This document shows, piece after piece, positions 1 through 64,000 of a stretch of 64,000 bases of DNA (position 1 is the stretch's first letter; each line of letters opens with the position of its first letter). The translations under genes and the position numbers were made by a program. Origin of the DNA: Callorhinchus milii. Its lineage: Eukaryota. The stretch lies in contig NW_024704742.1 of NCBI RefSeq assembly GCF_018977255.1, positions 81,532,001 through 81,596,000 on the forward strand, read 5' to 3'. The notes beneath the pieces were generated by a model that had not been told where the DNA came from, did no database searches, and worked only from the letters and a program-made list of their open reading frames with translations.

Positions 1-679
1 CCCAACAGGGAACATTCCTGGTTCTGTGGAACAGTATATTTTCCTCAGAGTGACTCAGAACTCAAGACTAAGTAGATATATTTTAATCCCAAAGGTGTGT
101 GACAGATGGACTAGATTGTATTTGCGATCATATTTGTTATTTCAGAGTGAGCCTTCTCTAGTCTTGCAGTTAATAAATGAGGGCAAACATGCTAAGGGGG
201 GAATGCTCCATCCTTTTACTCACTTGGAATTGAAGTCGACCATCTGGTTTCCCCCTCTCCCTTCCCCTGTTCGGCATCCAACCAGCGAATGGTCCAGTGC
301 TCTGAGACCGTATATTGAAAGGCACCATATACTAATAATAATCTTTAAAATGGATATAGTGCCAAAGCTCTGCACTGGATACATTGCAAAGTGAGGTAAC
401 TGTTTTTTTTGTGGGCAAATTCATTTCTTTTCATATCAATGCAAGATGTTGTTTTTATTCTTTTAGATGTTTATGGAATCCTGTACAATATAACTTAATA
501 TGGCTTTCACAAATGACTTACTTTGTTTCTACAAAAGTGGCTGGTTTAAGTGATGGTCTGGGGTGATGGTGATATTCTTCCAAGTTGCTGCAGGACAGTG
601 TCCACAAAATACACAGTTAATTCACTTTACAGTATATTCTGTAAAACCCTTTAAGACATCTAAAATAACAAAAACAAAG

Positions 680-1040
680 CAACAACTTGCACTTATATAG
701 CGCCCTCCATGTAGGATAATGTCTCAGAGCGCTTAACAGTGCCGGAGCCTGACTACGAGCCGGGAGGAGGTGGGAGGTGGCCGTAAGCACGGTTGAAGAG
801 GAAAGTATTCAGGTGGGATTTGAAAGAGGGGAGAGAGGGGGCAAGGCCGAGGGATTGAGGGAGAGCGTTCCAGAGGTTTGGGGCTTACTGGCTGAAAGCA
901 CGACCTCCGATGGTGGGGAGTGCGAAGGACAAGCAGGAGGCCGGTGCCAGTTGAGCGGAGGTGCCGGGTGCTGGATTGGGGAATGAGGAGATCAGAGAAG
1001 TCAGGAGGTGCCAGGGAGTGAATTGATTTTGAACACGAAT
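680..1040 (-). mobile_element. L2 3' fragment splitting a SINE tail (~600-665 / 1040-1090)
   Basis: L2 tail motif and a purine-rich body. The SINE tail resumes with ATATCAAATG...(ATT)n. Confidence 0.75.
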
Positions 1041-2238
1041 AAGGTGTTATATCAAATGAAAAGATTATTATTATTATTATTATTATTATTAAGACACTAG
1101 ACTCATTTAAAAACTGCTTGATACCATGATGGGAGATTGGTAGGGTGGGTGTAGAGGAAGGAGGAGATCAGGTGGATCAAAGGGCCTTCTTTATCTAAGC
1201 CGATCTTGTGACCTTCCAATCATGTGTAGATGCCTTGATATCATCACGTAAGCATCACAATGATATAATCTGAAACTATAAGATAAACCACAGGATCACT
1301 TGGCTTCAAAGAGCTTGTGATTTCCGGGACAGACAGAGAGAATCAAGAATAATGCAAACACTTTAGGGGTTATTTTCCCCTTGATGGTAAATTTACTGAC
1401 AAGCAAAAAATATTATTTTATGGCAGTCGATTATTTACAGGGTGGTGGGGTAAGGGTGGGGTTGGGGAGAGAGAGAATATCTTCCTTTGGGCTCTGAGTT
1501 ATAAGGGATGGCTGATTCTATTGAGGAAAGAAGATAGATTTAGCTCTTTAAAATGATGAGTACCACAGATAAAGTAGATGAAAGTAAGTTATTCAACTTA
1601 TACTGTGACCATAAAATAAGAGGACATAATTGCAAAATTACCAAACTTCAAATGAGACTGGGAAGATTCATTGGATATGGGGAACAGTTATTCATCAGAA
1701 ATAGATAATACAATATCCATTGACATTTTTGGGGAAAAAATCTGTACAATTGTAACTAAGATTGAATGACACAAGGATAGAAATAGATAGGGATGACAAA
1801 ACAGTGAATGAAAAGGAATTCAAACAATTTTCCTTGTAATTATGCTAGCATCCACATTTAGGTAGCCATTTAACAGTGTGTGATCCCTTCACACTATTTC
1901 TTGTACAAAAAAATTCTAATTAATAAATTAAAGTTTGCGGCATTTCAAAATGATCTATTGCAAATGTTTTAAAATGGAGTTTGTGCAATGTCAAGTAACA
2001 ATGGGAAGAAATGTGACCTAGTTTACTAGATTCATTCTATTTATGTAGCAATTTAGAGTGTGCACAATATGGCAAATGGTTGAATTCAGTCATGGCGTTT
2101 GAGACGGTTTTCTTTAGTTCTTAAAATAAAAATAAAAATTATGACTGTCATTAAGAATTTTCCAAATTCTAGGCTGTCTAAAATACTAAGAAAATGAATT
2201 AAATAGCTTGCCATAAAGAGCACTCTCTGGCAAGCTTC

Positions 2239-2690
2239 CTACTGCGCCTCCAAGTCCTTCTTAAATAATAGAGTGACGTCTGCAATTTTCCAATCCAAGG
2301 GCACAATTCCTGAATATAGAGAGCTTCGGAAAATTAGGATTAACGCATCTACAATTTCTTCCCCTACTTCTTTTAATACCCTGCAATGGAATCCATCAGG
2401 TCCTGGAGATTTTCCTATCTTTATTCCCATTATTTTCTCCATTACCATTTTTTATTCAAATTAAATCCATTTAGTACTTCTCTTTGGCTTACTTTCATTT
2501 TCCCTTGTACCGCTGGCATTTTGTCATCTTCCTCTTCTGTGAAAACGGAAGCAAAATATTAATTCAACAAGCCTGCCATTTAATTATTGTCCATTATAGT
2601 CTCTCTTACAGATATCCTTAATGAGCCCACATTCCCCTTTACCATTCTCTTTCTCTTAATATATTTATAAAAACTTTTGAACATTCAATA
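2239..2690 (-). mobile_element. CR1 ORF2 fragment
   Basis: KSPGPDGFHCRVLKEVGEEIVDAL...DWKIADVTLLFKK. Confidence 0.88.
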
Positions 2691-3564
2691 TCGACTCTTA
2701 GCTAGATCAGCAAATTGGCCGCTATAAGGCTAGGGACAGAAGAAGCAGACAGGTTTCGGATTGCGCAGGATCCTGTGTGAGTAGTGGATCTCACTGTGTG
2801 TTGGCCTGTGTGGGTACGTGCACACTTGGGTGAGATCTCAGAGCTCTGTCGTGGAATCAGAGCCCAGCAAGAGCCAGTGTTTTCTGGAGAAGAAGGGAGA
2901 GAATTAGAAAACAAAAGCAAGTTAAAAATAGATTTGGTTAATGATCAGCTATTAGATGTCAAATTAAATTAAAAATTGCACAGGGCATTGTAAGTGAGAT
3001 GAAATAACACATTAAAATAGACAGATTGATTGAATTGTGCCTTTATACTTCAGTGCTCTGTTTATTCCAAGCACTTCCAGCTCAAATATTCATGGACTCC
3101 TGTTTTCTGTTTTGTGACAAGTTTTGAATTAGAAAGCATAGATTTTTAAACTGTGGGGCTGCAGGAGGAATTGAGCCGATTTTGGTGATTTTTTTAACAA
3201 AAAGAGGCATTTTGTTTTTATCTAGGCTTCTCAATGATAAAGTGATGATGGATGGCACACCTGCTGGATCTCATCCATCCAGTGCTGAAGGTAATTTGTT
3301 AGCTTTCCATTATGTCAAAGAGCCAAATGTATTCCATTTGTTATGTGTAAAGAGTGACCACAGAGATAATGGTCTCGCTAATGTAATACTTGTTGACAGG
3401 TTCTGCATCTGTTACGTTGCATATTAAAGATGATTTGCACATTAAAGGTGCTGGTATATTCTGGCTAAAATAATTTCAGATTTTATTGTCACACTTTTTG
3501 TTAAAATTACATTCGAATAAACAGTGCATTCATTAAGTAAAAACAAGCAGTAAATAAAGAAATC

Positions 3565-4050
3565 GAATTCCCAAAGGCTGACTTCAGAAGTTATCCTCAT
3601 GTTGTACAGTGCTCTGGTCAGACCTCACTTAAGTACTGCGTACGGTTCTGATCAGCATGACTTAAAGAAACTGTCCAAGACTCAAGACAATACAGAGAAG
3701 AGGAGTGATGCTGGTTCACAGTGTTTAGGGACAACTAAATAATCTCAGGCAAGTTAAACAGTGTGATGCACCAACAAATGCAGTGATCAGGATTCTGGGC
3801 TTTCTTGCTAACGTATTCAGTTCAGACGTCCATAAATGATGCTTAACCTGGACAATGGTGTGGTCATGTCAGTGAGTACATAAGGATGTTGCAGTGACAT
3901 AAGGTTGTCACCCAGGCCCTAGAGGCAATGTGAAGAATGGTGAAGTTGAAGCTCATGTTGGAGTGATGAACTATGAGGAACGTGAGATTCATTAAGCACT
4001 CTTTAGCCTCAAAAATAAACCTCTCGGTCATAAGCTTATCAATCAGTTAT
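3565..4050 (+). mobile_element. Ancient CR1 ORF2 3' fragments
   Basis: EVILMLYSALVRPHLKYCVRF (cf. LYRALVRPHLEYCVQFW). Confidence 0.65.
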
Positions 4051-4769
4051 GGTCAACCTTTTTAATCGGCCAACAAAATAAAGGTTCTTGGTTGAATATT
4101 TCTTGATTTAAGGCATAAATCAGGAAATATTCAATCAAAAAAAAATTGAAGCAAAGGCATTGATTTAAAACAGTATCACCTAGACTAGTTCCAAGGACAA
4201 TTGCAAAGGAAGAAAATATTGTGATTCAGAGGATAGCAATGCAGCGCAAGTTGCAATGAAAAATCTATGATTTGAGGGGAGAGACAACGCAGGAAAAAAA
4301 ATATCAAAAAGGAGCCAAGAGTAGGCTCATTTTCTTTGATGGTTTCCATCATTGTTTCTCTGATACAATTCAACTAAAGGCTTAAACAATGTGTGTGTTG
4401 TGTGTGCGTGTGTGTGTGGTGGGTGGGTGGGGGGGTGTTATATCAAGCAATGTGATAATTAGCAATTATGATAATTAAATGATATGATAATTTTCATATC
4501 AATATGTATCTGTATCCACCCTCTCCATATTTTCAATTGGTGCTTTGTTTGTTATGGTAGGTCTGCCAACAGAGATAGGCTTTGCTGAGGTCTTCTTGAC
4601 AGCAGGGAGAGTGACCACACTTTTAATGAAACCCCGTTCTGCTGATGCACATTTTTGCAGGATTTCCAGATGCTATTTCGTTCAGTAGCCTATCACTATC
4701 AAAATAATTATCATCGCAGTGTGAGTATTTTTTCTCTCAAATGCTTAGCGACCCCTGTATTGCCAGGAA

Positions 4770-5000
4770 GTTTTCCACCTGTCCTGCTTGTCTACAAATC
4801 CCTTCATACGCTGGCATCTCCCTACCTCACTGACCTGCTTTCTCACTACCCAGTGTCGCCCCCTCCTTCCTCTTTGACCGTGCTTACAGTCACCTTCTCC
4901 CTCCCCCTGGCTTGGCATCAGGCTCCGCCACTGTTAAGCACTCCGAGATGCTGCACTGCATGAATGGCACTATAGAAATGCAAGTAGTTGTTGCTGTTGT
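4770..5000 (+). mobile_element. Old L2 3' fragment
   Basis: LLVYKSLHTLASPYLTDLL plus tail. Confidence 0.65.
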
Positions 5001-5509
5001 AATTGTTTAAAACGGCAGCTTCTTCAACCCTTCCAATCTACCTGTGGCTCAAAATCTAATTAGTTCTTCATCAGCCTCTCTGGAAGAGGTTATTTCAGAA
5101 CCAATCTCTCTGCCTCCCACAAACCAGTAAACTGTGGAAAGCTGCTTAAAGGCCATAAACTCCAAACACTGTGATAACTGTAAAAAGGTTCTGTTAGTTA
5201 AAAGACAGAGAGCTTTAATCTCGCTGACAGAAAACTGAGCCAGATAAGGAGGCTATTCAAAAATGCAATATTGTTATTTTTAATAGGATTATGTTTTCTG
5301 CAATTCTAGCAAAACGGACAGAGAAAGAAAAAAAACGCTGTTATTGGTCCAGTAAAATCTACGACCATCAATCCAGGATCAAAGGTTATGTCAAGTGATG
5401 TGCCGTGCGAACAAACAAGTTCATGTTGCAAAGGATCAGAATCAACTTCACGCAGAAACCAATTGTTACATGTACTGAAGACTTTATATACAATTACTTA
5501 CCAGATATA

Positions 5510-5870
5510 ATACAATAATCCTTCCATTTGATATACCACCTTTCACTTAAGGAGGACATCTCAAAGCGCTTCACAGAGTTTATTGCAAAGTATAGTGGCT
5601 GCATATTTTGTAAGTGAACTTTGCATACAGCGGTATCCCACAAACAGCTATGAAGCGAATAACCAATTCCATCTGATGGATTGTTGGCCAGGCTCCCAGG
5701 AGAACCTCCTTGCTCTTTTCAAATACTACGGTGGGATCTTTAATGTCACCTGTTCAAGTAAGTGGGACCTCAGTTTAATGTCTCATCCAAAGGATGGCAC
5801 TCCAAACAATACAGCACACACCCGAGCACTGCACTGGAATGTCATCCTGTATTATATGAGTTCAAAGTCC
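5510..5870 (-). mobile_element. Deu-type SINE
   Basis: GGGATCTTTAATGTC...CTCAGTTTAATGTCTCATCCAAAGGATGGCAC core. Confidence 0.75.
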
Positions 5871-6639
5871 TGATTTGGGCAATATCTGCTCTTATTCAAC
5901 TGTCGACAATCCTGCTTAGGAACAACTTTGGCTCTGTATGCTCACTTGCTTCCTTATGCCATCTCTGATTTTTACTCTGACTCATGCTCCTTTGTGAATG
6001 TCCGAGAAAATGAGAGTGGAGCTGGGTTCCCTCGCTGGGTATGAGCTATCACATTGACTGGTACTGCTAATCCTTCCCACAGAGTGGAAAGAACTACCAT
6101 GAAAATAAAGTTCACATTTAGATGATTGGTGATGTTCAGCTTTGCTATCTGGTGGCTGGTATCAAAGGCTATTAGAAGTGGAAAATGTCACATTTCATAA
6201 CAGATTTCAGGTGAATGGCAAATTCAATGTGAACATCAAACTTGTCATAAAATGTCATTTTTTCATCCCGTACATGCAGTTTTGTGCTACCCCTCCCCTC
6301 CATATGGAGTAATGGCTTTGGATGAGACATTAAACAGGCTGGTTGCTGTGTACGCTCATTCAGAAGCGCAATAGTTGAAGCTGACAAGAAAGATCGTTCT
6401 ATGAACCTCAGCTTGTGATACAAGGGCTGGTTACCTTTGACCTGAGCGGTTGCCATGTTTATTGCAATGTTGATGTCACAACTAGCTGTTCCTTTGGCAG
6501 TGGCAATGTTACATAATGAGGTGGTCATTAGGGGACATGGTGTTTCTGGGGACATGGTGTATGAGGTCCTTAGGTAAGATTCCTCCCGTCTCTGAGATGG
6601 TCGTGTTGATGCCAGCCTGGTAAATGGTGTCTGACTTTG

Positions 6640-7083
6640 TCTTCAGGGCTGCAGCCACCATTGTTTCCTGGTTAAGAGGTTCAGCGTTTGCTGCTATGTC
6701 TCCACATCCCAGCAGTGTCATTTTCTCATGTTGGCCAACATAAAAGTTGCAGTTTTGCGATTTTAAATCCTCACCGTGCGGTGTGTGTGGTTGTGTGTAT
6801 GTGTTCACATGAGTGCAGTTGGTTCGGCTTCAGTGCTGTGCAGTGAGTCCCTCCTGTTTGTGAATGGACAGAGTTCACATCACCAGCAACCTCTTGGCAC
6901 TGCAGAATCCTTGTTATGTGATGTGGCTCCACAGTGCACTGGCAATGTAAAGTGAGGAGACAGAGGGAGCTGATATGTACAATGTAGCTAGGAAGAGGTA
7001 ATCCTCCCTCATTTCTGTTCGTTGTTCTGGGCTGCCACTCCAGTTCAGTGCTGGAGGGGGCTGTCTGATCGGAGTTGCCGCCA
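6640..7083 (-). pseudogene. Possible decayed PIF/Harbinger Myb/SANT-like ORF
   Basis: Fragments PSSTELE, EMREDYLF, HITR...QEVAGDVNSV and EKMTLLG...IAANAEP across frameshifts resemble the Harbinger Myb-like protein layout. Confidence 0.3.
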
Positions 7084-7084
7084 T

Positions 7085-7277
7085 TTCTCTTTGACCGTAC
7101 CTTCAGCTCCCCTCTCGACTCTCTACCCCCTCCTCGCTCCCTGCCTTCCCTCCCCTCACCCTGACCATTTCCCCCCTGCTCGGGTCCTGACCCAACTGTC
7201 CAGTGCCTTGGGACGTCCTCCCGACGTGAACGGGCTCTATAAATGAAATCTTGTTATAAATGAAATCTTGTTGTTGG
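7085..7277 (+). mobile_element. Young L2 3' end
   Basis: Matches 10663-10839, with a duplicated TATAAATGAAATCTTGT tail unit. Confidence 0.88.
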
Positions 7278-7282
7278 TTGAG

Positions 7283-7505
7283 CCATTAAACCAAGGTCCA
7301 GTATGTCTCTTCCGGTGCTCCGAGACCCCATCCTGTGTGAAGGTAGTTATATAATTTGGTAACTCAATCTACATCTGTTTGTGGGAAACTGCTGTGTGCA
7401 ATTGGCTGCTGCCTTTCGCCCACAAAATAATGTATCCTGTGAAGCACTTTGAGGCTTCTCATTGACATGATAAGGCATTATAACAAATGCAAGGAATATT
7501 ATTAT
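7283..7505 (+). mobile_element. Deu-type SINE 3' part
   Basis: ATTAAACCAAGG...TGTTTGTGGGAAACTGCTGTGTGCAATTGGCTG...AAATGCAAGG. Confidence 0.7.
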
Positions 7506-8519
7506 TTATAAAAATACAAGTTTTCTTTTGTTTGTTTGTTTGGTGAACAGTTACTACATTGACAGTCATTATCTTTCTTATCATTTGTGTACCTTACCAT
7601 TCCATGAGAGAAAGTAACTGTGTAGAAGGAAGGGGACAACCAGGGAATTGAATCCCCTTCGCATCATGTGTTATCTTACTGTCACCTTGCAGCAGTCATT
7701 GGGTGTAAAAATGATATTCTTTCAGAGGTATCAGACTCTGTGTTTTATTTTACCTGATGGTATGGTCTGACTTCCAGTTTTATTTACTTCTAAGATACAT
7801 TTTCATTTATTTATGCTTCATTAAACATATAAATTGAAATACAGTTATTCTTTCTAACTGCCGGGAGGTAAAAAATATCATTGGAATTCCGAACAATACA
7901 AAACGTCTCTGAGTACAGAAGGTAAAACAGTGAGTTTCTCCATTCATTGTAAACAGAAAATAAAATATCTGCCTTCATCGGAAAACAGTTGACGTAAACA
8001 GTTTCCAGCATGAATGAATGCATTTCGCCCACACTAGTTCAATCTCTAGGGATAATATATCCCTCCAGGGAGAGAGTGTGCCTTCCATTCCATTCCAACA
8101 ATCTATCTCTGGAATTTCTATGCGTAGGTGGGATGTATGAATTCTCAGTTTGGTTTGGATCCTCTTAAGCATAGTGATAGGTTTCCGCATAGCCAGACAA
8201 AGCTGACCAAAAAAAAATCTAGGGAGAATGAGAAATGTGAGCAACAAGCTACCTCCTACATTGTAAATTTCACCCCCAAAAGGCCTGGAGAGAGAAATTG
8301 TTTCCTCACAATTGGTTCCAAAGTTGTCATGAAGGATAGTTTCAAGTTGATAAAGCATTATTTATCCACACGCTTCTCATCTCAAGTGCTGAAAGCATCA
8401 ATATACATGGGCGGGCACTCACAAAGCCAGTGTGGAACCTTGTTGTTTTGTTCAATTCTCAGCTGTCCTTTATACCCCCACATCCATGCCTTGAACTGTT
8501 CAGCTTTCTTCCCAACTCC

Positions 8520-9150
8520 ACAAAACTGCCCTCCTCTGCCACAACATTCACCTCTGGCCCCACAAGACCCTTATCCATGCTTTTATCACATCCTGGCTTG
8601 ACTACACCGACTCTCTGCTTGCTGGACTTCCCAACATTTCCCTCCACAAGCTGCAGACTATTCAGAGTTCTGCACTTATGTTTCCCCTCCCGCACCAGGC
8701 AACATAAGCCTATCACTCCCATCCTTGTCCAGCTCCATTGGCTTCCCATTCCCCAGAGGAAAGAGTTCAAGATCCTCATCCTCACTTTTAAATTCCTCCA
8801 TGGTCTTGCCCTACCCTACTCTGTAACCTTACCAACCCACATTTTCCCTCTGCTCGGCAGGCACTGGCCTGTTTCATGTCCCCTGCCCATCTGAACATTG
8901 GTGGTTGGGTTCTCAGCCTTTCTGGAACTCTAACGTGGAGTTCTTTCGCCTCGCCCTTTACCTCACCTCCTTCAAGGTCCATCTCAAAATGTTTCTGTTT
9001 AACCATGCTTTCAATTGACTTCCCAACTCCATCTCCCTTGGTCCCCACCCCAGCTAAACACAACCCCCAGCATGGGTGCAAGCCCTCATCTGTCCAGCGC
9101 ATGTCCTCTTGACATGAATGGTGCTATATAAATGCAATTCATTGTTGTTT
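8520..9150 (+). mobile_element. L2 3' fragment
   Basis: [29 protein letters not shown] plus tail. Confidence 0.85.
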
Positions 9151-9929
9151 CCCTGGCAAAAATTAAGGAATAGAATGTGTTTAACAATATCACAATTTTG
9201 ACTCCTGTATATCATCTGTATATAACAAATGCAAAAAGAGGCCATGACTTAATGTATAGAGAATAAAGAAAAATGGAGAAGTAATGTTAAATTTATATAA
9301 AATTTTATATGATATTATAATGTCAGAAAGAATATACTGTAGATTTATTAGTCTGTTACCAGGGAAGAGTGGATACAGTTATTAAGAAAGATTGCACAAG
9401 CTCTATGACCGCACCTTCGGTCATCTTCCCACCTTCAACTTGGCCCTCACCCCTTCCAAACACATCAATGTCCCACAAACAATCATGAAGTGAATTATTA
9501 TTTTATTTGGGAAATTGTGGGGCATTGCTGTGCGCAAGTTGACTGCCATGGTCATCTACAAAATACACAGTCACTACACTTTACAGTAAATCCTGTGAAG
9601 CACTTTGAGACATTCCACCCCCTACCGCCCCCATATGAAAGGCTTTGTACCAATTGAAAGGAATCTTATTAATTTCATAATGCAACAGTATGTTGTGGTC
9701 TGAGGCTGAGTGTATTACTCTGGATATAAGAAATAACCATTTGAGATGAACAAAGGATGTCTATTTTACCAGCTTCCTTTAAGGGGCATTAGAATTGCTC
9801 AGTTATTTCACTCCGTAATCACTTGTACTCATTTCCAGTGACCATCAGGTTGTTCCATATTGAGAGGTGCGTTCAAGCAATGAGAATTCCTTCTTGGCCA
9901 AAGCTCTCGTTGTCTAAATCCTCATGGTT

Positions 9930-11420
9930 CTCACCTCCTCCACCTACCTGACCTACCCCTAAAACCCTCTGATCCCGTACGCAACCTAGGCATCAGGTTC
10001 GACCCCCAATTATCCTTCCTCCCCCACATCCGGTCCCTCACCAGCACCGCTTTCTTCCACCGCAGACGCGTCGCCCGTCTCCACCAATACCTCTCCCCAA
10101 AAGCCACTAAAACTCTGGTGTTCCTCATATCTATGCCACAACTGGCACTGCCTTCCATCACCTCTGAAATATTGCCAGACTACGGCAATGCCTCACCCCT
10201 CACGCTGTTGAAACTCTGGTCCACGCCTTTATCACCTCAAGGCTGGACTATGGGAACTCTCTCCTCGCCGGCCTTCCCGGCACCTCCCTCCACAAGCTGC
10301 AGGTCATTCAGAACTCTGCAGCTCGTGTACTGTCCCGCACCAGGCTTCGGGACCACATCACTCCCACCCTCGCTCGCCCCACTGGCTCCCCATCCCCCAG
10401 AGGATCGAATTCAAGATCCTCATCCTCACCTACAAGGCCATTCATGGCCTCGCTCCCTCCTACCTCTTCGACCTACTATCTCCCTACCTACCCGCCCGTA
10501 CCCTCCGTTCCTCTGGCTCCGGTCTGCTCCACATCCCCCGCCCCAACCGCCCTACCATCGATGGCCGGGCCTTCAGTCTCTCAGCCCCGAGGCTCTGGAA
10601 CTCTATCCCCCAGTGCCTTCGCCGCCTCCTCCCTTTCCTCCTTCAAGGCTGATCTCAAGACTTTTCTCTTTGACCGTGCCTTCAGCTCCCCTCTCGACTC
10701 TCTAACCCCTCCTCGCTCCCTGCCTTCCCTCCCCTCACCCTGACCATTTCCCCCCTGCTCGGGTCCTGACCCAACTGTCCAGCGCCTTGGGACATCCTCC
10801 CGACGTGAAAGGCACTCTATAAATGAAATCTTGTTGTTGTTTGTCACCTCTCGGCTGGACTATTCAAACGCCTTCCTCGCCGGTCTCTCATCCACTACCA
10901 TCCATAAAATCCAAATCATTCAGAACTCTGCCGCCTCATTCTCACCTGCGCGAAACTCCGCTCCCCGATTACCCCAGTCCTTGCCAGACTGCACTGGCTG
11001 CCTGTCTGAGAGGGTCGATTTCATGATCCTCACCCTCGTATTCAAGTCCCTGCACTCCTCTGCACCCCCCTACCTCTCTGACCTCCTCTCTCCTCAGCAC
11101 AGTACCCGTTGCCTTTGTTCCTCCAGGTCTGGCCTCCTCCTTGTCCCCCGATTCCTCCATTCCATCCTTGGTGGCCGTGCCTTCAGCCACTATGCCCCGA
11201 GGCTCTGGAACTGCCTTGCTCACTCCCTTCATCTCACTCCCTCCCTTCCCATTTTCAGGTCTCTGCTGACGACCTTTCTTTTCGACCGCCCCTTTGGTCA
11301 CCTTCCCACCCCTCCCCCTGGCTCGGTCCCGGGATCCTAAACTGTAAAGCGCTCTGAGATGCCGTCCGGCGTGGAGGGCGCTATATAAATCCAAGCTGTT
11401 GTTGTTGTTGTTGTTGTTAT
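9930..11420 (+). mobile_element. Older L2 (9930-10119 and 10840-11420) with a younger L2 (10120-10839) nested inside
   Basis: The old copy reads VRNLGIRFDPQLSF...KTLV | FVTSRLDYSN across the insert. Both copies end in (TTG)n tails. Confidence 0.88.
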
Positions 11421-11964
11421 TTCCATTCAGACACATTAGAGCAGAAACAACACGCATATGCTGAAGAGTTGTCGCTGTGGTTGCAGAGGATTTGCAAAGC
11501 TGGAACCAGGATTTATTGATAGAAACAGGGTTTTATTAAGGAATATGTTTTTATTAAGGAATATGAGTATGTTGTCATACTCATAGTTACTCTACCCTCC
11601 CCCACCCCCAACCCACCCCACAGATGCACATTTTCAGAAAAGACCGGGAAACAAATGTATAAAAGGGCTGCTCATTAAATTGTCAGTAACGTGAAATGTC
11701 AATGTGAATAAACAATGAAAGCAAGTACTACATAGCACAAAATAACAGCAATAACAAGTACAAAAAACAAATTGCATTTATATAGCCCTTTCAAATTGGG
11801 AAGACGTCGCAAGGCGCACGACAGAAACAAAGGCACAATGCAAAAAGGCTCACCCTTTTTTATCATGGAATATCATGTCACCTTCAGTATCATCTAACCC
11901 CAAGTGGTGACTGAAGAAAAAGATTGAGGAGGAAGTTTACATTCCTGTTACTGTACTTATTGAA

Positions 11965-12450
11965 ATTTAAAGCACAGAAGTTGGGCCTTCGGCCTATTGT
12001 GTCTATGATGATTCTTTTAAAGGGCAAACCTTTCAGTCCCATTTACCTGACCTTTTCGCCATACCCCTATAGCTGACTCCTTTTTAGGTATTTATCTAGT
12101 TCCCTTTTGAAAACTAATAATAGATTCTGCCTTAATCACAGCTCCCGGCCAGGCATTCCATATCCTGAACTGTCTACATGTGTAAAAAAATCTCCTAACC
12201 TCCCCGTTGCTCATTTGTTAACTATTCTAAATAGATGCCCTCTAGCCATTGACTCATCGACCAGTGCAAATAATTTCTCTCTATTGATTATCAAAATCCC
12301 TGAATAATTTTAAAGACTTCTATCATATCATCACTCAGCCTTCTTTATCCCAATGGAGAAAGTCGCATTTCCTCCAGTCTCTGATCATAGGGCAAACAAC
12401 TCATCCCTGATATCACCCTAGTAAACCTCCTTTGCATCCATATTGACTTG
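11965..12450 (-). mobile_element. Old CR1 3' end
   Basis: CR1 3' UTR-like GGGCCTTCGGCCTATTGTGTCT followed by degraded ORF2 C-terminus. Confidence 0.65.
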
Positions 12451-13547
12451 ACATCTTATTAGTTTAGACATGTAACAGATTCTATAGGTTTAATTGTCCT
12501 TTAGGCACATTAGGCTCTGGGTTTGTTGGTGAATTCTACTCTTTAGGGATTACAAATGAAGTGCATGAATAATTCATATTCAATTTTGATGTATTTGCAT
12601 AATGAGCTCCCTGAACAATTCTCAAAATATTTTGAAGGGCACAGTATTCTTTTCATGGTACTTTCTGTGACCCAAATACTTCTTATGCATGTTGCCTTCT
12701 TAAAAATATCCCAGGCGTCAATGTGGCCTGCTATAGACTACCAGCAATGTGGTAAAACTAGCTCTCAGCCGTAATGACAAAGCCTCATTGGCTGTGTTAC
12801 TGCCCTGCCTGAACTTTACTCTCATACTCCCCTCCAGAAGATTCATTTAAATTGCAATCCTCTCCTACGCACAGCTCAGAGCAGAAACTCAGCAGAGTGA
12901 AAGGCTGGTGCCTTCATATTCCTGCTGCAATAGGGCACTGTTTCAGGTTCAAGTGTTCAGGTCTGCCCTGCCCTCTAATGTTGAATGTCCCACATGACCC
13001 AGTCACTGAGATGAAACCAGAGGCAAAATCGGAGGAGCACACCAAAGACTGCCTTGTTTTTTCCCGATACTTTGAAGCCATCACCTTTTTTGTTGAGAGA
13101 AGCAAGTAAAGATGTTATAGTGTCCTATCAGATAGCAGCCTGAATCTGTACCTCAGCATGTTTATTTTGCCATTCTGCCTCTCACATCTGTAACTTCATG
13201 CTCATTCCCTTTGCCTAGCCCCTTTTTACCTATATTTAAATCTCATATTAACACCTACCTGTCAACGGTGCCTATGGTCAACCTGCTTCTTCTCCCTTGC
13301 TCAGTGCCCAACTCTGCCACTGTGCGGCCACCAGATGGAACTGCAGTGAAAAACACAAAACTGGAAATACCTCATAAACAATAGGACGTACCCAAAAACA
13401 AATATGCCCATGTCACTCCCAGTTGCAAGACCTTTCCAATGAGGTATAAATCGTGTCTCTATGTCAATTGGCTATTGAGGTCCTTCTTGAAGCGCAGATG
13501 CAGACCGACCTTGCCGTTTATTAGTATACATATATATATAGAAGGGA

Positions 13548-13849
13548 AACAAAACACAAAACACTGCAGATGCTGGAATCTGAAACAAAAACAAAGAGAG
13601 CTGGGAAAACTCAGCAGGTCAGGCAGCATCTATGGAGAAAGGAAAGTGAGTCAACGTTTTGGGTTCAGTTCTGACGAACGGTCGTGGACCCGAAACATTG
13701 ACTGACTTTCCTTTCTCCATACAACAACAACAAGATTACATTTGTATAGCGCCTTTCACATCGGGAGGATGTCCCAAGGCGCTGGATAGAGTACAGCATT
13801 TCAGATGCTGCCTGACCTGCTGAGTTTTCCCAGCTATCTCTGTTTTTGT
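13548..13849. repeat. Palindromic chondrichthyan-type repeat (possibly Penelope-derived) with an L2 tail inserted at 13721-13803
   Basis: Left arm GCTGGGAAAACTCAGCAGGTCAGGCAGCATCTATGGAGAAAGGAAAG pairs with CTTTCCTTTCTCCATA | GATGCTGCCTGACCTGCTGAGTTTTCCCAGC. Confidence 0.85.
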
Positions 13850-14174
13850 GTTATATATAGAAGAGATACTGAGCAATTCTTTAAATTATTGACTTCACTA
13901 AATAATGATAGACTTTAATGAATAAAGTTTGTTGAACTTGTATGGTAAAGTGGTGAGTCCTTGGCTAGAATTAAACAATGCACATCGTGGCTAGGCTTAT
14001 CAATATTTTGCTGCTATGAATCTACATTATGCCAAGTATCTTGGGAAACAATCTTTCCAGGTTAGTTCTAGTCTCTGCTCTTTTGTCTTTCACAATAGTT
14101 AAATCTGCCATTATTCCTGCATATCAGCTACTGCTGACATTACTGTTGGGAAACTGCAAAGCTACTGAATATCC

Positions 14175-14812
14175 ATCCTGTAGCTCAGTGGTTAGAGCAC
14201 TCGCCTTGTAAACGAGACACCTGGGTTCAACTTCAGGCAGAGCGAAACCTTGGGCAAGTTTCTTTACTCCACACGCCTACTAAAAATAATAATAATAATC
14301 CTTGCATTTGATATAGCGCTTTTCACGTCGGGAGGATGTCCCAAAGCGCTTCACAGAACACACTGTAAAGTGAATTGACTGTATATTTGTGGGCGAACGC
14401 GGCAGCCAATTGCGCACAGCAATGTCCCACAAACAGATTGAAAATGACCAATTTTATTATTGGTTTTGGTTTTGGAGGGATTATTATTAGGTGTGTGGAG
14501 TAAGGAAACTTGCCCAAGGTTTCACCCTGCCTGGAATTGAACTCAGGTCTCTCACTTGCAAAGCAAGTGCTCTAACCATCGAGCTACAGGACTCCACAAA
14601 AATCCCTCCAAAAACAAAAAACAATAATAAATTGATAATTTTCAATTCACGACTGTTTGTGGGACACTGCTTTGCGCAATTGGCTGCCTCGTTTCGCCCA
14701 CAAATATACAGTTAATTCACTTTACAGCATATTCTGTGAAGCGCTTTGAGACATGTAGAAGACGTGAAAAGCACTATATCAAATGCAAGGATTATTATTA
14801 TTATTATTATTA
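14175..14812. mobile_element. Plus-strand tRNA-headed SINE (14175-14285, 14597-14812) split by a full-length minus-strand copy (14286-14595)
   Basis: Two heads with A box TAGCTC(A/G)RTGG and B box GTTCAA, and two (ATT)n tails in opposite orientation. Confidence 0.88.
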
Positions 14813-14829
14813 TCCTCCAACTGGTGGCA

Positions 14830-15135
14830 TCTTGGCTCAATTGGTAGCACTCTCACTTCTGGGTTAAAAGGTTATGTGTTCAATCCCAACGTTGGGACTG
14901 TAAGTTCACAGTCCAGGCTGACACTTCAGTCCAGTGTTGGGGGGAAGCACTGTACTCATTGTCTGAGGTGTTGTCCTTCAAATGAAACATTAACTGAGGT
15001 CCCATCCACCTTTTCAAGTGAGTGTTAAAGATACTGTTTGAAAAGACGAGGAAGTTTTTCCTTGTGTCCTGGCCAACAATTTCCCATAAAAACTTGTTAT
15101 TCACCTTCTGGCTGATTATGCGACATTGTTATAAT
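14830..15135 (+). mobile_element. Deu-type SINE
   Basis: TTGGCTCAATTGGTAGCACTCTC head, GCTGACAC, and GTGTCCTGGCCAAC core. Confidence 0.75.
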
Positions 15136-15190
15136 AATAATAATAATATCAAGAAGAAGAAGAAGAAGAAGAAGAAGAGGAGGAGGAAGA
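15130..15190. repeat. (AAT)n + (GAA)n/(GAG)n microsatellite
   Basis: Seen directly in the sequence. Confidence 0.95.
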
Positions 15191-16387
15191 ATCCTTGCAT
15201 TTCATATAATATCTTTTCACGTGTTCAAAATTGAAATTGTTGATTGAAAGAGGAGATAAGTCAAGAACTATATCATGAGATGATATCAAGTTTGGGTTTT
15301 AAAAGCAAGTCAATTGTTAGAGGAAGAGCAGACTGAAGGATGTAGGGAGTTCCAAAGCTTTAGGACACGAGAAAAGAATGTTGCTAACAGTTGAGAGGTA
15401 GGCCTCGAGAGAAACAGCATGTGGAAACTTGAGAAGAATAAGAGCATAAGTTCAGGGAAGCAATGACCATAAATAAAGACAGAAAAGAAAACGAGTGGGA
15501 GGTTTGAGGCGAGAGATAAGAGAATATCTTTTTCTTTCTTCCAACGTTCTTCATAAAGTCAAACAATAAAATGGGACAGTTTGTCATTTGATCAACGCAC
15601 AAGCTTCATGAGCCTGATTTATGGGTTTGACTTTGTGTTTTATAAGTCAATAATGTTCTACTTAAACTTCTGGAGAACTGATACTTCATATCAAGGATTT
15701 GTTGAAAACTGGTTCAGTAATAACTTCTCTTTGTCTGAATCAATTTTGTTTTGCTCTGAGACAACAGAGCAATGTAAATGATTATCTTGAAGATTGGCTT
15801 TATTGCTATGAGCTATGGGGTCTGTGTCTTCTGGTTAGAAGACATTTCCATGTTGGCCTCTTCGGAGCATATCTCCCTCTCCCTCCTTCACTGTGGTGGT
15901 GGTGGTTTAAGACTCTAAATTGTGCGAGTTGCCAACAGATTGACAACTTGCTGAGCTCATATGTATCTGTCAGTACCTTGACTCAAACACTGAGCTCTGT
16001 CCTGACTCCACTGTATTTTATTGTTCCAGAGTGCAGAGTGCACCACTAAAGCGTTGGCAACAAAAGATCTGGGATTCGAAAAAGCAATCTATCTCAAAAC
16101 AGTGTTTGCTTTCAAGGAACTTTCCTGCAACAAATGCGTAACCATTCCTTACCTTGGAAAGCACACAAGTGCTTTGCTGTTGACTACCTTATTCACTAAA
16201 GTCTATCATTAATTAGTGAAATCAATAATTCCCCACATAAAGTACGTTCCATTCCATTCCATTTTCAATGCAATTCCAAAATACAGGAATGTTGCCACAA
16301 TTATTTCACTTGGTAATGGATCTTCAATAAATTTGAGCAAACCCTGTGTGTCTCATCCTCTGGAGGAATGGATTCCGTGACAGGAGG

Positions 16388-16642
16388 ATAATAATAATAA
16401 TCCTTGCATTTGATATAGCGCTTTTCACGTCGGGAGGACGTCCCAAAGCGCTTCACAGAACACACTGTAAAGTGAATTGACTGTATATTTGTGGGCGAAT
16501 GCGGCAGCCAATTGCGCACAGCAATGTCCCACAAACAGTCGTAGAATGAAAATGACCAATTTATTATTATTTTTGTTTTGGAGGGATTATTATTAGGCGT
16601 GTGGAGTAAGGAAACTTGCCCAAGGTTTCGCCCTCTGCCTGG
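16388..16642 (-). mobile_element. Young SINE, head truncated
   Basis: Near-identical to 51293-51553. Confidence 0.9.
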
Positions 16643-16644
16643 AT

Positions 16645-17470
16645 GTCAGAGACGGAAAGGGATTGGGCAGATTCAATAGGTCAAGGCCTGGTATGTGGAA
16701 ATGTACGTATGCAGAGAGGATGGCTAAATAAGAGCTTTTTCTACTGGAACAAAACAGATGAAAAGGGGATATGCTAGATGTGTTTAAGATTCTGAAGCAG
16801 TTTGTAAATAGAGGAAAACTAAGTCCTTTAGATGAGATCTGGTGGCATGGCATAGCTTCAGAATAGTTAGCAGAAGAATCAGTAGAGAGGTTAGAAGGAA
16901 CTTCCTCACTTGTAAGGTTGGCCCACAATCTAGCTGGAACAATAAAATACAATTTACATTTATATAGCACTTTTCACATCAGGAGAATGTCTCAAAGCAT
17001 TTGACTATCCTGGCTGGGCACCTGAGCTGAGCGTGGGAGTTGAGGATGTGTGGAAAGGAGAAAGATGACTAAAAGCACATTTAAGGGGATACGATTTGAG
17101 ATGTGCCTTGAAGGAGGTGACAAAGGGGCAAATCAGTTAGACTTTTGGATGGAGTTCCAGAGAGTGGAGGCAGAAAGGCTAAAAGCCCACTCTCTGATGG
17201 TGGGCTGATAGGGTAGGGGACAAGAAGGAGGCCGGTGTTCATTGAGCGAAGAGAACACACAGGTCAGTGTGGTTCAAGGAGGTCGCAGAGGTAGGGAAGG
17301 GCGAAAGTATGGAGGGCTTTGAATGTGAATGGAATTATTCAATAGCGAAGCTGCAAAAACCTAAGAGGCATCAACATTCACGGGAAAGAACTGAAGAATG
17401 AGATAACTAAAAAGGGCAAAATGAGATGCAGCTGTGGCACATTGGGCCGAATGGCCTCTTTTGAAATGTA
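16645..17470. mobile_element. Old CR1 3' region (+) interrupted by an L2 fragment (-, ~16950-17330)
   Basis: GDMLDVFKILK (cf. GDLIEVYKIL), CR1 UTR TGGGCCGAATGGCCTCTT, and an L2 tail at ~16950. Confidence 0.65.
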
Positions 17471-17974
17471 CTGAAATTGTTTGTTTCTGTGAGAAGTAAG
17501 ACTCCTATCTCTCGCAGTGAGTGCCTGAATTCACAAATGATGTAACCAATTGTTTTGAGGGCTTCATGATAATTCACTCCTACTATTTCTCAGTGTGGGG
17601 CCTTATATTTCATTACCTATTGCAGCCGGCAACATGAGGAGCTATGTTCTTACTTGATTTTATGTCGCTGCTCAAATTGCTATTGACATTCTGATACTTT
17701 AAATATTTGATTGTGATTGTAACTATAACATATTGCATAAATCTCCCATGTTTTGTCTTCCTTTTGTCTTCCTTTTTGAGTCAAAATCAATAAGGAATTG
17801 TGATTTTGTATTATAGCAATTTAAAAACCATCATGACCTAAAAGATAACTACTGCATTGTTTGAATGTAAGAAATGCTTTCTTTACTTTAAAACTGCTAC
17901 TCACCTTTTATTCACAGACTGAGCTAAATGGCTTGTGAGGTACTGACACAAAACGCTAGTTGCACATTTGTAAT

Positions 17975-18392
17975 AATAATTATTACATTTGATATACCAC
18001 CCTCTCACGTCTTCGAGACGTCTCAAAACGCTTAAAAGGATATACTGTCAAGCGCATTTTATTTTGTGGGTGAAATGCGGCAACCAGTTGCACACAGCAA
18101 TGTCCCACAAGCCATGGTGTGAATGACCAATTTTATTTGAGGATTGATGGCTGGGACACAAGGAGAAACTCCTTTCTCTTTTTGAATAGTGCCATGGGAT
18201 CTTTAACGTTCACCTGAATAAACAGACGGCTTCATCCAAAGCACGCCACCTCGTACAATGCAATAACACCCCAGCAACATCCACTCTGCAATGCAGAGTC
18301 AACTTAGACTGTGTGATTCCAAGTCACTAATTGGGCTCGAACCGACAACCTTCCAACTCAGAGGCAAGAGTGCTACCATTGAGCCAGGCTGA
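17975..18392 (-). mobile_element. Deu-type SINE, near full-length
   Basis: (AAT)n tail, GCCATGGGATCTTTAAC core, and head GAGTGCTACCATTGAGCCAGGCTGA. Confidence 0.85.
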
Positions 18393-18404
18393 AATACAAA
18401 CCAT

Positions 18405-18580
18405 TTACCCCAGAAAGTGATCTGCCATTTGACTAACAACCAAGTTTCTACTTACTGCTAGGTAAACAGAGGCATGTGGAGGATGAAAACTTGCCTAAGG
18501 TTTCGCCCCACCCGGGAATCGTACCTGGGTCCTCTTGCTTGCCGGGCAAGTGCTCTAACCAATACCAACAGGACTCCCAG
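18405..18580 (-). mobile_element. tRNA-headed SINE 5' part, long variant
   Basis: CTACTTACTGCTAGGTAAACAGAGGC middle segment and head ...ACAGGACTCC. Confidence 0.75.
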
Positions 18581-19544
18581 TCTTGCAATCTGTGTGAGGA
18601 TTGCAAGACTACAAGATTGTGCATATGAAACTGTGGATACCCAAGAGTATGATTTCCCTGGGTCAGTTGCATCCTAGGAACCTTGTTTGCATGTGTGCAA
18701 TTTTCCTATTTTGGGGCATATATGCAAACTGAATCTTTTTACTGTACCACAACGAGGGGTGTCAACAAAAAGAAAGTCATATAGGGACAAAGAGGGAAAG
18801 GTAGGTGTTGTTAAACAGTGAATATTTGGATAGTGAGTGAGGGACTCAGAGCAAAAGAGTCTGAGAAAGAGTAGGAGAGAGGCAGAGAGAGAATGAGGTG
18901 TATTGGCACAATAGAATAGAATGATAGCCTTGGTCAATACTCTATCTGAATTGCCAATATTTTTCTAATTGGAAAACATGTTATTACTGTTATAGATTTT
19001 TTAATGTACTGTAATAATGATCTAAAATATCCAAAAAAATATTTTTGGGTTGTTCTATACTTACCTTATTAGAAATTTTATCTCTCTTCCTCACCCCCCA
19101 CCCGCCAAATAAAGGACAATGTCCAAGCAAATCTTGGTGTCCACTATAATTCTACATATACTGACATCAATCAGCAATTGAGCTGGAAACTCCTTGTATC
19201 TGCCAAAAAAATCCTTTAGATCCTCTCTCGAGTTATGCAGAACCATAATACTACTTTTGGGGAGCACATGCAGATACCATTTGAATGCAGCAGAAGAGAA
19301 TCCCTGAGTTCTGGAGGGATAAGATTGGATGAGATTCAAACCAGCTTGTTATTGGTCTCAAAATAAATTTTCTAGATGTAACATGGTTCAAAGATGGATG
19401 ATGTCATACGTGTCAGGAGAGGGGTTACAGAGCCTAGTGGTAATTATTGAATGGCAAGCAATGAATAACAATAATATGTAGTCACTGCGAATTTTGTAGG
19501 CAAAAGTACATTGCACGAACATTCAATTGTAATGCATTTCAATA

Positions 19545-19900
19545 ATAACATTAATAATAATCCTTGCATTTGGTATGGCGGCTTTCATGTTGGGAGAATG
19601 CCTCAAAGCATTCATAGCATTGAATGTGTATTTGTAGCAAATGTAGCAGTCCATTTGCACACAACAATGCCCCACAAACAACCATGGAGTGAGAGACTAA
19701 TTATGTTTCAGGGATTGTTGGTCAGGACAGTGGTAGAAACTCCCTTGTCTTTTCAAATAATGCTATGGGATCTTTAACGTCGTACTGAATAGGCAGATTG
19801 GACCTCAGTTTAATGTCTCATCCGAAGGATGGCACCTCCAACAATGTCATTCCCACTCCAGCACTGCATTGGAGTGTGAGAATTGACTGTATGAGTTCAA
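19545..19900 (-). mobile_element. Deu-type SINE
   Basis: Tail plus CTCAGTTTAATGTCTCATCCGAAGGATGGCACC core. Confidence 0.8.
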
Positions 19901-20260
19901 CAACAACAACAATAAGATTCCATTTATTGAGCGCCTTTCACGTTGGGAGGACGTCCCAAGGCGCTGTACAGTTGGGTCAGGACCCGAGCAAACGGGAAAT
20001 GGTCAGGGTGGGGGGAGGGGAGGGAGGGAGCGAGGAGGGGGTAGAGAGTCGAGAGGGGAGCTGAAGGCACGGTCAAAGAGAAAGGTCTTGAGACCGGCCT
20101 TGATGGAGGAAAGGGAGGAGGCGGCGAAGGCACTGGGGGATAGAGTTCCAGAGCCTCGGGGCTGAGAGGCTGAAGGCCCGGCCACCGATGGTAGGGCGGT
20201 TGGGGCGGGGGATGTGGAGCAGACCGGAGCCAGAGGAATGGAGGGTACGGGCAGGTAGGT
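19900..20260 (-). mobile_element. Young L2 3' end
   Basis: Reverse complement of the 10490-10839 family. Confidence 0.9.
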
Positions 20261-21584
20261 ATTATGTTTCAATCTGGACGTGGCATTAATTTCCAGCAAG
20301 ACAGCCACTGATATATTGTGTTCTCCCAGGAGAGGGCAACATTGCATTACTTATACATTCCCCGCAAATGCTTTGTTTTACATGTCTAAGTTAATACAAT
20401 TGTCTAAGTTAATACAATTGCGGGTTTAATTTTTCAACTGGATCTATTAGCAATCTTAACAAATGATTCCTTTTTAAATCGCTGACTAAAAGAAATTATT
20501 GAGCAACTTTGAATTTGTTCCTAAAACAAAAAGCCAACACAATTTTGTGTTTGCAGCCTGTTCTGGACTCTGTTTGTGTTGTTGATCATGTCCTGGTAAA
20601 CAATTGGCACAATTCAAGACTGCTGCAGGGAGGAAGAAAAGGGTAGAATTCAGATAGAATTCCTCAATGTATTTATTTACCCACTTTTCATAGCTATCTA
20701 ATGAAAACTGCAGAGTAGCAATCTGCAAGGCGTTAAACAAATGTACTCTTGTTGTTGAAGAAGCAGAATCCATCCCCATAGGTTTGCTACTTTTATTAAA
20801 GAGGTCAGTTACCATACACTGGAATTATCTTTCATTAATTTCTGCATGACAATGGATCTGAATCTCGTGGAGGGTGCTGTTAGGCAAGAATGGAAAGCAA
20901 CACACGATAATTAAAAATCTCACGGTTAAGTCTGTTAGCTAACAATACTCAACATGGAATGAATTCAAAGACAAAAAAGAAGCCTCTGTTCCCCGTGCAT
21001 TTTAAGCTTCCATCAATAGATTAATCAGGTTTTATGAATTCACTCAATTAATATAATCTTCTTTGGTATGAAGACATAATAAAGTCAGGGGAATCTGCCA
21101 GGTAACATTTATTAATGTAAATGGATGACTTCCGCTGACCAGTGACTGTGGGCAGCTTGTACGTTGCGATCTGTGTTCAGCCTTAGCCCCTCCACATTGC
21201 AGTCACCAGTTTACTGCAAGACTTCTATTGCTGTCTTTTATTTATAAATAGACTGTGAACTTATTCCTTCTGTATAAAAGACACATGCTTATTTTGGAGT
21301 AAATGGCTGCCGTTGCCGTTTTTCTCTCCCAATGAATAGAACAAGAAATGCAAATGTGCACAAGAGGCAGATTCTGCCCAGGGGCAAGAGGTACTTTTAA
21401 AATGCATTGCTCAAGGGGAAGCTGCATTCTCCTAATGCATCCATGCACATGCTGCCGGTGACAAGTGATGGGAGGGCGTTGCGTATCCTGCTTTGAGGAG
21501 AACATTTTTCCATGTACATTCTTGTTCCCATTGCTTTCCAGTGAGAAAAAGCACAGACTTTTCTGCTGTTTCCATCGTACAATG

Positions 21585-22185
21585 ACAACTTGCATTTATA
21601 CAGACCCCTTTCAAGCGGGGTAGCATCCTGGAGCACTTGACAGTGGTGGAGTCTGACAAGTAGCCAGGGGGAGAGGGAAGGGGGAGGTGACCGTAAGCAC
21701 AAGCATAAGCAAAAAGGAAGGTCTTTTAGTGGGCTTTGAAAGTGGGGAGGGAGGAGGCAAGGCAGAGGGATTGAGGGAGAGAGTTCCAGAGGGCATCTCA
21801 GAGAGCTTCACAAGATTTATTGTAAAGTTAGTGACTGTTTATTTTGTGGGGATACATCGCAGCTAATTAAGCTACAACAACGTTCCCAAACAGCCATGGA
21901 ATTAATGAAAATTTGTATTGGGGAATTGTTGGCCAAGACAGCACAAGAACTCCCTTCTCTTTTCAAATAGTACCTTGGGATCTTTAACATCCATCTGAAC
22001 AGGCAGACAGGAACTTAGATTAATGTCTTATCCAAAGGATGACACCCCAAACAATGGAACACACCCACAGCACTATTGAAGTGTAAGACTAGACTGTGAG
22101 AGTACAAAGTCCCAATATGCAGTTTGAACACACAACCTTTTGACTTGGAGGCGAGAGTGCTACCATCTGAGCTAGGCTGACACCT
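21585..22185 (-). mobile_element. L2 3' fragment (21585-21795) and Deu-type SINE (21795-22185)
   Basis: L2 tail and purine-rich body; SINE core and head GGCGAGAGTGCTACCATCTGAGCTAGGCTGAC. Confidence 0.75.
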
Positions 22186-24414
22186 AAACAGGTTGAAACA
22201 GGATTGGATTCAGTTCCGACACTCCTCTTCATCTTCCCTTAACCTCATTGCTTGCCAACAAACATTGTATGAGCTCCTTTCATTTCTAAAAAGAAGAATG
22301 GCACTCGGTAAGATACAAGAAAGTAGCCAGTGTCGGAAGATTCATAGTAATTAACAGCCTAGTGAAATCCCAATGGGATATTGAACATTTTGGGTTAGGG
22401 AGCACAGCCAACTGGTTAGCATAATCTAATACATATAACTGTCTGAATTAAAGTGAAACCTTTTAAAGAGCCCCATGTAACATACTGATACTTCAACATG
22501 GTTATTATATATATTAAAACAGTCAGGATTATGAGATTTCTGACAGATGAGATAAGAGTGGTTTTCATCTCTAAGCTCCCATTTCACAGATATATCAAGC
22601 TATTATGAACTTAATTCTATGAAATTAAAACCTGATTTGATCACATGTTGGCATTTGTAAAGTACACCGCATGAAAGCTGCTTAATATTGCGAGGATATT
22701 TTTGAAGTGGAATGATGTAAGCAGATGTAATGCTCTCTTTCCTACAAATGTGACACAAAGCATTTGAATTATGCAACAATTCATTGGATTGCATTATCGT
22801 GTGTTTAAATGCTCTGTCCCTTAATGTTCATCCTCTTACTCTGAGAAATGGTTGCTGCGTAACATTAAATTGCATTTGCACTTCACATGCCAGATTTAAC
22901 AAATCTTACTACAATTGATTATTCTTTGCAAGACTTAGGTCACTTGACTTACATGCCAGCGACAATTCATACTTTTCCAATGTATCTAATATTTATAAAA
23001 GCTTATGTTAAATATAATAAATCCATCTTTAAGTGCCATTAAGTGCCATACTTATATGTATTAATTATAAATATGGTTTGACTGCAGTAAAATCTTAGGA
23101 GCTTTTCGATTTTGTTTGACAAGTCATCAGCATTACAGGAGATTTAATCAACTCTGATAAATATTGTATAAGCAGCAATGTATATAATAGTTCGTTAAAT
23201 AGGACTGAGGAAAGGTGTCTAGGCACAGTGCCGTTCTTGCTGACAAAGAATAGCTGACAGGTCAGGTCACAGGGCCAAACTGAGAAGCTAAGTCACTTCC
23301 ATTGTGCCAGGCTAACCGCGTGGTGTACTGAACACACAAAAGAATTGAGGCCACCCTGACTTCAGAGAAGGACCATTTGGACTCTGTACTGAGCATCTGC
23401 ATCAAAGCCATTCAACAGCAAACTGTCAGCTCTAGGTGTCTTTTTTCCATAAAGCATCAGGTCAGCCACAAAACAAAACTAGAATTACAAATCAAAATTT
23501 ACAAGAACTTGCATTTATATAGCACCCTTCATGTGGAGTAACATCTCAGAGAGCTTAACAATGGCAGAGCCTGATGCCAGTGCAAATAAAGATTTCCAGG
23601 CCATTTATTAGACAATAAGAAATCCTTGCATTTCACACAGAGGATTTACTGTAAAGTGGCTCTGTATTTGTATTTGAAAGTGAAACACAGCAGGCCAACT
23701 GCGCACAGCAATGTCCCAGAAACAGTCATGAAATAGTCATGAAACGAATGACCCATTTTACTACCAATTGAGCGAGGCTGACACATGCCTGTGCTGCCCG
23801 GATGCAGCCAACCCTATGATGTTCCAGCACAATATGTATCCCTTGGAGTTCATAAATGTTCACAGACTTAAAAAGCATTTTCTTTGCAAACATTATTTTG
23901 GAGGCAGCACTAAGCCCTTACAGATAAGCTTGATTTCCCTTGTTAATAATCATTCCAAGACATATACACATAACAGTACGACATGAGATAGAAGTCAAAT
24001 AGTCATTTCAGGAAACTCAAGTTTGATTCTAGTAAACCTGATTTCGACCCATTCCCCACCCAATATTCCCTGGAAATGTGTGTGAATAATTCCGAGCCAT
24101 TTACAAAACCACCATCAGAGGCCTGAATTGTTTCAAATTATCTGTAATGCATTGACAAGAATATAAAACAATTCAGGTCTCTTGAAAATAAATGTGAAGA
24201 AAGTGCAACAGGATTGTATTTGTGGGCCATTCAATTGTGAATTGAACAAAGGATTGGTTCGAATTGGTTCAGTTTTTGTCTCTCTTGCCTCTGAGGCAGA
24301 ATTTTGCTCTATGGGCAAAGGATCATTGGAGGTGCCATTCTTCAGATGAAACATTAAACCGAGGTCCTATCAGCCTGTTCAGGTGGTCATTAAAGATTCC
24401 ATTGATCCTATTTC

Positions 24415-24584
24415 ATAATTGGTAACATTAATGCCTCTGAGTCAGAAGGTTGTGGTTTCAAGTCCCACGATAGAACTTTGAACTGACACTCCAATTCAGT
24501 GCTGGGGGAGTGCTGCATTGTCAGAGGTGCTATCATTCGGATGAGGCATTAAACCAAGGTCTTGTCTGCCTGTTCAGATGGGTG
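24415..24584 (+). mobile_element. Deu-type SINE, 5' half (split by the provirus)
   Basis: GCCTCTGAGTCAGAAGGTTGTGGTTTCAAGTCCCAC...CGGATGAGGCATTAAACCAAGG...CCTGTTCAG. Confidence 0.8.
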
Positions 24585-24777
24585 TGTAAACTGCCGAAGC
24601 TAAAAATGGGAAACCATCAAGATGAAAACGATCGAGTTGAATGACCTCAGGACATGCATAAACCAACTTCCAAGGAAAAGGCAATGTCAAACACCAACTG
24701 GCCATAACAAAAGGCAAGGTGTTAACTGGATCAAACACAATGAACTGACTGAAGCTGGACTCAGGACACTTCGAGTC
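24585..24777 (+). repeat. 5' LTR (U3 part only; remainder and PBS deleted)
   Basis: Aligns by eye to 30025-30215 with about 13 differences in ~180 bp. Similarity stops near 24777 and no PBS is seen. Confidence 0.85.
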
Positions 24778-24877
24778 TGAGAAACGGGGAAAGGATTACT
24801 GGCCCAAGTGGTCTAACGTTGACCGGGTGTCAAGGTAGTCAGGAGTTTGAGTCCTAGGGTGATTAAAGCAGTTAAGA

Positions 24878-27099
24878 ATGGAAGAAAAAATTGGGAAATA
24901 TATAGACGAGGTTGTCTAAAAATGAGGGAGAGTTTGGGGCAGGGCAGATGTGCCCAACACCATTTGCGAAGTGTAGTCGTATTTTTGTGGAATTAAGAGA
25001 AAAGTGGAAAATAAAACAGGGTAATGAGAAGGCAGTATGGTTATTGGCCTCTCAATTTAAAATTGCACAGAGTGTGTTAAGAAAAGGAGAGCTTACCACA
25101 GAAAAAAGTGCTAAATGAGGAAAGGATTAGAGTACTCGAGGAGAAGGAGAAAGCCTTAGAGGGAAAGGCAGGGGAGTTAGAATTTATGTTAAAGAAAGCT
25201 TTAGAGGAGCTGAAAGCATAAAGACAAGGACTGAGAAGTGACGCAGAGCAGTACAGCAAGCAAATACACAGCTTGGAAGGGAACAGTGAATATTATCAGT
25301 CTCAGGTATCTCAGGTATAGGATTAAGGAGGACATTGGAGAATTTACAGGAGGATAATAGACAGGCAGAGCATCGCAATAGGTGGTTGACTCAAGATAAT
25401 GAAGATGTAAAGGCAACTGTTAAGATACAAGCTGCCATGGCTAGAGAATTTAGACAAGGGAATCCTACATCCCACGTACAGTGTGAAAGGAAGATACGAT
25501 AACTGGAAGCCCCGTTGAGGTTTAAGAGAGGGATCAAATGCACATTGAAGGGCATTAATGATGAGAATGATGAGAATATCGACTGGGATGATTTGAACAG
25601 AAAGGTGGCAGAACACCATGACCCTAAGAATGGGGGCTCATTTGAGATGTGTCCCATGGCCTATGTGTTAGTGATGCACCAAAATGTCCAAGGCCCATCC
25701 GTTCCCCCCAGAAGATCGAATTCAAGATCCTCATCCTCACCTACAAGGCCATTCACGGCCTTGCTCCCTCCTACCTCTCCGACCTACTATCCCCCTATCT
25801 ACCCGCCCGTACCCTCCGTTCCTCTGGCTCCGGTCTGCTCCACATCCCCCGCCCTAACCGCCCTACCATCGGTGACCGGGCCTTCAGCCTCTCAGCCCCG
25901 AGGCTCTGGAACTCTATCCCCCAGTGCCTTCGCCTTGCTTCCTCCCTTTCCTCCTTCAAGGCCGGTCTCAAGACCTTTCTCTTTGACCGTGCCTTCAGCT
26001 CCCCTCTCGACTCTCTACACCCTCCTCGCTCCCACCCTTCCCTCCCCTCACCCTGACCATTTCCCCCTGCTAGGGTCCTGACCCAACTATAGAGCGCCTT
26101 GGGACGTCCTCCTGACGTGAAAGGCGCTCTATAAATGGAATCTTGTTGTTGTTGTTGTTCCTCAGCTGCAGTCTCGGTTTATTGTTCCTTATACAGGACA
26201 CAGATTCAAGAGATGGCTGCTAAACTGCCCAAATATGATGGAAAAGGGGATCTTTTCAAACAGCTCTGAAGTAAGTTAGGTAGTCAACTTGAACACTCTC
26301 AGTAACATTGAGCATTTAAAGCTGGCTGGGTACACTTTGGGGCCTCATGTTTATGTGTTTTATTCCCTTATAGAAAGATGGGGACAGGAACGTTGCAGGA
26401 ATTAACAGATGAAGTAATGAGCATTATGGGGTAGGCTAGGGGTGACCCCACAGAAATGATAAGACAATGCAGGCAGGAAGAGGATGAGTCCCCGTGCATT
26501 TGTGGCCACAGTACGACCGACCCGTACAGTTTAAACCAGATTAACATGACCAGAGCAGCAGTAGGACAGAGGTGGTTAAGAACCCTCATCACACATTCAC
26601 TGCCTTTTCTCCAAGCAGCACTTAATGGGTTTGATGAGGAGGATCTGAATCCTACAGAGGCTTGGGTCCTCCGAAAGATGACATTGAAGTGGGAAGCTAG
26701 GAAGCATAATTTGAGAGGAAAGAAGGGCCAGGTATATTTAATGACTCGCCAAAAAAAAACGGCTAGTGTGGAAGAACGAGGGGTCCCGACAGGGGGATCC
26801 CAGGATGGACGGGGAAAAGAAAAGGATGGGAGGAATGGGAAGGATAATGTGATTACTGCAAGAAGCAAGGACACATTGAGAGTTGGTGCGGGCAGAAGAA
26901 TAATGTGGGGACAGGCCATTCAGGAACCCAGGGTGTGGGACAGGCCTGCCATGTGTGTTTAAGTGTGGAGGGCAGGACATTTTGCCAGGGAGTGCCCCCA
27001 ACAGGCTTCTCCCCACCAGTTGGAGCAGATGAAAGTAATTTAGCAATCTGTCCAGCCCTCAGCACCACCTCAGCCTATGGATGTACAGACTGGGTCTGA
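24878..27099 (+). pseudogene. gag: gag remnant: coiled-coil N-terminus, capsid-like region, CCHC zinc knuckle; stops, frameshifts and an L2 insertion
   Basis: ATG at 24878 (MEEKIGKY); coiled-coil EERIRVLEEKEKALEGKAGELEFMLKKALEELKA; QEMAAKLPKYDGKGDLF at ~26207; frameshifted knuckle (C)FKCGGQ(G)HFARECP at ~26952-26997. Confidence 0.8.
25706..26156 (+). mobile_element. Young 5'-truncated L2 LINE inserted in gag
   Basis: [25 protein letters not shown]...[12 protein letters not shown]...LKTFLF, (TTG)n tail, TSD GTTCC at 25701-25705 / 26157-26161. Confidence 0.9.
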
Positions 27100-27187
27100 T
27101 CCAATGCAAGGGCAGGTCCTATCTGAACAATGACAGGGACAAGCCTCAACACAAATGTTGTGCCTGTTCTGGTGCGACAGGTTTGGG

Positions 27188-27450
27188 GGACCATGTGTCC
27201 AGGTTGGTGTAAGAGGCTGCACTAGCGTATTTTTAATAGACACAAGAGCCTCCAGAACTGTAATTACTGAGTGAGAACCTGAAAAATCATCATTTGCTTT
27301 GAACCGAGCGATCATCTCTATCTGGCTTTACTGGAAACTCTCAGGGTGGAATCAATCCCTATTCCCCTTCAGATAATGCCATTGACATGTCATTGAATTT
27401 GTGGGATAGTGAATATGAAACAGAATCGTAGGAGCAGATTTGATGGGAGA
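27188..27450 (+). pseudogene. pro: Retroviral aspartic protease remnant
   Basis: GPCVQVGVRGCTSVFLIDTRASRTVI (DTGA-type active site mutated to DTRA) and downstream RIVGADLM (ILGxD-like motif). Confidence 0.8.
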
Positions 27451-27549
27451 GCAAAGGCGAGTAATAAATCTGGCAAATCTCTTGTTGTGGCAAACAGGAC
27501 CCCAGAGCCAATTTAAGAGAAATCCAATTGTGGTTCCTGATCATGGAGC

Positions 27550-27957
27550 AATGTACACCATTAAAACAATGGAACCGAATGATTTGGATGTACTGTTACA
27601 GGCAGAGGACCTTCAGATCCAAACAGTTATTGTGGACAATTTGGCAGCATTTGCCTTATATAAGCATGACTGTGGGAATTTGAAGGGGCAGGTGGAAATT
27701 GTTGGCCTGGACCAACTGACACCCTAGAGGCAGTACTGCTTTCCTCCAGAAGCCCATGAGCATGTCCAAGCCACCATTGATTCCCTGGTAAAGTAAAGTG
27801 TTCTTCGACCAATTGCCAAATCCTTCAATTCCCACATATGGCCAGTCCGAAAGTGCCTGCCTGTATGGAAGTGGTTGAGAAACCTCAGCAAGCCCTTGCT
27901 ACTGCTCCCACATTGAAAACCCCTGAAAGAGATAAGCCCTTTTACTTGGAGGTAGTG
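27550..27957 (+). pseudogene. pol: pol remnant: RT N-terminus joined to the post-RT region; RT core and integrase deleted
   Basis: AFALYKHDCG...RQYCFPPEAHEHVQATIDSLVK*SVLRPIAKSFNSHIWPVRK (RT start, cf. NSPIWPVRK), then directly QALATAPTLKTPERDKPFYLEV. No YxDD motif between them. Confidence 0.8.
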
Positions 27958-27961
27958 TCAC

Positions 27962-28636
27962 TATGGTCTTCCAGGAATCCCATAATGACATATTTAATTA
28001 AGGACTGAAGAATTTTCCCTACCACTGATGTCAGACCAACTGATCTATAGTTCCCCATCTTTTCACTCCCACCCTTCTTAAATAGTGGTGTCACGTTTGC
28101 AATCTTCCAATCAATGGGAATCGTTCCAGAATCCAGAGAATTTTGGAAGATCAAAGACAAGCCATCCACTATCTCAGTAGCCACCTCTTTTAAAACCCTA
28201 GGATGTAGGCCATTAGGTCCAGGAGATTTATCAGTTTTAAGACCTGATAATTTACCTAAAATAATTTCTTTACTAATATTAATTCCTCCAAGCTGCTCGC
28301 TAACATTTTCTTCTTGGTTCCCCTCTATTCTTGGTAGGTTTTCAGTGTCTTCTAAGGTGAAGACAGTAACAAAGTACTTGTTTAATGACTCTGCCATGTC
28401 TTTGTCCCCTACTATAATTCCCCCGTCTCTGCCTGTAGAGGACCCACATTTACCCTTGACAGCCTCTTCCTCTTTATATATTTATAAAAACTTTTGTAGT
28501 CTGTCTTTATGTTCCTCGTTAGTTTGCTCTCATATTCCATTTTCTCCCTCTTAATCACTTTTTTGGTTCTCCTTTGTTGATCCCTAAACTTCTCCCAATC
28601 CTCGGGTTTACTACTCATCTTAGCTGTTTTATAGGC
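27962..28636 (-). mobile_element. CR1 LINE ORF2 fragment inside the provirus
   Basis: KSPGPNGLHPRVLKE...DWKIANVTPLFKKG...NYR; near-identical to 62098-62773. Confidence 0.92.
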
Positions 28637-29835
28637 TCAAGGGAACTAAGATATGGTACGTGTGTTGGTGTAAGGAGAACAGTTCTCTTACTGAGGAAAA
28701 ACATAGTAGTAATTAAAGAATAGCACATTACTATACACTTGTTTTGTAGATAACAATAGCTTGGAACTAGACACCATTAAACAGTTGACAACAGGCACAT
28801 GGAATGCAGCAAGTGTGAATATGACAGAATCGCAGAATTTAGTGACTCTGGAGTTAATCGGATGTAACTCCACATGGAGCAGACCAAAATAAATATCAGC
28901 AGATGGTCTCGTTTACCCTTTCTCTGCCACAGTTTGATCCTAAAATGATTGATATACACAATTGGTTAAACCCTACTCGATGGGTATGATGGAAAAGGGA
29001 ATTTTAAAAGGAAGAAAAGAGGTCCCGTCTCTCATGGCTAGGAAAAATGAATCTGAATCATTGGAAAAAGTAGACTTGTCCTGTTGTTCAAACAGAGGGT
29101 ATAACTGGATGTGCAGGTGCGATGCCACCCCTGAAAAGACTAATACACCTATTTGTGGGATGAAATCACAAGGCTCAGAGAGAACCTCTGTGCCCAGTTC
29201 AACTCAAGGTAATGAATGGAGAATTCATTAAGAGTGCATATCACGAGCATGGGGAATATTGTATGTTAACTGATCAGAAACATTTTACTTATGGTAATCT
29301 ACAATGTGAATTAAATCAAACCCAGCTTTGTGTGAAGATAAGGAGACACTTTGTTATTGCTAATAATAATAATAATCCTTGCATTTGATATAGCGCTTTT
29401 CACGTCAGGAGGACGTCCCAAAGCACTTCACAGAACACACTGTAAAGTGAATTGACTGAATATTTGTGGGCGAACGCGGCAGCCAATTGCGCACAATCAT
29501 GGTTTGGACCCACTGATGATATATAATGGAACTCATGTAATTAATACTGTTGACCGTGAGAAACCTGATGATTATGTACCCAATTTTGAAATGCACATTG
29601 TACCGCCGACTCTCGAATTAGAGAAGTTGTTGGAGAAAATGGAAAGTCACCTGGTCCAAGTGACCAAAATGAGTAAAGTGCGGCAAGAAATGAGTAATCT
29701 AATATCACATTCTGATTATGAATTAACCATAGAGAACACTTTCGCTAAATGGATGTTTAAGATATTGTAATTGTACTACTGGTATTAGATACTATTCTTA
29801 TGTTTTTGTTTTGTTGTTTGTATAAAATACTTAAG
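28637..29835 (+). pseudogene. env: env remnant (C-terminal part), fusion-glycoprotein-like: Cys-rich domain, heptad region, TM
   Basis: Reconstructed across frameshifts: ...VNMTESQNLVTLELIGCNST...MVSFTLSLPQF...VDLSCCSNRGYNWMCRCDA...ICG...LCPVQL...HGEYCMLTD...LQCELNQTQLCV...[SINE]...LELEKLLEKMESHLVQVTKMSKVRQEMSNLI...KWMFKIL*...ILFLCFCFVVC. Several NxS/T sequons; lies between pol and the 3' LTR. Confidence 0.75.
29362..29495 (-). mobile_element. 5'-truncated SINE inserted in env
   Basis: 3' 135 bp of the young SINE family with (ATT)n tail; the env frame resumes on the other side. Confidence 0.9.
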
Positions 29836-30024
29836 TGATTGAACAAACATATGACATGGGTTGAATTAAAAGGTGAAAGTATTGTTGAGAATTGGAAATT
29901 ATTGAAAATGCAAAAGGTGGTTTAATTTGGGCAATTCGGGGATTAAGACTTGAACCTGAGAGTGAGGATATGACAATTGAATTAGCAGGCAGCTCTTGAT
30001 AACCGCACCTGCTGGAGGATGGAC

Positions 30025-30920
30025 TGTAAGATACCGAAGCTGCAAAATGGGAAACCATCAAGATGAAAACAATTGAGTTGAATGACCTCAGGACATGCAT
30101 GCACCAATTTACAAGGAAAAGGCAATGTCTAACACCAACTGGCCATAACAAAAGACAAGGTGTTAACTGGATCAAACACAATGAACTGACTGAAGCTGGA
30201 CTCAGGAAATGCATCAAACACAAATGAACTGACTGAAACTGGGCTTAGGATACTTTGAATCCATGGCAGAAATAAACAAGTCCTCTATAGTCAATGAAAG
30301 ACACACAAATAATCAGCGTAGGATGGGAAGAAAAAAGGGTTACAAAAGCTTAAGTGAGCAGCGGAAGGAGAGAGATCATGGCTACAGTAGAGGAGCAACA
30401 TCGACGAGTAGTCACTCCAGGTCTCCCAGGGTAAGAAATTTGATTAAACTGAGCCCTGAATCATCTTCCGCAGTTTTATGTGTTAAACGTTTAACTGTTG
30501 TAACCGTTGTTTTGGTTAGCAATGAATAATATCTAGTTTACTGTATTTTGTCTCTGTTCAAATACCTTGTCAAGATAATAATAATAATAATAATAATAAT
30601 CCTTGCATTTGATATAGCGCTTTTCACATCGGGAGGACGTCCCAAAGCGCTTCACAGAACACACCGTAAAGTGAATTGACTGTATATTTTTTGTGGGCGA
30701 ACGCGGCAGCCAATTGAGCACAGCAATGTCCCACACACAGTCGTAGATTGAAAACGACCAATTTATTATTATTTTTTGTTTTGGAGGGATTATTATTAGG
30801 CGTGTGGAGTAAGGAAACTTACCCAAGGTTTCGCCCTGCCTGGAACAATCAGGCAGGGCGAAACAAGATGAACAATCAGAACAGGATGAAGACTAAGCAC
30901 CCTCGCCACAAAACCCTACA
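30025..30920 (+). repeat. 3' LTR, interrupted by a SINE
   Basis: Preceded by purine-rich GGAGGATGGAC (PPT-like). TG...CA ends, internal ~45-bp tandem duplication at 30170-30260, host SINE resumes at 30921. Confidence 0.8.
30577..30863 (-). mobile_element. SINE inserted in the 3' LTR with a rearranged 5' junction
   Basis: Young SINE body with (ATT)n tail, flanked by CAAGAT at 30571-30576 and 30864-30869. Confidence 0.85.
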
Positions 30921-31160
30921 GATCGATGGCACTATTTGAAATGAGAATAGAGTTTCTCTTGGTGTCCTGGCCAACATATCCCCAATTAAAATTGGTCATT
31001 CACTTCATAACTGTTTGTGGGACATTGCTGTGTACACATTGGCTGTTGGGTTCACCTACAAAATATGCAGTCACTACATTTCACAACAGATCTTGTGAAG
31101 TGCTTTAAGATATCCTCCCAACATAAAAGATGCTATATCAAATATAAGTATTATTATTAT
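30921..31160 (+). mobile_element. Deu-type SINE, 3' half (split by the provirus)
   Basis: GATCGATGGCACTATTTGAA...GTGTCCTGGCCAAC...TGTTTGTGGGACATTGCTG...(ATT)n, the continuation seen in intact copies such as 60455-60773. Confidence 0.8.
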
Positions 31161-32461
31161 GATAACTAATCATTCACTTGATGGTTGTTAGTGGGAAACT
31201 TCCAGGTGCAAATTGGCTGCCACATTTGCCTTCAAAAATATACAAACTGCACTCGACAATAAATCCCCCTGAAATGAAAGACACTGTTCAAATACAAAGA
31301 ATATTATTATTTTAAGGTTGTTGGATCAAGCCTAGCACTATGACATGAGATCATAATCTAGACTGATCTAGCTTTTAAGAATGAATAGTGAAGGAGCAGG
31401 GGCGGGCCAAGATAGTGGATAAGGAAGATACAATTCCTTCATCAGTTAAGTTGTCAATTTCACCCCTGCAGCTGTTGGAAAGTACACCTTAGAGATTACA
31501 ATTCACTTCATGTGGAGTTGTGTGAAGAGACAAATGACAAATGTAGTGCATTATGCCAGGTACTTTGGTACATGTCCACACTGTATCAGCTTGGAGCCAT
31601 GTTAGCAGAGTGGGTAGTGCAAAGAAACTGCCTGCTCACATTTCTGGGCACAAGTACTGTACTAGGGGACTCAGGGAGATCAGGAGAAAAATCCAAGGAT
31701 TTATTACACACCCAATGAAGCAAAATAGTGAGAGGGAAAAAGTCTTTCATAAATACATATCTTTCATTCCTGCTTGTGTACAGAAATGTGATGTGAGCAA
31801 TGTCTACTGTAATTCTGTGTAAACTACCGTCATTCTTTTTTATTGGGCTTGGTAATGATTGCTGCCTAAGTTGTCCTCAGTGCTCTGTTAGTTACAAATG
31901 GAAATGATTGTTTGTTTGTGTATTCAGGGCTCCAGGACAAAACAAATTGAACATAGAAAGCTTTGATATAGAGCTGATTCACTGATGAATTCACTGCATT
32001 TGTGCAGTCACCTTTATAGGCACATTCCTTGAGGTATTTCACATTTATTGTTACCAGCTCATACAGTGAGTATAGCAATTCACCACTGGAGCTTCAGTAT
32101 TTTCAATTTGGAATGGCCTGGAGACTAATGACTTGCTTTCCTTTTTTCTCACTTAGTGCTCCTTGGTCCCATATTTCCTCCCCATTCACCTCATTAAACC
32201 TTCAAATCTGTAGCCAAACCAAAATGCACAAACGTTTCCATCTCTGAAACATTACTCAAAGCACTTATTCAATTCTTTGGTTTTCTTGTACTTCTGTTTA
32301 ATCTTTGTGTCATTTGTTATTCAGGGGACCAATTCTGCATTACACACAGTTTTGTGATTAAAGCTTTCTTAACTATCCATTACTCTGCCTATCTCTATAG
32401 TTCAATGTGTCAGCAAAACAGAAAAATACCTTTGTTACTTCTTCTGGGATTTAGGGTGAAT

Positions 32462-32942
32462 CAACAGCTTGTATTTATCTAGCGCCCTTCACACGGGATA
32501 GCGCCCCGGAGTGCTTGACGATGGCGGAGTTTGACCCTGAGCCAAGAGGAGAGGGAGGGAGGAGATGACCCTGAGCATAATCATAAAGAAAGTTCTTTAG
32601 GCAGCATTTGAAAGTGGGTAGGGAGGGGATAAGGTGGAGGGATTGAAAGAAAGAGTTCCAGGGTTTCGGGGCATAGTGGCTGAAGGCACGGCCACTAATG
32701 GTGAAGTTGGAGGAGACAAGGGACAAACAGGAGGCCAGAGCCAGCGAGCGGAGTCAGTGGGTGGTGGAGTGGGTGGTAAGCAAATCGAATTTGTAGGAAG
32801 GTATGAAGGGATTTTAAAACGAGTGAGAGAATCTAGAAATCAATCTGTTTGGTAATTGGGAGTTAGTGGAGCCTAGCAAGTACTGGTGTGATGGGGGTAA
32901 GAAGTTTTGGCGGATGAGTATCTGGGCGGTGGAGTTTTGAAT
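32462..32942 (-). mobile_element. Older L2 3' fragment
   Basis: GRAFSHYAPKPWN...FKCCLKNFLY plus tail. Confidence 0.8.
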
Positions 32943-33590
32943 CACGCTGCTGAAACTCTGGTCCACGCCTTTATCACCTCAAGGCTGGACTATGGGAACT
33001 CTCTCCTCGCCGGCCTTCCCGCCACCTCCCTCCACAAGCTGCAGGTCATTCAGAACTCTGCAGCTCGTGTACTGTCCCGCACCAGGCTTCGGGACCACAT
33101 CACTCCCACCCTCGCTCGCCTCCACTGGCTCCCCATCCCCCAGAGGATCGAATTCAAGATCCTCATCCTCACCTACAAGGCCATTCACAGCCTCGCTCCC
33201 TCCTACCTCTCCGACCTACTATCCCCCTATCTACCTGCCCGTACCCTCCGTTCCTCTGGCTCCGGTCTGCCCCACATACCCCGCCCCAACCACCCTAGCA
33301 TCGGTGTCCGGGCCTTCAGCCTCTCAGCCCCGAGGCTCTGGAACTCTATCCCCCAGTGCCTTCGCCGCCTCCTCCTTTTCCTCCTTCAAGGCCGGTCTCA
33401 AGACCTTTCTCTTTGACCGCGCCTTCAGCTCCCCTCTCAACTCTCTACCCCTTCCTCGCTCCCTCCCTTCCCTCCCCTCACCCTGACCATTTCCCCCCTG
33501 CTCGGGTCCTGACCCAACTGTCCAGCGCTTTGGGACGTCCTCCCGACGTGAAAGGCGCTGTATAAATGGAATCTTGTTGTTGTTGTTGTT
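32943..33590 (+). mobile_element. Young L2 3' fragment
   Basis: [19 protein letters not shown]...[22 protein letters not shown], (TTG)n tail; near-identical to 10200-10839. Confidence 0.92.
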
Positions 33591-33699
33591 GAATCAGTTG
33601 AATTTTGTGAATAAATAAAAGGTCAGCATGCTAAATATTAATGATTCAGTCCCCATTATGTCTACAATGGAGGTTGTTCCCCATGTATATGTTAGCTTG

Positions 33700-34320
33700 T
33701 CCCAAACTAAATCCCAGAAGAGGTAGTGAAGGTCCTACAAAGAGAGCTTGATAGGGTATGCACATGGACTGATAACTGGGAAATTAAGTTTAATAAAACC
33801 ACAACAACTTGGCAGAGAGGTGGGAGGGTGAGCAAAGACACGATCGAAGAGAAGGGGCTTGAGACCAGCCTTGAAGGAGACAAGGGAGGAAGCATAGCGA
33901 AAGGATCGTGGGATGGAGTTCCAGAGTGTGGGGGCAGAGAGGCTGAAAGCCCGGTCACCGATGGTAGGGCTGGTTGAAGAGGAAGGTTTTCAGATGTGAC
34001 CTGAAGATGGGGAAGGAGGGGGCAAGGCGGAGAGATAAAGGAAGAGTATATAATATTGATGAATGCAAGATAATGCATATAGAATCCAAGAATATGAAAC
34101 ACAAGCACTCCATGGATGGGATTGAACTCACCAAGAGGAAAGCTGAAAGAGATCTAGGGGTGAGAATTAGAGGTCCTATATCAGGAAACTGGCCTCATTA
34201 AAAAGCAGTTTGATGTCCTGATGGAGGGATGCTTCGAAGGGTGTTCTGGAAGGATGGGTGTTCTCATCGAATGGGCCAAAGGGCCTTCTTCATTTGAATT
34301 CATGTTGCGATCATACGATC
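33700..34320 (+). mobile_element. Old CR1 RT fragment interrupted by an L2 piece (-, ~33800-34040)
   Basis: LQRELDRVCTWTDNWEIKFN | NIDECKIMHI...ERDLGV. Confidence 0.75.
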
Positions 34321-35329
34321 ATTTTGGTGCATAACTGTTTGGGTAGAAATTCCACCTCCATTTGGAGTTACTCTGCAGCCTTTGTCCTCTCCTGTACCAG
34401 GGTCTGAGTGCCCATCTCCACACTCCACATCTCCTTATCTTCACTCAGCTTTAAGTGCTCCCCATCTCCCAGCGGATGAAATTGAAGATTTTTGTTTTCA
34501 CTTTCAAATCCCTCTATAACCTCATCCCATCCTACCCTGTGACTCTGCTGTCCTGTCTGACTCTATTCCACTATTCTAATCACTCAGCTAACACCAGCTG
34601 TTTTCAAATTTCAAAGAGCTAATATAATGCAGCTATCACTAATGCCAGGTTAACCAGCAGAATGACCACATAAACACATCGCAATGACCTTCTTAAACGT
34701 TTGTGGTTTTCGTTTTAAGTTACATTTTGTCCGTTTCCTTCCATCCTTTTGTTCTTCTGATGGTTCTGATTATCCTTGGGTATAGTTCTACAGAATGATG
34801 CAACCACCTTGCTACTCTTAATATGTGAGCCTAGCCAGTGAGTGTCAGTAAATTATTCATCTGTGGAAGGCATGACAGCCCAGGAATTGCCTGAGGCCCA
34901 AAACAACATTCTGTCTTCATCCTTAAGCCCATTTTCTTTTATAATTTAAGATCCAGCAGAAGTTTGAAATTAATTAATTTGGTCTTTTTAAGAACTGCAG
35001 AAAACTGGCTTCCAAATCATGACTGAATTTTAATAGTCTTCCAAATTTTGACATAATTTTTAAAATGGTCTTAAAACTAAGACTAGGAGGGATGTCAGGT
35101 CTCAGGTGCCCCCCCCCCCCCACCACACACACACTCGCACTCTCATTACAGCAGATGATACTGGGGTACTCTGAGAACAACCATCACATGACCGAATCAA
35201 GAAAGAAAATATTTTTGTTTCGCACCTATTCACATCCAACATTCACAACGTGATTTACGGTCATTTCTGTCAACAACATGAATTCACATTGATGTAAATG
35301 CATAAATAATACAAATCACTTTGAGTGGG

Positions 35330-35720
35330 ACATGTAAAAGTGCTTTACACAGTTCATTGGGCATCTGAACTGAGAGGCTGGAGTTATGGGGTGTGGGGTG
35401 GGGGAAAGGTGACCAAAGGTTCGGTCAAAAGGTTGGGGCGGGATTGAGTTCCAGAGAGCAGGACAAATGGCTGAATGCTTGCTCAGCATTGGTAAAGTGG
35501 ATCAGGTAGGGAACGTGAAGGAGGCTATTGTTTGCTGAATGGCGGAGTCGGTTAGTTCGATTGGGTTTCAGGAAGTTGTGTAAGTAGGGTGAGGTGAGGC
35601 CCTGGAGCGATTTGATTATGAGGACAAGAATCTTGATTTTGATCCTCTCAGGGAATGAAGAGCCAGTAGAGCTGAGCAGGGAATGGGAGTGATAGGTTCT
35701 TGGAACCTGGTTGGGAGAGA
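35330..35720 (-). mobile_element. Old L2 3' fragment
   Basis: PERIKIKILVLIIKSLQGLTSPYL. Confidence 0.7.
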
Positions 35721-35979
35721 TAAGTCTATTCACTGTTTATGTTGGGAAACTTAGGCTGCTGTTTCCACACAGCAAAGGCACCACAGACAACCAAGAGATG
35801 AATAAGCAATTAATATGGAGAATTGCTGACCAGGAAACTGGGAGAAACCTATTTTTCTTTTCAAACTGAGTTTATGGGATCTTTATTACCCATCTGCAAA
35901 TAAAGCCTACATGAATTAAGTTTAACATCTCATCCATAAGAGCCTGAGAAAGTATGGGACAAAATACGATTTTTTTCCA

Positions 35980-36560
35980 AACTTTTACAATGGCTCGGAA
36001 CTGGAAATGATCATAGGTCAACAATACATTAAAACTGATACGCCTGTACAATGGGTTCAAAGGCCTTTTTTTGCAAAATGCCAAGCCCAAGTCAATCCTT
36101 CAGGCCAACCGAGCAGCTCGTTTATTTTGCAAACTTAGCAAAAGCTCTCAAATCATTCACTTCCCACAATGTCCTGGAGGAACCTTTTAACGAGAGATTT
36201 CTGGAGCCACAATGACAATCAAAATTATTCCACCTCCTCATCTCCATCTGCAATGCTTTCTTCCATAAATAACATGTTCTGCTTCCTCAGCCTAGAAGAG
36301 ATCATTGTCTGTTGTGGAGTATTTATTCATCTCAGTCTGCACCAACGCATATCTTGTTCACTTATTATCTTGTTTGTATTATTTATATGCCAACTCTTTT
36401 TGGTATCGCTGCAATATTTATAATATCATGAGAGAAAAATTCTCCAAGACATTTATTAATAACACGAACAGCAGAGGACCCACAACAGACTTTTGCTGAA
36501 CTCGACAATTCAGGTCCCAAACAGTTTTTTGGAACATTTACCACGTCCATTTGCTTCCTA
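35980..36560 (-). mobile_element. Ancient CR1 RT fragment
   Basis: VQQKSVVGPLLFVLLIN (cf. VPQGSVLGPLLF) and KYCSDTK (cf. KFADDTK). Confidence 0.6.
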
Positions 36561-36979
36561 CTGCTAATATTCAATCTAACTTTTATCATGATTTCCACAA
36601 GGCTCAACCTTCTTCAAAAGCCTCACTTATAATGATGATGGTAATAATAATAATAAAGCTAACAATTGATTTTAGCACCTTTCATGTCAGGTTTCAAAAG
36701 CACTTCACAGGATTTATTGGAAACTGGTGGACACTCGCTTGTCTTTTCTAATAGTGCCATGGAATCTAATTTAATGACTCACCTGAAGCACAACAACTCT
36801 GACAATGCGATACACCCCCAGCATTGCATGAGAGTCTATGTGATCTTAGGCTATATGATTCTAAGTACTAAAGCGATATTATTCCAAGTCCCTCAGACCA
36901 ACCTCCTTAAGTAACAGATTGTACAATTCTGTACAACGTCCTCACTTGCTCTATCTCCTTATTCCTTCTGCTCATTCCC

Positions 36980-39475
36980 CTGCAATCTTTCCCTCAAAAT
37001 CCTCTTGATTTATCGTCTCCCCCAACAACAACAACAACAAAATTACATTTATAGAGCCCCTTTCACGTCGGAAGGACGTCCCAAACTCTCCCCCACCTTC
37101 ATCTCTGATATCTCCACCCTCCTAGCTTTCTTCTGCCTCTGTTCTGAATGCCTCCTCATCCTCAACAACTTCAACCTGCACGTCATCCCCTCTTGCTCTA
37201 TCTCCCTGACTCCTCCTCTGTTCTCTCCTTTCACAACCTCTCCCTCCACATCCACTCTGCCACCCACGTTCATTGCCACCTACTCGACCTGGTGACTACC
37301 TGGGGCCTAAATGTCTCGGACCTTACAATCACCGATAAAGCCATCTCAGATCACCATTTCATCTCTCTTAGCTCCTCAATCCCTTTCCTCACTGCCACCC
37401 AACCTACCTCCATCTCCTATCACTTCTGGAAAAGAATCTCCCCGCACTCGATCTGCGCTATACTGGAGTAGTCTGAACTCCTTCCCTCTGGCCAACCTCC
37501 TGCACCGACTTATCCTCCTCAGTCCCTCTCCTCCACAACTTCTTCTCCACCATTCTCGATGCCCTTGCCCCTCAGCTCTTGAACCATCTCTTACTGATGC
37601 AACTCACTCATCCTGGTATACCAGCCACCTCTGCTCATCAAGGGTCAGATGTGTGCCGCTGAATGCACTTAGCTCATATCTGAATTAACAGTCCACCAGC
37701 AAATCTGGTTGGACCACATTAAAAACTTATCACTCCCCACTCACCTCCACTAAATTGTCCTTCTTCCAAGATAATCTTGGAGGCCAAGGACAGCCCCAGA
37801 CTCCTCTTCTCCACAATTAACCGGCTCCTCCATCCACCCTCTCATGCCTTGCCCAACCTCTCCTCCAACTCCAACTGTGAGGAGATGCTGGATTTCCTCG
37901 AGACCAAAATCAAGGGGATCCATTCAGCTGCCTTTGCCCTCCCAACCGTCACCCCTCCATATCTCTTCCTCACACTTGGGCTCCTACCCATCTCTCCATC
38001 TATGCCTTTGAACCTGTCTCCCCCTCCTCTCTCACCATCACTGCAACCTGAATGAAGCCTACCATCTGCTCCCTCAACCCCATCCCTACCCATCTCCTTA
38101 TCTCCCAGCTACACCTCCTTGCTCCTTTACTCTCAAACCTCGTCAATCTCTTCCTGTCAACTGTCTGGACTGATGTTGCACCCATCCCTGCTACAGACTA
38201 CTGCCCTATCTCCAACCTCCCTTTCCAAGGTGCTTGAAAGAGTTGCTTCTCAGCTTCACTTCCTCCTCTGCTGCAATCCCTTTACAACAGTCCTGGTCAA
38301 GGTGACAAATGACATTCTGTCCATCTGTGACCAGGGCTCCCTCTGGCTCCTCGTCCTCCTCAACCTCTTTGCTGCCTTTGACACTGTGGACCGCTCTATC
38401 CTCCTCCACTGCCTCTCCTGTCACCTCAACCTTCAAGGTTCTGTCATTGAATGGTTCAGATCCTATCTCTCACACTGGCTCCACTTTGTCTCGACAAACA
38501 GCTTGGCTTCTCTTCCAACTTCTGCACCATCTTGTGTGGTGTTCCTCAGGGCTCTCTCCTTGGTCCTCTCCTCTTCAACCTGTACATACTCCCCCTTGGT
38601 GACATCATCTGCAGACATGGGGTGAACTTCCACGTGTACGAAGATGACACACAACTTTATCTCTCTGCCTCCACCTTCAACTCCACTGGTGTCCTGACCA
38701 ACATCAAGTCCTGGATGAGAGCCAATTTTCTGCAGTTGAATGTCAGCAAGACCGAGGCATTCCTGATTGGCTCGCGCCTGCACTCCCACATCTCAGGCAA
38801 TGGCAGCATCAGCATCCAAGGATGCACACTCCACCTCACTAAGTCAGTCAGGAACCTGGGCATCTTGTTCAACCCTTAACTGTTCTTTCTATCCCACATC
38901 CATGCTATGACCAACTCTGCCTTCCCCCACCTCCGTAACATTGCCCACCACTGCTCACCCCTCAGGCCGCCTAACCCCTCATACATGCCTTCATTACATC
39001 CAAGCTTGAATATGCCAATGCCCTACTTGTCTGTCTTCCCAACTCTTCCCCCCACAAGCTGCGATTATCCAGAACTCTACAGCTGTTGTCTTTTCCTGCA
39101 CCAGGCTCCGTGACCCCATCACACCCACCCTCGCCCGGCTCCACTGGCTCCCCATCCCTCAGAGGATAGAATTCAAAATCCTCATCCTCATTTTCAAGGC
39201 TCTCCACAGCCTTGCCCCCTCCTACCTCTCCAACCTGCTAACCCCTTATCAACCTGTCCCCTCCCACTGATCAGCAGTTTCTCCGCCTGCTCATGTCTCC
39301 CGCCCGGCCCACCCCACCATCAGCAGTCGGGCCTTCAGCTTCTCTGCCCCCACTCTCTGGAACTCCATCCCACATTCCCTTTGCCTCGCTCCCTCCCTTG
39401 CCTCCCTCAAGGCACGCCTCTTGAGTTCCTACTGACGTGAAAGATGCTTTACAAATGTAATTTTGTATTGTACTG
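36980..39475 (+). mobile_element. Long decayed L2 LINE ORF2 (APE endonuclease to 3' end)
   Basis: IYRLP...ILNNFNLH (GDFN-like), LLDLV, ISDHHF (SDH), [43 protein letters not shown]...RIEFK. A short minus-strand L2 tail is inserted at ~37023-37085. Confidence 0.9.
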
Positions 39476-39714
39476 TAATTCTTGATAAGCCTTTTCAAGA
39501 AGGTTAGACAAAGTATTCGTAAAACTGATCATTTGAGCCAATTTATGGGAGTAGAATTTATACACTACAGGTTTGGGAATGACTTCGGGAGCCTGTGAGA
39601 TAGTTCGTAATAAATAACTGAGACTAACTCGGCAGAAAGATTATGAAAGGTTAGAATGATACTGTTTATAATTCATTCTGGAGAAATTTTGACTTCAGGC
39701 TCTCGTTCCAGAAA

Positions 39715-40115
39715 TAATCCTTGCGTTTTGATAGTGTACCTTATCGCCATTGAGACATCTTAAAGCACTTCACATGAATTACTGCAAAGTGCACTGACTG
39801 TATTTTTGTGGATGTACATGGTAGCAAATTTACACACAGCAATGTCTCACAAACTGCCATGAAGCGATTGATCGATTTTATTTGGGTGATTGTTGGCCAG
39901 GACACCAGGAGAAACTGCCTTCTTTGTTTGAATAGCACCATGGGATCTTTAACATCCACCTGAATAGATAGATGGGACCTCAATTTAATGTCTCAAGCAA
40001 AGAAAATTACCTCTGACAATGCAGCACTCCCCCAACACTGTATTGGAGTGTCAGCCTACACTTTGATCCCAAAGTCCCCGTATGGGATTTGGACCCACAG
40101 CTTTCTGACTCAGTG
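39715..40115 (-). mobile_element. Deu-type SINE
   Basis: CCATGGGATCTTTAACATCCACCTGAA core, GTGTCAGCC, head CCCACAGCTTTCTGACTCAG. Confidence 0.82.
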
Positions 40116-40927
40116 ATTTACTGTTCAATGTAGTGATAGTGTGTTTTGTAGAAGAAAGCAATTTGTGTACAGCAATTGTGAAAGATTATATTTGATATTA
40201 AGGGGAAATAAAAAGAGATGTGTCACATGCATTTATTTTAATAATAAATAATAATCCTTGCATTTGATATAGTGCTTTATCACATCGGTGAGACATCTCA
40301 AAGTGCTTCCCAGGATACACTGTAAAACACTGTGATTGTGCGTATTTTGTGGGTGAATATTAAACAACAGGTGGTTTCTTAACGATAGAAAGGTGAGATA
40401 GTCAGTGAGGGAAACAAGCTGGAAGTAATAAATATTCCATCTTCATTTCTGAGCCAGAGGACCAGGCAGCTTGGTATATCATCAGGACTTGAAGGAGCTG
40501 ATTAGTCACTGGTTGCTGGAATTCTTCCCACTCAGCTTCTGTTAACATTGCAAGCTAAAGCTCTTGACTTTCTAGACAATGCTGACTGGCTGGGAAGCAT
40601 ACTGGAAAATGCTCCCAATGCCTGAGAAGCTTACCTAGACAATGCTCTCAAACCAAGGCAAACTATATGTTTTCAGCTGTTAAAACTCCAGCGGGTATCC
40701 CACTGCACACCCTCGAGTCCCAAAGCCTTGGCTCCTACAAACCTTGCTAATACTTACAAGATTGGGTGGACAGAGTGCATCCCTCCAGGGAGAAACTGCA
40801 CACTTTAATTCAGACCTAGAGACATTTCTGAGCATCACATGGAACTCTGAACAGTTTTGTTTTAGATTATCTTGGGTTTGGCAATGGGTCTCTGAGTGTG
40901 TGAGATACCCAGCTGACCAAAAAATAT

Positions 40928-41068
40928 AATGCTGTGCGCAATTTGGCTGCCGCGTTTTGTCCACAAATATACAGTCAATTCACTTTACAGTATATACTGT
41001 GAAGCACTTTGAGATGTCTAGAAGACGTGAAAAGCACTATATCAAATGCAAGGATTATTATTATTATT
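40928..41068 (+). mobile_element. SINE 3' end
   Basis: TGCTGTGCGCAATTTGGCTGCC...ATCAAATGCAAGG(ATT)n. Confidence 0.85.
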
Positions 41069-41649
41069 AAAATTGGACTTCTAATTATCAAAACGTGTTA
41101 TACAATTAAGGTTCTGCTGACCAATTACTACATTCTGATCAGTTAGAATTGTTGATTTATTAATTAATTAATTAATTTATTTATTTATTCAATTATTGAA
41201 ATTCCTTGAGTGGCTGCCTGCTGTGGCAGCATTGCTCTCTTCACATCAGATCAATGGGAGCCTGTTGTGCAAAAGAGTGCTTATTGTAATAACCATTGAT
41301 TTTCAGTTCAACAGTTACGCAACCGATATATTTCAACCGACAAAGAAATGTCTTCTGCATGAGCTGCGAGGCAACGGCTGGTTGTTCAGTCCATCACTAT
41401 GGGAGATTAAATGTAATTATAATCAATAGCTCGAACCATAGAATGAATGAGTGAATTAGCTCTCAACAAACCAAGGGCAAACTCACATTTACAGGTGAGC
41501 TTTTCTTCTGTGAGGTTTTCTTTTCTTCAGCCTCTTCCTGTTTTGACTTGTAAACAAATACCCTGTAGCACCTAACCTATGAACATGCTAATCAACAATC
41601 TTCTGCTTTTTGACTGATTTAAAGAGTGCTAACTGCCTTTACAATCCTT

Positions 41650-42010
41650 ATAATAATAATCCTTGCATTTGATACAGCTCCTTATCATGTCGTTGAGGCA
41701 TCTCAAAGCACTTCACAGAATAAACTATAAAGTAAATTGAATATAAATTTTGTGGGCGAAATGTGGCAGCAAATTACGCACAACAGTGGTCCACAAACAT
41801 TTGAGGAGTGAGTGACTAAATTATTATTTTAATTTTTTCAAAGGATTTTTACCCCCGGAAAGCGATCTGTTAATCAACAAACAACCAGATTCCTACTTAT
41901 TGCTAGTTAAACAGAAGCGTGTGGGGTAAGGAAACTTACCTATGGTTTTGCCCTGCCCGGGAATGGAACCCAAGTCCTCTCATCTGTGAGGCGAGCGCGC
42001 TAACCATACA
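41650..42010 (-). mobile_element. tRNA-headed SINE, long variant
   Basis: Tail, CCTACTTATTGCTAG middle segment, and head. Confidence 0.8.
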
Positions 42011-42014
42011 CCAC

Positions 42015-42635
42015 CACTACCAACAATAACAAAATTGCAATTATAAAACGCCTTTCATGTCAGGAGGATGCTCCAAGGTGCTGAACAGTCGGGAATCACG
42101 TCCCGAGGGTGGGTGTCAGAGTTGGGATGAGGGAGGGCAGAGAGGTAGGAGGTTAACTGAAGGCACGGTTGAAAAGGAGGGTTGAGTTTTGCCTTGAATG
42201 GGCAAGGGAGGGGAACAAAGTGAAGGGATTATGGGATGGAATTCCAAAGAGTGGGGGGGCAGAGAGGCCGAAAGTCCGACCACCAATGGTAGATTGGGTC
42301 AAGTGGAGACATGGAGCAGGCTGGAGCCTGCTGAATGGAGGGAGCGGTCAGGTTGAAAGGGGTCAGAGAGTTAGGAGGGGACAAGGCCATGGAGGGCCTT
42401 GAAAATGAGGACAAGGATTTTGAATTCTATCCTCTGAGGGATGGGGAGCCAGTGGAACTGGGCGAGGGTGGGGGTGATGGCGTCACGGAGCCTGGAGCGG
42501 AAGAAGACAAGGGCTGTAGAGTTCAGGATGATCGCAGCTTGTGGGGGGGGAAGAACTGACAAGGAGAGAGTTTCCGAAGTCAATCCTTGGGGTGACAAAT
42601 GCATATATGAGGGTTTCGGCAGCATGAGGTGACCA
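42015..42635 (-). mobile_element. L2 3' fragment
   Basis: [33 protein letters not shown]. Confidence 0.88.
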
Positions 42636-42689
42636 TATCATTAACTAGTTTAGAGTTAATATCGCAATAATAAGACTACTACTGGGATT

Positions 42690-43290
42690 TACATATTTTT
42701 TGTAATTTGCAATGACACCAAACTCAGGGGAGCTGTGCAATTAGGAAAGACCGTCAAGATCTTTCAAAGATTGTTCACTGATTAGGTCCTAGGCTGATCA
42801 CCTGGAAATGAAGTTCAATGCAGATAAATGCAAGATCATGCTCACAGGAAATAAAAAAGGGAAACACATGTGCTGTATGGAAGGGGCAGAATTTGCTTAG
42901 GGGGAAGTTGAAGGAGACTAGGTGATAATAGGTGATTTATCATTCACCTCAATTAAACAATTTGATGCAACGGTAAACAAGCCAATAAAATGTTGGGCCA
43001 AATTGTCAAATTTCTTGAGTTCATAGAAATGTAGAAATGTACAGTGCAGAAGGAGGCCATTCTGCCCATCGAGTCTGTGTAGGTTCTCCAAATTGAGATC
43101 TCCAGAAATCATATTCAAGCAGCATATGCTCTAGTTAGATCAGATCTGGAGTCTTGGGGCCTACAGCTCTGGTCACTGAGATCCAGGCACTAGAGATAGT
43201 ACACAGAAGAGCAGAGAATACATTAGTATGATGCCCCAATGATACAGGCGTGAGCTACAAGGAACAATTAAAATAAGCAGCCTTTTAAAG
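42690..43290 (+). mobile_element. Old CR1 RT fragment with a short minus-strand CR1 tail at ~43021-43080
   Basis: NDTKLRGAV (cf. DDTKLGG) and EMKFNADKCKIM. Confidence 0.7.
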
Positions 43291-43298
43291 CAAATGGT

Positions 43299-43618
43299 GG
43301 AGTCCTGTAGCTCAGTGGTTAGAGCACTCGCTTTGCAAGCGAGAGACCTGAGTTCAATTCGAGGCAGGGCAAAACCTTGGGCAAGTTTCCTTACTCCACA
43401 CAGAGCCTAATAATAATCCCTCCAAAACCAAAAACAATAATTAAATTGGTCATTTTCAATTCTACGACTGTTTGTGGGCCACTGCTGTGCGCAATTGGCT
43501 GCCGCGTTCACCCACAAATATACAGTCAATTTACTTTACAGTGTGTTCTGTGAAGTGCTTTGGGACATCCTCCCGACATGAAAAGCGCTATATCAAATGC
43601 AAGGATTTTTATTATTAT
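43299..43618 (+). mobile_element. Full-length young tRNA(Ala)-like-headed SINE, short variant
   Basis: GGAGTCCTGTAGCTCAGTGGTTAGAGCACTCGCTTTGCAAGCGAGAGACCTGAGTTCAATTC head (A and B boxes, TGC loop), L2-like tail, (ATT)n. Confidence 0.92.
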
Positions 43619-46600
43619 AAATGTCACAGATGGGACTTTATGGAGCTATACAAGAAACTTAACCCAGAAGAATACTTTCAGATATACCTAGGCAACAGGA
43701 CATACAATGTCACCCATAAGACTTGTCAGCTTGTGAGTTAAATGTTAGGTGTTACAGCTTCAACAAACCTCATGAAGAATTTAACACCAAAAAGTAAACC
43801 TTGTTTTCGACCGATTGGATCCGAGGCTTTGGGCCTAAACCACCAATCGTAAGAAATAATCCCTAGACCTGGAAGCTCGTATTTTGTCCATCCTCAGAAG
43901 ATTAAGTCAGGAAAACCAACGATCAAACCAAGTAGTTTAAACTTGGTTAAAGTAAGTAACTTACTTAAAGTTCTCCTCACCTCAAGGAAGAATAAAGATG
44001 GCGGCTGCTCAGACCTCAAAGGAAGAAACCATTTTCCAGGAGGGTGCACAACACCTACATAATGTTACACAAATGCAATCCTTTAAAATATCAGAAACAT
44101 TACCGTTTTGAGTGAAAATGATAATTAACACATCACATAAAATACAAATTTATATTTACATCACACCTTTCTTGTCAGGACATGTCCTAAAGCACTTATC
44201 AATCCTTGGCACCTGAGCTGGAGGTTGGAGCTGAGGAGGATGGAAGAGAAAGGAGGATGGAAATCTTGTCAAAGACAAATTTTATAAGAATTACTTACTG
44301 TAATTTTCACCCCCGAATAATCACAGGAATGCTTTCACCTATCTGAATTCATCTTCCCTTTTGTCGGTAGCTGATGTGTCTCTGCACCCATGGAAGCTAT
44401 TCTACGTTCTGGCAAATTTGTCACTGTGTGCTTATGAATAACTACAATAACATTTTAAATTACATTCCACATAAAAATTTAATTATGATTGTCAAATGTC
44501 ATTACAGTTGTTTAGAGGAGCAGAGTGACAAATTAGCTACATTTATTGATAAATAGGCCTCTTGTCTGTTTCCCTCACATATAGTTTAACTGTAGAAGAG
44601 CAACACAACCTACATCTATTCTGTTGTCACATCTGTTCTTCTCCTGTAGGTGGGAGGGGGGAACCGGTCTCCTTGGAGTCTGGTTAGCAACAGATTGTTG
44701 GAATCGAGCTAACTCTCTGTGATGGTCTCAGTAGTCCGGTTCCTGAGGCAGGCAGGTCCACAAAACTCCAACACACTGTTGATGACAGACCAGCCAGCCT
44801 GGCTCATCTGCAGGACTTGGAGAGGCAGGTATTTTTCCCACTATTAATCCTGCAAGCCACAGCATAAATGTATAGGGTGGTCCTAGCTGGATAAGCAGTG
44901 GGGGAAGCTTGCCAGAGAGTTACTTTCAATGATAAGCTAAGGAGTTTCAGCTAAATAAACTATTTTTGTGTAGGTGCGTAGGTGCCATACATTTGTGGAA
45001 TTAAGTTTGGTTTGAAGTTCCTTCAACATGATGATGGGTTTTCAAATTAGATATTTAGACTGATCAGCCCCCCAAAATTGTTTCCTGTCAAACCTCTTCC
45101 CAATTTGCATTTTTGAGGGGGGTGAAGAGAGGGTAAATAAACAGTCTGACACATATGGAAACCAGGCTTTACATTCTCTGGTTTCACTTACTAAGAACTT
45201 AGAGAAACATTTTTCAGTTCTGGAGTGACAATACCATGAATTTTTCCCCTGGGGAGGGGCTGGGAGATAAGTGAGAGACATCTACTTTTCCCTGATGAAC
45301 ACAGGTGCAGGTTGACAGAAGCCAAAGCATTGGGCTTATTGTTGGAACTCTACCAGCTTTCTGCTGCTTATTTAGCTGGGACTGCGCCACCCATTGCTAA
45401 TGTCTTGCTAACAGGAGCCAAGTGGCAGTCTTGTTCCCCCAGTGACATAACTACTGTTCCAAGTTCCACTGAAGAGCCAGTCAAGCTAATCAATTGGAAA
45501 CAGTGACCTGGAGTATGAAGGACCTGCCTGGCTCTTGAAAGTGATCGCTGAGTAAACTCAGCTGCGGTTCTCCCTTCACTTGGAACAAAATATGAATACA
45601 TTGAAATTTGGCTTGCTCAAAACTATGGCAAATGAAGCCCATGTCACCATAGTCACAGATTCCTATGATGCCGCCAACTATCTGTATTCCCATTGTGTTT
45701 GTTACATCACAATTTTTGTCGGCAGGAAACTATGGGGTGAAATCTGCGTTTCATAACACGTTCCTTGTGATTGTTACATTTTTCACCTCCATGAGTTTAT
45801 ATCAGAAATAATGAGAGGACGGAGCTCAAAATGACCAGATGTTATTTGATATTAGATTAATCTAAACTGTTTGTCTAGATACAATGCATGTACGCAACTC
45901 TCAGAAATTTGGTTTCACAGCTGGTAAGTATGGTTATGAGTTTCCACATGTGTCAGACACTGGGCCGATCAACAAAATATGTACAATTGCCTGAACCAAC
46001 TAAACTCAAATCAGGTTGCCATTGCAGGCTAGCTGCTCATTGCTGGCAGGAACGCTGCCACTGCCTGTCAATGCTTAAAGTACTGGTGTTTCAAATTACT
46101 GTGTAACAGTACAGGAATTATGGACTGTAATGAAAGGAGTTGAGTAGTATTGCATAATCAATAAAATCACTAACAGGGAAGTTGTAAATGGGTGACCAAA
46201 AACACTTTGTTTTAAATTCCGTGAATAATGATATAATTATAATGTTATTAATGTATAATTGTGTTGTTAGACATGGCACTGCAACAACATTGTGTGGGAT
46301 AATTAATAAAAAAAGGAGTATGTGTTACGTTGGATCTCATAACTTGCGCTTGTGTTGGTTTCCCAGTTATGAAACCGAACTGACGGACAAAAGAAATTAC
46401 TTTGAATTAATATTGGAATGGCAAAGACATTACTTTACAATCGCATTGCCATATGTGGAATGTAAATGTTAAATGTCGATCTTTGAAAGATGACTTTAAT
46501 TTTTGTTACACTTCTGCCTAAGATCACTGTGGTAATTGATTAGGCTGCTTCAAGCTAATCACACGTCCTCCCACCCACTCTAAGACTTTAAAATATCTCT

Positions 46601-46899
46601 AACATATTAGTGTTACAATAACAGTGTCATAGTAGAACGAATGCTTTGTTCTTGCTTGTTAAAGGTTGTTCTACTGCAGTTTCCCTTTCTAGTACAGCAG
46701 CCCTCTTCTTTTTTGAAAATATATATTTATTTATAAGTATAATAATTTGGTACAACAGAAATCCCAAATAAAACACAACCTCTTCAGTTACAATGTTTCC
46801 CTTCCTCCCGATACAAAAAAAATTCCGTTGTTTACGGTGCATTCCTTTACCGCACGTTGTGCACACGTTTTTTGGGACACTCCCTTTAAAACAGCAGAC

Positions 46900-47095
46900 C
46901 CCATGAGGAAGTGAAGCAAAGGGCCAAACACGTCTGCAGTTGATATCTGTGGTCAAGTAATGTCATGTCACCTCCATGAGGTCACAGCTAATTTTCGGGA
47001 TCCCAGCTCAGCAGTGAATGACGTAAATGGTGGGGATCCCATGAGTCAGTCCTGACGTACTGCTGGTTAGTTAACTGGATTCCCCATTGGTGACT
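46900..47095. promoter_or_regulatory. Candidate inducible enhancer (ETS, NF-kB-like, AP-1 and CRE motifs)
   Basis: GAGGAAGTGAA 46905, TGAGGTCA 46977, GGGATCCC 46997, TGACGTAA 47019, GGGGATCCC 47032, TGAGTCA 47042, TGACGT 47053, GGATTCCCC 47077; lies in non-repeat sequence. Confidence 0.45.
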
Positions 47096-48997
47096 TAAAG
47101 CCATCATTGTACATCCTATTGTAAATTGTTGCTTTTAGCCCCCATAGTTAAGACTCTCTGACACTTTTTAATATAATATAAAATAATAAATAATAATAAT
47201 CCTTGCATTTGATATAGCACCTTATCACGTCTTCAAGACATCTCAAAGTGCTTCACAGAATATACTGTAAAGTGAATTAAATGTAGAATGAAATAAAAGT
47301 GTAAATGCCTTTCTTTTGCGAGGGGTGAGGGGGGAGGGTAGTGAAAAGGACGCAATGTTCCAATCCTCACATTACAGGTGTATAACAACATGGAGTGACA
47401 CAAGATGGCACCTATGAACCAACAACAGATGTTGGAGTTGTTTTTACCATCCATCAGGTGTGTTCTTCTGTGTTCTTCCATGCTATTTGTGCTTCATGTT
47501 TATTCACAGCAATCTGTCAGGGTGGACCTTGGAGGAGTCAACAGGGGGAGCTCAGGCTTATACATGAGAGGCAGGCACGTCCTCTTACCCTGAGCAGGTT
47601 GAACCTTGAAACTCTAAAATCTAAGCGAATGGGACATTGCTATGAACTGGGCTCTGTCGCTTTTATCTATAAACACACAGTCACTACAGAACACAATAAA
47701 AACGTGATACTTTGAGATGTCTCAAAGATGTGGTCAGGGGCTATAGCAAACAAAAGGATGATTATTATCATTATAATAAAAGGGTCACATTCTGCCATTA
47801 TTGAGGCACATTTTGCAGAGTGGAGGATACTGAGTTAATTTTGTGTTTTTTGTATTCTGATAATCTGAAACGCTGTTGTTTTGCTCTATAAAATCTTCTG
47901 TCCACTCTTCGGCAAGTCAGTACAACATGGCACAAATTATTGCAACCTACAAAAAAGGAATAAAAAGGGAAGATTAGAAAAAACATTTCCACAAAGGGTG
48001 ACACCCTCCCGATGCAAAAGGCACTATATCAAACACAAGGATTATTCTTGCTTTTTTCAATTATTATTATCACCGAACAGTGCTTTTCTGATGCAATCCT
48101 GGTGACTTTGTCCATTTAGGAAGAAGCTCCGAATGTTTCCAGGTATAACCCAGACTGACAAGGAAGTGATAGGATGTTGGATATGTCCCTGTGAAATTTT
48201 GTGCAAGAATAAAAGTGACAACAAATGAGGATTTGGAATTTTAAAAAATAACAGTCATGTAGAAAATGAGGCAGGATTCACACTATAAAGAATGAAGACA
48301 TTCAAAATCAGTGCCGATCTCTCAATTATTGACAGCTACAGCAGTGGCAATGACTACAATCAGATGCATTTAATATTCACTGCTTCAGCCTAGCCCTCCG
48401 CTAGAATAGATTTGATGCTTGTAAATTGCGATATGGTTCATGGGGGACATAGACTTATAAGAAAAAATGTCCTAAAAAGCAATTAACTTCCATTGTATTT
48501 GATAGCTCTTGGATTGTAACTAGTATTTCAAAGGGATCCTGGTACCCCTCTAGTCCCCATCAGTATTAAACCACCAATTCTGATAGATCTTAATGAGATG
48601 TGGCAATGATTTACACTTAATGTGAGCTGTATGTTACAAACAGCTTCATATTTATATAGTGTTTTTTTTTAAACTCTAGGTGGTGTAAAGACTTCCCTGT
48701 AATTGATTAGATTCATTTCAGTTCAGACAATTCTTGCCGTGTGAAATGCAATGCCTTCTTCCTGAAATAATAAAGATGCTAAATTTCTTTACCATTAAAG
48801 TGGAGTAAATGCTGGAAATTAGGGATTGGTTGTTACCGCAGATTAACGTGGTTATTAATGCAAGTTGTTTTGTTGTCAACAAGAGATTCTCTATCCTTTG
48901 TCTGTCACAATATTTCAGACTGTCTTAGACAGTATTTTGTGAAGCCGTACCGAAACCCCATTCTCCATGATCACAAGCAACGATGACTACAAAAAAG

Positions 48998-49485
48998 CAG
49001 CAACTTGGATTTATATAGTGCCCATTCATGGACTGCAACATCTTGGAGTGCTTTACAATGGTGTGGTCAGATGTTGGAACAGGGAACAGAGGGGAAGGTG
49101 ACCATCAGCATGGTTGAAGAGGCAGGATTTGATGAGGGATTTAAAGACAGATATAGAGGGAGTGAGACAACAACAAGATTACATTTGTATAGCGCCTTTC
49201 ATGTCGGAAGGACGCCCCAAGGCGCTGGATAGTGTACAGCATTTCAGGCCTGAGCTGGGGTCGGGGGGGGGAAGGGAGGGGAGGGGAAGGGGGGGTGACC
49301 GATGGTATGGTCGAAGAGGAGGGTCTTGAGGCGGGACTTGAAGGAAGCTAAGGAGGGGATGAGGCGGAGTGATGGGGGATGGAATTCCAGAGGTTGAGGG
49401 CAGAGTGGCTGAAGGCACTCCCACCAATGGGGGCTGGGGGTGGTGAGCAAAGGAGTGAGGTAGGAGAAGAATGGGAGACAATGAG
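48998..49485 (-). mobile_element. Two L2 3' fragments (48998-49165, 49167-49485)
   Basis: Two L2 tails; FKSRLKTLLF. Confidence 0.8.
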
Positions 49486-50394
49486 TGCCATTAAACTCTT
49501 TTATGCTTGATTTCAACATCAAGGAAACTCGCACTGTTTTCTGAATTAGCCCAGTTTTTCCACATCAGCCAAAGCTGATGTTAAATCACAAATTTGTGCC
49601 CCGAGGAAAAGTTGGTCAACAGGTAAGAACTTTTTAAAAATGTAATTATTTTAGTTAATTATGTTAATGTTAGAATTTTAAAAACACACTTCGTCCTTTA
49701 ACAAGTGGAATTGACCTAATGATCGGGGTGGGCGGAGGAGTGGAGTGAGGAGGGAGGTGGAAGAAGGCACGCACTAATGTGTTGGATTGTTCTGTCATCT
49801 GTTTGTGTCACACATTTTGGCAACAAGTGGGAAAGCTTTAAAATTAGCACATTGGGTTAAATGAACAATAAAAAGACTGATGATTCAGCAGAAGGTTGGA
49901 GCGTGCTTTGAATGGTTTCAAGGAGCTCATTCATTTTGCAAATTAAAATCTTAACTTGCAGGTCACTCAATCGATTTGTAAACACAGATGTGCAATCAAT
50001 CACAGTGACACTCAATGAGCACACAATTGTAACTGTCAGGTACATAACCACACAAACCTTGATTCATATTCACAAACAATTTCAGCAAACCACAAATTTG
50101 TTTTTAAAATATCCACTGAGATGAAATGAAATTTAACTTTGCAGAATTATATGTTTTTCTAATTTGGGGGTAATCAATTCTAGAAAATTACCAAAATTAC
50201 AGCTTCAAGGAGGAAGTTTCACCATTTGTATCTTAAGAATCAACCCATTGAGTTACTTTTGATTTTTGTTTTCCCTGTAGACCTCTGTTAACATTTATAC
50301 ACATTGTTTAAACTGTAATTTATACTTCCAGTTAGGCGTGAATATAATGTTAAACTGAATAGCTAAAAATATACACTTCGGTTGATGGATTACT

Positions 50395-50805
50395 AATCCT
50401 TGTATCTGATATAGGGCCTTAACATATCGTCAAGACATCTCAAAGAGCTTCACAGGATTTTACTGTGAATTGCAGTGAATGTATATTTTGTGGGCAAATG
50501 TGGCAGCCAATTTACACACATTAATGTCCCACAAACATTTATGAAGTGAATGACCAGTTTTATTTGCGGGATTGTTGCCCAGCGCACCCAGAGAAAGTCC
50601 CTTCTTTTTGAATAGGGCCATAAGATCTTTAATGTCCACCTGAACAGGAAGAAGGGGCCTAATTATCCAATTAATGTTCCATCTGAAGGATGGTACCTCA
50701 GCGGTTCAGCACCCCCCAGCATCTCACTGGAATTCAGTCTACACTGAGAGTTCAAAGTCTCAACATTCTGACTCAGAGGTGAGAGTGCTACCGACTGAGC
50801 CAGGG
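50395..50805 (-). mobile_element. Deu-type SINE
   Basis: Tail, core, and head TCTGACTCAGAGGTGAGAGTGCTACCGACTGAGCCAGG. Confidence 0.82.
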
Positions 50806-50877
50806 TTTGTAAGGAAACATGCAAATGGACCTAAGGGCCTTCTTTAGCTAAACTAATTAGCCTTCTTTAGCTAAACA

Positions 50878-51195
50878 GGAGGCCTGTAGCTCAGTGGCTA
50901 GAGCACTCGGCTCGCAAGTGAGAGATCTGGGTTCGATTCCCAGCAGGGCAAAACTTTGGGCAAATTTCCTTACTCCACACGCCTGATAATCATCCCTCAA
51001 GAAAAAAAATAATAAATTGGTCACTTCAATCCACGACTGTTTGTGGGACACTGCTGTGTGCAGTCGGCTGCCGAGTTTCACCCACTAATATACAGTCAAT
51101 TCACTCTCCAGTATATTCTGTGAAGTGCTTTGAGACGTCTAGAAGACATGAAAAGCGCTATATCAAATGCAAGGATTGTTATTTATTATTATTAT
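50878..51195 (+). mobile_element. Full-length tRNA-headed SINE, short variant
   Basis: Head TAGCTCAGTGG...GGTTCGATTCC; tail. Confidence 0.9.
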
Positions 51196-51292
51196 AATCT
51201 TGTGATCATTGCTGAGGTTAGGGAGCCTATTCCCAATCCCAATGGTTGGCATTTGAGAGCAGCTGAAAACAAGTTCTGTGAAGCTGTGCTTA

Positions 51293-51613
51293 AATAATAA
51301 TAATAATAATCCTTGCATTTGATATAGCGCTTTTCACGTCGGGAGAACGTCCCAAAGCGCTTCACAGAACACACTGTAAAGTGAATTGAATGTATATTTG
51401 TGGGCGAACGCGGCAGCCAATTGCGCACAGCAATGTCCCACAAACAGTCGTAGATTGAAAATGACCAATTTATTATTGTTTTTGGTTTTGGAGGGATTAT
51501 TATTAGGTGTGTGGAGTAAGGAAACTTGCCCAAGGTTTCGCCCTCTGCCTGGAATTGAACTCAGGTCTCTCGCTTGCAAAGCGAGTGCTCTAACCACTGA
51601 GCTACAGGACTCC
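51293..51613 (-). mobile_element. Full-length young tRNA-headed SINE, short variant
   Basis: Reverse complement of the 43299-43618 family. Confidence 0.92.
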
Positions 51614-52041
51614 ACAAATGCTGTCTGCCTCCAAACTCGAACATCAAATTGGGCTTGAGGTGAGACAGCATGCAAGGATGGGGCTGAATCTTTTAAATTC
51701 ACAAATAAGATCAAACCAACATGCAGAAGAATGTTCAGGTCCATTGTTTATATAATAAAACTGTCATTGGGGGATTTATGCACAGTGTGCAGTATTATTG
51801 AATTCAAATATATTCAGTGATTATTGAACGATTCTCTTTTAATATTTCATGGACCTTCAGTTGGAAATCTGTGATGAACATTAGCTCTTTTTTTGATGTA
51901 TGTATAGCCTCAGGTCCTTCACACTTCATTTGCAGTCTACATATTAAAGATCGACTTTCATCACTTTGCTACAACTGGAAATATTGAAAGAAATTACCTT
52001 CTATTATCTGCAATATCGTAGTTATATAATACAATATATGT

Positions 52042-52440
52042 GTCAGCCTGGCACAGTGGTAGCCCTCTCGCCTCTAAGGTTGTGGGCTCAAGTTGCACGC
52101 GGGGACTTGGAATCACATAGTCGAAGCTGACTCTCCAATGCTGTGCTGGAGGAATGTTGCATTGTCAGATGAGACATGAAACCGAGGTCCCTTCTACCTG
52201 TTCAGTTGGGAGCTTGTGCTAAGAGCCCATGATACTTTTCGAAAAGAGAAAGGACTTTCTCCCGGTGTCCTGGCCAACAATCCCCCAAATAAAAGTTGGT
52301 CACTCACTCCATGGCTACTTGTGGGACATTGCTGTGTGCAACTGGCTACCATTTTTTGCCCACAAAATACACAGTCAATCCAATTTACAGCATATCCTGT
52401 GCAGTGGTTTCATGTGATAAGATGCTAAATCAAATTTAAT
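52042..52440 (+). mobile_element. Deu-type SINE
   Basis: GTCAGCCTGGCACAGTGGTAGC head and GATGAGACATGAAACCGAGGTCCC core. Confidence 0.8.
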
Positions 52441-55282
52441 AATCATGTTGGGGGTGTCCCAAATCACTTCAGAATTCTGGTTGGGCACCAGAGCTGAGGG
52501 TGAGAGCTGTTATTTGCATTTGTTTTCTACGGATAGACGGAATGTTTTTATGTTTTTTTAAAAAAAACATCCCTTTTTTTCCTCTTTTCCTTTATTCCTA
52601 CCTTATTTTCAGCTGTATCGTACATTTCCCTTTCTGTTTACTTCATCCTTATAGTTTTTGCACTCTAGCCCTATCCTCTTCTCCTTGTGCTGAGACTGTT
52701 TTAGAGCGGCCCTAACAGAGGCATTTAAAATTAGGAAAGGATTTAATGAGGTGGATGTTGAAAGGTTGGTAGTGAGTTCAAAATGAGAGGGCGTCAATAT
52801 AAGATAGCCAGTGGTAGATCTAATAGGGATTTAAGGAAGACCTTCTTCATGAATAGGGCGTTGAGAATGTTGAGTACAATACAAATTTACATTTAAATAG
52901 CAACTTTCACATTGGAAGGATATCCTAAAGCTATTCACAGCACTGTTCAACAAAGCTGATGTCCTGGCCAACAATCTTCCAGTCTAATTGGTTATTTATC
53001 TCAATTGTTTGCAGGACCTTACTAGCAGGTATGGCTACCAGGTTTGCCTAAAAAATTAGTTACTGCACTTGCCAGCTATTATCTTTGAGATACTGCAGCA
53101 TGATAAGGTGCTGTATAAATGCAAGTTCTTTGTTTCCTGGCAACCTAAGAAAGGCATTCCCACTCACTTCTGACTGAGTGCCATTTTATTGGGGATGGGG
53201 AATAAATTCCTTTAGATTTAGAGAGGTACAAATGAATCCAAATACACAGTCCAATTATATAAAAACTGTTCAACTTATAGTATAAGTCATAAGTGATTGT
53301 CTGTCTGAATGAGTGAAGTGAAAGGAGGATTTTTTCTCAAGATGTTTCATCCTTACTCCTCATCCTTCTGAGGAAAGCTAATTTCCTTTCCAGGTTATAT
53401 AGGGTGATTTACTAGGCCTTGTATGGATTCACTTCTCTATTAGAACACATTATGAAGTGACAATTAAAAAAATTCTGCCTTGCTTTCATTCTGAGAATCA
53501 ATTTTTTATAGATCATTGTTAGCATTGAATTATGTTTGCTGGAACAGACTGCGAGCTATAAGCACAACAACAGAAATCCATAAAGGCCATTTAGTTAGAA
53601 GTTATTAGAGGAGTGAAACAAGGTGTGTTTTGTACTGTGCTCTGATAAGCCTGGTCCACAGGGTTTCCTTAAGCCTCCTGAGATATCTGTGTCTGAAAAC
53701 TTCTACAAAAGGAACCTTGTTTGTTAAATCCAGGAAGGTATCTGGTTTGATAAAGATACGATTGTATGAGCTTTGATGTAAAAATCTTAAATGGAAAGGA
53801 ATTGGTTAGAAAACAACAATCCTTTGGGAGAATGTTGGTGCTTGCAATGTTTTGGATTGAATCCCATTTCATTATTGTTGGATTATCCTGTTATCTAATT
53901 CTACTATATTTGTAATCATGTTACATTCAATTGAAAACTTCATTTCTGCTTTGTGAAGAGCCAGGCAACACACATTGGGAACAAGATAACTAACCATTTT
54001 TAAACTGTTCCATTTGATTTTACTGGCCAAAGCCCATTGACTTCAAAGTCAAAAATCACACCACTAAAACTAATACATCCTTTTTAGAAATAAATTGGGG
54101 GAAATTTCAAATTTATTCAGGAAATATAAAATCAAAGACCTTTAGTTTATCTAATCTGAGACACAATTTATTATGCTTTTCCCATTTGCATGTTGCTGTT
54201 TTGGATTATTTACACAGTTTACTTTAGAAATCAAATCTTGCAATTTTTTATGTTGTCTTTCTGAAAGTACTAACTTTTGTTCTTTCACAAAATTATAAGA
54301 TCAGTTTGAATGAAGAAGGGTATTTGCCTCATCCTGATTTCCTCCCATAGGAATTATAGGTTTGTGGGTCATAGTACCCTGATTAGGTGGCTATTCTTCA
54401 CAGCTGAGCCCAGATGTTAAATGTGCCTCAGAGGTCCAGACATAGAAAGTTTATAGCTCTGAAATAGACCATTCATTACCTGTGTGAGTAATAGCTTCCC
54501 CACAACTGAACTGACATCCCTTATCTCATTCCCTGCTCGTTATACCACTTCCTTTAATATTATTCTTTAAATTTCCTTTAAAATATTGTGATGGACTTGG
54601 CTTCAACAACCATATGTGGTGCTGCTTGTACCAGCAACTTTTGTCAAGTAAAACAACAGGTCCTCTCCAGACTGGTTATCTGTCTGATCCAATTCAACAA
54701 GGGCCTTGAGGTAAGTATTGGAGAAAATGATAATAATGCAAATTATTTCTTGAAAGCAGGCTAAACTTAGTTCTTTAAATTCTACCAAAGGCTATTGTAT
54801 CAGAGGGACTACAATAGCATTTGATGTGGCACCTTTTCACGTCAAAACAATTTACAGTAGTTACTGTTAGGTGTAGTAGCTGTATTTGTAGGTGAACATG
54901 ACAGCTAATTTGCACACAGCAATGTGCCACAAACAACCATGTAGTGAATGACCAATTTTCATTATTTAGGGGAGAAATCCCACAATTTAAGGAATACATT
55001 GAGGTAATTTTTCCCCAGTGTTTTTCATTTGGTGTGGGAAAACAGATGTTGCTTGTGAATAAGTCTCGTTTTCTTTCTGGAGCTTTGCATCATGTATTAC
55101 TGCATGAATACCTTTGGGTTCACTTGGTTGAAGGAGATCAAGTTGCAGATCATCTTGTATTTGTGTTCCCAACTGTAAGGTGAAAAGTTGCTTGCCCACA
55201 GTCCACTGGGAACTCCATGTGTTGTTACGAATCTCATGTTGCACAGCTGTATAAAGCATCATTTTCTTTTATTTTCTCTCAT

Positions 55283-55630
55283 GGAGTCCTGTAGTTTAGT
55301 GGTTAACTGCAGGACTCACCTCACAATCAAGAGGACCTGGGTTCAATTCCCAGGCAGGGCAAAATGTTGGGCAAGTTTCCTTACTCCCCAGGCCTCTTTT
55401 TGCCTAGCAGTAAGTAGGGACCCGGTTGTTAGTCGATTGGTAAATCGCTTTTCCGGGGATAATATACCCTTAAAAAAATGTGATCACCTAATCCATGACT
55501 GTTTGACTGTTTGCTGTGTGCAATTGGCTGTCACATTTCGCACCATAAAATAAACAGTCAATTCACTTTACAGTATATTCTGTGAAGCGCTTTGAGACGT
55601 GATAAGGCTCTATCAAATGCAAGGATTATT
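55283..55630 (+). mobile_element. tRNA-headed SINE, long variant
   Basis: Head, GCCTAGCAGTAAGTAGGGACCCGGTTGTTAG middle segment, tail. Confidence 0.85.
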
Positions 55631-55999
55631 TTTTGTTCCACTAGGCTCTGTAGCTTCACAATCATGCAATGGGTTGTATGAGGCAGTGTTCTGGAAGTCT
55701 GTGTGTCTTTTTGGAGTTGTGGACAGATAAATTACTGGGGGATGAATATGGATTCAATTTTAAAGAATCTGCTCAAACCAAAGGCCATATTGTGCTGGTT
55801 CAAGTGGTGAAAGATGTTTAGCATGTGAGATTTTCAGAACAGTATCCCTAAGAAACACAGGCAGCAATACAATAATAATAATAATAATAATAATAATATC
55901 CAATACATGGACATCCATTGCTCTGCTTAGCAAAGGAAAAACTGATCTATCAGTTATTTTTCAACTGCAAAAATCCTCCTCCACTGAACTGACATCTTA

Positions 56000-56335
56000 A
56001 AACACTGTAAAGAATATACTGTGAAGTGGAGTGAACGTGTTTTGTAGGTAAACAAGGCAGACAATTTGCACACAGCAATGTCTCACAAACAAGCATGAAG
56101 TGAGTAACCAATTTGATTTGGAGGATCATTGGCCAAATTCCCTTCTGTTTTTCAGTAGTGCCACAGGATCTTTAACTTGAACAGGTGTACCCGACCTCAG
56201 CTTAATCTTTCATCCAAAGGATGGCACCTCCAACAATACAGTATACACCCAAAACTGCAATGGAGTGTCAACTTAACCTACATGAGTTCTACATCCTGAC
56301 GCGAGCCTTGAACTCACAATCTCCTGACTCTGCTG
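56000..56335 (-). mobile_element. Deu-type SINE, partial
   Basis: CTCAGCTTAATCTTTCATCCAAAGGATGGCACCTCC core. Confidence 0.7.
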
Positions 56336-56897
56336 CATAATTGCTACAACAAGAACAACAACAATGTGCATTTATATAGCACCCTTTACATGGGGTAGGT
56401 TCCCTGAGCCAGGCTGACGCCCTCATCATCAACATCCCCTCTATCAAACATACTACTGAGTTACGGGATAGCATTTTAAAAGATCCTGACATTGTTGTGT
56501 TGGCTAAAATTCTTCTATGAAAGTACTAGAGGGTTGTTTCTTTGCTGACAGGGTAATTAATGATGGGAACAGGTTTGCCTGGACACTGGACTCATTTAAA
56601 AAGCAGCTTGATGCTTTGATGAGAGGACATAATTTCCTAATGCCTACATTCTATTTCCTAACTCATACATTACTTGATCTGTAATTGCACAAATGGAATT
56701 GGAGGATATTTCCAATTTTTAATTGTTTTAACTATTTTTTATTATTTCCTATTGTTTAAAATCAATGTTTCCAATTATCCTTCATTATATGGATCTGTCA
56801 CAGTACAAAGCATTGAAATCAAAAGTGAGTGCCTCTGTACCTCTCTTATCCAATTGAAAGACCTGATTCTGTTAACATTCCAGATATTTTGTCTTGG

Positions 56898-57250
56898 GGT
56901 TAGAGCACGAGCCTCGCAATCGAGAGACCTGGGTTCTATTCCTGGCAGGGTGAAATGTTGGCCAAGTTTCCTTACTCCACACGCCTCTGTTTGCCTAGCA
57001 GCAGGTATGAACCCGGTTGTTAGTTGATTGGTGCATTGCTTTTCTGGGGATAATAATCCTTAAAAAACAATAATAACGTGGTCACTCAATCCATGACTGT
57101 CTGTAGGACACTGCTGTGTGCAATTGGCTGCCACATTTTGCCCACAAATATACAGTCAATTCACTTTACAGTATATTCTGTGAAGTGCTTTGACACGTCT
57201 CAAAGACATGAAAAGCGCTATATCAAATGCAAGGATTATTATTATTATTA
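56898..57250 (+). mobile_element. tRNA-headed SINE, long variant
   Basis: Head from GGTTAGAGCAC, middle segment, (ATT)n tail. Confidence 0.88.
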
Positions 57251-57639
57251 GGGTGAATGTTCTGGAGCGTTGAGGTCAGATGTGCGAAAGGGCCTTCTTC
57301 ATCTAAACCAGTGGTGACCAATCTATGGCCATCAAGAAAGTTATTAAAATGAGCAAAATGAACAAAAGGCTTTTACAGACATGTTTGCTGATACACAAAC
57401 ATACTGAATAGTTTTAATATAAACTGACAGTTGCAGGGGGACAGGGCAGCTCTGTCATACTGTCATTATGTGCAGGCGCAGTGTGTGTTGGTGAAGATCC
57501 TCATGGCAACAGCACTCCCTAGTAGCCTCAGAAGACCATGCCCACACAGTCACTGCAGATATAGTCACTGAACTCTTTTCTCTTGCAGTTGCAATGCATC
57601 ATGAAATTACTGTATAACATATGGCAGTTTCATCCAGTT

Positions 57640-57990
57640 CTGGTAGAAAGAACAGGAATATCCTTAGATCTTCCTCTCTCCATAGCCAACATCCTCCTCC
57701 CTGCCAACTGTTTGGCCTTACCAGTGCATTACTCTCAAGTATTTCCATATCTTCCAATATTGTTCCCCCACCAGAAAATGATCCAGATTTGTTCAAAAAG
57801 GATTTAATCAGACACTTTCACTGTAAATCTATTTCACATATTCACTGCTCTGGAACAAATATCTTCTAAACTCCAGTCTTATTTGAGGAGTTTTAAATTC
57901 ATACTTCTGCCCTCATGGTCTAAACCAAATAGTTCATCTCTCAGAAGAGATGCACTTGAATGGAGCAATCTGAAATGATCACAAGCCCAA
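57640..57990 (-). mobile_element. Old CR1 3' end
   Basis: UTR-like TGTTTGGCCTTACCAGT and degraded C-terminal coding sequence similar in layout to 11965-12450. Confidence 0.5.
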
Positions 57991-58271
57991 CTAGAAAGTG
58001 CTTCACTCTGTAGTTCTCAGTGTGCAATCTAGGAAGTGGGTAATATGTGGGAGGAAACATTATCCATTTAACAGTAAATTGACTCTCCTTTATGCCCAAG
58101 TTTATCTCATTCCCAGCAGATTACAGATTCATTCCATAGATGCAAGTCTAATTGTAAATCCACCCACCCACACACTCCACCCCAACCCACCATATTTTCT
58201 GGTGCCTGTCCTAAATTTGCTCTTCACAACCCTGAACCTCTGCTCCCTTGTCATGCTCTTGCACATGCGCC

Positions 58272-58372
58272 TTTCCCCCTGCTCGGGTCCTGACCCAACT
58301 GTCCAGCGCCTTGGGACGTCCTCCCGACATGAAAGGCACTCTATAAATGGAATCTTGTTGTTGTTGTTGTTG
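58272..58372 (+). mobile_element. Young L2 3' tail (~100 bp)
   Basis: CCCCTGCTCGGGTCCTGACCCAACTG...(TTG)n. Confidence 0.88.
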
Positions 58373-59064
58373 CACATCATAACTGGGCTTATTGGTTTAT
58401 GTTAAAATACTACAGCACATAAACAGAGTATTTGGAGAGAAGCAGAAACTCTAACCTTTATTTATCCACAGCATGGTGGTTCGGTTGGAGCAAACTCCCC
58501 CAAAAAGCATTTAATGCTGCATCAATTAGCGTTTACTCACCCCATGGCTGTTTATGGGACACTGCTAGGTGAGCAACTGGTTGACATGTTTCGCTCACAA
58601 TATACACAATCAGTTCTTTCACAGTATATTCTATGAAGCACTTTGAGGCATCTCAAAGATGTGATAATGTGCTATATCAAATGCAAGAATAATTATTATT
58701 ATTTATGTTACATCTCCCCCATCGTGCTTGATAGATTCAGCAAAATGAATCACGACAATGATTAAGTTAACTCTTCATGAATCTAAATAATACAGGATGG
58801 ATTGACTGAATTCTCCAGTCGGATAAAAAGATTATCCAGCCTTTGTATCCATCTGTCATTTAAATCTCTCTCGATCTGGAAGATTTAATGAACATTCTGC
58901 CACTTCTGGTGCTAATTGGCCCCTCATCAGCTGATTTACATTCACTAGTACTTTCAGCATTAATTATCAATAGTGACTCGCATTGAAGTTATCCTTCCTG
59001 GATTGTCACCACTCGTATTAGGCAATCTATAGACTCCTGAGTGCAGGTTGCAGCTTCACTATCG

Positions 59065-60180
59065 TCAACAACAACAAATTACATTTGTATAGTGCCTTTC
59101 ACGTCAGGAGGATGTCCTAAGGTGCTGGACAATCAGGTTATTGGACCTGAGCAGGGGTTTGGTGTCAGGGAGGGTAGGCGGATGGCCGAAGGTGCGGTTG
59201 AAGTGGTGTGTCTTGAGATGAGCCTTCGAAGGAGGCAAGGGAGGGAGTAAGGTGAAGGGACTGTGGGATGCAGTTCCAAAGCATGGGGGCAGAGAAACTG
59301 AAGGCCCGACCACCGATGGTAGAATGGGCAGGGTGGGGAATATGGAGCAGGCTGGAATCTGCTGAGCAGAAGGAGTGGACAGGTTGATATGAGATTAGTA
59401 GGTCACAGAAGTAGGAAAAAGTAAGTATGTGGAGGGCCTTGAAGGTGAGGTTGAGGATTTTGAACTGGTAGCCAGTGGAGCTGGGCGAGGGTAGGAGTGA
59501 TAGGGTCATGGAGCCTGGTACGGGAGAAGACATGAGCTACAGAGTTCTGGATGTTCTGCAGGTTATGGAGGGAAGTGTTGGGAAGGCTGACAAGCAGAGA
59601 GTTGATGTAGTTGAGCCCAGATGTAATAAATGCCTGGATGAGGGATTTGGCACCCTGAGGGGAGAGGCAGTGGCAGAGCCTGGAGATGTTGCGGAGGTGG
59701 GGGAAGGCAGAGCAAGTTATGGTACGGTTGTGAGGTACAAAAGACATTTGAAAGCCAAATAAGATGCCAAGGTTCACTGAGGTGGAGTGTGCATCCATGG
59801 ATGGTGATGCTGCCAATGCTTGAGGTGAGGAGGCGCTGACGGGAGCCAATCAGGAGAGCTCGGTCTTGTTGACGTTCAACTGGAGAAAGTTAACTCTCAT
59901 CCAGGACTTGATGTCTGACTGACATTCTGTCAGGACAGCAGTGGTCCTGGAGTCGAGGGTAGAGGCAGAGAGATAGATGTGGCTGTCATCCACGAACATG
60001 TGGAAGTTGACCCCATGTCTGAGGATGATGTCACCCAAGAGGGAGCATGCAGAGGTTGAAGAATAGAGGACCAAGGACAGAGCCCTGAGGAATACTACAT
60101 GAGATGGTGTGGGGCCTGGAGGAGAAGCCGTTTGTGAAGACAAAGTGGAGAAGGTTCGAAGGGTAGGATCTGAAGCATAC
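59065..60180 (-). mobile_element. L2 LINE RT C-terminal half and 3' tail
   Basis: HMFVDDSHIY, LQLNVNKTE, PITPTLAQLHWLP, GGRAFSFSAP, (TTG)n tail. Confidence 0.9.
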
Positions 60181-60454
60181 GTAAGAACAAATATTCACTT
60201 TTCTTTATTGCTGTTATTACATAACATGCCTTAGTCTGAAAGGATTGAATCTTAGACCATGTTACAATTTTGATGACGAGTCATGCTTTAAATGGAATTC
60301 CTTTGGAAATAAGTCTCTTTTTTCTATTGTTTATCAAAAGTGGCTAATATGCAGCAGTCATTAATAGCAGTAGCAAGGGCAAGCATCGGTGTTGTTAATG
60401 ATGCCTGACTCTATCTAAGCTGCCTCGGAGAGGTCAGTATTCCTGCTGTCTTGT

Positions 60455-60773
60455 TATCCGTCCTTTGGATGAAACATTAAGCTGATGTCCTGTTCTGCCT
60501 GTTCAAGTGGACATTAAAGATCCCATGGCATTATTTGAATAGAGAAAAGTGTTTCTCTCTCCCGGTGCCCTGGCGAGCTCCCTCAAAATAAGATTGGTCA
60601 CTCTTTCCATGGCTGTTTGTGGGACATTGCTGTGCTCAAACTGGCTGCCGGGTTTTCCCACTAAATGCACAGTCACTTCACTTTTACAGTATATCCAGTT
60701 AAGTGTTTTGAGACACATTGGTGGTGTGCTAAAGTGCTATATCAAATGCAAGGATTATTATTATCATTATTAT
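60455..60773 (+). mobile_element. Deu-type SINE 3' part; CR1 inserted at its tail
   Basis: GGATGAAACATTAA...AAAGATCCCATGGCATTATTTGAA...(ATT)n. Confidence 0.82.
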
Positions 60774-62773
60774 CTTAAGAACATAAGAACATAGGAATTA
60801 GGAGCAGGAGTAGGCCATTTGGCCCCTCGAGCCTGCCCCGCCATTTGATAAGATCATGGCTGATCTTCAGACCTAACTCTAATTACCTGTCCTATATCCC
60901 ATATCCCTTAATCCCTCTATTTTTAAAAAAATTATCAGTCTCAGTCTTGAAGATGTTCAAGGACTGAGCATCTACAGCCTTCTGGGGTAGTGAATTCCAT
61001 AAATTCACTACCTTCTGAGTGAAGAAATGTTTCCTCAAGTCTGTTCTAAAAGGCTGACCCTTAATTTTAAGACTGTGACCCCTGGTTATAGATTCTCCTA
61101 CCAGGGGAAACAGACCCTCAGTGTATACTTTATCCAGCCCTTTAAGAATCTTATATGTATCTTATACGATCTCCCCTAATTCTTCTGTACTCTAGAGAAT
61201 ACAACCCTAGTTTATTCAGCCTATCCTCACAGGTCAGTCCCCTCATCCCAGGAACTAACCAAGTGAATCTACGCTGCACCCCCTCTAGGGCAAGTATATC
61301 CTTTTTCAAATAAGGAGACCAAAAGTGCACACAATACTCTAGGTGCGGTCTCACCAAGGCCCTATACAGTTGCAGCAAGACTTCCCTACTCTTGTACTCT
61401 AAACCTTTTGCAATGAATGCTAACATGCCGTTCGTCTTCTTAGTTGCTTGCTGCACCTGCAAACTAACTTTTTGAGACTGGTGTACAAGGACACCCAAAT
61501 CCCTCTGCACACTAACACTATCTAATCTTTCCCCCTCTAGAAAATAATCTGTTTTTCTATTTTTGCTACCTAGGTGAATAACTTCACACTTCCCCACATT
61601 AAATTCCATCTGCCACCTACTCGCCCACTCCCCTAACCTATCTATATCCCGTTGCAATCTTTTTGCATCATCCTCAGAGCTTACTCTCCCACCTAGTTTA
61701 GTGTCATCCGCGAATTTAGATACGTTACATTCAATGTCCTCGTCTAGATCATTGATGTAAATTGTAAATAGCTGAGGCCCAAGCACTGATCCTTGTGGCA
61801 CTCCACTAGTCACATCCTGCCAATTCGAGAATGACCCGTTTATCCCTACTCTCTGTTTTCTACCCGTTAGCCACTCTTCAATCCATGCTAATATGTTCCC
61901 ATTAATCCCGTGGGCCTTAACCTTGTGCAATAGCCTTTTGTGTGGCACTTTGTCAAATGCCTTTTTAAAATCTAAATATACTACATCTACTGGTTCCCCC
62001 CTATCTAACCTGCTAGATACATCTTCAAAAAACTCTAAAAGATTAGTTAAGCATGACTTCCCTTTTGTAAAGCCATGTTGACTCTGCCTAATCTTGTTAT
62101 GGTCTTCCAGGAATCCCATAATGACATCTTTAATTAAGGACTCAAGAATTTTCCCTACCACTGATGTCAGACTAACTGGTCTATAGTTCCCCATCTTTTC
62201 TCTCCCACCCTTCTTAAATAGTGGTGTCACGTTTGCAATCTTCCAATCAATGGGAACCGTTCCAGAATCCAGAGAATTTTGGAAGATCAAAGACAAGCCA
62301 TCCACTATCTCAGTAGCCACCTCTTTTAAAACCCTAGGATGTAGGCCATCAGGTCCAGGAGATTTATCAGTTTTAAGACCTGATAATTTACCTAAAATAA
62401 TTTCTTTACTAATATTAATTCCTCCAAGTTGCTCGCTAACATTTTCTTCTTGGTTCCCCTCTATTCTTGGTAGGTTTTCAGTGTCTTCTAAGGTGAAGAC
62501 AGTAACAAAGTACTTGTTTAATGACTCTGCCATGTCTTTGTCCCCTACTATAATTCCCCCCGTCTCTGCCTGTAGAGGACCCACATTTACCCTTGACAGC
62601 CTCTTCCTCTTTATATATTTATAAAAACCTTTGTAGTCTGTCTTTATGTTCCTCGCTAGTTTGCTCTCATATTCCATTTTCTCCCTCTTAATCACTTTTT
62701 TGGTTCTCCTTTGTTGATCCCTAAACTTCTCCCAATCCTCGGGTTTACTACTCATCTTAGCTGTTTTATAGGC
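60774..62773 (-). mobile_element. Young 5'-truncated CR1 LINE with intact 3' end
   Basis: Complete RT domain, 3' UTR and terminal octamer repeat (ATGTTCTT)2 on the minus strand near 60776-60793. No APE endonuclease domain. Confidence 0.95.
61151..62755 (-). CDS. CR1 ORF2 reverse transcriptase region, 534-aa open frame (5'-truncated, frameshift near C-terminus)
   Basis: NYRPVSLTS, QHGF, YLDFKKAFDKV, GVPQGSVLGP, SKFADDTKL, LVRPHLEYC. The frame shifts at GDRIRYI, where GDLIETYKIL is expected. Confidence 0.85.
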   Translation of the reverse strand: MSSKPEDWEKFRDQQRRTKKVIKREKMEYESKLARNIKTDYKGFYKYIKRKRLSRVNVGPLQAETGGIIVGDKDMAESLNKYFVTVFTLEDTENLPRIEGNQEENVSEQLGGINISKEIILGKLSGLKTDKSPGPDGLHPRVLKEVATEIVDGLSLIFQNSLDSGTVPIDWKIANVTPLFKKGGREKMGNYRPVSLTSVVGKILESLIKDVIMGFLEDHNKIRQSQHGFTKGKSCLTNLLEFFEDVSSRLDRGEPVDVVYLDFKKAFDKVPHKRLLHKVKAHGINGNILAWIEEWLTGRKQRVGINGSFSNWQDVTSGVPQGSVLGPQLFTIYINDLDEDIECNVSKFADDTKLGGRVSSEDDAKRLQRDIDRLGEWASRWQMEFNVGKCEVIHLGSKNRKTDYFLEGERLDSVSVQRDLGVLVHQSQKVSLQVQQATKKTNGMLAFIAKGLEYKSREVLLQLYRALVRPHLEYCVHFWSPYLKKDILALEGVQRRFTWLVPGMRGLTCEDRLNKLGLYSLEYRRIRGDRIRYI

Positions 62774-63736
62774 TCAAGGGAACTAAGATATGTTACGTGT
62801 GTTGGTGTAAGGAGAACAGTTCTCTTACTGAGGAAAAACATAGTAGTAATTATAGTATAGCACATTACTATACACTTGTTTTGTAGATAACAATAGCTTG
62901 GAACTAGACACCATTAAACAGTTGACAACAGGCACATGGAATGCAGCAAGTGTGAATATGACAGAATCACAGAATTTAGTGACTCTGGAGTTAATCGGAT
63001 GTAACTCCACATGGAGCAGACCAAAATAAATATCAGCAGATGGTCTCGTTTACCCTTTCTCTGCCACAGTTTGATCCTAAAATGATTGATATACACAATT
63101 GGTTAAACCCTATTCGATGGGTATGATGGAAAAGGGAATTTTAAAAGGAAGAAAAGAGGTCCCGTCTCTCATGGCTAGGAAAAATGAATCTGAATCATTG
63201 GAAAAAGTAGACTTGTCCTGTTGTTCAAACAGAGGGTATAACTGGATGTGCAGGTGCGATGCCACCCCTGAAAAGACTAATACACCTATTTGTGGGATGA
63301 AATCACAAGGCTCAGAGAGAACCTCTGTGCCCAGTTCAACTCAAGGTAATGAATGGAGAATTCATTAAGACTGCATATCACGAGCATGGGGAATATTGTA
63401 TGTTAACTGATCAGAAACATTTTACTTATGGTAATCTACAATGTGAATTAAATCAAACCCAGCTTTGTGCGAAGATAAGGAGACACTTTGTTATTGCTAA
63501 TAATAATAATAATCCTTGCATTTGATATAGCGCTTTTCACGTTGGGAGAACGTCCCAAAGCACTTCACAGAACACACTGTAAAGTGAATTGACTGAATAT
63601 TTGTGGGCGAACGCGGCAGCCAATTGCGCACAATCATGGTTTGGACCCACTAATGATATATAATGGAACTCATGTAATTAATACTGTTGACCGTGAGAAA
63701 CCTGATGATTATGTACCCAATTTTGAAATGCACATT
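62774..63736 (+). pseudogene. env: Second copy of the proviral env fragment, including the same SINE insertion (63499-63632)
   Basis: Near-identical to 28637-29599 at a constant offset of 34137 bp; the ORF track shows the same 89-aa peptide at 28962 and 63099. Confidence 0.93.
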
Positions 63737-64000
63737 TGTCACGTCTGCAATCTTCCAATCAATGGGAATTGTTCCGGAATCCAGAGGACTTTGGAAGATC
63801 AAAGACAAGCCATCCACTATCTCAGTAGCCACCTCTTTTAAAACCCTAGGATGTAGGCCATCAGGTCCAGGAGATTTATTAGTTTTAAGACCTGACAATT
63901 TACCTAAAACCATTTCTTTACTAATATTAATTCCCCCAAGTTGCTCGCGAACAATTTTTTTCTTTTTTCTTGGTTCCCTTCTATTCTCGATAGGTTTTCA
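63737..64000 (-). mobile_element. CR1 ORF2 fragment running off the window end
   Basis: KSPGPDGLHPRVLKEVATEIVDGLSLIFQ...DWKIADVT; paralogous to ~62225-62480. Confidence 0.9.

Follow-up and report, generated by a model that had tools for sequence, protein, structure and literature searches.

This locus raises the question of whether the endogenous retrovirus (ERV) at 24585..30920 of the window, a stretch of DNA 64,000 nucleotides long, is a lokiretrovirus, as its initial annotation proposed, and whether the known hosts of that lineage (lampreys, bony fishes, amphibians and reptiles, a list that the literature bears out) should be extended to cartilaginous fishes. We found that the provirus is genuine, with an LTR pair, a coiled-coil gag, a protease, the start of the reverse transcriptase (RT) and an env remnant, and the supposition that its host is probably a cartilaginous fish was supported. 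The locus is unremarkable: a dead ERV whose clade had been found in sharks and chimaeras before. Judged from its sequence, it is very probably a deleted provirus with gag, protease and RT start of the snakehead retrovirus (SnRV) clade and a likely F-type env remnant.

Structure and decay of the provirus

The LTRs start at 24585 and 30025 and are identical at 170 of 183 nt (93%), the LTR divergence of the provirus being 0.069. The 5' LTR is a remnant of about 190 nt that abuts gag, and no primer-binding site was found. No target-site duplication was present: the flanks are an older host repeat split in two, which lacks 5 nt, and the position of the right end, 30920, was therefore set from this repeat and from the TG...CA termini. 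The features are as follows.

24481..24584, +, left half of the older host repeat that was the target of the insertion; 70-81% to several window copies; resumes in the right flank
24585..24777, +, 5' LTR remnant (family D6), start of U3 only; 93% to 30025-30207; a deletion has taken the remainder of the LTR, the primer site and the beginning of gag
24778..25704, +, 5' part of gag with long coiled coil and D-W-x-x-L motif; stops and frameshifts; match to P0011, E 0.002
25705..26159, +, 3' fragment of a high-copy LINE inside gag; 94% to 33137-33590 and 10394-10841
26160..27133, +, capsid and nucleocapsid region of gag; matched in tblastn by the catshark Gags P0011 (E 2.6e-12) and P0026 (E 2.5e-10)
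27134..27853, +, protease with D-T-x-A at 27239, then a spacer of 79 aa and about 65 aa from the beginning of RT; broken; P0003 36%, E 3e-19; SnRV Pol 30%, E 3e-16
27874..27951, +, beginning of the degenerate RNase H (tether) domain; P0003 jumps from residue 212 to 444, E 0.12 for the piece
27962..28635, -, LINE ORF2 fragment; 98.7% to 62098-62773, a longer copy whose open frame spans 540 aa
28636..29360, +, env remnant: end of the surface part, RKKR at 29009, internal deletion, cysteine-rich piece from 29073; frameshift near 29160-29190
29361..29495, -, SINE fragment lying in env; many copies in the window at 93-97%
29496..29940, +, C-terminal env remnant: helical stretch, anchor at 29764-29820, short tail; frameshifted
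30025..30920, +, 3' LTR, TGTAA...CTACA; 43-nt tandem duplication at 30180-30261
30578..30845, -, tRNA-derived SINE within the 3' LTR; 90-95% to 51293-51554, 16388-16643 and 14278-14536, adjoining ARAGORN tRNA-like heads
30921..31060, +, right half of the split host repeat
62098..63736, +, younger second copy of 27962-29599 (CR1 piece, env remnant, SINE); 98.7% over 1639 nt; embedded in CR1 sequence

Of the 6.3 kb, about 1.5 kb consists of LINE and SINE insertions, and little is left of RT, RNase H and integrase. A deletion of about 230 codons joins the RT start to the tether and takes out the RT catalytic core, and RNase H and integrase were removed by a deletion ending at the LINE ORF2 fragment, which we take to be of CR1 type. 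The LINE fragment in gag is presumably of L2 type, and contig depth over it was about 1e5 times that of the flank, depth in the public runs serving as a hint only. Contigs from four public runs of one study matched the locus at about 99% identity. Since one of them (24737-25732) spans the join between LTR and gag and another (26811-28063) spans the RT deletion, an assembly artefact was rejected as the source of the structure. The contigs also showed a branch point and copy-2 alleles for the second copy at 62098..63736, as well as at least one further copy of the provirus family, about 89% identical over 24873-25198.

As far as its reading frames allow us to judge, the provirus yields no functional protein now. 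Its history would have begun with a germ-line insertion into the older repeat, followed by decay through LINE and SINE insertions and the loss of most of the 5' LTR, the RT core, the RNase H-integrase region and the middle of env; the piece comprising CR1 and env would later have been copied 34 kb away.

Affinities of gag and pol

The initial annotation described a gag with a long coiled coil and one CCHC knuckle. The coiled coil holds, with weak Pfam coiled-coil matches only, but there are two knuckles, one intact (26848-26889) and the other broken by frameshifts near 26950-27000. The best Gag matches are catshark proteins of the same layout, with coiled coil and zinc knuckle, and SnRV Gag likewise has both a coiled coil and a CCHC; a metagenome scan with a catshark Gag returned a single match, confined to the knuckle (L002), which was left aside. 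The gag stop at 27131-27133 shares its frame with the protease. Thus the Gag arrangement of the SnRV clade, a coiled coil and zinc knuckle in frame with pro-pol, is present in the provirus.

The D-T-x-A protease and the quoted RT-start motifs were confirmed as well, the latter (KHDCG/QY/WPVRK) lying in one frame at 27650-27853 with two stops. Among 1,835,955,588 proteins searched with phmmer, 24 matched at E<=0.001; one of them, P0005, is a repeat protein and was dropped. The fourth match, at E 1.9e-11, was SnRV Pol, the only classified virus among the 24, whose RT is the SnRV row of the Wang & Han alignment and also L001. Ten of the 20 matches that were looked up had names, and these were Pols of frogs, turtles and the coelacanth together with two catshark Gags. 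The full-length matches carry RT, tether, RNase H and integrase. A profile built from 13 relatives scored the protease-RT start of the provirus at 119.7 bits, and in a search of viral contigs with the Pol alignment SnRV was the sole match. A word-seeded homolog search with the RT start yielded 0 of 245 candidates. Of the tether only the initial 26 aa are left, with a Pfam RT_RNaseH_2 match that falls below the cut-off (E 0.0037); to our knowledge, the arrangement of tether plus RNase H is common to all retroviruses. An unrooted tree of the phmmer matches (150 columns; 17 rows, with P0022, Gag, protease-only and short rows excluded and with no Loki, foamy or epsilon rows) did not resolve the branching.

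The spacing of the motifs points the same way. From the protease G-x-D to the DCG before RT there are 79 aa in the provirus, 77 in SnRV and 70-80 in the 8 measurable matches, and from DCG to QY 21 in the provirus, 21 in SnRV and 20-23 in 15 of the 24 matches, an agreement that is partly circular because the matches were picked by their likeness to the window. In the published Loki rows available to us the same distances, counted by hand, are about 200-260 aa and 24. This long protease-RT spacer, a Loki trait by our own observation from those rows and not by their authors' definition, is therefore absent from the provirus, whereas the FAx[HK]xxDCG motif and the protease-RT layout of SnRV and CmiERV lineage I are present.

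These results leave little room for a true but divergent lokiretrovirus, which we regard as very improbable. Such a virus would account for the F-like register of env described below, the zebrafish element Bik-1 likewise has a coiled-coil gag, and DCG...QY...WPV is common to the Loki rows, with WPVRK in Loki-Oja. However, these motifs are also found in SnRV-clade ERVs, and KHDCG, absent from the available part of the Loki supplement, is present by eye in CmiERV lineage I. No Loki-type protein occurred among the 24 matches, assuming that Loki Pols are present in the searched library, and a Loki RT motif was found in none of the viral contigs. Bik-1 carries a glycine-rich patch in place of the zinc knuckles that the provirus has, and five common knuckle starts are missing from the same part of the Loki supplement.

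Just as hard to credit is an env-bearing Ty3/gypsy element or a foamy-like ERV of fish. The best PDB match of the RT start was a foamy virus PR-RT (E 0.01), and F-like Envs occur in foamy viruses and some gypsy elements, but this match is weak and only the best among solved structures. Moreover, the closest relatives, SnRV among them, carry a tether and an RNase H, and spumaviruses have no zinc knuckles (PMC2717909), against two CCHC in the provirus.

The gag-pol region called Loki-type thus matches ERVs of the SnRV clade (class III, clade Huo) instead. Grouping with a conventional ERV clade, which the initial annotation had named as counting against its reading, is seen here by similarity in database matches and not in an RT tree. 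No host range is extended, since SnRV-clade ERVs are already known in cartilaginous fish. The living virus would have been SnRV-like, with LTR-driven RNA, a Gag with N-terminal coiled coil and zinc knuckles, and an RT with tether plus RNase H; the shared frame and the SnRV layout suggest that Pro-Pol was made by readthrough of the in-frame gag stop.

The envelope remnant

A third ORF had been reported before the 3' LTR. A reading region is indeed there, with RKKR and an anchor of mean hydropathy 3.0 over 19 aa, but it is not an ORF: it is what remains of env, spread over several frames and interrupted by many stops. A large internal part has been deleted, a SINE has been inserted, and the fusion peptide region is missing. 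By eye, its cysteine register agrees with that of the published Loki Env rows: D-L-x-x-C, an aromatic residue two before the second C, 13 residues to C-G, a fourth C and an aromatic residue 22 further on. The strict form of this pattern, which was written after both sequences had been viewed, occurred in the window only at the two env copies and in 0 of 100 shuffles; a loose form occurred 0.27 times per shuffled window.

The remnant matched nothing in Pfam or the PDB, a homolog search with an env piece gave 0 of 2 candidates, tblastn of SnRV Env on the window gave no match, and the ESM Atlas returned only unrelated short proteins for the C-terminal piece 29456-29767. A gamma-type Env (immunosuppressive domain, CX6CC) was not seen by eye in any frame from the cysteine-rich piece to the anchor of this partly deleted env. 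In SnRV Env, residues 330-850 lie near a Fusion_gly cluster at 0.91 in the ESM Atlas and the first cysteine pair fits the pattern, but the second pair, common to the provirus env and Loki, is lacking. Sequence comparison of SnRV Env with Pfam and the PDB revealed no F protein, nor did a fold search, for which the single-sequence AlphaFold model was poor (pLDDT 37.5), and a homolog search with residues 600-1000 found only SnRV itself (1 of 4627).

Taken by its sequence features, the env remnant likely derives from a fusion protein of the F type (paramyxovirus-like, class Ib); cleavage at the basic site would have separated its surface part from the fusion part, which the anchor would have held in the membrane. 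The Loki reading is partly borne out for env, which looks F-type and shares the cysteine register, but such an Env does not diagnose Loki, because SnRV Env scores as F-like and the structure of foamy Env is F-like as well (PMC11468914).

The third region could instead be an unrelated env or accessory gene that is not F-type and matches the cysteines by chance. Every database search on the region was negative, the pattern was post hoc and its loose form does arise in shuffled windows; yet the position, the basic cleavage motif, the anchor, about nine positions in the Loki Env register, the result of the shuffles and the lack of a visible gamma-type motif in the remainder make this unlikely. The placement of gag-pol is the same under either reading of env.

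A recombinant, in which a gag-pol of the SnRV clade carries an env captured from a lokiretrovirus, is similarly doubtful; it would imply a past Loki infection of cartilaginous fish. The cysteine register of the remnant is closer to the Loki Env rows than to SnRV Env, and env swapping is known in the clade, where an SnRV-related Pol occurs with a gamma-type Env (10.1101/2021.11.23.469661), as by eye in CmiERV lineage I. However, there is by eye little similarity to the Loki rows beyond the fixed positions, F-type proteins may simply have inherited the cysteine set from their ancestor, and six chondrichthyan genomes screened by Wang & Han gave no Loki positives.

The reading of an SnRV-clade provirus with an F-type env leads to a broader proposal, which we put forward tentatively and hold somewhat short of an even chance: SnRV-clade retroviruses, formally orthoretroviruses, may share an F-type class Ib envelope with Loki and foamy viruses, the fossil keeping the linking cysteine set. 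F-type Env would then be the ancestral envelope of retroviruses and Loki viruses, or have passed from one to the other, and gamma-type Env would have replaced it later. The published preference is for independent acquisition of Env (PMC9040795), and our literature searches found no published case of an F-type envelope on an SnRV-clade backbone. If the Env of the SnRV clade is F-type, it is common to three deep branches (Loki, foamy and the SnRV clade), a point of relevance to the origin of retroviral Env; the idea is testable on SnRV, a natural cultured virus. A coiled-coil gag with an F-like env does not by itself identify a lokiretrovirus.

Comparison with known retroviruses

Foamy viruses (PMC11468914) resemble the provirus in the F-like class Ib envelope and weakly in the RT start (E 0.01), but the provirus has zinc knuckles, shows no env sequence match to them and does not have pol in a separate frame. 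With lokiretroviruses or lokiorterviruses (PMC7947760, PMC9040795) it shares the cysteine and aromatic register and basic cleavage site of Env, a coiled-coil Gag and a tether domain; it differs in its zinc knuckles, its SnRV-type RT start and the lack of the long protease-RT spacer, and its host class is one in which no Loki has been found. Lokiretroviruses form an RT clade that is sister to Odin and lies outside the sampled retroviruses; their Env resembles paramyxo/pneumovirus F, with an RXKR site, a coiled coil and an anchor, their integrase is close to CGIN1, and some have an smc gene. The integrase of the provirus is deleted and, apart from the Gag coiled coil, no smc-like frame was seen in it.

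CmiERV lineage I of the elephant shark, which clusters with SnRV in its description (Han 2015, PMC4422223), probably shares its host with the provirus and by eye has the KHDCG...QY...WPVRK RT start and the long coiled-coil Gag. The two differ in LTR, in LTR divergence (0.033 against 0.069) and, by eye, in the gamma-type Env of CmiERV. Four window DNA motifs of 13-14 nt, which line ends can split, were absent from the CmiERV data set. Identity of the two was rejected.

SnRV, which together with the ERVs of its clade forms clade Huo of class III (PMC6001957, PMC12193657), has one knuckle against two in the provirus and lacks the second Env cysteine pair; the provirus is dead and deleted, and no 3' accessory ORF was recognised in it. 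At the same time, the two share a protease-RT start that is 30% identical (E 3e-16) with the same spacers, a coiled-coil Gag with the D-W-x-x-L motif and CCHC, an in-frame gag stop ahead of pol, and a non-gamma Env with its first cysteine pair in the same pattern.

Structure and age of the provirus

The initial annotation had described an LTR-bounded provirus at 24585-30920, and the LTR pair was confirmed, the 183 nt from 24585 being 93% identical to 30025-30207. Their K2P distance was 0.069 (182 sites, SE about 0.02), which translates into 16 My if the mammalian rate is applied and into 157 My with the rate that Han 2015 assumed for sharks; because the age depends in this way on the rate chosen, the provirus can only be called old.

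Features of the provirus and tRNA-like sequences of the window
24585 to near 24777: 5' LTR remnant, breaking off and joining gag directly
25705-26159: LINE end, in gag
27962-28635, minus strand: CR1-type piece, between the pol remnant and env
29361-29495: SINE, in env
30025-30920: 3' LTR, containing a tRNA-derived SINE (30578-30845)
14174-14245, 43301-43372, 50880-50951, 51540-51610: ARAGORN 'tRNAs', each the head of a tRNA-derived SINE present in very many copies

The LINE end in gag is presumably of the L2 type, and we take the piece at 27962-28635 to be CR1. The 3' LTR carries a 43-nt tandem duplication (30180-30261) that is absent from the 5' remnant. The four ARAGORN 'tRNAs' are most likely not true tRNA genes; the tail of their SINE resembles the LINE end.

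No primer site was found in the 5' LTR-gag region and no target duplication at the flanks; an older repeat is split between the two flanks and lacks 5 nt. Stops were abundant in every reading frame of the provirus. The zinc knuckle noted initially in gag is present, although there are two and not one. About 65 residues of RT survive, fused to the start of the tether (the alignment with P0003, a protein matched by gag-pol, skips from residue 212 to 444), and RNase H and integrase are absent. Contigs from 4 of 24 listed public runs, all of one study, matched the locus at about 99% and spanned both the LTR-gag and the RT-tether joins. Contig depth was 5-22 in the provirus interior, 8-18 in the flank and 34-97 in the LTR, a pattern that hints at a small family and is not a copy count. 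Contigs from two runs (X3 and X4) matched 24873-25198 at about 89% with different sequence upstream; the 5' region of gag has at least one paralogue in another part of the genome.

Placement of gag-pol

A phmmer search with 26162-27853 against 1.84 billion proteins (E ≤ 0.001) gave 24 matches, including a spurious repeat protein (P0005), which was rejected. Ten of the 20 matches checked were named (bullfrog, Xenopus, coelacanth, five turtle and two catshark proteins); the two catshark proteins match gag, and the best Gag matches were shark proteins. In the full-length matches, RT is accompanied by a tether, RNase H and integrase. The fourth match, P0006, has the same RT as the snakehead retrovirus (SnRV) row printed in the alignment of Wang & Han and is 99% identical to L001, a viral contig of 10,688 nt. 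A profile built from 13 matches scored 119.7 bits in the window, at the provirus region only.

The protease-to-DCG spacer is 79 aa in the window, 77 in SnRV and 70-80 in the 8 matches where it was measurable, and the DCG-to-QY distance is 21, 21 and 20-23 (15 of 24 matches), respectively, all these matches having been picked by their likeness to the window. In the part of the lokiretrovirus supplement consulted (PMC7947760), the Pol spacer is about 200-260 aa and the DCG-to-QY distance 24 (hand count, 15 of 23 places), and KHDCG did not occur in the 738,183 characters searched. The spacer and the matches to SnRV and its relatives speak against the lokiretrovirus-type provirus proposed initially, and such membership is very improbable. 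An unrooted tree of 17 rows, drawn from the matches with no lokiretrovirus rows, left the branching unresolved. Taken alone, gag-pol can on sequence grounds be assigned to the SnRV clade (class III, clade Huo) with high confidence.

SnRV Pol carries, between RNase H and integrase (L001, about 4650-4950), an insert with two H-x-T/S motifs, presumably as in 2H phosphoesterases.

The envelope remnant and its second copy

Downstream of the CR1 piece, what is left of env includes a basic motif at 29009 and, beyond a deletion, a cysteine-rich piece that a frameshift interrupts near 29160-29190; a helical stretch follows, and then the anchor (29764-29820). With X at the break, the cysteine-rich piece reads D-L-x-x-C, 8 residues, C (an aromatic two before), 13 residues, C-G, 10, C, and an aromatic 22 residues further. 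By eye, the same register occurs in the portion of the lokiretrovirus Env rows consulted (gaps 9, 13, 9, 22), whereas SnRV Env has the first cysteine pair only. The single-frame part of this pattern, which was defined post hoc, occurred twice in the window (once per env copy) and never in 100 shuffles; a loose form occurred 0.27 times per shuffled window. Residues 330-850 of SnRV Env (L001 6131-9535) adjoined a Fusion_gly cluster in Atlas language-model features (0.91, 194/256 features; PF00523 in 88% of members), a score for which shuffles reached 0.9 in 4-10 of 100; by this measure SnRV Env resembles paramyxovirus F. Sequence and fold searches with both Envs were all negative, as were Pfam and PDB searches with SnRV Env. 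Among the openly readable passages of literature searched, no statement was found that Env is F-like in SnRV or in related viruses of its clade. The window env is likely of the F type, and an SnRV-clade backbone carrying such an env is likely as well.

In both the provirus and SnRV the gag stop is in frame with protease, and Pro-Pol would have been made by its read-through. Env would have come from a spliced RNA, been cleaved at the basic site and mediated fusion by a class Ib mechanism, with integration presumably in the germ line.

A 1639-nt piece comprising CR1, env and SINE recurs at 62098-63736 (98.7% identity) within a longer CR1 that retains its 3' tail, and in each of the four runs the contigs fork at the point expected for this copy. 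The region 60779-64000 holds a 2-kb CR1-type LINE on the minus strand, with a 540-aa open ORF2 piece (61151-62773) and 960 nt of provirus env and SINE at its 5' end; a further CR1 piece (63737-64000, 91%) adjoins the env/SINE part with a 3-base microhomology. The copy would be younger than the SINE and older than the deletion that cut CR1 in the provirus. Retroviral env DNA was likely moved 34 kb, either by 5' transduction with a template switch or by CR1-CR1 recombination.

Comparison with known retroviruses

The screen of six chondrichthyans including the elephant shark by Wang & Han (PMC7947760) found no lokiretroviruses, and no report of them in sharks was found in the literature searched. 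SnRV-clade or clade III ERVs are described as known and abundant in cartilaginous fish in PMC4422223, PMC6001957 and PMC11089739. SnRV Gag has a coiled coil and knuckle, as does the provirus gag. The SnRV-clustering elephant-shark ERV of Han 2015 (PMC4422223), translated by eye, shares the KHDCG...QY...WPVRK run and, also by eye, a long coiled-coil Gag with the provirus, whereas its LTR differs and its Env is gamma-type. Because these features occur in that ERV and in SnRV, the markers initially attributed to lokiretroviruses are features of the SnRV clade. The provirus family lies outside the three elephant-shark ERVs of Han 2015, in a clade that is already known.

Follow-up and report, generated by a model that had tools for sequence, protein, structure and literature searches.

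The window, that is, the whole stretch of 64,000 nucleotides analyzed here (Callorhinchus milii RefSeq assembly GCF_018977255.1, contig NW_024704742.1, positions 81,532,001 to 81,596,000), carries a decayed LTR element at 24585-30576, in which gag, protease, the start of the reverse transcriptase (RT), an inserted piece of a non-LTR retroelement that we take to be CR1, and env follow one another in that order. The features of this element, and of a partial second copy of it, are as follows.

24585..24778, + strand: remnant of the 5' LTR, starting with TG, the remainder apparently lost; the end at ~24778 was set by eye
24900..27060, + strand: broken gag-like gene with a coiled-coil-like N-terminus and two CCHC-type zinc knuckles
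25705..26159, + strand: 3' piece of a multi-copy LINE lying inside gag, 93-94% identical to copies at 10394 and 33137
27170..27961, + strand: broken protease, the ~40 first RT residues and a tether-like scrap (from PDB, Pfam and by-eye alignment)
27962..28636, - strand: piece of a non-LTR retroelement ORF2, 98% identical to 62098-62773
28637..29835, + strand: 3' half of a probable F-type env, in pieces in three frames, with a transmembrane (TM)-like stretch at ~29760-29830
29361..29495, - strand: tRNA-derived SINE of 135 nt, 5'-truncated, inside env, 94-97% identical to several copies in the window
30014..30024, + strand: purine-rich tract just 5' of the 3' LTR, a weak polypurine tract candidate from its sequence
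30025..30576, + strand: 3' LTR (TG...CA), its start given by the LTR pair and its end inferred from the TGTCA ahead of the SINE tail
61151-62773, - strand: open non-LTR ORF2 frame of 540 codons (539 aa; Pfam RVT_1, E 9e-35)
62098..63736, + strand: second copy of 27962-29599 (CR1-type piece, env and SINE), 98.7% identical

The arrangement of paired LTRs around gag, pol and env remnants is that of an LTR retroelement or provirus. Over their comparable portions (24585-24766 versus 30025-30207), the two LTRs differ at 12 of 182 nt (K2P 0.069), a divergence that corresponds to ~16 My at a mammalian rate or, if the shark rate assumed in PMC4422223 is applied, to ~158 My; the errors on both figures are wide (7-24 My and 68-243 My, respectively). 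The 3' LTR contains a 43-nt internal duplication and is directly followed by another SINE; with a SINE at the 3' end and a truncated LTR at the 5' end, neither a target-site duplication nor a primer-binding site could be fixed for the element. Just past the 5' LTR remnant, positions 24800-24818 resemble what we take to be the 5' part (D-arm) of a tRNA in the sense orientation, not a normal primer-binding site, and this likeness, seen by eye, may be due to chance. The LINE piece inside gag presumably belongs to L2. The CR1-type insertion takes up the space expected for RNase H, integrase and the 5' half of env, and the RT core, RNase H, integrase and 5' env half are all gone from the element. 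A longer copy of the SINE, at 51293-51554, has a tRNA-like head at its end; five tRNA-like matches were found in the window (14174, 14522, 43301, 50880 and 51540), and the match at 51540, at a minimum, represents the head of this abundant SINE and no tRNA gene. The repeats of the window resemble those of sharks and chimaeras. No host genes were found among the 18 ORFs scanned in the window.

The locus is also represented in contigs from sequencing runs. Contigs from two sequencing runs of a single study contain the env pieces with 0-3 letter differences, and one of these contigs extends from env 38 nt into the 3' LTR, which speaks modestly against an assembly artefact, one of the runs possibly being the window's own source. 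By contig depth, which is not equivalent to copy number, the env bins lie far below the LINE and SINE bins. No RNA sequencing runs were listed as containing this sequence.

The second copy at 62098-63736 differs from the original at 21 of 1638 nt, with one gap, and sits within another CR1-type element, with CR1-type sequence at both of its junctions. The open ORF2 frame at 61151-62773 crosses the left junction of the duplicate without a stop. The duplicate looks like the product of ectopic recombination or conversion between LINE copies, by which a proviral fragment was shifted 34 kb.

A preliminary description of the env stretch had listed a set of features in a repaired reading frame, and all of these were located, though across three frames and split by the SINE. 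FTLSLP lies at 28912 and is followed by a CC-x8-CxC block (DLSCC...CRC) within 29073-29120, with the CC at 29082, and then by ICG, CPV (29191), GEYC, QC and LC. The presumed coding pieces contain seven N-glycosylation sequons (28719, 28752, 28818, 28866, 29046, 29314 and 29525). A pre-TM helix (LELEK...MSNL) at ~29612-29701 has, in its best heptad register, hydrophobic residues at 7 of 10 a/d positions, and a hydrophobic stretch begins at 29764 (KD19 3.0). Changes of frame occur near 28890, 28950, 29170 and 29760; the pieces were tested one by one, so that no result reported here rests on a rebuilt peptide. The CX6CC motif and the immunosuppressive motif (LQNRxxLD), said in the same description to be missing ahead of the TM, were indeed absent from all six of the frame stretches scanned. 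An RKKR at 29009 was considered as a furin site and rejected, as the relatives described below do not match this frame there and the motif lies downstream of the expected position of the cleavage site. The signal peptide, cleavage site, fusion peptide and first heptad of this copy were lost at the CR1-type insertion. With these N-terminal parts lost and the remainder frameshifted and split by the SINE, this env copy is dead and cannot encode a functional protein; there is no sign of co-option.

The relationship of the env remnant to intact proteins can be established statistically. A phmmer search of 1.84 billion proteins with one env frame (stops as X) gave four matches, two of which are real (P0003, E 6e-5; P0004, E 1.6e-4). 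The other two (P0001 and P0002) are tandem-repeat artefacts, whose tblastn matches to the window reach E >= 0.48. P0004, an intact protein of 584 aa, also matches, in order, two more pieces of the window that were absent from the query (E 2e-6 each). It is 38% identical to P0005 (Lithobates pipiens LOC143963402, XP_077329155.1), of which named copies occur on several chromosomes, and likewise 38% identical to P0006; P0004 and P0006 derive from Logan contigs. An HMM built from four natural relatives matched the window nowhere but in the env stretch and its duplicate (iE 1e-14 to 3e-9), the next-best value being 0.45; none of 30 shuffled queries scored above 34.7 bits, compared with 39-54 bits for the real ones. 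In a per-piece shuffle test, no shuffle out of 300 attained the real score for four of the six env pieces, whether P0004 or P0005 was the target, and the Cys-rich pieces align all of their cysteines (5/5 and 4/4, or 9/9 in the core) with those of both proteins. By itself, neither the first piece (28713-28889) nor the TM piece reaches significance: 45 and 36 of 300 shuffles, respectively, reach their scores against P0004, and hhalign gives the first piece an E of 0.61. Thus, of the env reading of ~350 residues originally proposed, homology is secure for ~28900-29770, but the rest, including the first piece and the TM piece, is unsupported when taken alone. A word-index protein search with the pre-TM piece found no relative, and profile A1 found no related locus in viral contigs or metagenome contigs.

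Unlike the broken copy in the window, P0004-P0006 are intact type I membrane proteins with a signal peptide and a single TM. Their identity to the window is 24-37% across the Cys-rich and pre-TM pieces, FT[LM]SLP and CC-x8-CxC are held in common, and like the window they contain neither CX6CC nor the immunosuppressive domain. In P0005 and P0006, a basic site (not clearly seen in P0004) is followed by a Gly-rich hydrophobic stretch, long helices, ~250 Cys-rich residues, a helix and the TM; the Cys-rich residues of the relatives are also beta-rich, with the N-terminal helices before them and the pre-TM helix after them. P0005 and P0006 extend ~160 residues further at the N-terminus and match V-set weakly there (E 0.045); P0004 does not have this arm, and it falls in the region lost from the window. 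Its presence in these proteins suggests that a V-set-like N-terminal arm occurs in amphibian elements. A further frog gene model (P0008, XP_077349957.1), which joins a relative of env to an unrelated retroelement-like protein (HeH/LEM, E 0.005), is probably an annotation chimera.

Judged from sequence comparison, the env remnant would be a fusogen of the paramyxovirus/pneumovirus F kind (class Ib), homologous to the Env of lokiretroviruses, a reading to which we assign a probability of about 0.8. The proposal that env is F-type and not gamma-type is the best reading, but its support is indirect and runs through a chain of intermediates: from the window pieces to P0004, P0005 and P0006 (statistical), from these to lokiretrovirus Env (by eye), and from lokiretrovirus Env to PF00523 (published). 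For the last link, PMC7947760 gives lokiretrovirus Env as a homologue of PF00523 with an E of 2.2e-7. For the second, the relatives show the same motif order as the Env proteins of Loki-Bsp and Loki-Rca in an unscored alignment by eye: GP-x-GI...PG near the N-terminus, a basic site and fusion peptide, F-x-L-x-[LI]P, VG, C, C, CG and C. The pre-TM L-K-x-LL-E-x-K-x-x-H-x-x-Q of Loki-Rca Env is likewise, by eye, the counterpart of the heptad-like helix in the window. The layout is that of F proteins in that a long Cys-rich segment (nine aligned cysteines) lies between heptads A and B and is followed by the TM. Gamma-type retroviral Env, by contrast, has CX6CC and an immunosuppressive domain in its TM subunit.

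Direct comparisons gave no statistically supported match to F proteins. Pfam searches with the six env frames and with P0003-P0006 returned no match to Fusion_gly, nor to TLV_coat, gp41 or foamy Env; only P0006 gave sub-threshold matches (V-set and CcmD_alt), and the six env frames and P0003-P0005 gave nothing. PDB sequence searches with env, P0004 and profile A1 found nothing relevant. AlphaFold models of the relatives, built from 4- and 5-row alignments, reached pLDDT values of only 34 and 32, and none of three Foldseek searches with these low-confidence models gave a match at E <= 0.001; F0 proteins came 3rd, 10th and 12th in the 50 entries obtained with the first model and 22nd with the second, placings that are not counted as support. 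VIA-align on a low-confidence model matched the C-terminal helix alone (best Z 5.6). In the ESM Atlas, P0004 lies next to a Fusion_gly F0 cluster (0.92; 188/256 features) and a Baculo_F cluster (0.94), with values ranging from 0.91 to 0.95, and all ten of the best family-bearing matches fall in one family or clan, with gypsy-Env clusters also adjoining; these scores are weak, as the recognition value for P0004 (1611) is under the mark of 2300. The 73-aa window piece gave no usable match in the Atlas. Paramyxovirus and pneumovirus F0 (PF00523) and the F-type Env of baculoviruses and errantiviruses (Baculo_F, PF12259) have the same order of elements as the env family, but their relationship to the window env is remote, passes through intermediates and yields no HMM match. 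The resemblance to the C-terminal half of such F proteins noted in the preliminary description holds for the order of elements and the weak Atlas matches, but finds no Pfam, PDB or fold match.

That lack of any Pfam, PDB or fold match to F is what would be expected if env were instead a very divergent class Ia (gamma- or epsilon-type) Env or a captured host glycoprotein, its likeness to F being the generic layout of class I proteins. We consider this improbable, given that neither the window nor P0004-P0006 contain CX6CC or the immunosuppressive domain, that in the relatives ~250 beta-rich, Cys-rich residues separate the pre-TM helix from the N-terminal helices, that the motif order is common to lokiretrovirus Env, and that the family matches in the Atlas all fall in one F-related clan. 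Less probable still is a chance insertion into the element of an RNA virus's F gene, as a non-retroviral endogenous viral element; paramyxovirus-like insertions of this sort have been reported in sharks (PMC11089739), but the env remnant has the position and orientation of a proviral env, ~190 nt ahead of the 3' LTR, and its closest relatives are multi-locus frog genes and not viral F proteins.

If env is indeed an F-type fusogen of the retroelement itself, then the ancestral protein, by analogy with F biology, would have been a type I membrane fusogen made as a trimeric precursor and cleaved to free its fusion peptide. The N-terminal heptad A would extend into a trimeric coiled coil and throw the fusion peptide to the target membrane; the disulfide-bonded block preserved in the window, the putative equivalent of F domains I/II, would move as a rigid body; and the pre-TM helix (heptad B) would pack back, merging the membranes. 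The proposed sequence of events follows the class Ib model as set out in Fernandez et al. 2024 (PMC11468914). Of this machinery, the window retains the coding remains of the disulfide-bonded domains, heptad B and the TM.

With the RT core deleted, the lineage of retrovirus that carried this env has to be judged from the rest of the element, which offers some indications. We infer that the gene at 24900..27060 is gag from its position and motifs; the zinc knuckle patterns lie at 26848 and 26954 (Pfam zf-CCHC, E 0.072, below the cut-off), and a PDB sequence search with gag gave no relevant match. In the pol remnant, a QY...WPV block aligns by eye with RT starts in Dataset S2 of PMC7947760, a tether-like scrap of ~35 residues is all that is left of the region where lokiretroviruses carry a dual RNase H (tether plus RH) and a CGIN1-like integrase, and Pfam gives RT_RNaseH_2 at an E of 0.098. 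In the RT start (41 residues), 16-17 positions are identical by eye whether SnRV, Loki-Pma or foamy RT is compared, SnRV being as close as any other. No relatives of the pol remnant were found in a word-index protein search, and no related locus was found when the pol piece was compared with viral contigs. On the whole, a basal canonical retrovirus (SnRV-like, clade III) is somewhat favored as the carrier over a lokiretrovirus, with what is left going to a foamy-like or other origin. Two zinc knuckles in gag point toward a canonical basal retrovirus. SnRV-like ERVs are known in a chimaera, the RTs of cartilaginous-fish ERVs mostly belong to clade III, and the SnRV clade with CmiERV lineage I (Han 2015, PMC4422223) probably has its host group in common with the element. 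Six short motifs from the window were all absent (0/6) from the supplements of Han 2015 (PMC4422223), which is a weak test.

The element could also be a true lokiretrovirus (lokiortervirus) of a divergent branch so far overlooked in cartilaginous fish, a reading in which the F-like Env is a family hallmark and which differs from the favored one in the carrier only. Such an origin is doubtful but not far-fetched, since the Env motif order follows that of lokiretrovirus Env by eye, the coiled-coil-like N-terminus of gag recalls Loki smc-gag and BHIKHARI Gag, and the pol scraps contain Loki-like motifs (HDCG and FYLE, both common to Loki Pol, GADL...N..LW, and motifs at the protease end). In the published descriptions (Wang & Han 2021, PMC7947760, and 2022, PMC9040795), lokiretroviruses are LTR elements with gag, pol and an F-like Env, and by eye the C-terminal motif order of this Env is like that in the window, but the window element differs from them in several respects. 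It has two zinc knuckles, whereas none are visible in the one Loki Gag examined, and nine core cysteines in Env, compared with ~4-5 in the same region of two Loki Envs. Here ~140 codons separate the protease active site from the start of RT, versus ~500 in the three Loki Pols examined out of 24, although the short distance could reflect another deletion in this decayed copy. The Loki-type RT start QY[KR][IL]PL is absent from the RT remnant of the window; this motif and the long spacer are our own observations on published Loki sequences and not a definition given by their authors. Moreover, the frog protein P0005 is plainly distinct from the Env of the frog lokiretrovirus Loki-Rca, and lokiretroviruses have been recorded in none of six chondrichthyan genomes (0/6).

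Another reading that concerns the carrier only, and an improbable one, assigns the element to the group of shark and frog foamy-like ERVs (CmiFLERV/XtrFLERV), whose env would never have been recognized. In the PDB, the pol remnant matches foamy virus PR-RT best (7ksf/7kse, E 0.038), but the match is not significant and few basal retroviral RTs are present in the PDB. The sole named relative of the Env is from a frog. To our knowledge, foamy Gag has no Cys-His boxes, in contrast to the gag-like gene here; there was no Pfam match to foamy Env, and P0004-P0006 have a signal peptide and one TM, as opposed to the two-TM layout of foamy viruses. Shark and frog foamy-like ERVs do cluster together, with env detected in neither (PMC5512871), and foamy virus Env has an F-like class Ib core (PMC11468914). 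However, foamy Env has a second TM in its leader peptide as well as an inserted receptor-binding domain, and no sequence similarity between foamy Env and the window env was detected.

An F-like Env on a vertebrate retroelement is already known, and the window copy is a dead copy of a known kind: F-like Env proteins have been described in lokiretroviruses (PMC7947760, PMC9040795), foamy viruses (PMC11468914) and errantiviruses (10.1101/2023.10.26.564294). Full-text literature searches, which covered few subscription papers, found no F-like Env on an SnRV-like or chondrichthyan retrovirus. The locus is a pointer to a clade of Env proteins (the window, P0004 and the frog proteins P0005 and P0006) that Pfam misses and that is related to published lokiretrovirus Env yet distinct from it, and this clade may ride on a non-Loki gag-pol. 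A broader proposal, which we put forward tentatively and at somewhat less than even odds, is that canonical, non-Loki retroviruses of cartilaginous fish and frogs carry an F-type Env that is related to that of lokiretroviruses but richer in cysteines, and that class Ib is ancestral for retroviruses. If this were true, the F-type Env, together with foamy and lokiretrovirus Env, would be the ancestral form, and SU/TM Env would have replaced it in the orthoretroviral crown, in opposition to the scenario of independent acquisition favored in PMC9040795. Confirmation by an intact member would bear on the origin of retroviral envelopes, for which four scenarios are set out in PMC7947760. The window copy itself is a dead fossil of little importance and a poor locus for testing the ancestry of F-type Env. 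Elsewhere in the same element, the gag stretch at 24873-25198 has matches of ~89% in contigs of sequencing runs X1 and X3, which points to a second, diverged member of the family elsewhere in the genome.
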